A DNA stretch of 58,616 nt, counting the filler, from Diploschistes diacapsis (Eukaryota): NCBI GenBank assembly GCA_023645945.1. It is 5 parts of 5 records of this genome, joined end to end, with 100 filler letters (N's around TTAATTAATTAA, not from the genome) between each part and the next. Parts side by side here need not be neighbours in the genome. Positions count along the whole stretch, not along the records: positions 35,310 to 46,913 come from JALAIB010000815.1; 4 more parts are not named here. One strand, written 5' to 3'. Position 1 is the first letter of the stretch, and each line of letters starts with the position of its first letter. Shown here piece after piece: positions 1-58,616 of the stretch. The notes beneath the pieces are model-generated. The model did no database searches. It was not told the DNA's origin and was given only the letters and a program-made list of their open reading frames with translations. A program made the position numbers and the translations under genes.

Positions 1-3000
1 CGCCTAAATTGCCTCTCCACCACCTCAGCCGCCGGCCCGCACACCACAACCCTCCCCCTATCTAGCACAACCGCCCAGCTCGCCTCCCTCACCGCCTCGA
101 CCCTGTGCGCTACCATAATCACCGTGCTCTGCGCCAGTTCCTCCCTCAGCACGCGCTGCACCTCGAGCGCCGTCTGCGCGTCGATGCTGGCCGTCGCCTC
201 GTCGAGCACGACGATCGGGCTGCGCCGCAGGACCGCGCGGCCGAGGCCGATGAGCTGGCGCTGGCCCTGGGAGAGGTTCTTGCCGCCTGTGGAGATGGGA
301 GTGGTTAGGGTGAAGGAGGGCGGTGCGTTGGCGTCGGTGCTGGTACGGATGTGGGTGGAGGGGCCGGAAGAGGTCGTTGCGAAGATGCGGGTTAGGACCG
401 AGAGGCATTCGCCGTCCGAGTATTCTTCGTTCGGGTCGAGGTTCTGGCGTAGTGTGCCGGGGAAGAGCACGGGGTCTTGGGCGACGAAGGTTATGCGCTG
501 GCGGAGCGCGTGGACGTTGACTTTCGAGAGGTCCATTGAGCCGATACTAATGGTTCCGTCGGGCTCGGGAAGAAAGGTCGCGAGAAGGGCAAGGGCCAAA
601 GTGCTCTTTCCCGAGCCCGTTCGGCCTATGATGGCAGTCGTGGAGCCGCCGGGGATGCGGAAGGAGACTTCGGATAATGCTGGGTCGAGGTGCGGTGCGT
701 ACTTGATTGTCACGTTATCGAAGACTATATCGTCCTTTAACGAGGGCCAGGAAGCTGGAGGGTCGACAACACCGGTAGGTTCCTGCTCCAACTCCAACAG
801 CTCAATGACCCGCTCTACGCTGACGAAATCCATTTGCAGTTGCCCATACTGCTTGCACAGAAGGTGCGTGTTTTGCACGACTGTCAGAGGCCGTTAGCTT
901 CTTATTAGTATGTTGAGATTACAAACTTACAGGTAGCGGCTGTGGTGAGAACAAAGGCTGTCAACCCTTGCGAGAGGTTGTCGTAAAGAGCGAGCAGCGT
1001 TAGTAAGAATGTGGAAATGGCAGACAGTGAATCGAAACGATACATCAGCCAAGCCTGTAAGCTCCAATAGAAATGATCCATCTTCTGGAAAGTATCTGTT
1101 ACGGTGATTACCCGATCTTGAAACTGCGTTTGGGCGCGGAAGGCTCTAACGGTAGTGAGACCTTCCAGAAGCGTTCCAAAGTTGGAAAGCAACGGGCTTA
1201 AAGACACCATCTCAAGCCGTCTCAAGCTTTGCGACGTAGGTAGAAACCACATGAAGATCCGGACAAAAAGAGCAGTAAGAGCAACGGTGAAAACGAGAAA
1301 TAGCGGTGTTGTCGAGGCTATGACAGTGACCGCAGATACCCACGATATTGAAGCCCAGCCAACAGCCTGCAGTTGCCTGCTAATGTTCCCATCCAACGTG
1401 CCAAAATCGGATGTAAGACGATTCATCAGACGCCCAACCGGGGTGGTATCATAGAATCTGAAAGTGGCATTGCTGACCCGGTCCAGGACGTCTTTGAAGA
1501 GGTGCTTTCCCGCCATATAAATGATAACGAGCATCAAGCATTCTTGGAGGCTGAAGGTTACGGCAAGAAGCATAGCAATGACGAGGAAGCTTATCACCCA
1601 AGGTCGAACATTTACTTCTGGGGAGGGTAAGCGGTCAAAGATGAAGCCCAGCGCAGAAGATTCCTGGGGTTGCCCATAGGCCTCGCCCCAAGACTTGAGG
1701 AACCAGGTGTTTGAAAGACGAATCAAGCGGACTGACACGATCGCAAGAACTAAAGCAAACCACCACCGCAAGTCACCAGCTTTCACAAATTGCCAATATA
1801 CAGATGCCACAACGCCGCCTTTGACTCTGTGCTCTTCCTCGGTAAATGTCTCCGGTATGGCATTTGCTCGTTCGTCGATCGATTCTTGAGTCGGCATCTC
1901 ACCATAAGATTCCGGTGATGTGCCGCGCATGCCATGCTCATAAGAGGTAAAGGAACTCTTATCGAGCTGATGCGCTGTGCGTTCATGAATCTCAACGATC
2001 TGGCTCGCTAGATGCGCGCAAAGATCCATGCGGTGGGTAACTAGGACGACCGTTCTGTTGTGCATCAAGGGCCCGCCAAAGAGCCTGCACACAATCGACG
2101 TGGCGGTTCCATGATCGAGGGCAGCTAGCGGATCATCGAGCAGCAATACTCGAGCCTTACTGTATACAGCTCTTGCGAGAGCAACACGTGCCTTCTGGCC
2201 GCCTGAGAGGCCAATGCCATTCTCGCCAATATTTGATAGATCGCCATGTTTGAAATGGGCGAAGTCTGAGATTAGTGCACAGGCGTCCAGTGTTTGTTTA
2301 TAGCGTTGCTCGTCGAAGGGAGCCGAGAATAAGATGTTGTCTCTAATGCTCATGCTTTGCAGCCACGGTGACTGAGAACAATAGCCTACCATGTTGTCAG
2401 GAAGTGTTACTCCACCGTTGCGCTTGTCCAGCTCCCCAAGCGCAGCTTGTAAGAGAGCGCTCTTTCCGCATCCTACCCTTCCACAAACGAGATTGAGGCC
2501 AGTCGAAAAGGTAACATTGATGTCTTCCAAAACGATATCAGCAACGCCGGGCCATGCGAAAGATGCATGTTTGAAAGTCAAGTCTGCTACAGACCTTGTA
2601 TTCTGTATTGAATCCTCTTTGTTTGGCTCGCTCATGAAGTCTTCGATTCGACCGAGAGCCACATTGGCATTGAGAAGTACCCTGATCAGGTTTGGGAGTT
2701 CTCTGAGATTGGCGTCAAGCATATTGAACAGTTGAATTGCAGGGAATGCAACATCAATGGTGAGCGGTCGTCCTGCAACCAGTGTATAAGCAGCAAAAGC
2801 AACGACCGGAAAGAGACCGCCAGCAAGTGAGTTCGTGAACGCAATTGCAACGTTCCATAAGCCTGTCACAAAACGAAGACTTAGCTCATGTTGCCGAGAG
2901 TCAAGGATCTTGTTCTGCCAAGGGGTCTGCCAATCATACCAGCGGAGATGCCGGATTGCCTCTATGAACTGCGAAGACACCTGGAGACGCACGTCTGTGG

Positions 3001-4659
3001 CCGTCCTTCGCACACGTTCCAGTCGGAGTAGAATCCGAATAAACGCTCCATTCAATAGCTGGGCTGCTACAACAGTAGATACGCCAATCAAACAAGGCCA
3101 TCCAATAAGTTTCCACACAAGAGCTACTGACAGAATCAGGTTGAGAGGCTTGGTGATGATATTTTGGACTTCCCAGAACCTCTGCGCTACTTCGTAGACA
3201 TCGTTTCTGAGCAGGTTGAGTATTTTCCCCATTGAAGCTCGAGATTGTTTCTTTGCAGACTCTGGCTTTGTAGGAAAGAAGCGCTTAAGCCCGTCTAGTC
3301 TCAAGAAGCGCGTGAGCCGAGAATGCGAAGACTCCAAGGCATGGTCAGTTTTAGCCCCTAATCCATTGGCTACATCAGTATCTGAGGCAGAAGCTTGTGA
3401 TTCACCCACGGACTCCCCAGAGCCAAAAGCTTTCCGAGACAATGCTTTCTCGAAGACCATTGTGACCATTTCACCGCGCGACCTTTCGTAACAACGCCGG
3501 CAGAACCATAGAGAGAAAACACTAGATTGTGCAGCAATGAGGCGGACGGTGAGAATCAACCCAGCATAAGTGATGGCTGCCGTCTTAGGTGCATGCTGAT
3601 CCTCAATCGAGCGGAGGAGCTGCTGTAGTAAGACAGGTCCGGAGATCTCTGGATTGACACGTGAGATATGCGTTAAATCCAGGAAGCGACAACATACTGG
3701 CCAACAATTCAAGGATTCCTAAGAAGCTCGTTATGATGAGATCTATCGCATTTGCTTGCAACAAACGAGTCAAGACCGAGCCCTTGATATCGCGAAACAG
3801 GTCATGCAGGCGACTATGCTGGAATTCATAGGGTAGTAGCCACACGTCTTCATCATTCAGTTGTTTCTTGCTTCCCACTGAAATCAAAGGAGCCATCCAT
3901 GCTACCGTCATAAATTGCCAGAGAGTCATGTTATCTTCAGGAGAGCGAAGATGGTATGTGGGAGGCTTGAACGGACCGCAAACATCGCTGGCTCCGAGGT
4001 CTGGATTTCTCATTGGCATTAATACGATGGTCAAGAGGGCTATGATAATTGCACATAATTCCACGATAGATGAAGAAAGAACGGACGCTCGCAACGAGGC
4101 GTTGCCAAACAATTCTATAGACTGGCATATCAACATAGCAAGACACAGTGGGAGTAAGAGAACCGGTGTCGACCTTGGTCTCTTGATCGATATGATCAGA
4201 CCTACGATTATCTAATTAATCATGTTAACACAGACAATGGTAACCGTATTTCAGCCGGTTGTCTTACCCATGATAGGAGGGAAAGTACTTCAAGGATAGC
4301 ACCAGCGTAACGAATCACAGACACGGTCCTAGCCCCAAGACCAAGGAGAGTAAGGAGAAAAAGGGCAGCTGTCGAGTGATTCCAGGTTTTGCTACGGCTG
4401 CCGGTGTCATCAACCTGCTTACCCTCTTCAGCAGCGAACTTCTGAAGGAATAAAGGTTTCGACGAGAAAAGGGAGTCTAGAGCATAGTAGACTAGAATTA
4501 ACGCCCCAACTGAAGGTGGGATAATAGAGAGGTATGGAAGGCATGCTGGGCTAATATGAGCCTTGACTGGATCCTTCAGAATCATCAGTTTAAGGAACAT
4601 GAGCAGGAGCTATAGTACAATACCCAGAATGCTTTACACACATCCGAATTACTCTTCAT
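1..4659 (-). CDS. ABCC/MRP-type ABC transporter, multi-exon, 3' end runs off the window
   Basis: NBD1 Walker A GRVGCGKS, signature LSGGQKARVALARA, Walker B LLLDD. NBD2 in the last exon (1-~880) has GRTGSGKS, LSQGQRQL, VLDEATASID. Two TM domains. First exon MKSNSDVCKAFW (ATG 4659) splices to DPVKAHISPAC. Confidence 0.93.
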
Positions 4660-5676
4660 GAGATATTGATCCGTCCTCTCGGAATGAAACATGACTCTCG
4701 TAGAAGTTAACCAAAGGTAATGTTGAGTGAACTGACTTTCGTCAATGGAGCTCAGAAAGTTTGTATAGTATTGGTGTTCAAGATTTCGAGAACCGCGATG
4801 TGCTACTAAGAGACAAGTCCAGGCCGCGCGTTGATGATCTGAAGTTCAATCACAACGGAAATATAAGAGTTCAAGGGAGGGTACCCAGGATTCTAGATTT
4901 ATATTATCATCGACCTGAAGCTTTCTTTCCGACATCTTGTGTGGGCATTTAATAGTAGAAGAAGCAGCGTCGGGTGTGCCAATTATTGTTGATATTGCTT
5001 AACCGAGCCGGCGCCACAATAGGAAAACTTTAAGATGGGATGCGTGTCTCATTCGAGAACTCGTCATGAATTCAACCCTTTTTCACACTTTTTCTGGATT
5101 ACCTATTCGATGAATTATAGGGTGAGGAGATGTGAAGCCATGCAGTCACGTAGTAGTAGTAGGCTCGGGGAGCCGAGGGTGTTTAGAGCGAACGCTGCGA
5201 CAACCGCTATAGGCACGCTTATCGTCTCCCCCAGTACCTACTTAACCCGCTGCAGATTTACCAACAACACAGAAGCATTTAGACGCAAGTATTCTAGTCG
5301 GGTATCTTATCGTATAATACTACAAAAAGGCAGGTACGAGGACACTCGCCCACCATCATGGTTATTGGGGATTTTGCAGCTTTGCATGACAACAGGTCTG
5401 AAATGTTCCCGCCGTCACGCATAGTATCCAGTACACGCCCGATGGCAATGCATTGCGATGCGCCTGGCGTTTCAAGTTGGAACGAATCGCCGGCGAGCAT
5501 CCTATGCATAAGAACTGGCATGTGCGGACATCTAGTGTAGGAGGCAATGGGTCTTAACAGTCGCTTTATAATAGGAAGGGTTAATGCTCTTTCCTTTCCC
5601 ATGTTTGCTGGGTTTTCGAAAGCATCTGCGTATCCTACTGTTATTTTGAATTAGGAAAATACATTCAGTGTTCATC

Positions 5677-6786
5677 ATGGTGTATCTTTCGCGCAGCAGT
5701 ACCGTGAGCTCGGAAGAAGAGTTGCAGCTGGCTTTGCCTCCGTACATTCGGGCTCTGACGGTGTCGCAACGGAAGAGTCTTGAAGAAATGAAGGTGCTGT
5801 GCAGACAAAACAACGTATACTGGAACATGAGCATGGGCGATCAAGGAAGAAGTTTAGAAAAACGCAACGACAACGTGACATTTCTCCGCTACCTGAAAGG
5901 GCGGGACTGGAACGCCGCAGCCGCCTTCAAGCAGTACACAGCTACTGTTTCCTGGCGGCGGAAAATACAACTCGAGCACATGTACCGTACAGCCGACATC
6001 GAGCACTTCGAAACCATATCCCGAATGATGCCCCAATGGACGGGGCGGAGATCGCGAGGGGGGATCCCACTATTCGTGTACAGCGTCGCCAAGATCCGGC
6101 CCGAGGACCTCCTACGCACAAGTGCCAGCGATCCCACCCTCTCCAGCGTCTTCCTTCCCGCGGAATACTCTAGCCAGTTTGTGCAGCCGCTATGCGCCAA
6201 GATGCATCCCGACGGCGCCATGCCATGCTTAATGCACATTATCGACCTTACCGGCGTGGGCGTGCGGCACTTCTGGAACCTCAGGGCCCACCTGCAAAAG
6301 GCCGCGGGGATAGCTACAAGCCATTATCCGGAAAGCGTGGACCGCATATTTATCGTCGGGGCCCCGTCGTTTTTCCCGACCATCTGGGGTTACATCACGA
6401 AATGGTTCGACAGGGCAATTACGTCAAAGATCTCGGTGCTGCCGGCTGCGAAATGCCAACAGGTGCTTACCAGTCACGTCTATCCAGAGGATCTACCCAG
6501 GTGCTTCGGCGGTACGTTGGATTGGGAGTACGGAATGCATCCGAACGTGGATAGAGAGACCAGAGCTTTGCTCGGCGATTTCGGGGAACAGTGGGTGGAG
6601 GGCCCGTTGCAGTATGTGCTCGAGGAGGACAGCGAAACGATAGTGCCTGGCGAGCAGATCCTAGCGGTCGGCTCGGAAAGAGACAAACAGGTTAGAAACA
6701 CGGTGGTGGCAAGCTTGGCACCTGCTCGGCGGCTTTCGGATGAGTGCTCGATAGAGCGGTTATTAGAAAGGACAAGTTTCTGTTAG
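5677..6786 (+). CDS. Sec14/CRAL-TRIO lipid-binding domain protein, intronless
   Basis: FLRYLKGRDWN (CRAL-TRIO N), IIDLTGVG, HYPESVDRIFIVGAPSFFPTIWGYITKWFD, LPRCFGG. ATG at 5677. Confidence 0.9.
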   Translation: MVYLSRSSTVSSEEELQLALPPYIRALTVSQRKSLEEMKVLCRQNNVYWNMSMGDQGRSLEKRNDNVTFLRYLKGRDWNAAAAFKQYTATVSWRRKIQLEHMYRTADIEHFETISRMMPQWTGRRSRGGIPLFVYSVAKIRPEDLLRTSASDPTLSSVFLPAEYSSQFVQPLCAKMHPDGAMPCLMHIIDLTGVGVRHFWNLRAHLQKAAGIATSHYPESVDRIFIVGAPSFFPTIWGYITKWFDRAITSKISVLPAAKCQQVLTSHVYPEDLPRCFGGTLDWEYGMHPNVDRETRALLGDFGEQWVEGPLQYVLEEDSETIVPGEQILAVGSERDKQVRNTVVASLAPARRLSDECSIERLLERTSFC

Positions 6787-6924
6787 TAGGAAGGCACGCA
6801 AAGACATTAAGTCTGAATTTACTTAGGAATTAGCGTGGCGCTTGGGACGCTCGGAACGTACAGTAATAATATCAACGGTTTACTCTGGATACCGAAAAAT
6901 GCCTCCAAAGATTGTAATGGCCTG

Positions 6925-7855
6925 TTAGTGAGTCAGGGTGGCTGTACTTTCGGCTGTACTTTCTTCAGGATCCCTCAGAAACTTGACTGAGAATTCAATC
7001 TTCATCTGACCATTTGCGAAGTTCCACGGTCTTCGCCAGAAGCTCGATTTGTAAGCTGCTCGAATACGAAAGATCAACAGCACAAAGTGAGTAATCCTGT
7101 GTGATATTAGCTAATCTTTTCCCATAGCTACCCATAGGTAAGAATCTGGACCGGACGGAGCGGACCCGATTACCACGGCGGCAGCAGCAGCACAGCCACC
7201 AAGCACCCTACCGGCGATATCTAGCGGCCCACAGCGGTAGTAAGGATAACCGCCGCACCGGGACCACTGGAGCATGTCGAAACAAGAACCACCGGTGGCT
7301 GCACCGTAGCAGCCAAGAAGAAGATCAAAGATCACGTTGAGCAGTCTAGGTAGCTCAGCGTTGTGCTGGCGTATTTGCTTGAGGTTGAAGGATGAGATGA
7401 CAAGAGCGAAGAAAGCCTATGCGAGGAGTTAGTTTGAATGTCGAGGTTGTGAAAAGCCGCTCGGTTGAAGCTAGCACCACTCGAGGATGAAGTATATAGC
7501 ACCTCCGTCGCGCCACAGGGAACGAAGGGATTCGTACCGTCCAACCTATCGGATAAAGCCGATAGCTATAGCCCGACACTTCAATCACCAAGTAAAGGAT
7601 TGTTGCTGCGATAGATATAACCAACGCTACGATGGCAGATAACAGAGAGACTGTAGTGAGTCTTCTAATCCATACAAACGATCGGCTTGGGGCTGCAGAA
7701 GCACTTTCGACACCAGCATTACGTCTGTGAGAGCTCTGTGGGGGAACTTCGTCCTCATTCCTGAGGAGCGGAGTAGTCTCTGAAGCCGCTGCCTCTGGGT
7801 TTGCCTCGATATCTGAAGCCTGGATAGGCGTTTGTTGCGGAGACGACTGGGGCAT
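6925..7855 (-). CDS. Hypothetical ~4-TM membrane protein, 3 exons
   Basis: Manual splicing gives MPQSSP..ETTPLL..TM1 / AFFALVISSFNL..AAAAAVVIG / ITHFVLLIFRI..TLTH*. Branch points CTAAC and GCTAAT precede the AG acceptors. Confidence 0.65.
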
Positions 7856-8364
7856 AATGCAGGTAAAGCTCACGCCAGACGAAAACGGAGATAGAAGACG
7901 AAGAAGATTGTTTGTCAAAGTAGAAAGCAACTGAAAAGCTTCTTTGTGGGATATAGCGGTTCTCCAACATGGGACATATACGTGGCCTTTCGTACACAGC
8001 CTGGTGCAGCCATATTGGTTCCTCTCGTGCCAGCCTCTGTCTGCTTGGTCAAGCACGCCAAGACCGGGGCTCAGCCCCATTCCGCACTGGGTTGGAAATC
8101 CCCCATTCACAGCACAGTGAGTTTGACGATGGCTTCTGAGTGTCCTTAAGAACGGTACACTGCTGTGTCTATACCTACCGAGTCCTCCCAGTGAGGGGAA
8201 TGATAACACAGAATCGTAAGGCAGGCTTGGTTGTAAGTATGATACTGGTGCTTGAACGACCAACAGCTGAGGAAGTAGATATATATCTAGAATAGTACGG
8301 CGCCACAGAGGTAGGGGGTCTTTTGTCCTACAACCTCTGACTGAAAGATACAAAGTGACCCCCA

Positions 8365-8563
8365 GAATAAAAGGTTAGCGCCAATTAGTGCGACACCATA
8401 TAAGCAGTGATGCTTTGAAGTAATATTCCCCGATATCCCTACTTAAACAGGTTAATAGAGCGTTGGAACTCTCCCGAGATTAACGAATCAAATAAAAAGT
8501 TTTCAAAAAGTTAATACTAAGGGTTTATGTGGCGCCGATTAGCTCGGTGCTAACCTTTGTTTC
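8365..8563. mobile_element. MITE-like element with ~40 bp degenerate terminal inverted repeats
   Basis: 8365-8405 (GAATAAAAGGTTAGCGCC..ATATAAGC) is approximately the reverse complement of 8523-8563 (GTTTATGTGGCGCC..GGTGCTAACCTTTGTTTC). AT-rich interior. Confidence 0.5.
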
Positions 8564-8570
8564 AGTACCT

Positions 8571-8788
8571 CGGACTAACTAGCACGCCGGCTGGCGCTAG
8601 CTTGAAACTAAACCCCTTTGGGGTAACCGTTCAACGCTAAGCCCTTTCGGATCACACTGATAACATGCTGTCAGGCTCTATAGTCAGAAGACGGAAGGGC
8701 GTATTTCAGTAATTACGTTGGAAACCACTAAACAATCCGTAAACAGCCGATTTAAACAATTATAAAACTTAAAACTTTTAATATAAGG
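8571..8788. repeat. Dispersed hairpin-rich repeat, copy 1
   Basis: Aligns by eye to the reverse complement of 42368-42586 (CTGATAACATGCT..CAGGCTCTA..CGGAAGGGCGTATTTCA..AATTACG..ACAGCCGATTTAAACA..AAAACTTTTAA). Confidence 0.8.
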
Positions 8789-9209
8789 AAATCCTTTGCC
8801 ATTTGTCTATTGAATGGACCAAATATTAAAAGATATTGTACGTAAAATAAATCTCCGAATTCCGCGTCCATCGAATACGATTCGATTTTGATTCAAAATC
8901 TTGATTTTCGCGTAGCTTTTTTTTGAAGCATTTCACACGCGATAAGGACAGGGGCGACAGGTGAGCGTTATGGTTGGTGGAGGACATCTCCGGGTCTTTC
9001 GCTTCTCTAGGTTTAGCTTGTGGACGATAACGAGATGGTTAGTGTCTGTTTATCTCCGCAAGCGAATGGGCAAATTCGCCTCTCCAATGGGGACCGATGA
9101 TCAGCTCTACTAACCAACGGGCTCGAGCGAGGGCGTAGCTTTGCTGTATATCAGTCATGGCCTACCACCTCTCCCTCCAGCTTTCACTGCGACAGACTCG
9201 GGCTTCACC

Positions 9210-11176
9210 ATGCATTCGCTGTCCATCGCTGCGGCAGCTCTGCTGACTATCGGCGGAGTGTCTTCAACACCATTACAAAACCCGCACGTCTATGCTGTGA
9301 AGGATTCCCATCCGGTTCCCAAGGCCTACACCAAGGTCGGTCCAGCTCCGGCAACGACCACTTTGAACCTTCAGATTGGGCTCAAGCAGGCCAATTTTGA
9401 TGAGCTAGAGCGTCAGCTTTACGACGGTACGTCCTACCCTTAAATGCGTATCATCAATACTGAGTTGTTGTAGTATCGGATCCAGATAGCGACAACTACG
9501 GTAACCATCTGTCGATTGACCAAGTCAACAAGCTCGTCGCGCCTAAAGATGACACTGTGAGCGCCGTCGAATCTTGGCTGGCCTCTCATGGAGTCGCAAA
9601 GGATCAACTGAGCTACAATGCAGCGGGAGATTGGGTCAAGGTCTCTCTGCCCGTTGATAAAGTCGAAAGTCTTCTCGACACCAAATACTCCACATATCAA
9701 CATACGGATGGATCAAAGCTTGTCCGGACATCACATTACTCCTTGCCCAAGAGTCTCCACAACCACGTCGAGCTAGTTGTACCGACAACCTCGTTCGTGA
9801 CCACGAAGAGAGCCAAGAGCAGCTTCACTCCACGCTCCGTACAACAGAGAGACGTGCCGTCCGCATCAATGCACTCCAAGATTCGGAGTATCCCAATCGA
9901 TACGGCTACTGGTCAAATCGCTTCAATTGGTGCTGTGAACGTTTCTGGCGTTTGCAATGCGACCCATGTTACTCCAACCTGCCTGCGGACCGTTTATCAG
10001 ACGATCAATTACAAGCCACAGGTCCCCGGGAAGAACAAGGTCGCTTTGACGGATTATCTAGGCGAGGTACGTTCTGACCGAGGTCAATTATTTGTGACAC
10101 TTTGTTGACTGAATCCATAGTCAAACAATCGAACGGACGCCAAGCTCTTCCTCCAAAAGTACCGACCCGATGCTGTCTCAGAAGCCAGCTCCTTCCAGTT
10201 CGAAGTCATAGCCAATGGAAGCGACTCACAGGCCTTCACGACTGAGTACGACGTTGAGGGCAATCTGGATGTGCAGACCATCATTGGTATCGACTACCCG
10301 ACCCCTCTTACGGCCTTTACTACTGGCGGATTGGCAAGCTCGTTCAAGCCAGATTCAGAGACGCCAACCGATCAGAATGAACCCTACACCACGTGGCTCG
10401 AAAAGGTCCTGAGCCAACAAGATCTTCCGCAGACAATCTCCAATAGCTACGCTGACAATGAGCAAACCGTTCCACCTGCTTTCGCCGAACGCGTGTGCAA
10501 AGGGTTCGCCCAGCTTGGGGCTCGTGGAATCACCGTCCTCTTTGGAAGCGGAGACTCCGGTGTGGGAGGTGTACATGAGGATACCCCGGCGCAGTGCATG
10601 TCCAACAACGGCACCAACTCAACCACTTTCCTCGCTTGCTTCCCAGCTTCGTGCCCCTATGTGACTACCGTTGGAGCCACCAAGAACTTCAACCCAGAAG
10701 TCGTCGCTGTTGACAACTCGATCGGCTATGCTTCCGGTGGTGGATTCAGCAACTACTTTGCCCGCCCCTCGTACCAGGCGGATGTCGTTGACGCCTATGT
10801 GCAGAGCTTGGGCAGTAAATACGCTGGGCTCTACAACACGACCGGCCGTGGTTACCCTGACGTGGCCGCTCAGGGATTTGACTACGCAATCTTCTGGGAG
10901 GAGCGCGAAATTTCTGTCGATGGCACAAGTGCCGCCACTCCTACCTTTTCCGCCGTTGTGTCTCTGCTCAACGATGCCCTTTTGGCGGCTGGAAAGCCAA
11001 CACTGGGTTTCCTCAACCCGTGGCTGTACAAGAAGGGCTACAAGGGTCTCACGGATGTCACGTCCGGCAGTGCAGTTGGATGTGGGGTTGCTGGCTTCCC
11101 AGCCAAGAAAGGTTGGGATGCCGTGACAGGCTTCGGAACGCCGCTCTTCACAAAACTGAAGGCGCTTGCTCTGTGA
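9210..11176 (+). CDS. Secreted tripeptidyl-peptidase / sedolisin (peptidase S53), 3 exons
   Basis: Signal peptide and pro-domain. Catalytic motifs EGNLD, SGDSG and DGTSA, plus GRGYPDVAA and Ca-binding GWDAVTGFGTP. Introns at ~9428-9474 and ~10067-10120. Confidence 0.95.
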
Positions 11177-11451
11177 GCGGTCGTTTTGATTGCAAACTGT
11201 GTACATCGAAAGGTGTATATATACATATATGGATGGGACGAGTGTAAGCTGAGGCATCTGATACAAGTTCTCTGTAATACAATGTACATTATCAAAGCCC
11301 TCGCCAGAGACCCCGAGCAAAGCCGAATGAGCAGAAGGGCAACGTGACTGCCAGCTCGACACACAACCATGAGTCATTAATAGGCTCGAAGCCCCTCCTA
11401 ACCATTCGTAGCATTTTCTCATCATCGCCCTCCCCCAAAAAACCCCATCAA

Positions 11452-11658
11452 TCACTCCTCCCAGTAAACCGTCATAACCCCCTGCGCATGCGGCCCCACG
11501 ACCTTCTTCACGTCCTTGTGCGCCTCGCACTCCTCGTCGTAGAAGCGCATGTCGTCCAGGCTCGCGAACGCCGTGCGCGCGACGAAGGTGAAGCCCTGCG
11601 AGCGCTGGTCCGGGAGCAGCGGGTTGGCCGCGACGGAGACGATGTAGGGCTCTCCGTC
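11452..11658 (-). CDS. Stress-responsive A/B barrel (Dabb) protein, last exon only
   Basis: DGEPYIVSVAANPLLPDQRSQGFTFVARTAFASLDDMRFYDEECEAHKDVK..VYWEE*. The 5' part is lost at the contig end. Confidence 0.85.
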   Translation of the reverse strand, partial: DGEPYIVSVAANPLLPDQRSQGFTFVARTAFASLDDMRFYDEECEAHKDVKKVVGPHAQGVMTVYWEE

Positions 11659-11682
11659 CTTTTGATGCGGGGGGGAAGGGTT

Positions 11683-11782
11683 NNNNNNNNNNNNNNNNNN
11701 NNNNNNNNNNNNNNNNNNNNNNNNNNTTAATTAATTAANNNNNNNNNNNNNNNNNNNNNNNNNNNNNNNNNNNNNNNNNNNN
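11683..11782. other. Artificial contig linker
   Basis: N44-TTAATTAATTAA-N44, which places stops in all six frames. Confidence 0.98.
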
Positions 11783-13180
11783 GATGCGAGGGGGGAAAGG
11801 GGGTGGAGGTCGAGGTGGGAGTGCAGGTGGAAGGCAGGGAATGATGGCCGCGAGGTCGAAGCTGTAAGATGGGCGGTTACGGGAGGTAGTCAAGGCGTGG
11901 AAGGAATAGGTGGGAGCCCGTGAGATGGATCACGGCTGCCAAGCGTTCCGGGAAGCCGATGGCGTTGCGTTCTTCAAGCACGTCAGTGCAAAGGATTCTT
12001 GACGTTTTCCAAGGGTTTCCGTAGGTACCACCATACGTCTTCTTAAGTAAAACACATCGCGAGTCCGATGATACACGATTATATAATCATCTTTGAGACA
12101 ATCCGCTTTCTGTATTGATTTAAGAGATGCAAACTTTGCCAGAATGCTCAAATACCCGAAGGCCTTAGACTAGACACATGCCGGAAAAAGGAGGGATGCC
12201 AAGACTTGGAATTTCCTCGTTCGGTTAGCCCAAGCTATCCCAACACGATTTCACCGCAACTTGACGGACATTTTTTTCCTGTAGACTTTCTAAACCGTCT
12301 AATGGCATGTTTTTTCGACTGTTCTTGTTGATCAAATGGCTTTTCCTCATCCCAGTTACCTTGTCCTGTCCAGATCTGAGCTCATGATACTGCTAACAAT
12401 GACGGACTTATGTAGACTCCACCATTCGAGGTAGTTTGATCTCACACACGCTTGGTGATCATTTCAGAAGCCACGTTATTTTTTACACCCTCAACTGAAA
12501 ACTACCGCTTGCTTTCGTGTTGCAGCAGATAAAGAATGGCTTGGACACTGGAACCCAATATAATGCTGGTCAAGGCACCTGAAACCATTTCGCACTCTGC
12601 ACCCAACAGGAGAAGGGATGTCTCCCGTGAGACCCTGTTGGCCTCCTCGGACTGAATGTACTAAGTACTGGGTGAGCTGCCCCATAGGCTACGATTCCGC
12701 ATCCAAGCATCGTTTCCACCGGCAGCTACGGCAAGACGCTGGTTCCGCGGGAAATCTGTTGATGTGGTATTTCAAAGACCCAGCATGGAGGACAACTGGG
12801 TATGAGACCGGCCAGGGGCTCAAAGAGCCAACGTTCGTTGCAAGATTAAAATTGCATCTGCTTGCAATTGCTGCGTCAATTCACGCTCCAGCTCTCCCTT
12901 GTATATACCTTGTAGATTGTAATTCACGAATACCTTTACATCGCTGAACTGTATCTTGTGAAGAGAAGCGCAGACACTTGTGGATTTGTTTGGAGGCAGT
13001 ACATGCTCGTACATAAAGTGGTCGTGAGGCGATAAATCATCATTCTTTGGGAACGAGTCATTCGTGTGAAGCTTCCGCCGTTATCGATATGCTACAACTG
13101 CTCATGGATTCGATAAGCTGAAGCACACCAGTGCCAGTAATTGCAAGCGCCAATTCTCCACAAGCATCCCTTCTATGCAA

Positions 13181-14019
13181 TCACGAACCACGGACGATAC
13201 CCTCGAACCTCTGCTTAAACCACTTGACGGTTTCTTGCTGGTTGATGCGGTGTCCGGCGCCGACTTTGGCCGTAGCCCTTCTCCGCCTAGCGACACGAGC
13301 GCCTGGTCGGGTCCTATCATTACAACGTCAGCACCCAACAGTCTTTATATTACCGAATAAACCTCTGATTGGAAACTCACATGCAGCAGTAGAAGTCCAT
13401 CCCGTAGATACCAATTGAAGGATCATATTTTATTCCGAGATCAATGTGTTCACTGATACCGAACTGAAAGGACGTGAGTACGAAGTGTGGTAACCAGAAA
13501 TACATCACACAGCCAGGTACATACTCCAAAGTTGCCCGTTTCGGAGAAATTTCGCCTCTTCAACTCGTATTCCTTGACCTTAAGACCGCGCTCAAGAATT
13601 TCTTCAGCCTTTGGACCTCGGACCGTTACATGCACGGCAATCTTTTCGTTACGACGGATACCGAAGGTACGGACGGTATATCTGGCTTTGCCTGCGCGGA
13701 AAACAATTGTGAGATCTCGTCCGTTCAGATCAGACATTCTTGGGGAAGCCTACTGTAGACTAAGCAAAAGTTAGCACCCATCCAAGGAGAAGGGGAGAGA
13801 ATAAGATAGCATTACCAGGTGTTTGACCGCTCAGCTGCTCCAGCACTTTGGCGGCACGGGTGAGTCTGTCGCCAGATTCGCCGACACAAATGTTCAACAC
13901 CAGCTTGTCGATGCGGAGTTCCCGCATGGGGTTGGCGCTCTTGTCCTTTCCTTCGGCCTTGTAAAATCAAGTTAGCCATATTCTTGACGATAAATAATGC
14001 AATTTGTCAGACTCACCAT
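13181..14019 (-). CDS. rpl11: 60S ribosomal protein L11 (uL5), 6 exons including a 6-nt microexon
   Basis: [90 protein letters not shown]. Confidence 0.97.
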
Positions 14020-14557
14020 TGTGATTAGTGGGATAAAGGATAAAGTGGAAGATGTCGTGAATCGTGGGTATCAGAATGCTAAGCGAAGTTTTAGTGCGGC
14101 TCTAAAGAACCAGGACGGAGAAATGTTACTCCGTGCCTTTAGTTTTCTTTCCCCTTTCCGCCATAAACCAACTCCACAACCAACACGAGCTTCAGAGCTA
14201 TAAGTGTGTGCTCCTTTGGGCCTTTGCCTCGGGCCTCGCAGGATCCTAGCTACCCGCTAACTGAAAGGTGAAATCGGCGATTGTTCCAGCATATGCCTAT
14301 TGCACTCACCCACCAGACCGAATCCATAGCTGTCAATGGCTAGCAATCAGATGAGATGGAAGTTGGCTGTTGAGTACCTCAAAGTTTGAGCTCAGTAAGG
14401 TAGGTGTTATGATCTCACTTAGTAGGCGTGTCCTTTTTATCATGTTCCTATTCTTACATATAGCATTCATGACTTGCTGCTCGATGGCAAGAATCAGTTG
14501 CTTCACGCTACTGTAGATACTTCAGTCACTTTGGTCATCCTGGAAAAGGTCGACGTG

Positions 14558-15644
14558 ATGGTTACCTCGACAATCTCTCCTCCGCATGAGGAGCCCTTAG
14601 CTCTGACTGTGGAAGCTATTGGTTTACGCAATGATAAGTCGCTGGATCTCGATGGTATTCCAGAGTGGATAAAGAAAGACCTATATATTCTCCGCGGATA
14701 TAGGCCACGGCTCCATATGTCCGTGCCTCTATGGCCTCTCTCTATATCCATAATGAGTTCATCAATACTTGGGTCTATCTATTGCCGGCTTGCTTCTTTC
14801 TCTGGATTCTTGCAACTGGCTCCTGGATCGGACCGCAGATGGGAGGCACAATAATTGCGAGAATAGACCTTCTACCAGTTCAACTATACATCGCTTGCAC
14901 TGCAGCTTGTCTGCTTCTTTCGGTAAGCCAGACCCTTTCAAAATCCATAATCATTATCCAAACAGTGACTTATCTAATTTGGGCCTCAAGTACAGGCGAC
15001 CTTTCATTGCACATGCTCCCAAACCGAACGAATCGCCTGTAGCTTTCTCAGGCTTGACTATCTTGGCATCGTTCTTAGTATATTCGGCACCTGTATCTCA
15101 TTTGTATACTTTGGGCTTTACAAGCACCAATTGCTCCGACGCTTATACAATGGGCCCGTCACAGTTGTCGGCACGGCCGTATTCCAACTGACACCCGATT
15201 CACGTATGAGTGGGACTCGAGCGGCAAAATGGAGAGTTCCCCCTCTTTGCCTCCTTTGTCGCTAGTGGTTTTATACCAGTTGCTCATCTCGCACACCTCG
15301 ACGGCGCACAGGCTGCCTCAACCGGTTTCCCGTTGCAAAGCTCAGCTTCTATGGCTCTCTTCTACGCTGTTGGTGCAGCTTTCTACATTACACGCTTTCC
15401 AGAGAAGTACTGGCTTGTGAAATTCGACTTGTTGGTGAGTGAGGAACTGCTCTAATGAGCTTTCTATCATTGTTCTCTTGACTCATACATGCAACGTCCT
15501 ATTATTTACGATCGCTGACTATTTAGACAACCCGGTAGATGGGGAGTTAGCCACCAAATCTTCCATGTACTCATTGTTTGTGGACAGCTAGTGTATCTCA
15601 GTGGTGTGAAACAGGCACTTCTAAGGCACTACAATCTGCCATAA
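14558..15644 (+). pseudogene. PAQR / hemolysin-III (Izh/AdipoR-like) pseudogene
   Basis: IPEW..YILRGYRP, HNEFINTW, RLDYLGI, YITRFPEKY and SHQIFH lie in different frames. Frameshifts near 14718 and 15240, and a phase mismatch at the last intron. Confidence 0.8.
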
Positions 15645-16891
15645 TCGAGTTGGAGCTGCGGATAGCGTAACGTAGTTGCGCCCAGACGACCCGAGGTTGA
15701 CACCTGCCTATCTAGCGAAGGATGTTAGACGGACTGCAAACAGTTCTCTCAGATCTAATAGCCAAGGCCACTCGCATGGCTGAGCGCAAATGACTTGGGA
15801 AATCAATCTCTATACTTATATTAGCCGTTGAGCTTTACAGAATTCCTTTATGGTATTCATGTAAGATGAGAGCCTAAACAACGCCTTAGAGACACCAACC
15901 GGAGAATCAAGCCTAGAAGATCTGAGGCATGTGCAAAGCATAATAAAAACCCTTAGTATATCCTTGGATCCCTTGCTTACTGTCTAGCCCTTACAGTACA
16001 AGCGAACTTCATGGATGGCTCGCAGGAGGAAAGTACGATGTTCGCTGACTCGGTTATACGTATTAAGATTTTGTGACCGAGCTGAAACCGAAAGGAGCTA
16101 TCTCAGACTGCTCTTTCTTCGTTTCAGCATGCAGCGCACCCGGATCCTATACACTATGCGGGTAAAGCATGTATACGCTTCTTCAAGTTGGACAATCGAT
16201 GTCACCATCGGATTAGGGAGCAATCGGCAGGATTCTTGTAGCCCATCCGAACCCGGTAGTGGATACTCTCGACAGTTTTCAACCTTTTAGCTTAAAGCAC
16301 TCTCTCTATCATCTCGAAAGAACACGTATCCTGCACGGCATGACGGTGGCACATTTACAGCCCTGCAATACTAGTCATCTGTCCTGATGTATGCAGAAGA
16401 AGCAGAGCCGTTGGAATGGGAGGCAAGCAAATCCTTTACGGTCCTATTCGTACCAGCAGCGATCTCCCAGGGTATGATTCATAGGATATACCTCTGGTGC
16501 AGCACAGCCTGTGATACACTTATTCATACTACCTGGGCATAGGCGACACATTGACATGCTCAAAGATGAAAACCCAATTGCCTGATTACAGCTACAGGCA
16601 GCACGAGATAAGATCGCGACTGAAGAAGCGAAACCGGAGCCGATATCTTCTTACAAGACCATGAAACCAACATGAAATTATGCAGAAGCTATTAAATACT
16701 GGGAGCCTTCTGGCTAGCCAAGGCAATTTGCTCAACAACTATCCTTTCCAGATTTGGTAGCGCCTCATCAAACCTTTCCTTTCTACTTACACACGTCACA
16801 GGATGAATTTGGACTACACAAGCCGCCCAGCGGACCTAGTAACCGGAGGTCTAAGTTATCAATATGCCCCGATTACCGTCTTTCCTCTCTA

Positions 16892-18110
16892 ATGCCAGGT
16901 CAGAAAGTCAATATTGATGTGACCGTCAAAGACCTGCGGGCCGCCATTCCTCTGCACTGTTTCAAGCCTTCATACTTTTGGCCATTCTTCTACCTTTGCC
17001 GAGATTTGGTCGTAATCTCGAGCTGCATGTATGCTGCCTACAAATATATACCCATAGTTGAGCATGGGCCAGCGCGCTACACCGCACGGGCGCTTTACGG
17101 CTACGTTCAAGGCCTTGTCAATGACGGGTCTATGGGTACGTGAAGCCAGAGAAGAATTCTTTCATTTATATACTGACCAGAGACTGGAGGTCATTGGCCA
17201 TGAATGTGGTCATGGCGCTTTTGCAACAGCCAATCTTGTTAACAACGTGTTTGGCTATGTCATCCACTCTGCTCTGCTGACGCCTTATTTCGCCTGGCGA
17301 TCTTCGTACCGAAGGCACCATATCTATGCCAATAGCCTTGCCAAGGATCACAACTACGTCCCGCCAAGGAAAGAAGAGCATGCCGCTACCCTGTTATTCC
17401 TAGCATCGACCGACAAGCTCGAAGAGCTCACGGAAGACTCCCCCCATCACTACCAGTAGAATTATCATCCAGCAACTATTGGGATGGCCATGGTACCTTT
17501 TGACAAATATCATAGAGTTGCAGGACAGTCTAAATGGGCCGCAGTCTAAGAAGCTCCTTGGGAACAGTCATTTGTTGCCTTCAAGCTCGCTCTTCAGACC
17601 GGAAGAGGTGCACCTAATTCTGGCTTCGGATATCGGCATTGGCGTGATGGCGTACGCTCTCTGGTACAACAGCCAGTACATTGGTGCCACAACGGTTATG
17701 CTGCTCTACCTCCAGCCATAACTCTGGGTAAATCGCTTGATCGTTGCCATTACTTACCTGCACCACATGCATCCTGGCCTACCCAAGTACGGGCCCGAGG
17801 CCTGGACATTCCTTCGCGGCGCTTTGGCCACGGTGGACAGGGAGTTCGGGTGGGTTGGGAAGCACATGCTGCACAACATCATTGAGTTCCATGTCATTCA
17901 CCATATATTCTCGTGAGTTGTTAGCTCTCTCATGTCTCGTACGAGCCCCTGATTCTAATGCTTGACAGGCGGATTCCTCAATACCACGCCGAAGCAACAA
18001 AAGCCATCATGCCGTTGCTGGGGAAAGACTACCACACCGACTAGAAAAGAGCCTTCTTGCCAGGTCTCTATGAATCATTCACCAAATGCCAGTAGGTAGA
18101 GCCGGACAAG
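16892..18110 (+). pseudogene. Delta-12/omega-3 type fatty acid desaturase pseudogene
   Basis: LRAAIPLHCF, His boxes HECGH, YRRHH (expected HRRHH) and HVIHH. Frameshifts at ~17120 and ~17445. In-frame stops at 17719, 18042 and 18093. Confidence 0.88.
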
Positions 18111-18175
18111 TTTCTATCATTTTTCGCTACATAATTGCAACCAAACGGTTTTCAGGAAGGTCACACTAAGAAAGG

Positions 18176-19629
18176 ATGGAGTATGCCAGCCTTGATTGGA
18201 GATGGCTTCTTCACAGACCGAATCCAGCCTTGCCCTGTATTTCAGCTGAGATGCTTCATACTTCATGGCATCTTATCTCTTATCTCTTCTCTCCAAAGAA
18301 GATCACAAGTCTCTTCGCGGAACTTGTCGCTCAATCAGCTTCAGTATACGTATTTTTCCGCTCATATCACACGACTCAGGAAAGATCATGACGCGTTCTT
18401 TGGCATCATTAGTGAGCCACAGCTGCGACAATACGTGGAACAGCTGGTGCGGTACGATGTTCCTTCTTTGTCCGAGAAAGACGAAGAGGTCAACTTATAC
18501 TACAGGGACGGCTTTGAAAACGGTAGGGATCGTTGGTCGTACAGTGATGGCAGCAGTACTGCCGACTGTGATCAGAGCTATGACCCCTTGATGGATATGC
18601 TTCCTCAACTGACTGCGAAATATCGTGCTGCTTCATGGATCGCTGACACTAGACTCGATGAGAAAGGCCCTTCACTGGATGTGGCCTTTGTTGAGCCTAC
18701 GAATGGGATATTGGAGGAGTTCGTGACGGCCCTAGAAGCGATGCCGCTCCTTCGAACCGTTGTGGTGCGGCCTCTGCCTTATGACAGATTCATATCGACA
18801 GGGATAGAGAGGACTACGAGCTTACCCTACGCTTGTTCAAGAATTGGCCATGTGAGCCTGGGCATGCGAGTGTTGCCATGCTTCAGAATGCAATAGCAGG
18901 ATCTCTGAAATTGAACATAACGTCGCTCTATTAAGCCGAGGGTCCCACGGAAGCCAGTCCTGTTACTTGCAATTGATATGACCCGGTTGCTTTCCGAAAT
19001 TCAAATTTCATTGACCTCTGCATCGCTGCTGTTGTCACGCCTCCAGAACTTCGTCGCAAACCACGCAGCCAGCCTACGGTGTATTAACGTTGGAAGGCTG
19101 CTTCGTTAATGACGCCCAAATGTATTACTTTTTCAAGATATATTATCGCATTTCCTGAGCTGAAACCAGACAAAGTCCATGTCACTAATTCTAGATCTAA
19201 TCCAAGAGGCAAGGAGCACGACGTCAACCCAGAGTGGCTTCTCGCGTGCATCAATACTCATATATATCGATCCCGAATTATATCTTACGGAGGCAAGACC
19301 CAGTACTGCCTCCGACCTTCGTCCCCCAAGAAGTAATGCTCCTTTGCGACATGTACATCCACGAGGAATCATGGGGATGGCCCGGAACACGGCGATGGGT
19401 TTTGAAGAACAGAGATGAGTTCGTCGAGGACAGCGGCGACGATGCTGAAAATCCAATTCTGGGGCTCCCCAAGACGTATTTGGAGCTTGACCGCCTCGGC
19501 AGGGGCATCGTCTTTTACAGCAGCTCCGTCAAGCTTGACGGCGCCTACGAGACAGAAGAGTGGAAGCTAGCAAAAGCAGATGACAGTACTCCCAATACTC
19601 ACACCACTGGAGTATTTGGAAGACTGTGA
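18176..19629 (+). pseudogene. Degraded hypothetical gene, N-terminus weakly F-box-like
   Basis: Protein-like fragments in shifting frames (LLSKEDHKSLRGTCR; FFGIISEPQLRQYVEQLV; EVMLLCDMYIHEE) interrupted by stops. Confidence 0.45.
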
Positions 19630-19934
19630 CCCGGCTGTTGGAGATAACGTTGAGCCATTACCGTATGTAGAGGAGTTTTTTTGGGTTCTGGTTGTGGGCA
19701 CTGGGTCTGCACGTTGAGCCGAGCGGGTGCCAGTACCCAGAAGGTACAAGGTTATGGATCGATGGTGACAATAGCAGGCCTTTGCCAACAGCGGATATTG
19801 TAGATGCAGAAGGGGATAAGTAGCAGACTTTTTTGGGATATGAAGAAGGGAGAAGGTGGCCGGCCTCTGACAGAAGAGTAGACGCCAGGGTGGATGAACA
19901 AATGTAATAACGGTTAACGGTTAAGTCAGTACCT

Positions 19935-19997
19935 GTTAACCCTAACAGGACTTAGGTACTGGCGCCGGCGAAGCGTAACGCATAAGCTATAGGGTCT
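19935..19997. repeat. Dispersed hairpin-rich repeat, copy 2 (end fragment)
   Basis: GTTAACCCTAACAGGACTTAGGTACTGGCGCCGGCGAAGCGTAACGCATAAGCTATAGGGTCT matches the reverse complement of 42152-42214. Confidence 0.7.
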
Positions 19998-20377
19998 CAG
20001 AGTCAAATTAGCCAGGATGCTCTAGAGGAAGTTCCTTGCAGTTCAAAAAAGTGAAGACTTGGTTACCTGACTATTAACTAACTTACTTGACTATATCTTC
20101 GTACCCAAAGGTGTGCCTTCGTAGGGCTGGCTGAGACTGACACAACTGTGCTGCCCCGCCAACCGCGACTTTGCATCTGCTACATTGGTCGGTGTCCCCC
20201 TCTATACTCTACTAGGTCAAGACTGCGATATCGCGCATCATACACGCCAATCTCATGACCTGCGCCAATTTCGGGCTTAGGGTTAGTCTAAGGATAAGCT
20301 TCGCTCGAAGCTATCCTCATCCATCTGGATGTTGAACTTCTGAGGTTGAACTACTCGACGTAGTGGCCCATATTACA

Positions 20378-22515
20378 ATGGCCTTCAACGGGCCATTGTC
20401 GCCAGGACGCGCTCATGATGAGTTCAAGTTGCCAATGCCGCCGCCGCTACTTCATACACGATCAGGTAACGAGTACGAGAAACCATTGACACCTACCGGC
20501 AACAGTTTCATAACGCCAACCCAGACCCCCCAAGGTAGTCCGAGCAAACATCAGCTTCCTCCAGGAGCGAAGGAGCTTCCAAACGTCTTTGAAAATGCCC
20601 TGAAGCTCGACCCTGGGACGCCAACCAGGTTGAGCAAGCTTCAACTCGGGGCAGGATCACCAAACAAGCTTGGTCGGCAACCGTTCGAAGAGGAAAGTGG
20701 TGGAAAAACCGGCACGGCGCCGAATAGTCCGCTGAAAAGGGCAGGGCAAGAGAACACCCCCCCAACCGCTCGCCCTGTGAAAGATACCGCTTCCTCGGGA
20801 ACACCAGCCTACGCAGCTCTTTCACGACAAGAACAGTACGAGTCCGCAAGAAGGCAAAGCCCCACGCGGGGGTTTACTGCTGAAGAACTTGAAAAATTAA
20901 ATCTCCCAAAGGTGAAAAGATTAGCCAACGTTACTCAGATATGTAAGTAGGCCTAGTCCAAATCATCTCTGGCTCAAATTAAATAACTGTTAGATTTCCT
21001 CGACTACTATTTCGATCTCCTCAACTACATCCATCAACGAGAAGTCCGGCGCCAGGCCTTTGATGCCGCATACCCAAAACCCAAAGAAGGTGAAGGCTCG
21101 ATAGAATATGACTCTGTGAAAGCGAAATACCTTGGTAAGGAGCGGGCGAACTTGCGGAAGAGGAGGACAAGACTCCGTCATGGCGATTTCCAAATCCTTA
21201 CTCAAGTTGGACAAGGAGGATATGGTGCCGTGTACCTTGCCTCAAAGAAGGACACCAAAGAAGTGTGCGCCTTAAAGGTCATGAGCAAGAAGCTTCTATT
21301 CAAGCTAGATGAGATCAGGCACGTCTTGACTGAAAGAGACATCTTAACCGCTGCCAAGAGTGAGTGGTTGGTGAAACTACTCTATGCCTTTCAAGATGAA
21401 CAGAGCATCTACCTTGCAATGGTTTGTAACTGTCCGACGCATCCATACCCAGTCCTAAGTTGACTCACAACTAGGAATACGTTCCCGGAGGTGATTTCCG
21501 TACCCTTCTCAACCATACCGGAGTCTTACATAACCGTCATGCACGCTTCTACATCGCGGAGATGTTTCAAGGCGTCGATTCTCTGCATCAATTAGGCTAC
21601 ATTCATCGCGATTTGAAACCGGAGAACTTTCTCGTAGACTCCACGGGCCATATCAAACTGACCGACTTTGGTCTTGCAGCCGGAATGCTATCTCCAGTGA
21701 AGATTGAATCGATGCGCATAAAGTTGGAAGAGGTGGGCGACACTAGTGTGCCTTTTGGCAGACCGATGGAACATCGATCAATGGCAGAGAGACGTGAAGG
21801 ATACCGAGCGTTGCGCCAAAACGATACAAATTACGCCAAGTCGATCGTCGGCTCGCCGGATTACATGGCGCCAGAAGTTCTCAGAGGAGAAGAGTACGAG
21901 TTCAGTGTCGATTACTGGTCCCTTGGTTGCATGCTGTTCGAGACGCTCGCTGGATATCCCCCTTTCGCCGGAGCTACTGTCGACGAAACCTGGCAGAACC
22001 TGCGTAACTGGAAGAAAGTCTTCAGAAAACCCCAGTACGACGACCCCAACTACTACCTCTCGCCACGTACTTGGGACCTCATCACTCGACTTGTCGCATC
22101 AAAGCAGGCCCGTTTCCGCGGCATGGGCGAGATCCAGTCCCACGCCTATTTCGCGGAGGTTAATTTCAGTGAGCTGAGGCTACAGCGTGCACCCTTTGTC
22201 CCCGAGCTCGACTCCGAGACCGACGCGGGCTACTTTGACGATTTCAACAACGAAGCCGATATGGCCAAGTATAAGGAGGTCCACGACAAACAAGCGGCGC
22301 TGGAGAGTATGGAAGACCGCGACGAGCAGATGAATAAGGGACTGTTCGTAGGCTTCACATTCAGGTATGCTCAACTCCTTTCCCTCTCTCTTTTGGCCAA
22401 CCGTAATTAATATCTTTATAGGCACCGCAAACCCGCAGTAGACGCAGACGGGAAGCAGTCCAGTCCTCGAAAACAGCTCAAGTCGCCAGACAGTGTCTTT
22501 TCCACAATGTTCTGA
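20378..22515 (+). CDS. dbf2: NDR-family Ser/Thr kinase Dbf2 (MEN/SIN), 4 exons
   Basis: LANVTQ..FLDYYFDLL, RANLRKRRTRL, GQGGYG, HRDLKPENFL, DFG, SIVGSPDYMAPE, hydrophobic motif FVGFTFRH. Confidence 0.95.
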
Positions 22516-23460
22516 GTAGCGAGTTCGGCATATTCTGAAATAAATCTCCAAGAGAAGACAGGCATAGCATATTCAATTCACCCACTTGTTTTTACTCCTG
22601 ACTTTGACGCGAACCACGATTGCCTGGCTCTAGTTGCCCAGCTATCTGATCCCAGCATGTGGTCTTGGCGCTTCGGGTTCTTGGGTGGACAGACGGCACG
22701 CATAGCAGCGGGATCACGGTGGTGGGTGCATTCTGGGTGGAGCGGGAGGGAGAGGACCCGGTTGTGCTTGAATAAGATCAACGGCCGGGCAGAGTGTCGT
22801 GCAGGGTGCAGGGTGCGATGAGGTGGAGTGTATTCTAGCAAGGAGACACAGTGTTCACATTCCAGGTTCCAGAAACCCCGTGTGCTTCTGCCGTGGCTGT
22901 AGTTCTGCTCTACAATATTCTATCTATTCCTTTTCGTTGTTGCTAAAGATCACGCCTCCTCCTTCCGAGACAATACACAGTAAAATGTTTGCAATAACGT
23001 TTTACCCCTAGAATTTTTGCCCCCGTTTCCTTCATCTTCCTCTCCTTCTCCCACTTACCCAAATCGCATGTGTAACTAGGCCAGCAAGTAAAGCAAAAAA
23101 CAAGCCAAACCAGTACAGATGCGAAAACAGAGATAATCTAGCCAGGGACGAGGAGCAGATCACTCAACCCCAAAAGCGCTCAAGCAAATTCGGGAGATAT
23201 CCTGCATTACTACTATCCCTGCTTCTAAGCAGCGCTCTATCCACCCAAAAGCAGAGAGCCCAATCCCCAGCCCGAGCCAAAGGGGAAATAAGTAAAACTT
23301 ACCCTACGACAACAACGACACCATCACTGAGCTCAAACTATATCGCCCGAAAAGGCATAAACATGAACGTAAACATAAAGCAATAATAACTCTTCGCCCA
23401 TCGCGAAAAATCCCCCTTGGAAGATACCGATTCCGCCGCACCAGCTCCGTGGCCTCCCCC

Positions 23461-23560
23461 NNNNNNNNNNNNNNNNNNNNNNNNNNNNNNNNNNNNNNNN
23501 NNNNTTAATTAATTAANNNNNNNNNNNNNNNNNNNNNNNNNNNNNNNNNNNNNNNNNNNN
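23461..23560. other. Artificial contig linker
   Basis: N44-TTAATTAATTAA-N44. Confidence 0.98.
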
Positions 23561-23566
23561 CCCTTC

Positions 23567-25312
23567 CTACTCCCCGCCCCCAAACCGCCGATCAAACATC
23601 CTCAACACCCCCAAAACACTGGCAGCCTCGATATCGAACGCCGTCCTCCCACCACCACCACCACCACCAAGACTGGGCCCAACAAGCGCCTCATCCTCAG
23701 CAGCAGCCACCGCCTCCCCAACGCGCGGGCCCATCGAGTCCGTGCTTCCAGCAACCGCATCTCCTCTCCGTACACCAGCGTCACGGACAACGGCTTTGAA
23801 TTCGGATCCGGATCCGGGGTGGGACACATGTTCTGCAGCCGTAGTTGTAGCCGTGCTCGGAATCGTGACCAGCCGCGGCAGCCAGCCGGCCAGGTCGCGG
23901 CTCGCGCGCGCGAACGCCGGGTGGCGCGAGAGCGTGGTGAAGGCGTCGGCGCAGGAGATGGTTGGGCCGGTGGGATTGCGGCCGGAAGAGAGTTGCGGGG
24001 CTGTGCCGCTTGTGCTGCTGCCGATGCCGGAACCGGTGTGGTTGCCGTTCCCGCTGCGCGGGAAGGAAGTCTCCAGCGTCTTGGACACGCGGCAGCACGC
24101 GGCCCCGAGGGGGCACGGGTCGGCGGAGAGGGCGGCGGAGCTGAGCGCGCGGAAGGGCGCCGGCTGGGCGCCGGCGAGGGTGGTGCAGAGGAGGGTGCTG
24201 GTCGCGGAGGAGCGGCAGGTCGGGCAGCTGCCCGGGTCGTTGGTGCAGCCGGATGCGGGGGTGAGTTGGGGGGTGCTGGCTGTGGGGTGTTGGGAGGTTG
24301 AGAGGGACGGATCGTTGGGGATGGTGATGGTGTTGGTTTGGGGGTCTTTCGTGCGTTCGAGGTCTGCGTGTAGCTCGGCGCAGAGGCAGGTGCTGCCGTC
24401 TTCGCAGAAGCCGCATTTGTCGTCGGGAAGGGAGGTGGTGGTTGCTGCTAGAGCGTCGTTGGTGGTGGTGGGCGGAGGGCTGAAGTTGGTGAAGTCGGTC
24501 TCCAGGGGTTCTTCTTCTGGGGTGTTGAGTGCTTGCTTGAGACGTTTGTTTACGTCCCGTGGCTCGTTGGTTGGCGATAGGGCACGTTTCTGTAGCAGCA
24601 TGTCATCGGCCGCCTCCTCGATGGGCATTCCGAGAGCTTCCTCAAAGCACTGACAGCGGGAATAAAGGGTGCAGCTGCCGCATCCGACAGGCATTTCTGG
24701 AGGAGTGTGATATGCTTGTTGAGGATCCGGTATCTCCTGCAATTGCGGTTGATCATTGCCACCTTGCTCGCCGTTTCCTGGGTTCAGCTGGATTGCTTCG
24801 TTCGCTAGAGCTTCCAGTTGCTTCTCCGCACGGTCCCTCTTGCTCCGCTCTTCCAGAACGAGACCCTCAAGGTCCTGGCAGCGGATCTTCCAAGCAAACA
24901 GATCCTGCTCCATCTTCCGAAGATCGTTCTCGTATGCATCAACGGCGTCTCGCAATCGTAGGTCAAGCCTGCTTTCCAGTTCCTCCATCTGAGCATGCAG
25001 CCCCTCCACAGTGCCCTCGTGCTCACGCTCCATTTCGTCCATCATGATTTCCAGCTCGCTGACCTTGTGTGCTCTTCGCTCGCGGAAAGCGCGCTGGGCT
25101 GTCCGGTTCTGCGCTTTACGCTTGGTTGGTGGTGTGTCCGTCGCGGGCTTTCGGCCGGGCTTCGGGCGGGGTGGAACGACCCAGTTCCTTGCTACGAGCG
25201 AGGGACCATTCACAAGAGATAATGCTGGGGGGGATACTTCCAGCGGACGGGTCGCCGACAGAGGTAGCGGGGCTATTGCCCGTCCGGGCTGCAGAGGCGC
25301 GGGAGATGCCAT
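23567..25312 (-). CDS. hapX: Iron-regulatory bZIP transcription factor HapX
   Basis: Hap4-like WVVPPRPKPGRKP, bZIP KRKAQNRTAQRAFRERR, Cys-rich regions CGSC..CQC, CGFC..CLC, C..PGSCPTC and ISCADAF, C-terminal DIEAASVLGVLRMFDRRF. Confidence 0.93.
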   Translation of the reverse strand: MASPAPLQPGRAIAPLPLSATRPLEVSPPALSLVNGPSLVARNWVVPPRPKPGRKPATDTPPTKRKAQNRTAQRAFRERRAHKVSELEIMMDEMEREHEGTVEGLHAQMEELESRLDLRLRDAVDAYENDLRKMEQDLFAWKIRCQDLEGLVLEERSKRDRAEKQLEALANEAIQLNPGNGEQGGNDQPQLQEIPDPQQAYHTPPEMPVGCGSCTLYSRCQCFEEALGMPIEEAADDMLLQKRALSPTNEPRDVNKRLKQALNTPEEEPLETDFTNFSPPPTTTNDALAATTTSLPDDKCGFCEDGSTCLCAELHADLERTKDPQTNTITIPNDPSLSTSQHPTASTPQLTPASGCTNDPGSCPTCRSSATSTLLCTTLAGAQPAPFRALSSAALSADPCPLGAACCRVSKTLETSFPRSGNGNHTGSGIGSSTSGTAPQLSSGRNPTGPTISCADAFTTLSRHPAFARASRDLAGWLPRLVTIPSTATTTAAEHVSHPGSGSEFKAVVRDAGVRRGDAVAGSTDSMGPRVGEAVAAAEDEALVGPSLGGGGGGGRTAFDIEAASVLGVLRMFDRRFGGGE

Positions 25313-25500
25313 GGTCGCACCGCGAGAAAGAGACTCTTTAGAAATTGACGGAATACTGTTTTGAGTAGTCCTCAATGCAAAGAGTCCATAACATCTGCTG
25401 CTAACCTTCCTCTGCAAAACGTCTGCCTAACTACATGAAGAAAAGAGCGTGGAACAAAAGAAAGTTGATCGAATTAGATTAAGCGGAGGATCCCCGCAAT

Positions 25501-25661
25501 CTTATCAGATTTGAGTGCCAAGACTTCTGCCAAGCCACGGGTGATTCGGATTTGAAAATGTTAAAGATCCGACCCAAGAGCAGGTCGTTTATCGAGCTTT
25601 CATGACCGCAAATTTATCAGATACACTCTTTCTTAGACAGATTAAACATCAATTAGATAAG
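25501..25661 (-). promoter_or_regulatory. SreA-type GATA boxes upstream of hapX
   Basis: ATCTGATAA on the minus strand at 25502-25510 and 25614-25622 (consensus ATCWGATAA). Near-match ATTAGATAA on the plus strand at 25652-25660. Confidence 0.75.
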
Positions 25662-26514
25662 AAAATCTAAGAGCGGTTGTTTGCGTCTGCATGTAAGTTG
25701 TTGCATTGTTGACTGCTAGTATCTTTATCTTTATGGGCCGTACTTAGCATCGGACAAGTACTACGTTGGCCAGGGACATCATTGGTGACATGGGCACTCA
25801 CTGGATTGCTACGAAGTATATAAGTAGGTGCCTCACTCAAAACCATGCCGTTGGGTGGGCGTATAGCCCCATGATGACAGCATACTCCTTACTGCACTGA
25901 TGTGCTCAGAAGCTTGATCTACGTACGGCGGCGTCAAGCACCCGCTTCATGGCTTGCAAGTATCACTGCGTCCCTCAGATCTACCGTGCAGGCCCGTTCG
26001 TTGTTTACTAGCACCAAGGAAGGTGTCAGCCTGTGTCTTTGGGAAATGTAACAGAGCTGCCTTGCCGAAGAGTTCTGTACACAACCAGACGTGAGTTTCA
26101 TTGGTGCGTTCTGCTTGAGCCATGGCGGACCGATGTGAAATCAAATGTTTTATTGTTATGGATCATACCTGGAAGCTATACCTTGCTGCAATAGCCTGGA
26201 ATACTCGTAATCAGGGGGCTAACCTCGCTTTAGTAGTCATTATCCCTATTTTTTGGCTCAGTGCCATATGAATGACTAAAGAATCATCATCTTGATGCAT
26301 GGATCCAAACCAAGGGTAAGAGGTGTACAGAAAGCCCTTCAAGCAAAGGTAGGCCTTTGTATTGACATCAGCCCCTTACCAACCCACACTATCTGGCAAA
26401 GCATTATTCTGTAGGGAGGATGTATAGTACACAGAAGAGAGTCCATGCCGGCTTCCAAGAGCCAGTAGACGCCAGAAACCATGCACTCATGCAATCAACC
26501 TCTTGCAATACTCA

Positions 26515-27931
26515 TCAGCGACGCCTTCTTTGTCGCTCTTTCTCGACTATATCTGCCTCAATCTCATTCTTCCTCTGCTGTTCGTACCGATCCGCACGGG
26601 TCTTCTCCTGCTTGCTCAGCCTCGACGCTTTACCTTCTCTTTTCGCCATGTAATCGATAGCTTTGGCTTTCATTCGCTTCCACGGACCCATGGCTGCAGT
26701 CTCATCTGGTGCTGGAGGCTGATACCTCTGGATTACCCCTTTGTATGGCCCGCTTTTGGAGGACGTGTCTACCTGTGATTCCGGTAGAGGGTGAAGCCCT
26801 AGCCTCTCACGCCAGGCCTTGTTTCGCAACACCGTGGCTTGCATGAGTCCCAGAACACTATTGGTTGCAAAGGCAACTTGCATGATCGCTGGGAGCCAAA
26901 TCACAAAGGCAAAGGATAATGCTGGGAAGAGATATTTGGCTGTATCCATCATACGTCTGCTTTGTTCGGTCATGACTCCTGATTCACCACCTTTCTGGAT
27001 ATAACTCAGCCTAAAAGCGCAAGCAAGGAAAGGTTTGGCCTACCTTGAAGACATAATACATCAGCCCAGAAGCGAGAGCTGGAAGCAAGTATGTGGGATC
27101 CGGGACCGTCAAATCAGGGAACCAAAGATATCCACCATTTTCCAGTCCAGGAACCGGTAGACTTGCCATGTTCCTTGCCAGAATGAAGGTGCCGAAGCCC
27201 AAGGGAGTTTGAAGGATGGTCGGGAGAAAGAGGCGAAAGTAATTGACGCCTGCCTTTTTGTTGAGGTCTCTGAGCTCCTTCACCGCGACCAACATCGCCT
27301 GCTGGTCGTTGTTCGCGCGAGAGGCCACGATCCTATCACGAATGCCTTGCGTGTACGGTAGAATGGTAGCTTGGCGACCAGCCATATCCGACGCGTCAAA
27401 GTAGAACTTCACTAATGAGGCCCGGACGATAACGGCAGCTAGTATCACGGAACCCGCCCAAGGAAGTCCGCTATATACGTGCACGTGTTCGAGAAGCCAT
27501 TGCACCATTGATGTGGGACCCCAGCCAAAGTCCAAGCCCAATTCCTTTAGATACCCAATATGTGGTTCAAAAGAGGTCGGAGTATCGAAAGTTGGATCCA
27601 GTGGTATGTCCCAGGCGTTCGTTGGCTGATCTGCGGCTGGCGGGAGTGAGTTGCTTGCTGCTATGCCAGACGTTGTTGAGGCGTATCTCATTGCGGGCAA
27701 GCATTGCTGAAACGTTTTTGGACACCTGTGAGGAGATCTTGGTATTGTGCTTTGCGTCCGAAGAAGGGAGACGTGGTGATTCGATTGGGATGAGAACTAT
27801 TATAATGTCAGTTTCTACTTTTTTGGTAGGGGAGCTCATACCTTTCGTTGCGGAAAATGAATCGACCACGGTCTACCCTTTCCATTATGAAGGATTCTTA
27901 AGCCAAGCCGCCATTCACTGCCCACAACCAT
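26515..27931 (-). CDS. oxa1: Mitochondrial inner-membrane insertase Oxa1, 3 exons
   Basis: IGYLKELGLDFGWGPTSMVQWLLEHVHVYSGLPW, LPVPGLENGGYLWFPDLTVPDPTYLLP, presequence-like N-terminus and basic C-terminal tail. Confidence 0.93.
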
Positions 27932-28486
27932 CTTGACCTAACCGATGCCAAAGTTTGATATACCAGAGCGTGCTCAAGAAACTTTTTGATAATGCGCCGG
28001 GGGGGAGATCCCCCGGCCTCCGGTGACTTTAGCTTAGTCAGGCCTGGGTTCCGCATGAAATCTGTTTCATAGTGAGATTTTATGTATTTAAGGTCTCCTA
28101 CGTGACATGTTCCGCATGTCAAGGGTATGCTGTAGCTTCTGATCAAAGTTACTCCTTACTTTTAGGCATTAATCATTGGATGCTCTTGTAGCTAGAATAT
28201 AGACGAAAGCTTGCAGGCCTGGTTTGCTGGTGCACGGGCTGATGCTGTTTTCTCAAGCTTTACTTCACTCGCTCATGCTAATGACTGACGGCGCAGACTC
28301 AAGTAGCTGTTTGTTAAATAAACGTGACTGCCTGACAATATCGTGCCTGGCAAATGAATCTTTTGCACCGCTTTATCGCTTGCTTCTCTTCAATTTATAG
28401 TTACAGAAGAATTGAATGTTGTAATGTTTGGCTTCGACAATTGACTTCCTGGCAGCTTTTCTTCCAAGCTGTGGCCACCCGACCTC

Positions 28487-28945
28487 CTATTCTAAACTCG
28501 TCATATCGTCTAGATACCCTTTTCTTCGCTGTTCCTCTACTGGGTCTGATTGAACCTCGATTCCGGGTCCGACTGGCCTTCGTATTCGCCCGCTCGGCAG
28601 TACCTTTGCACGAGTTAGATATAACGTACGAACTTGGAATTTAGAAACAAAGGCTTGACAAACTTTTGTATTTGACCATCCTAGTCTGAATGCAATTTCA
28701 TGCGCAAAAAGTTCTCCAAAGCCCAGCATGAGCCCGTTTACAAATGGCAGAAGAAGATTGATCGCGGCTCCCCTGCATAGACTCCAGATGGTGTGTGATT
28801 TGTAAATAACGATGGGCGCGCTTGACGAAGAAGGAGGCGATGGTGACCCCTCGTTGTTCCCATAGTTTTCGCTATCCGATTGAATTGTCATCGACGACGC
28901 GGTAAGGTCCTGATGGCGCTCGGCCTGATGTCGCTCGGTTGTCAT
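28487..28945 (-). CDS. mim1: Mitochondrial outer-membrane import protein Mim1/Tom13
   Basis: GAAINLLLPFVNGLMLGFGELFAHEIAFRLGW, with one in-frame intron. Confidence 0.92.
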   Translation of the reverse strand: MTTERHQAERHQDLTASSMTIQSDSENYGNNEGSPSPPSSSSAPIVIYKSHTIWSLCRGAAINLLLPFVNGLMLGFGELFAHEIAFRLGWSNTKVCQAFVSKFQVRTLYLTRAKVLPSGRIRRPVGPGIEVQSDPVEEQRRKGYLDDMTSLE

Positions 28946-29331
28946 GTTGGTGATGTACACGGGGTTCCGGGAGTATTACGACAATGTAGGCCCTATGAAA
29001 CCCATAGTCGACGCTTTAGGGGTACCAAGAAGCCTAACGAGCAAGCTCGGCGTAGTGGGACCTTGACCTGTTCAATGAAAGGTTAATGAAGACGTCAAAG
29101 GCAGCGTTGAATATCGGATTTAAGTTCGGTGTTTGGCAAGCAAATTCCATATACTTCAGGCAGCCTTTACTTATGACGTATATGGATAGAGCTTCGGAAT
29201 CTCATTGAATGAAACAACTTTTTCCTGTACAGGTCATAGCTCCTTTAAAAGCTCCAGGTTCATTACCGTACTTTCATCTAGACGATTAATGCAATTACTT
29301 TCTAACAAGTACGAACCTAATTCAACCCAAT

Positions 29332-30669
29332 ATGTCTGGAACTCCAGATCACGATGCCCTTATTACCCAGCTTAGCCAGACGACAGGTCTGGAGCCACAA
29401 GTGGTAAGCATACATGGGAGTCACCAATGCTTGCCTAGGAGACAAGCTCACAAAGGCTGTAGGCTTCTCAACTCCTCACGAGCAACGAGTGGAACATTGA
29501 GGCTGCAGCATCAGACTACTACGCATCGTTAGACGAGCCGGTAGAAGAAGGCAGCAGCTCAAGCGCCCCCCAAGCGCCGCAGCCTCCTTCCGGCGCCCGG
29601 ACTCTCGACGGTAACTACGTTCCTCAACCAATACCAACAGCAAGCTCGTTAGACCCATCTGCCAATACGAAGCCCTCGCAGCCGAAGAAGAAGTTTGCAA
29701 CTCTTGGCGATCTAGGTGGAGGAAGCGCCGCAGGCCACGCGCACGACGATGATCATGAAGACGATGACGATGAGGATCAAGATCTCTTCGCCGGAGGTGA
29801 GAAATCTGGCTTGGCGGTTCAGAACCCAGACGACTTGAAAAAGAGAATACTCGAAAAGGCCAGACGGTAAGCTTCAACACGCCGTGTTTATCAGTTATCG
29901 AGCTTACAACCGCACAAGTGGTGGAGCCCGACCTGGCGGCAACGATCCTGAACCTGTGTCGAATAACTTTCGAGGAACGGCTCGTACCCTAGGCGGCGAC
30001 GACGCACCTTCGCGCGTGATTGAAGATTCCACCACCAACCAGCCCCGGCCTCGAGAGCGCGTTGAGCGGCATCTTCACTTCTGGAACAATGGCTTCTCCG
30101 TCGATGATGGACCGCTGCATGATTCTTCAGACCCGGAAAACGCCCGAATCCTTAACATGATCAGAAGGGGGCAGGCGCCACTTTCACTGATGAATGTCAC
30201 AGAAAATCAGGAGGTGGACGTTCGGCTTGAACAGCACGACGGACCATATGTAGCATCGAAGAAGAAGTATAAGCCGTTCGGGGGCAGTGGTCAAAGGCTT
30301 GGGAGCCCTACTCCTGGCGTTTCTGGACCTTCTTCATCACTTTCTGAAGCAGGTCAATCGTCGGCACCTGCTGCATCAACTCCAACTCAGCCTGCTGAGC
30401 CTGCTCGGCCTTCAGTTGACTCCTCCCAGCCTACTGTCTCCTTGCAAATCCGGCTCGGAGATGGCACACGTCTTGTGTCACGTTTCAACCTCTCGCACAC
30501 GATAAGCGACGTTTACGATTTCGTCAATGCCTCGAATCCGGCCAGTCAGGCCCGCGCCTGGGTTCTCATGACCACCTTTCCAAGCAAGGAATTAGGTGAC
30601 AAAGGCGCCAAGCTCGAAGATACCCCGGAATTGAAGAAGGGAGGAGTGGTGATTCAGAAGTGGACATGA
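29332..30669 (+). CDS. shp1: Cdc48/p97 cofactor Shp1/Ubx1 (p47): UBA-SEP-UBX
   Basis: LFAGGEKSGLAVQNP, SEP domain LHFWNNGFSVDDG, SHP box FGGSGQRLG, UBX QIRLGDGTRL..TTFPSKEL. Confidence 0.94.
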
Positions 30670-31689
30670 CCTGCTTGGCGACTGATAGATAGAATACTTG
30701 CATGTAGCCAGAAGCATGCTTTTACCCGTCACCCGTCCTGATTCACCATAGTGATGATATTATACACGATGCTAGTTGACTCAGAGCAAGGTCACCAAGA
30801 TTATGAGCTAGACAGGTGGTTCACAAGCACCTCATCCCCACGAGGGGAAAGGATGGATTGGATGGAGGCCGTCTGGGAGAGTGCCCCTAGATTCATGTAC
30901 ACGGACGCCGCTCTGTTTACAATACGGATCCCCTTTGCAAGCCCTACAGTACTGTCATGAACCTCCCTATCGCATCTGCATCTTCTTGGATTAAAGGGAC
31001 TTTCTACTGATGGGACTGAGCTAAGCGTAGGGAAAATAGTTGGCAAATGCGATCTCAGCACGGGAGTTAACCGTTCTCCTATCAGGTAGAAAACGCGAGA
31101 CGGCTTTTCAATTATTCATCAACTCAAATCATATATTTGGAAGTGGTGTAAGTCTTCCACACTGTTCTCGGCCTATGCGGAGCTTTTGAAAAGATTCAAA
31201 GCCGGGTCGAAGCACTTGATCGAAGTTGTAGAGAACGGTATGTTATGCTGCCGTTATTCATAACACCAAAGATCTTCGCTGTGAAAGACTTTCCTCGGGT
31301 AATCCAGCGTCAGCTGGCACAACCAATCATATCATTATCATTGTTGGAAAAGCAAACTTCAAAGCTCGAGGAACCTGGAGGTCGTCGGACTCGATGGCTG
31401 GGTCGGGGATGCTATCTCAAGCCGTGAAGCAATCACTTTTGAGCCATCTGTTCTGATTTGGGCAGCACCGCAGAAATATTCTGTTTCTTTGCATTTCAGC
31501 AACGCCTGACTGCATATGCCAAGAACCTTCAATATCGCTCGAAGGGTAGATATATATCGATGAGCCTCTTATTGAATTATATCCGTCTCTACACTCCATC
31601 AAGAACTTCATTCCTCGTTCTCTTACAGAACAAATCTTTACACGCACTGAGGTTTCAAGGTATCGAGCTTTATGAGATCAATATAGAGC

Positions 31690-32748
31690 CATGCCGCAGA
31701 ACCCTGTGCGTATCAATATGGCGGATTTCCGGAGTACGTGTCGCCAGGATCCCACATGAACTTTGCACCTTACTTACAACCTTTCCAGCCTTCTGAGTTC
31801 GGCGCCTTTTACCTTCATCATCGGCAAAGAACAGAATCCTGCGATCGTTCAGAGTAATCTCTTCAAAGATGTGTCTTCGCCTCTGCATAGTCTGGTCAAT
31901 AACGCCATGAAAGAGGGTATTGAGAGAAGAGCCGTCCTTGAGGATGGGGAATGGCCGATATTCGCTGGCCTCTGCGAACACGCTTATACCGGGGACTACA
32001 TTAGTTCTCTATCAAGGTATTTGGCTTCAAATGCGCTATCCAATGCTGTTTGTCTCAGGCTATGCTACAAGTATTGACAGCATAGCTAACATTGGTAGTT
32101 GCAATCTAGCAGCGGCAAAGCTTCTGCAGAAGATCCGGTATCGGTCGAAGAGCCTTCTGATGTGAATATGCCACCGCCAGCTGCTCTCTACGCAGAAGAG
32201 GAGTCTATTCCTGAGGAGTCAGCTGTTGCCCAGATTGTAGAACCGGAACCGGAGGTAACGTATGATTGGGGTTCAACCCCGAAGGTAAAAAAAGGGAAAA
32301 AGAGCAACATTGTCGTCTCCGAAAGTGTCCATTGGCGCAAGCTTCGCGCTCTTAGCGACGAGCTCTCTTCTACAGTCACTTCAGAAGTCCGAAAAACACT
32401 CACGGAGCTATCGAGCCCAAGTCGTTGTGCTTTCACGCTAAGCTTGGTGTCCTCGCCCAACGATACCTAATGGAGTCGTTGAAGGATTTGTGTATGTCGA
32501 ACCTATGTCGGACACTCTACAATCTTGAAGTCGATACTTCAAACAAGGATGATATCCTGGACTTGCTATGCTATGTTTACGAAGAGGATGACGTCGCAAG
32601 TATCGCGGAGCTTCGAGAGATGGTCCTTCTTTTCGTTACTACCAAAGCTAAAACATTGTGCAAGAAGAAGAGATTCAAGCGCATGATGGATACTAACGCG
32701 CTTCTCGGCTCCAACCTTGTGTATAAGCTCTCAGGTCTTGAATCCTGA
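31690..32748 (+). pseudogene. BTB/POZ domain gene, apparently frameshifted; start uncertain
   Basis: SSAPFTFIIG..SSPLHSLVNNAMKEG..FAGLCEHAYTGDY and HAKLGVLAQRYLMESLKDL. Frame change near an A5 run at ~32392. No clean in-phase first exon found. Confidence 0.65.
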
Positions 32749-33511
32749 CTTGACAAGCGAAGATTAAGCAATACTCCTGCGACTGCCAGAACTAACCAAC
32801 GTTAAGTAGGCCTATTGAGGGTCCAATCGTTGTATTAAGAGGACCTCAGCTTCAACCAATCTTTTCGGTCAGCGCTAAGATAGTTGCGAAAGCTTATTGC
32901 CCACATACTCCGAGCGGTCTCAAAGGAGCCTGCATAACTTCAGTCCGGCAGAGTGTTAAGTTTCCATCACTTTATCACAATCTTTCAAAGCGCTTCGAGC
33001 CACACAGACAAAGTAGCTCGGTCGTTGTTGCCCGAGTTTCTCGAAAAATTTGTTTCATGTACTCTATCTTTAAAGACATCATCTTCATATCCCAAAAAGG
33101 AGTCATTCTAGAATCATTGATATAAATAACTATACCTGACACAAATACCTGGGAAAAAAACCTTGAATATTTTGAACTTACTCCTAATGCTTGTTGACCA
33201 CTAACGACCATATGAACCACCTTCCTAGAGTTTCACTCAAAGCATCTTGTTCTAGACCATTCCCTATTCCTCCTGAATGCCTTTGTGAACTTGGTTTACG
33301 GATTTAGAGGGGTTCACAGGAAGACACTTGAGTCTCACCACCCATGTTGTTCAAGGTTCATAAGGATCCTGTAAAACCTCTATGTTCATGTTTATTTCCA
33401 ATATCCATTTGTTTCTGCATCTACACACGATGTATTTTTCACTTTTGCGGATGTGCTGCATCTATTTTTTTCGAGTTTAGTGAAGGGGGTGACTGTCTTG
33501 TCGACGCCGAT

Positions 33512-34532
33512 ATGCACCTGGTTCAGTATTTGGTGGCTTTTCTCATAAACCTTGTTTCTGGCATACCGTTAATTTTCGCTCTTGACCTAGTTTCCATTGC
33601 TTTGGCGGCACCTGAAGATGGCTTCTTTAACCCCCTAAATATTGGCCGAAGAGTTAATAAGCCAACCGACTACCAAGGCGCCATCTGCAACGCCAACAGA
33701 GCTTTAGCACAGATCGCTGCAGGTAACCAGCCTCAAAGTACATACACCGACTACACTGCCTTGAGCAACAACTATCAGCTTTATAGCGCCAATCGCTGGC
33801 CAATAGATGGATCCCTTGACGGCGTATTTGGAACTCTCAACATCCACAAAGCCAACTTCATCCGCTGGGGTGGTGATGTAAGCCCCCAGTCTCCAACAGT
33901 GACCCATCCAGGAACTGACAAAAGCTGACGCATAGTACTCACCGCCGGAAGGCTCCCAGAAACTCTCCTTCAACCTCTGGATCAACGCTCAGGACGGGAT
34001 GATAATAGTAGACAACGCCGAGAGCGCCTCACGCGGGGCGAGCATCCCAGCCGACGTCCCAACAAGGCTTTCAGACGTGATTTTCCTCGCCTGATCCTAC
34101 ATCTGCTCGACAGCCAGTCCGCCACAGAACCCCAACTCGCTCAGGTACATCCTCCGCCGATCCGTCATAAACCCCTACTCGACCAAAATCGGCAAGCAAG
34201 CAGTGGCGGCTGCCGGATCGAAGGTCCAAGAGTGGCCGGCCACGAATCTGCTCGCGAACACTGATCCGTGGAGAGCGGTGATCGGGTGCCCGAACGGATA
34301 TGGGGTGGGCTTCCTACTGATGCAGCATCGAGCCGTGTTCGAGACCAGGACGCTGGGGACTGCATGGGTGTTTGAAAGCAGCATCGAGGAGCTGTGCTTT
34401 CTCTACTCCATCACCGGTGGAGGGAACGCTCTCGCGCCAGGTCCTGCTGCCCCTCCAGCTCCGCTGCCAGGTCCCGTTAGCTTGGACACAGCTACGACAT
34501 GGGTTATGCAGACGACAGCACCCGGCTCTTGA
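33512..34532 (+). pseudogene. Secreted hypothetical protein with one in-frame TGA
   Basis: Hydrophobic N-terminus, intron at ~33878-33934, then SDVIFLA*(34092)..LRYILRRSVIN..WPA..IGCPNGYGVGFLLMQH continuing in the same frame. Confidence 0.65.
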
Positions 34533-35209
34533 ACAGGACTCTCTCGCGAGGCGCTTTCGGCAGGAGGGCGCTCCAGCACTTGGAGGCGGGGTGTCGACGG
34601 GATAGAAAAAACGCTCGACCGCCGCTCTCGCCAGGTGGCTGCATGGACGTTAGCTTGCAAAAAAACGAATCAGCCAGGACATCAAGAGTTTATTCTTCGA
34701 TCTGCAGACATTGAAGGCTTTCATGTACCCGCGCTCGCTCGAAGCAATTTGGTCCGCCATCGCACCTCCATTTAACAAAGCATCGCAAATACCCCACGCC
34801 TCGTTCTACTCATTGCCTCCCCTCGGTACTTACTTCCCATCATTCCATTCGACCATCCACTCAACCTTGTAGCGCCTTCTCTCGGCCGGCAGTCCATAAC
34901 AGCCCCTAATCCTCTTTCCACCGCAGCAGTAGCAGGCAGCAATTAGCACGACACGCACACAAGGATGCAGTCGAGCCCGGCTCCTAGCCTCTGCAAGAAA
35001 TTCCAAAATCTTCAACACGCTAGACTCATCGGGGCAAAAAGAAAACGGGGTGTTGTTGTCTCAAGGTAGCACAACCGCAAAGTAAAGTAACCAACTGACC
35101 AAACTAACTTAAACCGAGCCCCGAACGACCCGCAAACAAACAAGCTGCAAACACGGGTCCCCCGGAAAAAGAAAAAAAAGGAGAGTCCCGGATTTGCCTA
35201 ATCAAGGGG

Positions 35210-35309
35210 NNNNNNNNNNNNNNNNNNNNNNNNNNNNNNNNNNNNNNNNNNNNTTAATTAATTAANNNNNNNNNNNNNNNNNNNNNNNNNNNNNNNNNNN
35301 NNNNNNNNN
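35210..35309. other. Artificial contig linker
   Basis: N44-TTAATTAATTAA-N44. Confidence 0.98.
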
Positions 35310-35836
35310 GTTGTAGGCCGATGGAGTGACACGGGGGAGGGGGGAGAATAAAGGGAAACGAACAGCGTCCATGCCCTGCTTGTTCTGCCAGTCTATGCAG
35401 CGCGGGAAGCTGGTGGCTAGGAACTCGGCGACGGATTCCTGCCCGGCTTCGACGGCGTCCATCAGGGGCGTGTTGCCGTTGACGTTGCGGGATATGCCGT
35501 CGTCCTCGTGGCCGGATCGGATGAGGTACGCCTTATCGCCGGATAGTTAGCTTGTGTTGGGTTTGGATATATTAATCGTGTTGATAGATGATTGGGTGGG
35601 ACCCCTTACTGCAGCGTCCATATAGCCAAGCCGAGCTGCTAGATGTAGCGCGGTGTTGTTATCGTCTTCATAGTGCCGGCTACGCAGTACTCCGGGGTTG
35701 TGCCGGACTATGCGTTCGATGAGCACCAGATCATTGAGGTGGATGGCGCGGCGGAGGCGGATTGAAGGGTCGATCCTGAACAAGAAGATCAGCTCGGTTA
35801 AGGGAGGGAGCTTTCGGACAAGCATTTCTCTTACAT
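35310..35836 (-). CDS. Ankyrin-repeat protein, Avo2-like (TORC2), 3' truncated at the contig end
   Basis: MIDPSIRLRRAI..NTALHLAARLG..GHEDDGISRNVNGNTPLMDAVEAG..FPRCIDWQNKQGMDA. Confidence 0.8.
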
Positions 35837-36628
35837 TGAAGATGGTAAAAGGTGTAACGTTTGAAGAAGTTTATTTGATATTGTGAGGTGCTGGGAATTA
35901 CTTCAAGTTTAGTTTATTAGGGAGTGACTGACTACTGAGAGAAGGTCAGCATAGTACTGTTCTGGGTCCCGAGTCATCTAGGATAAGAAATCCCAGCGAT
36001 AGAGACGCCATAAAGGAGAAGATAGTAGGCTAATTGAGAGGGCCTACAGGGTCGCCCAAGTTTCTCGAAAACTGTTACAGAGTTGAACTCCTTGCAGTTA
36101 CTGGCTTTCCATGTTGTGACGGTTACAGGACACCTAAACTGCCTCGAATGTTGTTTGACAGCCAGGTGATAACAGTTCTTCTACCATCTTATGTCCACAC
36201 AAGAGCTCGAGGAATGCTCCAGATCAACTATCAAATACATCTGAAAGTCCTATAAAGAGCTGCAAATATCTTAGACTTCTTATGTAATTAATCTGAAGCA
36301 TTCTTAGAGATATAATAACGAGAATTGGCCTGACAGCATCTTACTGACTCTATTCTGACAAGCAAATGAATCAATTAAATGGCCTATTATGATATTTCGG
36401 AATCGCAGAGGAATTTAAGTAAATGTGAATTAACGCTCTCTGTTGTGCCCGCTGGCAACCGATGCAAGAATGCTGAGCTTGGCTTGGTCCCTCGTGCGGC
36501 AGGTCCATTCATCCTAATAGTGACGAACAAAACCCTTCATAACTCCTCCGCATGGCCACCCAGTGGAATTGTGTACAGGCAAGGCGAGTCATACGTTGCT
36601 AGGGAGATGTACCGAAAACATTCGATTT

Positions 36629-38648
36629 TCACATGCCTTCAAAGTCACCACCAGCATCGTCATCATCCATCTCCCCTTCGACAATCTCTTTGGCCAGCTC
36701 ACGCTCCCTTTCGCGAGCCTCCTGTGCGTTTTTCAGTTCCAGCCTGTGCTGATTCATTGGGAATCGCATTGCCTACTTCCGTTAGCTTATAACGTAAGCC
36801 AAAGACGCTTTATAGGTTACCTTCACGCTTTCGTCGTGCAAATCGAGACAAGCTCTTATCCGGTCATGGAAAGCCTCACCGGGCTCATGGGTTGCGTAAA
36901 TATCGCCAGTATCTTTGCTCTTCATAAACCCGTGTTCATGATCGAGAGTTGCCTCAATGACCCCGTCCCTAATCGCTTTAGCAACTATGTATTCTGCAGT
37001 TTCCTCGCCAGGCAAGGACAATCTTATGCAAATGTCTCGCAATGAAATCCGCGCATACGAGAGGGACATCATACGGATTCCCGTCTTGATGACGTTTTGG
37101 CGCAGACGAAGAATCAGCGTATATGTCCCGTCCCGACGGAAAGTGTCATTGTGGGCGCGCACAATCTTCTCGAAGCTTTCGAGGTCTCCCACCCGGACAG
37201 CTTGCACAAGCTCGAAGTAGGGCTGCAGAGCGCGCTCGAAGCCCGGTTGTCGGAAAGTTGCACGGTCTGGGATATCCCCCATCAAGAGCTCTACCACGGC
37301 TAACAATTTTGTTGACGCTTGGTAGAATCCGCCAGCACAGTACGACGAAGGTGACTTCCGAGTAGCACCCACCAGGTGATCATGAGCCTCGGAATACGAG
37401 AGTTGGATGGCGCGGATTCGGCCCAGATAATACAAATATCGTGCAATCTGGTTGTTCGATGCGGCTGGTGGGAACTGTGAGTGTGATATTAGAAGATCCG
37501 CTTGAGTAATGTGTGATGTCGAGATGTAATTCCTGAGCAACAGAGTAGTGACTGTGGCTTGGGTATCCTGGTCCTTTCGGAGGACTGCTGTTCGGAGTGC
37601 GGCCAGAAGAGCAGGTCGGATGCTCACAACAGGAGACATAGGAGAAGGAGGTAGAGGGGACCTTTGCTCGAAGAAAAGCGAATAGTAGAAGTAGACTTTT
37701 GCTGCTAGGGCGTCCAAAGTACGACGATTGAGGGTACGTAGTCGATCGACGAGCCCGCTTGAGAACTCTGCACCTCGAGAAAACTCCTTGTTATCGTAAA
37801 GTGCAACTTGAATTAGGATCGATAGATATATATCCACTTCTGGGATTACCTCTTTGAGCGCCGAGCTCTTGCTTGCACTCTTATCTTTGAGCTGCCCATC
37901 GATTTCCATTTCAGTCGTTGTGGCAGATCTGTCAAAGGACGCATCGGGCCTGCCTATAGTGTTGAGTAGGGCCAGCGCGACTGTGTTGTTCGAAGCGTAG
38001 CTATCAGTGATGACTTCTGCAAGAACATCTGGCGTGAGGTGCTTTCGATGGGAAGAAATCGAGCGAAGGACGCGGAGCGAGAAACGAGCGTCAAACTGCG
38101 TCACAGCTTGCTCCAAGAGTTTGAAGTTCGCTTTAATATCTATAGGCACTGTGAGTATAACCTGATAATCGAGAGCCGTCACAAGCCTCACCTGCTACCG
38201 TCTTGACCTTTGGATCAACAGTATCTACCATAGCTTCCTCTTTTATGTCAGCCCCGCCGTCGGCCATTTTGATATCGCCCTCTTTATCTTTCTCGGATTC
38301 ACCCGAAATGATCGAGCCTTTTGGGAGTGGCAGAACTACGGTCATTTCATCTTCGCCATCTTTATGCGGTCGAGCGTCATCCGGCCCATCTTCTGCCATA
38401 GCAAGGTCGTTGGTGCCGTTTGGAGGGTTCCCTACAGATCCCGTGCCATTAATTTTGGGCTTATCGCTAGTTGAGTCCTTGGAGCCTCTTTTCTGATGAG
38501 CTGTCTGTTTGGCCTTTGATGATGTTGTTCGACTTGGGGCTGGTTTGTCCTTTGAAGACGATTTCCCAGACTCTGATCGTGACTTCTCGCCGTTCGTAGA
38601 TGAAGCGGAATCTTTGCTAGATCTTAAGTTCCTGCGTTCGCTGGGCAT
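36629..38648 (-). CDS. rpn3: 26S proteasome lid subunit Rpn3, 3 exons
   Basis: NRRTLDALAAKVYFY, ARYLYYLGRIRAIQL, PCI domain LRLRQNVIKTGIRMMSLSYARISL, last exon AMRFPMNQHRLEL..GDFEGM*. Confidence 0.96.
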
Positions 38649-39009
38649 GGTAGTAGCGGAGAGCTCGGGCTCTTGTATATGTTTAGCTGCGCTAACACCA
38701 CCCTTCTCTTTTGGACCGAAGACGCAACGGATGCTGCTAAAGACAATGTCAAGAGTGAATAAATCCCGGAATGAGAATGACCTTTTCGGGGTTTTGGGTG
38801 GGTGCACGTTGTCGAGGTTATCAATACTCTCGGTAATGCAACGATTGTCTGACACTGAAGTTCCATTTCGTCCAAAGCGCCAAGAAAAAAGCCGCATGTC
38901 ATGGATCAGTCATCAACATTCGTAATTCTAGTCAATCTATTTGCAAAATACAACGCTCGAGAGATTTAATGATATCTAGTATCTAGATAGGTGGAGACAG
39001 TCAACGTGG

Positions 39010-39042
39010 ATTGGACCATAGTATTTATTAACTTATATATAT
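39010..39042 (+). promoter_or_regulatory. TATA-like element and inverted CCAAT upstream of the putative telomerase RNA
   Basis: ATTGG at 39010-39014 and TATATATAT at 39034-39042, about 230 nt before the template. Confidence 0.45.
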
Positions 39043-39059
39043 GTATGTTCCCGACATTG

Positions 39060-40790
39060 AGCGCGTGATATGGCGCGTGAAGCTCACGAGCGTACATTTT
39101 GGTGGTGTGACTTGCTGTTTAGATCGCAGGCTGGTTCATCTTTAACGATCGGTAACAATTGCTTACAACTGGACTTAGGCCAGCAACAATCAATCTTCTA
39201 CCCATTATTGGCCACAGTTCCCAATATGTGCTCATACTGCCTGATCAGTCTCATTTCCTTTTTCTCCAATCTAACCCTGTCCGCTCTGCCGAGCAGTCGC
39301 TATACTACCCGCAGTCTCCATCCTCCCCATGACAGTGACAACTGGTAGCCCGCCCTCACCTGGTACAGCTATTGCTGCGGAGATAACTTACGGCACTGGA
39401 GAGGTCCCTCAGCTTCGACCAATATTTGTGCTCCTCCGATCCTTGCGGCCACAGAGAAATCCGAGGCCTTCATGTCGACCTCGTTGAAACCAGAAGTCTC
39501 GGGAGGAGATGCAGATGTTGTTGCGTGTACGAGCACCAACGTAGGGATCGCCCACGCTTCCACCCGGCATTCGTTATCCCGAGTGAGAATAACGAGATCG
39601 GGGCAGGCCCCAGTGTCTTCTGCTTCCGCTGTAGAGCCTGTCGCTGGTGACATTGGGAAGCTTGGTGTCACGATGGCCTGCAGAAACTCAGAGGCTGTGA
39701 TAAAGAAGCTGAAGAGCTCTGCGCCAACGCGCCGAGTCCCACATACGGACGCTTCCGTCCGTATGGCCCGATAGGATGCCTCAAGTGTGCCCTCTCGAAC
39801 GATTGGAGCGATAGTGTGTCAAGTGCAGGGGATTACTGAGTCGAAGGAAGCACGATGCGGGAGAAGATTTGCCAGTAAAGTACTATGGAGAGATCAGAGT
39901 ACGGTACATAGGATCGTTGTGAATGCAACCGCAGCACGTCAAGGACCTACCCATCTTTAAAACTCCAAACTCGTATGCCCGCTTCTTATAATGACTTGTT
40001 GCACTTCCTTGGAAGCCATCGCATTAGTCAAGCGTACTTGATTCGACTTGCCATCTTCAAAATGGATGCGCCCGAGCTACTCTTCTACATTCGCAGACCG
40101 CTCTGTCCCTGGCTCACTGGGACAATCGGCAAGTCCATGAATAAGATCAAACTGCGAATCACACAGGCAGTCGCTATCAACGCACTGGAGGCGGCAAAAA
40201 AGGGATCGGGCGAGCTAGGCATTGCGCCGGCGAAAGGCCCGACACCCGACAAGTACGCTAAAGCCACCGTTCAAGGCCTACTGACGATGCTCCAGGAGAA
40301 AGATCACGAAGACCAACTGGTTAAGGGGTTTGCCGCAAACGCCAGGGAACTTGCAGCCATAGCCAAGAGGTTGGATCCCGATTGCAAAGAAAAGGAGCTC
40401 GAGGATTGGGTCATGAAGCAGTTCCAAGAACTTCATGAGGCTGACGTCGAGTACACGAAGAGCTTCTTAAAGAGAGTGAAGTAGACCGGCATGAGAAACG
40501 TTCTTTCAGGATGAACCGACGTGGTTTAAATTAACTGTATGCAAAGCAGGCAATTTCGATAATTATCTGTACACCCAAACTATGCCCACCCCCAAACTCG
40601 AGGGGTTGCTTCATGTCGATTTCAAGAGCGGTAGCTACGGATCGCTTCAAATATGGGCACGCTTTTACTGGTGGGAAGCTAGCTGTTACGGAAACAATAT
40701 AATTGTTCTTAAATTGGCTCGTGTGCAACAAGCGTGGTAGTGCAACGAATGTAGCCGTTTTCGCCTACCTAATCATAAATTGCGTTTCGT
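39060..40790 (+). ncRNA. TER: Telomerase RNA, Pezizomycotina type (ends approximate)
   Basis: Template CTAACCCT 39271-39278. Core-enclosing helix ACTGCCTG 39236-39243 / CAGGCAGT 40164-40171. Pseudoknot GACTTGCC 40045-52 / GGCAAGTC 40128-35 crossed by ATTCGCAG 40089-96 / CTGCGAAT 40152-59. P5/P6/P6.1-like junction 40716-40765. Confidence 0.8.
39975..40484 (+). CDS. Orphan ORF (169 aa; 140 aa from ATG 40062) embedded in the putative telomerase RNA
   Basis: Uninterrupted frame. ATG 40062 is in a CAAAATGG context. Charged, helical-looking C-terminal half. No recognised domain. Confidence 0.45.
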   Translation: MPASYNDLLHFLGSHRISQAYLIRLAIFKMDAPELLFYIRRPLCPWLTGTIGKSMNKIKLRITQAVAINALEAAKKGSGELGIAPAKGPTPDKYAKATVQGLLTMLQEKDHEDQLVKGFAANARELAAIAKRLDPDCKEKELEDWVMKQFQELHEADVEYTKSFLKRVK

Positions 40791-40801
40791 TAAAGATAGA
40801 T

Positions 40802-41691
40802 TTACTCTTGCTTTCTATTCTTTTGTCTCTCGAGCTCCAGCCAAACCTTCATCTCCCGGACCTTTAGCACATTCCAGTTGCACTCGTTCTGTGCGCCGTC
40901 CGCCGCGCCCTGATGCATCCTCCTCCTGTGCTCCAGCTTGTCCGGCACCCACCCCTCTCTCTCTTCCCGCTCCTTCTCCACCAGCTCCTTCGCCTCAACC
41001 CACCCCTGCTCAATAAATGCCTGCCCATGCTCCTCCGTCACAGCCGCAGCAGCAAGCCTAGCATATCTGCGCACCAAGTCCCAGCCTTCTGGGGGGCCAT
41101 ACCAAACGTCCGCATAAAATGGATCCTCTTCCTCCCCCCCTTCTTCATACACACCTGTAGAGCGTTTAGCCAATCAGACAATCAGCCAGCCAGTTCGCCT
41201 CCTCAGATCCACTCATCTCTCCAGGGCCTACTCACGATCCCTCTGCTTCAGCCTTTCCTCCTTCACCTCCCCCTCATACCAAGCCCGCAGCGCCCTCCCC
41301 TCAGGCGTGGCGTCGAAAGCACTCGGATCCGCTGCCGGCGCGCCCGGCGGGCCGCGGTACTTCCGCCACATCTCCAATGCAGGCCGCTTGACTATTTTCC
41401 CCCCTGGTGCTCGGGTCCACCACCCACCTACGCCGCTCCAATTGGTCGACGCTTAACCGGCCCATGCGGTGCAACAGCTCTGCGCCCTTTGGATCCCCCA
41501 TGCCAGGGGTCGACCTCATAGGGGTCGTCGCCTTGCTCGTTCTCTGCGTAGGGGTACGGTTCGAAGGCGGCGGGGTCGAGACTGGAGCTGTCATCCGGCG
41601 GGGCTGATGCCGGCTCTTGGTCCGCTCCCGGTCCCGGCGCTGATGCTGGATTGGCGAGGCTTTGGGGTTGCGGTTGTTGAGAGGCTGGCAT
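40802..41691 (-). CDS. Hypothetical protein, 2 exons, with two +1 homopolymer frameshifts
   Basis: Removing one base from each of the C5 (41495-99) and C6 (41399-404) runs gives a continuous MPASQQP..DPWHGDPKGAELL..STRGKIVKRPALEMW..KQRD, intron (GTGAGT..CAG), then RVYEEGG..NRKQE*. Confidence 0.65.
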
Positions 41692-42150
41692 ATCTTTGTT
41701 CGACAGCGACGACCCCAAGGAAGAGGAGAAGGAAAGGGAAAGGGAAGAGAAAGGAAAGAAAGAAGTTCTAGGGGAGATGGTGAGCGTGCGGCGCAGTGAT
41801 CTTTCGAGGCGCTGTGGCGGCAGGCTCCCCACAGGCTGGGTTAAGCGGCCCCTGTCGCAGGCAGCGCTGGAAGCTGCTGCCAAAGCGAAGCTGCGTGGCA
41901 GTGCCGAATAAGACGCAAAGCGCTGAGCGCTAAAGAAAGGGACAGATGTTCTCTTGATATACATATGGCTTTGCTTGCTTTGAGCATGGAGAAGGAGCCA
42001 CAAGCCGCGTTCTAAATGGAGACGCCTAGTGGCCAATTTTAGGATCTTGAACATGTAAGATTTTTGGAGTAAGCGGAGCGGGTCAGAAGGCTGCTTTTAT
42101 TAAGAAGCTGGATGTCAGACGGAGTGTACGACAGCGTTAAAGACAGGACC

Positions 42151-42586
42151 CAGACCCTATAGCTGATGTGCCAGGCTTCGCCGGCACCAGAACCTAAGCC
42201 CCATTCGGGTTAGCGTTCCCGCTAAGTCTTATTCAGGCTAACTCAATCGTTAGGTGCTCGAATAAAGGGTTCAAAAGATGGGTAGCAAAAGGTGTTTATA
42301 GCGTGTAAATAGCTTAAATTAGCGTAAAATGGTCTCCAGCACCTCCTACGCTGCTACCGCCCGCCACACCTATATATTTAAAAGTTTTAACTGTTTAAAT
42401 CGGCTGTTACGGACGCGCGAATAATGATTTTTTGGTAGACAAAGCTATACAAACCCGTAATTGATGAAATACGCCCTTCCGCCTTCAGACTAGAGCCTGA
42501 GAAGCATGTTATCAGACGCTGACCCGAGGGGGCTTAGCCTTCGCAACTAGCGAGGCAAGAACCCCGTCTGACTGCCTAGTAGTCTG
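42151..42586. repeat. Dispersed hairpin-rich repeat, longest copy (possible non-autonomous element)
   Basis: Left end matches 19935-19997 and right half matches 8571-8788. The motif CTAAGCCCCnTCGGGTYAGC occurs inverted near both ends. Confidence 0.7.
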
Positions 42587-42773
42587 TGGAACTGGGTGTA
42601 TCACCGTTAACTGTAGCTCGGCTCACTATTTACAACAATATCGAAGCAAAGGGTGACATTGCAGATCCAAAAAGCTGATACTACTCCGAGAGTATCAAAG
42701 TAAGGCTGTTAAGGTTCTATTTATTTTTTGCGTGCAACAGTGCGCTTTTCGCTGCTCACGCAGTAGCGCCAAG

Positions 42774-43590
42774 ATGAACATGATCGAGAATCACATGGAG
42801 CAGATTGCCCTGTCATCTGCCGCTATAGCTGAATTACCGTGGGTCTACCTATCTCTTACTTTGATAGATAGTATGCTGAGTTGAATGGTCTAGATTTCCA
42901 ACCCCTAAGATCTTTACAAACGCTCTTCTTAATTGCCCCGATATTACAAACCTTATTAGGGACACGGAAGCGCATGAGCGGGCTCTCTTCACCGTTTCCG
43001 AACCCGAAGCAGGATCTTTGCGGCCCTCGTCCCGAAAAAGCCTCTTCTATGATGTGTCCAATCCAAGAAATGCGAGTTATTCTGGACTCAGATCAACGAC
43101 AGCCGCTGGAAGAATCCTTGGAGGTGACCTCCTGGAACGCATTCGCAAAAGTGAGAAGAGCGAAGCCGGAGATCGTAAAGAAGTCGACATCGAAGCTTTA
43201 CTGAAAGGAGCGGAGAAGCTTTGTGGAATCTAGTAAGTCAATTTGTTGATGAAGATCCCTTTTAACATCCTTAGTCCGATACCAGGAGCCCGAGAGAAGA
43301 TTGACTCCCTTAGACATCGGCAAAATCAGCTTGCCACATCCATCAAGCGTTACGAATCTATTGTGGCCAATCAGGCTGCCGAGCTGGACAGAATGCATCA
43401 TCCTAGAGACGGACCATTAAGTGATGAAGAGGGTTATGCAGAGGCTGCTGATGAACCACCCAAAGCCTCGTTCTCTTTGCAAGATCTAAAGCGAGAGGAG
43501 CAAGAGGTTCGAGAGTTGGAGGAAAGGAAGAAGACTCTCGAGGATCGAGTCAGTAGTATGGAGAGAGATCTTGGAGGTCTCCTAAGATAA
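42774..43590 (+). CDS. spc34: DASH/Dam1 complex subunit Spc34, 3 exons
   Basis: HMEQIALSSAAIAELP/FPTPKIFTNALL..DITNLIRDTEAHERALF..LLKGAEKLCGIY/PIPGAREKI, C-terminal coiled coil ending MERDLGGLLR. Confidence 0.9.
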
Positions 43591-44186
43591 GCCCTATATC
43601 TTCACCTTCCCAGGCCACCGATTAAACGATAGTCCAAGAATTAGTTCCACAAGATTCGAATGCCTTCCCAATGTCCCCCACACCGACAAAGCATACCCAG
43701 ATCCATTCCACCATTGATTCCAGCTGTTCCGTTTAGGCAGGACAATCTTGTCAGCAAGCGTTCCACCGTGCTTGACTTTGTATGAGTAGTAGGTAAGCTA
43801 TGACAGTTGACAGTGCTCTGCATCGATCTCATGTAATGTAGGGTACAATTGTCCCATAAGGAGGACCCGCTGAAATCATTACTTGCATTTGATACCAAAC
43901 AGAAGCAATCCAAATATCCAAGGGGGGTGGTGTGTGGGTTATTCAGGGCGTATTGAGCATGCAGGATTTTCGTATTAACACCGTATGGTGTAAATGTGTC
44001 GCCGGCTTCGCTAGTTGTCCACGCTCTTCCTAAATATGAGATGGTGGCTCGACCTGCGTCGCGAAATGCCTGGCGACTCGATTTTTTATTGCGATTGAGA
44101 TGAATGCATCTTAAGTCCCCGACTAGCTTCAGGTATAATTGGAAATCAACACCACGCATCACTGTGGGCTGCGAAAGCTCAAGACC

Positions 44187-44845
44187 TCATCTTCTTCCGA
44201 CTCCTGGCGTCCATGTCTCTGGCTGCCAGTTCTCGCTTGGTCCACCTCTATCGACTTTATAAGGATTGGAATCCTTGATCACACTTTTTACACCCTGCTT
44301 GTGGTACGGCTCTGTATTGCCTACATATCCTCCTGGATCTCTTGGTACTGTGGCTGGGCTTGGCTGAGATGTGTTCCTTGGCGCATCCAGATATGATGCC
44401 TTTGAAGCCCACCTCTCATCAGCTAGCTGTGCCAAATATTTGAGCTGTAGCTGGCGCTGGACATCTGATTGTTGCTCTTCAATACTGGGCGGACTGATTC
44501 TTGTGTGCCGTAACCACTGATGCCATGCGGGTGAGACCTGGACCTCTGAGTAGTGTAGTTTCTTGGGGTGTTGAGCCATGCGCCGTGGGCGGACTGGATT
44601 TAAGGGATCCTTGAACTCCCAAAAGGTAGTACCTGCAAGGTCCATACCTTATCATGAAAGTTAGCAAAGGCGTAACGCGCAGACCTTATACATGATTGTG
44701 TAGAGCACAGAGAACAAAGAGTGCAGAAAGGTAGGAAAACTTAAGAGTTGAGCTTACCTACAAGCCTCCTTCGCCGCCATGGTAAATTGAGACTCTTCCA
44801 CTTCACCCACACTCTAGACAACGTTCCTAATGAAGACGAAGACAT
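44187..44845 (-). CDS. NDUFA12/NDUFAF2-like complex I assembly factor, 2 exons
   Basis: WKSLNLPWRRRRLVG/MDLAGTTFWEF..SPAWHQWLRHTR..PPSIEEQ..ENWQPETWTP. Confidence 0.88.
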
Positions 44846-45271
44846 GTGCAGAGCCCGTGCCTGATGCTCCTTGCGTCAAAACAGAGCTGCGATGAACCTA
44901 GAAAATCTGTTTAAAAAAACCCCGGACGAAACGTCATGTCCGTGCTTGGAAGGACGAACTTTCAACGGCGGGCCGAGAATCGTGCTCAATAATATTGTAT
45001 TCATATAACCACTGAAGCACCCTTCTCCCACGACTTCATATATTGTTGCTTCCAGGGAGAAACCGGGTTTCAATGTACATACTGTACTAGATTTTAGGCT
45101 CTCAAGAAATCACATACCTCATAATTGATTCCATCCAGCAATCGAAGTTCTGTCACTGTCCTCAGCTGTCGTGCCTGGACCCTCTAAATACGTAACACAC
45201 GAACTGAAAAGCTACCAGGATAAGTGTGCCCGTTGTGTTGTGTCTCTGCAAGGACGGTCTCAAAAGCCAAT

Positions 45272-46913
45272 ATGGCGTCTGTCTCTTCTTTAGACAAGGA
45301 TCTGCGATCAATGCGACTGGACAAATACACCCCACAACGAGCAAATGAAACTAGGAAATGGCTAGAAAATATCCTTGGGGAACCTCTGCCAGCAGGAGAT
45401 CTGCTCGAGGCTTTGAAAGATGGCTCAGCACTTTGCAAGTAGGTTTCCTTATATTTTGCAATATTCTAGCCTATTGATGCTCTCTCAGGCTGGTCAATAT
45501 TGCTTTAGGTCCAGGCTCCATTCGCTTTAAGCAATCATCGATGCCTTTTGTCCAGATGGAGAACATCTCCCACTTCTTGAATGCATGCCAACACTCTCCT
45601 CTCAATCTTCCGCCTCATGACGTTTTTCTTACGATCGATCTCTACGAGTCGAAAGATCCGGCGCAGGTGCTTCAGTGTATCGAAGCATTCAGCCGGCGAG
45701 CCAGTGTCGTGAATCCAGGCAAGGTTCCGACTGCCATTGGTAGACGCAGAATGGCTTCTAGTATGAGTCCACAGACTACCGGTACAAGTGTGAAGACAGC
45801 GCCCCAATTTTCCCCGCGCGGTAGGGGAAGCAGCAACGTTACCCTTCCCAGCTCAACACTACCAGGGATGTCTTCTCCACCAAAAGATAGGACAACTTCG
45901 CCTACAAGCAACAAGTTCGACGGATCTGCTGCGCCTGCCTGGAACTATGCGCAGTATGGTTGGATGGGTGGTGCATCGCAGGGCAATCAAGGTATCGCAT
46001 TTGGAGCACGGCGACAGATCACCAGTGCAGCCCCTCAAGTTCCTAGTCTCGCAGAGAAAGAAAGGAAACGACGAGAGGCCGAAGCCGAAGCTGAACGTCT
46101 CAGAGCTGAGGCAGAAGCAGCAGAGCGGCAACGTCAGGCCGAATTGGAAGCAGAAGACGAGCGGCGAAGGGTGGATAGAGCGCGTGAGTTGGATGAGAAA
46201 GCCCTGAGACTAAAGGAGGAGGAGAGGAGGAGAGTTGAAGAGGAAAGGCGAAAGTGGGAAGAGGAGGAGAGGAGGTGGAGAGAGGAGGAGGAAGCGCGTA
46301 TAAGGGAGGAGAAAGAGACTGAGGCCAGACTAGAGAATGACCGGCAAAGGAGAAGAGCAAATAGTGATGCTCGTCTTAAGGGCCAATTTCTCAGCCAATA
46401 TCAGGCCGAGCAAAAGCAGTCCAGTGGGGAGAGTGATCGAATTGAAGAACTTGAACGACAGCTAGCAGAGGCTAAGGAACGGGAGCGACAGTATGAATCA
46501 GAGAGGCAAGGGAGAGGGCAAGCCAACGGCCCAATACCAACCCAACAGACGTATCCTGAACCTGAGCCTTCCCAGCCTTCAACGGAACCGGCGCTTGACC
46601 CTGCTGTTGCTGGTGGGCAGTCATGGCAAGATGAAGAACGCGATTACCTCCGAATAGCCTGGGCTAACAATCAACCATCATTGAAATCGCCTCGTCCACT
46701 ACCTATTCCGAAACCAGACTACTCCACTCCTTCGCACGCTCCATCTTTACCGGCACGTCCGTTGCCGGAACCCACCTCAAGACCATTACCAGACCCGACT
46801 CCTAAAGCCGAGCCAGCTCCTCAATTACCGACCCGCCCACTCCCGGATCCAAGCGCCTATGTCCCCAAGCCCCTGAATCTCAACCGCACAGATCGCTACC
46901 TCGCCACCAACCC
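45272..46913 (+). CDS. Calponin-homology (transgelin/Scp1-like) protein with coiled coil and Pro-rich region, 3' truncated
   Basis: MASVSSLDKD..DLLEALKDGSALCK/LVN..MPFVQMENISHFL..DVFLTIDLYESKD, calponin-like repeat QYGWMGGASQGNQG. Confidence 0.9.
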
Positions 46914-47013
46914 NNNNNNNNNNNNNNNNNNNNNNNNNNNNNNNNNNNNNNNNNNNNTTAATTAATTAANNNNNNNNNNNNNNNNNNNNNNNNNNNNNNN
47001 NNNNNNNNNNNNN
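46914..47013. other. Artificial contig linker
   Basis: N44-TTAATTAATTAA-N44. Confidence 0.98.
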
Positions 47014-48116
47014 GAAGAGAGGGGCGGGACGACATGGGGATATGTAAGAGAGGTGAAGGGGGAGGAGGCCGGGGCGGCGAGATGGGATAGATGCAAGAAA
47101 GGCGCGAGAGAAAAGAAAAAGGAGAAGTAAAAAAGAGAGAAGGAAAGATCGACAGGGAAATTTTTTCTTTCCGTGGTAGTGAACGTCGTCAGAAAGAAGG
47201 GGGGCCCATATGCATCGTAAATCTTGCAGAACCACGACTTATGATAACGGTCGCAATGTTTTTGCCGTAAAAACTTCCCTTTGCTTGTGGAAGAAAACCA
47301 GCCACACACAAGCATTAAAAGCCATTGTTTCTACCTAACTCCCCTCAAAGTCCGTCGTCGAAGTTCGAAACGGGATTGACTAACCGCTTTAAAATTAAAC
47401 CGAGTCGAACCCACGACCTTCGAAAAAGGGTCTGCCAGCAGTCGTCTCCACCATTCGACCATGCCGCCTTACACGACTGATGCACGTAGCTCGGGATATG
47501 GAGGAGGAGGATGAGGTAATAGTAGTGGTGGTGGTGGCGCTCCGCAACTGGCTTTGCGGCCCAAAAAAAAACATCCCTATCCAGAGAGACCCGTTCGTTT
47601 ACCCGCATCTACAACTAGGTATCCCTCTAGCCTCGATCAAAGCACATACATGTACTCGCAGGAGAACATACAATCTCGACGTCGTATTAAGCTCCAGCGC
47701 GGTTCGACTTATCAGAGCGCGCCGCATTCTCCGCTTGCAGTGACAGAAGCAAATAACAGATGGGGGGAGGGGGGGCCATGTTGAGAGTTGGGACACCGTT
47801 GGAGGTTGCAGGGGGACGGGAGATGGGAGTCCCTCCCGCATCTCGACTCTTAAGTGAGTCATGAGCACGATGGCTGTACATCTGGACGGAGGAATGCCCT
47901 GGGACAATGACCTTCCTCGATCAGATTCTCCATTTCCTTATATACACGGTAGAACAATGACATTGGGCGCCGCCATTATCCATAACATATTATCCATCAC
48001 TTCCCACCTAAACCCTCTGCGATGCAACCTTTCAAACACGGACAAGGCACCTTTTCATACCGTTTCCCTCGACTTCGTTCCCCCAGTCCATTCCTCAACC
48101 AGATCGTAAAAGTCCC

Positions 48117-49979
48117 TCAAGACAATGCAACAATGCAACTCTTCTTCCGGGGCTGGACGAGGAAGTACGACATGGGCTCCATCTCCTCGTCGCTCGACAG
48201 CACACGAGCGTTCGGATACGAGCGGAAGAACAGGGCCATCGCCATCCTCATTTCGTCTCTAGCAAGATGCTGGCCGATGCAGTTACGGGTGCCGATGCCG
48301 AAAGGCATGAAGGAGTGCTTCATCTCCTGCGTGGGGTTATCCCATCTATCCGGGTTGAATCTAAGAAATAGCATGTCAGAAGATATTTTTTTTGCGGAGT
48401 AGTTTGCACGGAACAGGTGCCAGAACATGCAAGACCAACCTTAGCGGGTCTACAAAGATCGATGGGTTACGATGGAGGCTGTATGCCTGCGTCGACACGA
48501 TAAAGCCGCTGGGGAATTCTGGGCCCAAGGTTAATTGAAGCTGTGTGGTAAGGAAACTTGGGGAGGTAAACTTGCCGTAGCCAGCAAGGCGGGCTCCGCC
48601 ACTGGGAACAATCCTTGGGAGAGCGCTAGATGCCACGCCGTGGAGCCGCAAGGTCTCATCAATACATTTGTTCAAGTACGGAAGATACCTTATTTCCTCC
48701 CAGCCAAAATTACTCGGAAGAGTGGAGAGCTCGGCAATCAGCTTCTCTCGAACCTCCGGGTGCCTGGTGACTGCGTAGACAAAGTACGTCGAGGTCAGAG
48801 CAGTTGTGTCAGAGCCCGCTACGATGTAAGCTTGGCCTTCACGGATAAGGTCGTCTCTCGGAAGGGACTCTTCGCCTTCAACCTTTTGCAACATCTTCGT
48901 GAACAACGTCGGCTTTGGGTTGGTAGGGTTCATGACAACATGCTGTTCGTACCGCGCGAATGACTGCCTGGAGTATTCGATAATCCTGCCCACGGAGTAG
49001 AGGGCCTGGCTGAAAGGCTCGATGCCTAGGAATCCAAAAATGTAGACAAGCTTTCCAAGCTCGGACCGGAGGGCGGAAGCTAGCGCAACACTAAGATTCT
49101 TTAGTTTAGAAACGGGTCCTGGGAGGATTGGGCGTACGTTTGTAGATCTCTGAAATATTGATTGGGCTGTGAGTTTATGCATCAGCAATGGTCTACGAAG
49201 TCCTCGGGTCATACAGTTCACATACCTGAGCGTGATCCAGCATTCTGAACGACTCGGCGACTGTAATGGTCTGCCTTTAGCCTTGCTCTCTCTGTGACGA
49301 GCATGTTGCAACGAGCATGGAATGAGTCCGTGCAACAATTCAACGCAAGGGGTCTTACAGCACAATTCGCCGATGACGTCGGTCGCCATGAAGGTGAACC
49401 ATTTGAGAATATCGGCGCTCCCTTCCATCTTGATCTCCTTGCCGATGCCGTCCATGGTCTTGCTAACGTTGTCGTTGACGGTCGGCTCGACGTTCTTGAG
49501 CGAGCTGTCGGAGAGTGGGGATGCAAGGAGCCGCCGGCGAGCACTGTGTTTCTTTGGGTCTTGGATCGAGAACAGGTTTACGTTACCGCCAGTGATTTTC
49601 AGATACCATGCTGCCTTCACAAAGGGGGTCGACATGCGGTGGATCTCTCGCGTTGCTTGGAGATCGACTATGGAGACTTCGGTGGGCCTGACTCTCACAA
49701 CGGGGCCATATTTCTGATGTAGCGCGTGAACATATTTCACCCGCTGACCAGTAACCCAGTAGTATTTGACGGGTAACTCTGTCCATCGAGTATACCATGG
49801 ACCGGGAACATGAGCAGCTGGTCCATAATACGCATTCCATGCAGCTCTCTAGGGGTTTCGTTAGTACACAAATGCATACGTCATCATGCACAACCTACAA
49901 AGAAGAGCACACCAAGCCCAAGGGTGACAACGGCATAAATTAGAGAATATGGTCCCATCCGGTCTTTTGAAGACTCCAT
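48117..49979 (-). CDS. Cytochrome P450, multi-exon
   Basis: N-terminal TM anchor, VPGPW, I-helix AGSDTT, ETLR, FNPDRW, heme motif FMPFGIGTRNCIG. Exon structure around 49090-49150 is uncertain. Confidence 0.93.
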
Positions 49980-50184
49980 CATAATATCGAGAACAGGCAA
50001 GAGGAAGGCAAGTAAGTAGTAGCAGATGCTCAAGTTAGCCGAACTCGATAGGGTGTTTGGAAGTAGTGAGCAACTGCAAGCTTATGAGAAACACAATGGA
50101 CGATATAACAGGGCTACAGCAGTGATATATATGAATAATCTCTTAGCTTCTGACCGTGCAGTAATATGCAAGCTACGGACAATG

Positions 50185-50216
50185 CACGCCGAACTCGACC
50201 CACGCCGAACTCGACC
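50185..50216. repeat. Perfect 16-bp tandem repeat in the P450 promoter
   Basis: CACGCCGAACTCGACC x2. The core GCCGAACTCGA recurs at 50038-50048. Confidence 0.85.
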
Positions 50217-50920
50217 GCAGTGCGTAAAAAAGACTCACCTGGCGGTACTGTTCAAGGACGAAGACCGAGAACTTGGCGACGGAGGGAGGTGCAGTAGCAA
50301 GGCCGGTACTAGTTAGGTACTTAGTAACTGCATCATATTCCGATTAATATTGTATTGTTGTGATGGGGTAACGAAGGCCCATAGATCATGCTGCCTTGTC
50401 CACTCCACCCTGTCGACGCCGATGCCAACGGTGGGAATTCCGGTCATGCGTTAAATAGTGAACCCTCTGGCAACTCTACCATTGTTGATTGAGGTTGATG
50501 TTGTTTTGATGGGATTTGCGCAGATGATAGGCCTTTATCCTTGACCTACACAAACCGCACGGTTCCAACGGTTAGCACAAAGTATTATCAAAACGCCACT
50601 TACAGCTTGAAGCTTTAGATACGGAACCATTGAAAGCCAATGGTACTACCTCCGAAGTGCACTTGAAGCGATGGTCTTGATGCTTGAATGTCCCATGGCG
50701 TCTTCATAACACATGGGTGTCTACGAAAATAGTAGATCATAGTGAAACCGTAAGATCCCGTATTCTGACAATGTTTCGATTCGAAAAGCTGGGGGAAAAT
50801 ACTCCAAATCAGTCCTCTGACCTCTGAATATCCAGGCCGTTGCAGCCTATAAACGGCCTCTCGTGGCGACATGGTCGAATGATGCTTTCGCAGCGCAGAT
50901 AAAAGATATCCATTTAAACT

Positions 50921-50948
50921 GGGTCACGTGCGTGCCAAGCTGGAGCCC
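50921..50948. promoter_or_regulatory. 28-bp shared upstream motif, copy 1
   Basis: GGGTCACGTGCGTGCCAAGCTGGAGCCC, 25/28 identical to 53342-53369. Confidence 0.6.
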
Positions 50949-51535
50949 CTAGGTCATTCCATGCTCGGCATATGATCTTTCCCGGTGGTCCATCATAATC
51001 TCGGGCCTGTACAAGCAGCGAACTCCGCTATATACAACCCAATTAGGAGTGACCATTTTCACCTACACTTCGGTGCAACATAAAACAGATATACAGTAAT
51101 TTTTACTCGGCCGAGAGACCACTTTGACCGTGACAGTTCCGTGGCACGTGGACAGATTGGTGCCGCGCCAGTGAATAAATTCTATAATAGGAAGAGAAAC
51201 TTGCCACAAGCAGGACATATCCTCATGATCCCTAGTGCAAACATAACTGTTTGACCCACCAGAGTCCCCGGATACTGGACCTTGAAAATGGGGGGTTCAC
51301 GTTGAGCTTTTTTTCGTAGGACAAAAGACCTCCTGCTTGTGTGGCGCCGACTACCGCAGTGCTAACCTTTATTCTGGAGGTCACTTCGTAGTGAGAGGAA
51401 GATGGACGAATTGTATACTAGATGCACCGAGGATACCCTGGATATATAGAGACGGTGGGGCAGTGACGTGGCTACACCGTTCTGTTTGCACTATGACTGA
51501 TCTCACGCTATCTGGACAAGCCCGCCTCCAGTACC

Positions 51536-52832
51536 TTAGACCCCTTCGTATAGACTCCTCGGCTTGTTGTACTCGCGATGCTTGAACAGTTTCCCATTGA
51601 CGCTTTCCAGTGAAAATTCACTACAGGTTCGAGACAAGGGATCAAGACGATGCTGGGTATGGTGCTCTTGGTTGGCGCCAGAGTCTGAATACAGACGTTA
51701 GCAAGCTTGAGATTGAGTGAGGTAATGGCAACTGACCAGCAACTGCAGTAATGAAGCTCTGAAAGGGCAGCAAGACCAGGACGGCTGGCAGGAGCTGGCC
51801 GAAACTCCATGTGTCCGAAGCAAGGCCGCTCTGCACAAGACTGACGATGAGCGCACCTAGGCTGAAAATCCAGACAAGGGTGATAACGCTGCTGGCAATG
51901 TACCAGGGGAAGAGAAGCTCGGCCGTGCACCACAGCAGCCATCGTTTAGCGCTCGAGGCTGGCTGCACATAATCTTCGGCGAACCTGACAGCCAAGCGGG
52001 TAAGCTGGCTACGAACAATCGCATAAGGATTATATCGCTTCCAACCAACCCGCCCAGTGGAGCCAAGGGAAGACCTACGCCGCCTGTGATGGTTGGTCCA
52101 GGTCTTGATCACCTCGAATCGGTCTTCCCGTCCCTCACTGATAACGTTGCGAACTGTCGTTGCCTCCTCAGACAAGAACAGCGGAAGGTATACGATTAGA
52201 AATATCCAGGATATGCCGAGAGCCTCCAGAGTGATTGCAGTATGCCAAAAATTGGAAAGCATTGAAGTCTTCTTATCCGAGTCTTTCGGCTTATTAGGCG
52301 ACAGTTCGAGTATGGCAATGATAAGCCAAAGCACGTAAACAAGGACCATGACCATGATACGAGCAGTGGCTAGCCTAAGATGATGGCGGAAGTGGGCCCT
52401 CAAGCTAAACAAGGTGGCCGCATGCGTGAAAATAGAAAAACATACGATATCACCAGCGGTCCACAAGTTGTCGGCACCAAAGACGACCGCGGATGGCCAG
52501 TATTTGATGTATGCGCAGACGATCAACAGAAGACCCACGAGGAGCTGCTGATCGCTCAGCTGAATAACAAACTCCGTTTCGGCACTAATCCAGAAGGCTA
52601 CCGGATCCGTGGAGGCATGGTGTGGAGTCAATCTCCGCAAAAGACTTGGTGGCTGCCCATTGCGCGAAGCGATGCGCCGGAGCCATATAATGATAAAAGA
52701 GCTGGTATAGGTAAGAGCTCCAGTAAGTAGGAAACCGATGATGACCCCAGGTCCTGCGATATCTGGATCCGGGGCTCTGAGGTCGTCACTAGCGCTTGGG
52801 CACGAGGTGTTCAAGGCAGGTGCATCAGCCAT
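51536..52832 (-). CDS. Multi-pass membrane protein of an uncharacterised fungal type, 2 exons
   Basis: PDPDIAGPGV, LSDQQLLVG, THAATL and WSFGQLLP motifs, several hydrophobic segments, intron at ~51685-51738. Confidence 0.82.
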
Positions 52833-53341
52833 CGCACAGCGATAACAAACTTAAGGTCCTCTCCAGTCGCAGTTCGTGACTACATCTCAGCTCGAGGGGG
52901 AAAACCCGGTCTTTTAAAGAAAGTTCATGCTTTATGCCCAGCATTGTAGGTTCAATTGTGAAGCTCGTAGGATCCACCCGGTTCCTGTGATATTATGCAC
53001 TGCGATCTCGATATCTGCTAGCGTTCGTCTTTGATAAAGGCAACCCCATACAATGATGGGAGCTGAAGCTTGGCAGTCATCACAATTGGCGGCCGATGTT
53101 GGCCTAACCAGAGCTAAATCATGCATTACCCATAATTGTAGCTTGTTATTCCTAGCACAGATGCGAACTCGGGGCTCAATCTAGGAGACAATGAGCTCTT
53201 CGACGTGAATCCACATCTTTAGAGCTGTGCGCAGGACTGAATGAAAACTGTGTTTCAGGATTTTGATGAAGCTGCAGCGCGACAATGGGGTATCGCGTCA
53301 AGCCACTAAGCGCCACCATCACCACCGGCCAGTGTTATGAC

Positions 53342-53369
53342 GGGTCACGTGGGCGCCAAGCCGGAGCCC
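53342..53369. promoter_or_regulatory. 28-bp shared upstream motif, copy 2
   Basis: GGGTCACGTGGGCGCCAAGCCGGAGCCC. Confidence 0.6.
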
Positions 53370-54614
53370 AATATGACCCCAAGTCATGACCCCTCATAAC
53401 ACTGCCACCGGCATGACTGTTCGGCTTTGCAATAACCTCTTACTGCCGGTTTCGACAATTCAGCTCGAGTTTCAGGAGAATCCTTTGCTGAGCTCTCGCA
53501 TTAATACCATCTACAGTGGGGACAGCAGTATCGTCGCATTTGTACCCTGCGCTATAGGGCTCGGATTCGGCAAGAGCTGGGCGCGGACGGGAACTCTTGC
53601 GATCCTTTCGGGTCTTGATGGTCAAGACAACGACAACTAAGATGGTAATGTTTGATTGTGGTTTGAAATGTACTTCATGTTGTCAGCTCATCGTTTCTCT
53701 TCAACGTAGCTTAATGGCATAGCCACATTGACGAAGGCTTCCAAATCAACAGGGGCGACTGACCGTAGGATATGCCTCTGTAAGCACTTTTTACCGTCTT
53801 TGTGTTAGAGTCTAGCAAGTCAGGCTTCAAACAATGTAGTTTTGTCAACCACCACACCTTCATCCCAGGCCTAATGAAGACTTAGTATCAAGAGCCCTCT
53901 GACTAAGTAGCCGGGTTGCCCAAAAGCCTTATCTGCTCCCATATCTGCAAGAGTCGAGCAAGGGCCAAAGGCATTCAAGATTGGTCAGACCTATCATTGT
54001 TTGACGGATATGTACCACGTAAGGCCCTGTTTGCAACCACAGATCCGACCTTGTGTCATAGCAATCATGACTTAACAGACGAGCCGCTGCTTATCCGATG
54101 CAAGGCAGCGCGTGAAGCGATGGCAGGCATGCCATAAAAGTGGAGAATGATTGGAACCATCATAACCCACTCCTGCATATTTTAGACACCAAGACCAGAG
54201 AGGTGGCATTCATTCAGCTTCAGACCCATTTTCTTGCTTTTCAAGCTTATTTGTGCACCGACGGGCTTTCTGGGTTAAACCATTTGCAGGCTTGGCTACC
54301 GTACGGCGACTGAAGCCGGTACTCGCCGTCATGGGGTTCCCCTTTCCTAGGAGGCAGTATCGATGATATTTGACACAACAAATACCTTTCCCACCACTTT
54401 ATGCTCACACAAGAGCTCGATAGATGCTTTAACTCAATTACGACAGAAATTTCGGATACTTGAAGCGCTTCCTGGAACCTTCATGTTTGATTTGTAATTG
54501 ACCCAAAGTATCTTTCAAACTCTAGTATGAGCATTAAATGGCTGATGGTGGTGGAAGAGATGTCTGGTGTGCTGGTTATCATCGACATCGCCCATCTAGC
54601 TTGCTCAAAACTAA

Positions 54615-57000
54615 TTATAGATTGGCATTCCAAATTTCACTGAAGCTGCCGACAGTCTGGTTCTCGGGGCCCAATTGCAACAATGACTCGTACTCTTCAT
54701 CATTTTCAGTGTATTTGTTCCATTCGTTCCACAATTCCTACTACAGTCAGCAAATGCGTCTGAGCAGAAATCGTTGGATAAGAATACCCAGTCGAATTCA
54801 AGAGCTGTTTGAGTAGGTACTTCTCTTGTGTAAGTTGGCTCATCGATTGCAGCATCCTTCGCGCCGGGAACTTGGTCATCCTGCGGAGTTTGAAGCATAG
54901 TGTCACTGAGCATCTGTTTGGTTTTCTTCACGGCAAATGAGAACAGCCCCCATGCTTTTGCCGCTTCTATCGAGTCACTTTTTGCAATGCGCCAAAACTC
55001 GATTGATCGTTCTAGGGCGGCTATCATCTCTGGCCGACGATCGAAGCCCCAGATTCGAACATCACTTGATTTTGGAGCTCGAGGCTCTGCTTTGAGACCA
55101 TAATGCAGGTCCATTGCTATAATCATCCCAGCAGCGAAGAAATCATGAGATGTTAAACTCCAAACATGACGTTTGCGTATCGATGTCGGAAAATCAACTC
55201 CTGCTCCCCAAGCGTAGTAAATCTCAGCCTGGTGGCCCAAAAGGCATAGTGCTGCATCAACACATGATCGACGATAATGCATCAGTTTATTATCTTGGTG
55301 GGCTCGCGACAGAAACCGGCGGTATAGTAAACATTGAGCCAACTGGCAAAGCCTATCTATGTGTATCCGATGTGTTTTAATATACAGTGGTATCGGCGCT
55401 GACTTTGCCGCGAATGTCATTTGGAGATGCGGTGGAATGGCGTTTCGGCTTGCAAGCATCTCTTCCTCAAGCTTTCTAACCTGATCGCGAGGAATTTCGC
55501 CGATATGTTCGGTCGCCTTTACAACACGGTCGAGGACAAAGCAAAGCTGCCTTTTAATGATAAGGTGAGAAACCCCGGTGATTTCAGTCTTCGGCCTTGA
55601 GGGTGGTAATGACTCAGATAGCTTCCCAAAGTCTTCATCTCGTAAGTTTCGTGGCAGTGCACAGTCGCAATCATTCTGTTGAACTGTGCAAGGCAGGGAA
55701 AGTTGGAACGAATACAATATGTCCATACAATGGAGGGCACTCCACAACCGCCGGCGCATCTCTGCTTGGAATGGCGTCAATTCTGCATGTGATTTCCATT
55801 CTCTATGGATTCCCATGCTCATTGCAAGGCGTATAGCAAGGCCGAGAACCAAGGAGATCTCTATCTTGCTGTCTTGTGATGTGAGCCACTCAGACTCAAG
55901 GTAGAGCAGCATGGCTTTTAGTATGAGCATGGTAGGATTTGTATAATCTGCAGCTATAAGGCATTGTATCGTAAGCCTCTTATATAGAGCAATTAGGTCG
56001 AAATGATCTGGTGATATGTCGGTCGATATTTCGTTTGTTTCCTTCTGGGCCTCCGCGATGCGAAATATGGCAAAGAAGACTGCAAGCCATGCGAATGTAG
56101 TCTTGGAAGGGTTGAGCCAGAACTCGGAGTACTCCTGGTAAAAAGAAGGCCGGTGAGTCAAAGGTGCTGTAGGATTGTGGGACTCAAAAAAACGTGTGAC
56201 AAGTTCGTCCGCAATGAGTCGGGGAGGGATCCAGGATATCACTTCGTCTTTGCTCACGTTCGGAGCAGTACCTCGAAGAAGGCTCATCGAGTTGGCTGGG
56301 GTCGCAGCTAGGAGTCTTCTTTTCTCAAGCGCTTCGAATTCTATTTCTCTGTGATTTTCGCTGAGATAGGTTCGAAAGTCTGCGATCTCGTTCAGACCAA
56401 CGGCAACCCAATGCGAAGCACCAAGGTAGTGACTCCTATCCTGGTCATTCTCGACCTTCATGATACCAAGAACTCTAGAGACATCATCTATAATGTTGCC
56501 TTTAGCCTCAGCGAGCAAGAGACTGTTATCCGTACAGCGCACGCCTTCTTTTTGTGCTCTTGATGGCTGAGCTCGAGTACTATCGGTTCCATCCCTTTGC
56601 CGCTGTTCAGAGCCTTGGCTCTTGAGGCTTACCGGCCTTTGCTCGTTAGCCGCTACGGACATCAACAGGCTCTCCAAGCGGTCAATCCTCGCTTCCAGAC
56701 CATTTGCTTGGGGAGGTTCAGATGGTCCATTAGAGACTTCGTGGGGGTTCTGTGAAATATAAGAGCAGGTTGCAACATCCCCAGTTTTGACGCATGATTC
56801 GCAAGGGATCTCTCGGTTGCATTTAACTCTGATCTGCACTATCAGTTCTCAGATACAGCAGAACGCTATACTTGCAGAATCAGTGACTGAACAGACAAAA
56901 ACACTGCATACTTCCTGATCCTACAATGCCAGCATGAGACTGGACGTCTCTTCCTCTTCCGTGCTCCAGCATCATAGCCGTTGGCGCCTGTGTCAGCCAT
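54615..57000 (-). CDS. Zn(II)2Cys6 transcription factor with fungal-specific middle homology domain, 3 exons
   Basis: RKRRPVSCWHCRIRK/VKCNREIPCESCVKTGDVATC, LEARIDRLESLL, LAMSMGIHR..EMRRRLW. Confidence 0.93.
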
Positions 57001-57314
57001 TGAAATGCATGAGATTGAAGGTGGTAACAATGGCTTGTTCAGGCCTACACAAAAGGATTTGTAGTATAGACACTGTGGTTTTGCTACGGATATAAGTTAT
57101 TAAACCCGAAAGGCTTGGCAGAAGACTTTTGTTTGTTCCTAAGCGAAGCGCAGGACTATAGCAGGTTAGTAGAACATCCTGAACGTTTGTGGGTTCAAGG
57201 GTTGAACCCCGTAGGGCTGACCTGGGGAAGTATTTATACCTCGCTACTTCCCACCTAGTTAGTTTCTTTCTTACCTTTTCGAATCTGAACCATTCAGCCT
57301 ACAGATGCCCAGTT

Positions 57315-58429
57315 TAGGCTGGCCGTCACTGACACTGACACGGACACTAACAGTATCAGTATCCGTGTTTTAGATTTTTTAGCTGCGATGTCCGTGTCCG
57401 TGGATTCACGGAAATACACTATCCGTATTAATATCAATATTTAAAAATTTTTAATTATAATATCCGTGTCCGTGTTTTTATTATAATATAGTATCCGTGT
57501 TAATATTCGTGTCGAGAAAATTTTTACTACGATATCCGTATTAATCAATTCACGAAAATATAATATCCATATCCGTATATTTACCGAAATACTTTTTTTT
57601 TTAATAATTCTAGAATTATCACGTCTATTTCTTACGTTTTTATTTTTTTAAAAAAATTACACCGCGATATTTCGGTGAATTCACCGTAATATTTCGATAA
57701 ATTTACGGAAATATAGTGTCCGTGTTTGTATTCGTGTTTTAAATTTTTAACTATAATGTCCGTGTTAGGCTAGCCGTTTCGTGCCACGGTCACTGACACG
57801 GACACTGCAGCAAAAATTTTTAAAACACGGACATTAACACGGACACGACAGCAAAAATTTTAAAACACGGATACTGACACGGACACTATATTATAGTAAA
57901 AGCACGGACACGGACATTATAATTAAAAATTTTAAAACACTGACATTAATACGGATATTATATTTCCGTGAATCTACCGAAACACTGCGGTGAATCTATC
58001 GAAACATCGCAATGAAATTTTTTTAAAAAAATAAAAGCGTGAGAAATAGACGTGATAATTCTAGAATTATTAAAATTAAAAAAATAATTTAAAGTGTTTC
58101 GGTAAATGCACGGATACGGACACCGTAGTAAAAAAATTTTCGATACGGATACTAACACGGACACTATATTGTAATGAAAGCACGGACACGGACATTGTAA
58201 TTAAAAAATTTAAAACATTGATACTGATACGGACACTGCATTTCCGTGAATTCACGGACACGGACACCGTAGTTAAAAAATCTAAAACACGGATACTGAC
58301 ACTGTCAGTGTCCGTGTCACTGACACGGCCGTGTCAGTGTCAGTGACGGCCAGCCTAGTGAATACACGCATATGGATATCGCAGTAAAAAAAATTTCAGC
58401 ACGGACATTAACACGGACATTATATTATA
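57315..58429. mobile_element. Cluster of RIP-mutated non-autonomous TIR (hAT-like) elements forming a ~450 bp inverted repeat
   Basis: Termini TAGGCTGGCCGT (57315), TAGGCTAGCCGT (57766) and ACGGCCAGCCTA (58357). Many ACACGG subterminal repeats. 57315-57765 is the reverse complement of ~57907-58357, mostly with transition differences. Confidence 0.8.
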
Positions 58430-58616
58430 ACGTGTTAGACGGTGAGTCCGGCCACCCCCAGAGTCCGGCCACCTCAAATCACTATTTTTATCTTATATTC
58501 GATTTTTTTCAATTATGATTACCTCGTATCGCAATAATTCGATTTTAATAGAATTTAATATCGACGACTGTTTACAGGCCCTAAAATTATAATAATATAT
58601 TAATATTCGAGAAACT
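58430..58616. mobile_element. Fot1/pogo-type (Tc1-mariner) transposon end, truncated by the window
   Basis: TA target followed by ACGTGTTAGACGGTGAGTCCGGCCACCCCCAGAGTCCGGCCACC (ACGT start, internal GAGTCCGGCCACC x2), then AT-rich sequence. Confidence 0.7.

Follow-up and report, generated by a model that had tools for sequence, protein, structure and literature searches.

The plus-strand open reading frame (ORF) annotated at positions 40062..40484 of the window, the whole 58,616-nt stretch of Diploschistes diacapsis DNA analysed in this work, is very probably an ordinary nuclear protein-coding gene, made of a single exon and belonging to a very rare fungal family of which two members were found, and not a part of a telomerase RNA (TER). 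Its 5′ end has possibly been rebuilt in recent times. A first-pass annotation had drawn a different picture of the locus, in which a TER would run through the ORF, with its pseudoknot within the reading frame and a P6/6.1 domain downstream, the whole being a candidate dual-function RNA; the template would then fall at 39271. If this were true, protein-coding TERs would be extended to the filamentous ascomycetes and the locus would hold the first bifunctional TER-mRNA in Pezizomycotina. The evidence points instead to an ordinary hypothetical gene that is already annotated, and we regard a TER with that layout as highly improbable. As for the gene itself, only two members of its family could be detected in a set of some 15 billion predicted proteins, and the recent indel that appears to have rebuilt its 5′ end would be a minor example of start codon and N-terminus turnover.

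The open reading frame and its genomic context

From stop to stop, the frame extends over 39912-40484 on the plus strand and contains 190 codons. It comprises 169 codons of that strand when counted from the ATG at 39975, and 140 codons plus a TAG stop when counted from the ATG at 40062, which is found in CAAAATGG and opens the annotated CDS (40062..40484, plus strand). Translation of the DNA gave back the coordinates of both the 169- and the 140-codon forms as the first-pass annotation had reported them, and the distal peptide that it quoted is found in the translated ORF. The compositional bias that it described is equally real, since residues A, E, K and L account for 62 of the 140 residues of the shorter form and GNN codons for 51 of its 140 codons in the ORF frame, the corresponding GNN shares being 0.14 and 0.34 in the two remaining frames. 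Length by itself is a weak proof of coding capacity, as an ORF of at least 190 codons turned up, in any of the frames, in 2.1% of 2000 versions of the region 38950-40800 (1.85 kb) simulated with a Markov model. An identical 140-aa sequence is already present in NCBI nr, so that public annotation already counts the locus as a protein gene, and the 169-aa form corresponds to a Logan gene call.

The window is of fungal origin, and the whole of its DNA is present in a sequencing run labelled lichen metagenome, from which it may derive. It encodes a Zn(2)Cys6/Fungal_trans (Zn_clus) regulator, a P450, an ABC transporter and RPN3, the last of these on the minus strand with TPR_PSMD3_N, PCI and Rpn3_C domains at 36782-38191. 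The ORF is located between RPN3, which lies upstream in divergent orientation, and an unnamed convergent gene of the minus strand, and the locus is an ordinary gap between genes. The convergent neighbour (40802-41700, minus strand) has several exons, with ORFs at 40802-41173, 41228-41452 and 41428-42096; it shows the best codon score in the window and no Pfam family, and only some 320 nt separate its 3′ end from the stop codon of the ORF. On the other side, at 38133-38909 of the minus strand, a long N-terminal extension rich in Ser, Lys and Asp appears to precede the TPR domain of RPN3, with a start codon that was placed by eye near 38648. In the window there are also 352 N, which occur as short runs of about 44 letters (11682-11782, 23460-23560, 35209-35253 and others) and are either masked or withheld stretches or assembly gaps.

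Protein-level conservation and codon usage

At E <= 0.001, a phmmer search of the protein against 1,835,955,588 representative proteins returned the query and one further sequence, P0002, an unnamed and uncharacterised protein of 158 aa from an ENA assembly that matches residues 23-139 of the query (E 6.1e-07, 46 bits). BLASTP aligned residues 22-140 with this homologue at 35/120 identities (29%), 63/120 positives and 3 gaps. Because the protein is rich in A, E, K and L, the match was checked as a possible artefact of composition. The Smith-Waterman score against P0002 was 143, a value that none of 3000 shuffled versions of P0002 reached (mean 28.4, sd 4.8, maximum 55). Reversal of P0002 gave a score of 27, and translation of the same DNA in its five other frames gave scores between 24 and 36. 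Three motifs, N-x-x-K-x-R-I-x-Q, DP(D/N)C and H-x-A-D-V-x-Y, are common to the ORF protein and P0002, and they are atypical of coiled coils. The two proteins resemble each other in their similar length as well, and in being predicted as all-helical, whereas the first 15-21 residues are unrelated and a C-terminal tail of 25 residues in P0002 has no counterpart in the ORF protein.

Codon usage was evaluated with a log-odds score whose training set was six long ORFs from the window, including four confirmed by Pfam. The enclosing ORF ranked 5th among the 129 ORFs of at least 100 codons in the window, and over 40125-40481 the score reached +0.295 per codon in frame versus -0.305 and -0.173 out of frame, which exceeds the values of the training genes themselves (0.117-0.193). 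These data show that the core of the protein (residues 22-140, 40125..40481 of the plus strand), which is delimited by P0002 homology, Smith-Waterman comparison and codon score and is predicted to be all-helical, is under protein-level conservation with gene-like codon usage. The suspicion that the distal part of the ORF looked like real protein was therefore well founded, as residues 22-140 combine a frame-specific homologue in P0002 with the codon usage of a gene. Since the family has only two members, this conservation rests on one pairwise match.

Further homologues were sought through a word-index protein search, a two-sequence profile and the 'shorter' length class, and nothing new was obtained. 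Among metagenome contigs, 243 pattern stretches were matched and none of them was confirmed as a related locus, and the same outcome was observed for 116 pattern stretches in contigs of prokaryote genomes. A scan with a degenerate DNA pattern led to three loci that were all set aside as chance matches: two of them (L001 and L003) have a stop in the motif frame, and in the third (L002) the match is confined to the surroundings of the forced motif (26 aa, E 0.002). The latter is a secreted-looking ORF beside one that, judged by eye, resembles a histidine kinase, in GC-rich DNA.

Predicted structure and possible role of the protein

The first-pass annotation had also called for a structure prediction of the peptide, which came out all-helical, with a confidence too low for a fold search. 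In two AlphaFold models with low mean pLDDT (46.1 and 44.2), only helices were predicted, roughly at residues 16-46, 66-104 and 110-139, together with a Gly/Pro-rich linker. Pfam returned nothing for the query protein at E <= 10, and for P0002 and the core it gave only sub-threshold noise (VMAP-M1, E 0.059; ABC_trans_N, E 0.2). Besides RNR beta (E 0.57), a profile search of the PDB retrieved only 8qkd_A, a designed coiled coil (E 2.2e-4); neither was kept as a relative, both being read as a reflection of helical composition. In the ESM Atlas, no usable hit was obtained with P0001, and hits with P0002 reached 0.85 at the most. Altogether, the search for a clue to function in Pfam, the PDB and the ESM Atlas gave no family, no solved structure and no cluster.

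With a low pLDDT and no relative in Pfam, the PDB or the Atlas, the mode of action of the protein can only be inferred. The product of the gene is most likely small and soluble, with some 140 aa and a fold predicted to be entirely α-helical, in which two conserved helical blocks would be joined by the Gly/Pro-rich linker. Both the DP(D/N)C turn, which is conserved, and the H-x-ADV-x-Y motif are located in the last helices, and they are the putative functional surface. Very tentatively, such an architecture might correspond to a helical bundle or adaptor that works through protein-protein contacts rather than to an enzyme.

The 5′ end of the gene in close relatives

Two relatives, X2 (organism A) and X3 (a rock metagenome), each of which holds about a quarter of the sampled words, provided contigs that were aligned to positions 38100-41700. 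Agreement with the window starts at 39008 in X2 and at 39746 in X3, and in both it lasts up to 40123, with 31 substitutions and 7 gap letters between X2 and the window over the 1116 nt that end there. Past this position, X2 and X3 share the same other 30 letters, and their loose ends continue for 161 and 97 letters, respectively. In another X3 contig the match starts at 40124 and is preceded by 255 loose letters. Both of the 30-letter loose-end strings are absent from the rest of the 58.6-kb window when up to 3 mismatches are allowed. X2 and X3 thus have, at a breakpoint at 40123..40124, other sequence of at least 255 letters that is missing from the window. The first residue with similarity to P0002 is number 22, whose codon starts at base 40125, so these extra letters fall exactly at the border of the conserved core, at least 255 of them being present in the relatives or, equivalently, missing here. 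A simple intron in the extra letters of the relatives was considered and discarded, as no GT was seen by eye at the left junction within the 30 letters compared.

The stretch to the left of the breakpoint behaves in a very different manner from the core. Codons 1-21 (40062-40124) have scores of 0.092, 0.104 and 0.087 in the three frames, with no preference for any of them. Both X2 and X3 have a CC inserted behind 39936 and one base missing at 40038, which puts the 169-codon form out of frame in the two relatives, and this 1-nt deletion together with the split at 40123/40124 implies that the first 21 codons and both ATGs are not conserved. We consequently describe 39975..40124 of the plus strand, which contains both ATGs and the first 21 codons and has no similarity to P0002, as a non-conserved 5′ extension that was probably upstream DNA in former times. 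Indels of 1-2 nt are also found in the relatives throughout 38966-39726, as opposed to the RPN3 stretch at 38100-38755, where X2 has 9 substitutions and no gap, so that 39000-40123 behaves as non-coding upstream DNA. Within this upstream DNA, an ORF of 149 codons on the minus strand (39369-39818) ranks 15th among the 129 ORFs by codon score; in the relatives it is affected by an A inserted behind 39370 (X2 and X3) and by a base missing at 39726 (X2), and it is probably not coding. To the right of the breakpoint, X3 has 3 substitutions and no gap over 40371-40538, the sole X3 piece listed for the ORF, while the X2 contigs leave 40157-40398 uncovered and none of them joins across.

A weak hint that the relatives may keep the ancestral N-terminus comes from X3, in which the 28 loose letters closest before 40124 were found, by hand reading, to be open in the frame of the ORF. 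Together with base 40124, they give the ten residues that precede residue 22, three of which are equal to those of P0002 at residues 6-15. A plausible course of events would be that a deletion removed 255 bp or more, as compared with the two close relatives, and fused the conserved core to upstream non-coding DNA, which by chance would have been open in the same frame and have offered an ATG in a good context. Neither the first 21 codons nor the present start codon would then be ancestral, and the start would probably have been recruited after the deletion. Of the fallback explanations offered by the first-pass annotation, a 'captured gene fragment' comes the closest, inasmuch as a conserved coding core is joined to a non-conserved 5′ end, as the relatives suggest.

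The same breakpoint admits a less favourable reading, in which a real gene lost its own start and promoter at 40123/40124 and would now be a decaying relic, its long ORF persisting only because the event is recent and its product no longer being expressed as a functional protein. We consider this outcome unlikely, although it has a real share of the probability. It would agree with the letters absent from the window that separate the left (40123) and right (40124) parts in X2 and X3, with the lack of frame-specific usage and of P0002 similarity in codons 1-21, and with the small indels of the upstream stretch in the relatives. However, the 119 conserved codons are intact, free of stops and frameshifts, and 63 nt upstream of them there is an in-frame ATG whose context, CAAAATGG, is favourable. 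Moreover, the indel may be a deletion here or an insertion in the relatives, and the comparison of the loose ends spans only 30 letters in each case. A working gene, with a 5′ end that was possibly rebuilt, is thus the reading that we prefer over a gene in decay.

Telomerase RNA and other readings of the locus

In the dual-function proposal the template would be CTAACCCT, a word resembling a telomere template at 39271..39278 of the plus strand, on the strand of the ORF and about 790 nt upstream of the ATG at 40062. It is the only one near the ORF and was judged to be a chance occurrence: 8-nt words of the CCCTAA repeat occur ten times in the window, at 5 places, versus 10.7 expected under uniform composition. 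In Aspergillus, the template consists of the telomere repeat with direct repeats of 3-6 nt at its ends that serve for alignment (PMC3603654), and the alignment repeat of CTAACCCT, of 2 nt, is below that range. Two telomere-like words of 10 nt are also present in the window, one of them, TAACCCTAAC at 19937 of the plus strand, within the first copy of a dispersed inverted repeat of 61 nt (19937-19997 and 42152-42212, 82% identical), and the other at 20277-20286 on the minus strand. Both are better template matches than the word at 39271, yet they lie in repeat or intergenic DNA.

According to the first-pass annotation, the ORF would span the TER pseudoknot and core helix and end before P6/6.1, an arrangement that none of the tests confirmed, be it Rfam, motif blocks, folding or processing signals. 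At the gathering score, Rfam 15 gave 0 matches in the whole window, a result to be read bearing in mind that a filamentous-fungal TER model in Rfam is not certain, and at E <= 10 it gave only two weak and unrelated matches in 38500-43000. Motif blocks were taken from a TER alignment of ten Aspergillus species (supplement of PMC3603654), and may miss a divergent TER. With up to 3 mismatches, the TWJ 20-mer and the post-template 24-mer had 0 matches in the window. The CS4 15-mer had 3 matches in the window, all of them outside the locus, and the CS3 13-mer had 4, one of which falls at the ORF (40380-40392) on the opposite strand. As for the P6.1 14-mer, its 21 matches are close to the 20.3 expected, and none of them is on the plus strand of 38900-41500.

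In the TWJ, a P6 stem is accompanied by a P6.1 stem of 4 bp with a 5-nt NUNGN loop, and the available text of PMC3592445 describes this element as highly conserved across the subphylum. The sole hairpin of this kind on the plus strand of 38900-41500 is found at 39095, which is upstream of the presumed template. For the pseudoknot, CS3 was taken as stretches of successive uracils and CS4 as an A stretch, which form U-A.U triples, and 39900-40500 contains two U3 runs and one A6 run. Signals at the TER 3′ end comprise a Sm-like U-tract, an AUA(A/C)GU 5′ splice site and a GCU(A/G)ACU branch point (PMC3603654). Neither AUA(A/C)GU nor a run of at least six U was found on the plus strand of 38900-41500, where GCTGAC is present only at 40440, inside the ORF.

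Folding of the ORF stretch gave a z of -0.85, with 25/100 shuffles as good. In the 3′ flank that had been assigned to the P6/6.1 domain (40485..40801, plus strand), the z was +1.44, 93/100 shuffles were at least as stable and no P6.1 hairpin was found. This region is also prone to indels, as 43 letters of the window (40538-40580) are replaced by 9 in X2.

Relatives with about 97% identity should show a TER core in colinear order, and the split of the proposed one at 40123/40124 counts against a TER. What is left of the notion of one RNA acting as TER and mRNA is therefore an 8-nt word at chance frequency and a core that is interrupted in two relatives. An 8-nt telomere-like word plus an A-run is insufficient for a TER call.

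A modified version of the proposal would keep one transcript of this lichen-associated fungus as TER and mRNA, with the template at 39271 and a conserved small protein encoded inside a core too divergent for motifs derived from Aspergillus. Some features would fit the proposal in either form, namely the presence of CTAACCCT on the same strand, an intergenic gap of about 1.9 kb that falls within the 1584-2425 nt given for Pezizomycotina TERs in PMC3592445 and PMC3603654, and the existence elsewhere of coding TER precursors such as UmTER and hTERP. Nevertheless, the core is interrupted in the two relatives, words like CTAACCCT occur at the chance rate and this one has a repeat of 2 nt only, and the poverty in U3 runs of 39900-40500 goes together with the negative outcome of Rfam, Aspergillus blocks, splice site, U-run and folding. 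Moreover, the TER of Neurospora crassa lacks an apparent ORF. The chances of this version are very slim.

Lastly, the ORF might be non-coding DNA that is open in this frame by coincidence, as its occasional appearance in simulated regions (2.1% with at least 190 codons) and its lack of a Pfam family might suggest. This reading has a practically negligible probability, because the homologue is significant library-wide and frame-specific and the codon usage is frame-specific as well, and the phmmer match and the Smith-Waterman frame comparison refute it for practical purposes. An ordinary protein-coding gene is, after weighing these readings, the one that we retain for the locus.

Comparison with known telomerase RNAs

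Precursors of TER with coding capacity are real, as the first-pass annotation had noted for Ustilago maydis and human. In U. maydis, the emi1 mRNA has a 3′ UTR out of which UmTER is cut (PMC9564094), and the human TER encodes hTERP (PMC6158713). The only likeness between these systems and the D. diacapsis locus is the idea of a single transcript with both an ORF and a TER. The TER of U. maydis is placed downstream of the ORF, in the 3′ UTR and with no overlap between them, and both the TER and the protein have been demonstrated by experiment (PMC9564094). Since the TER is established in U. maydis and human and not detectable here, the comparison does not apply to this locus.

As for the Pezizomycotina TERs, the locus is similar to them in having a single template-like word of 8 nt and in the TER-like size of its intergenic gap. 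It differs from them in having no post-template block, CS3, CS4 or TWJ/P6.1 on the plus strand, as judged with Aspergillus motifs, and no Sm-like U-tract, AUA(A/C)GU or structural signal. In addition, the D. diacapsis locus contains a conserved protein frame and those TERs contain none.
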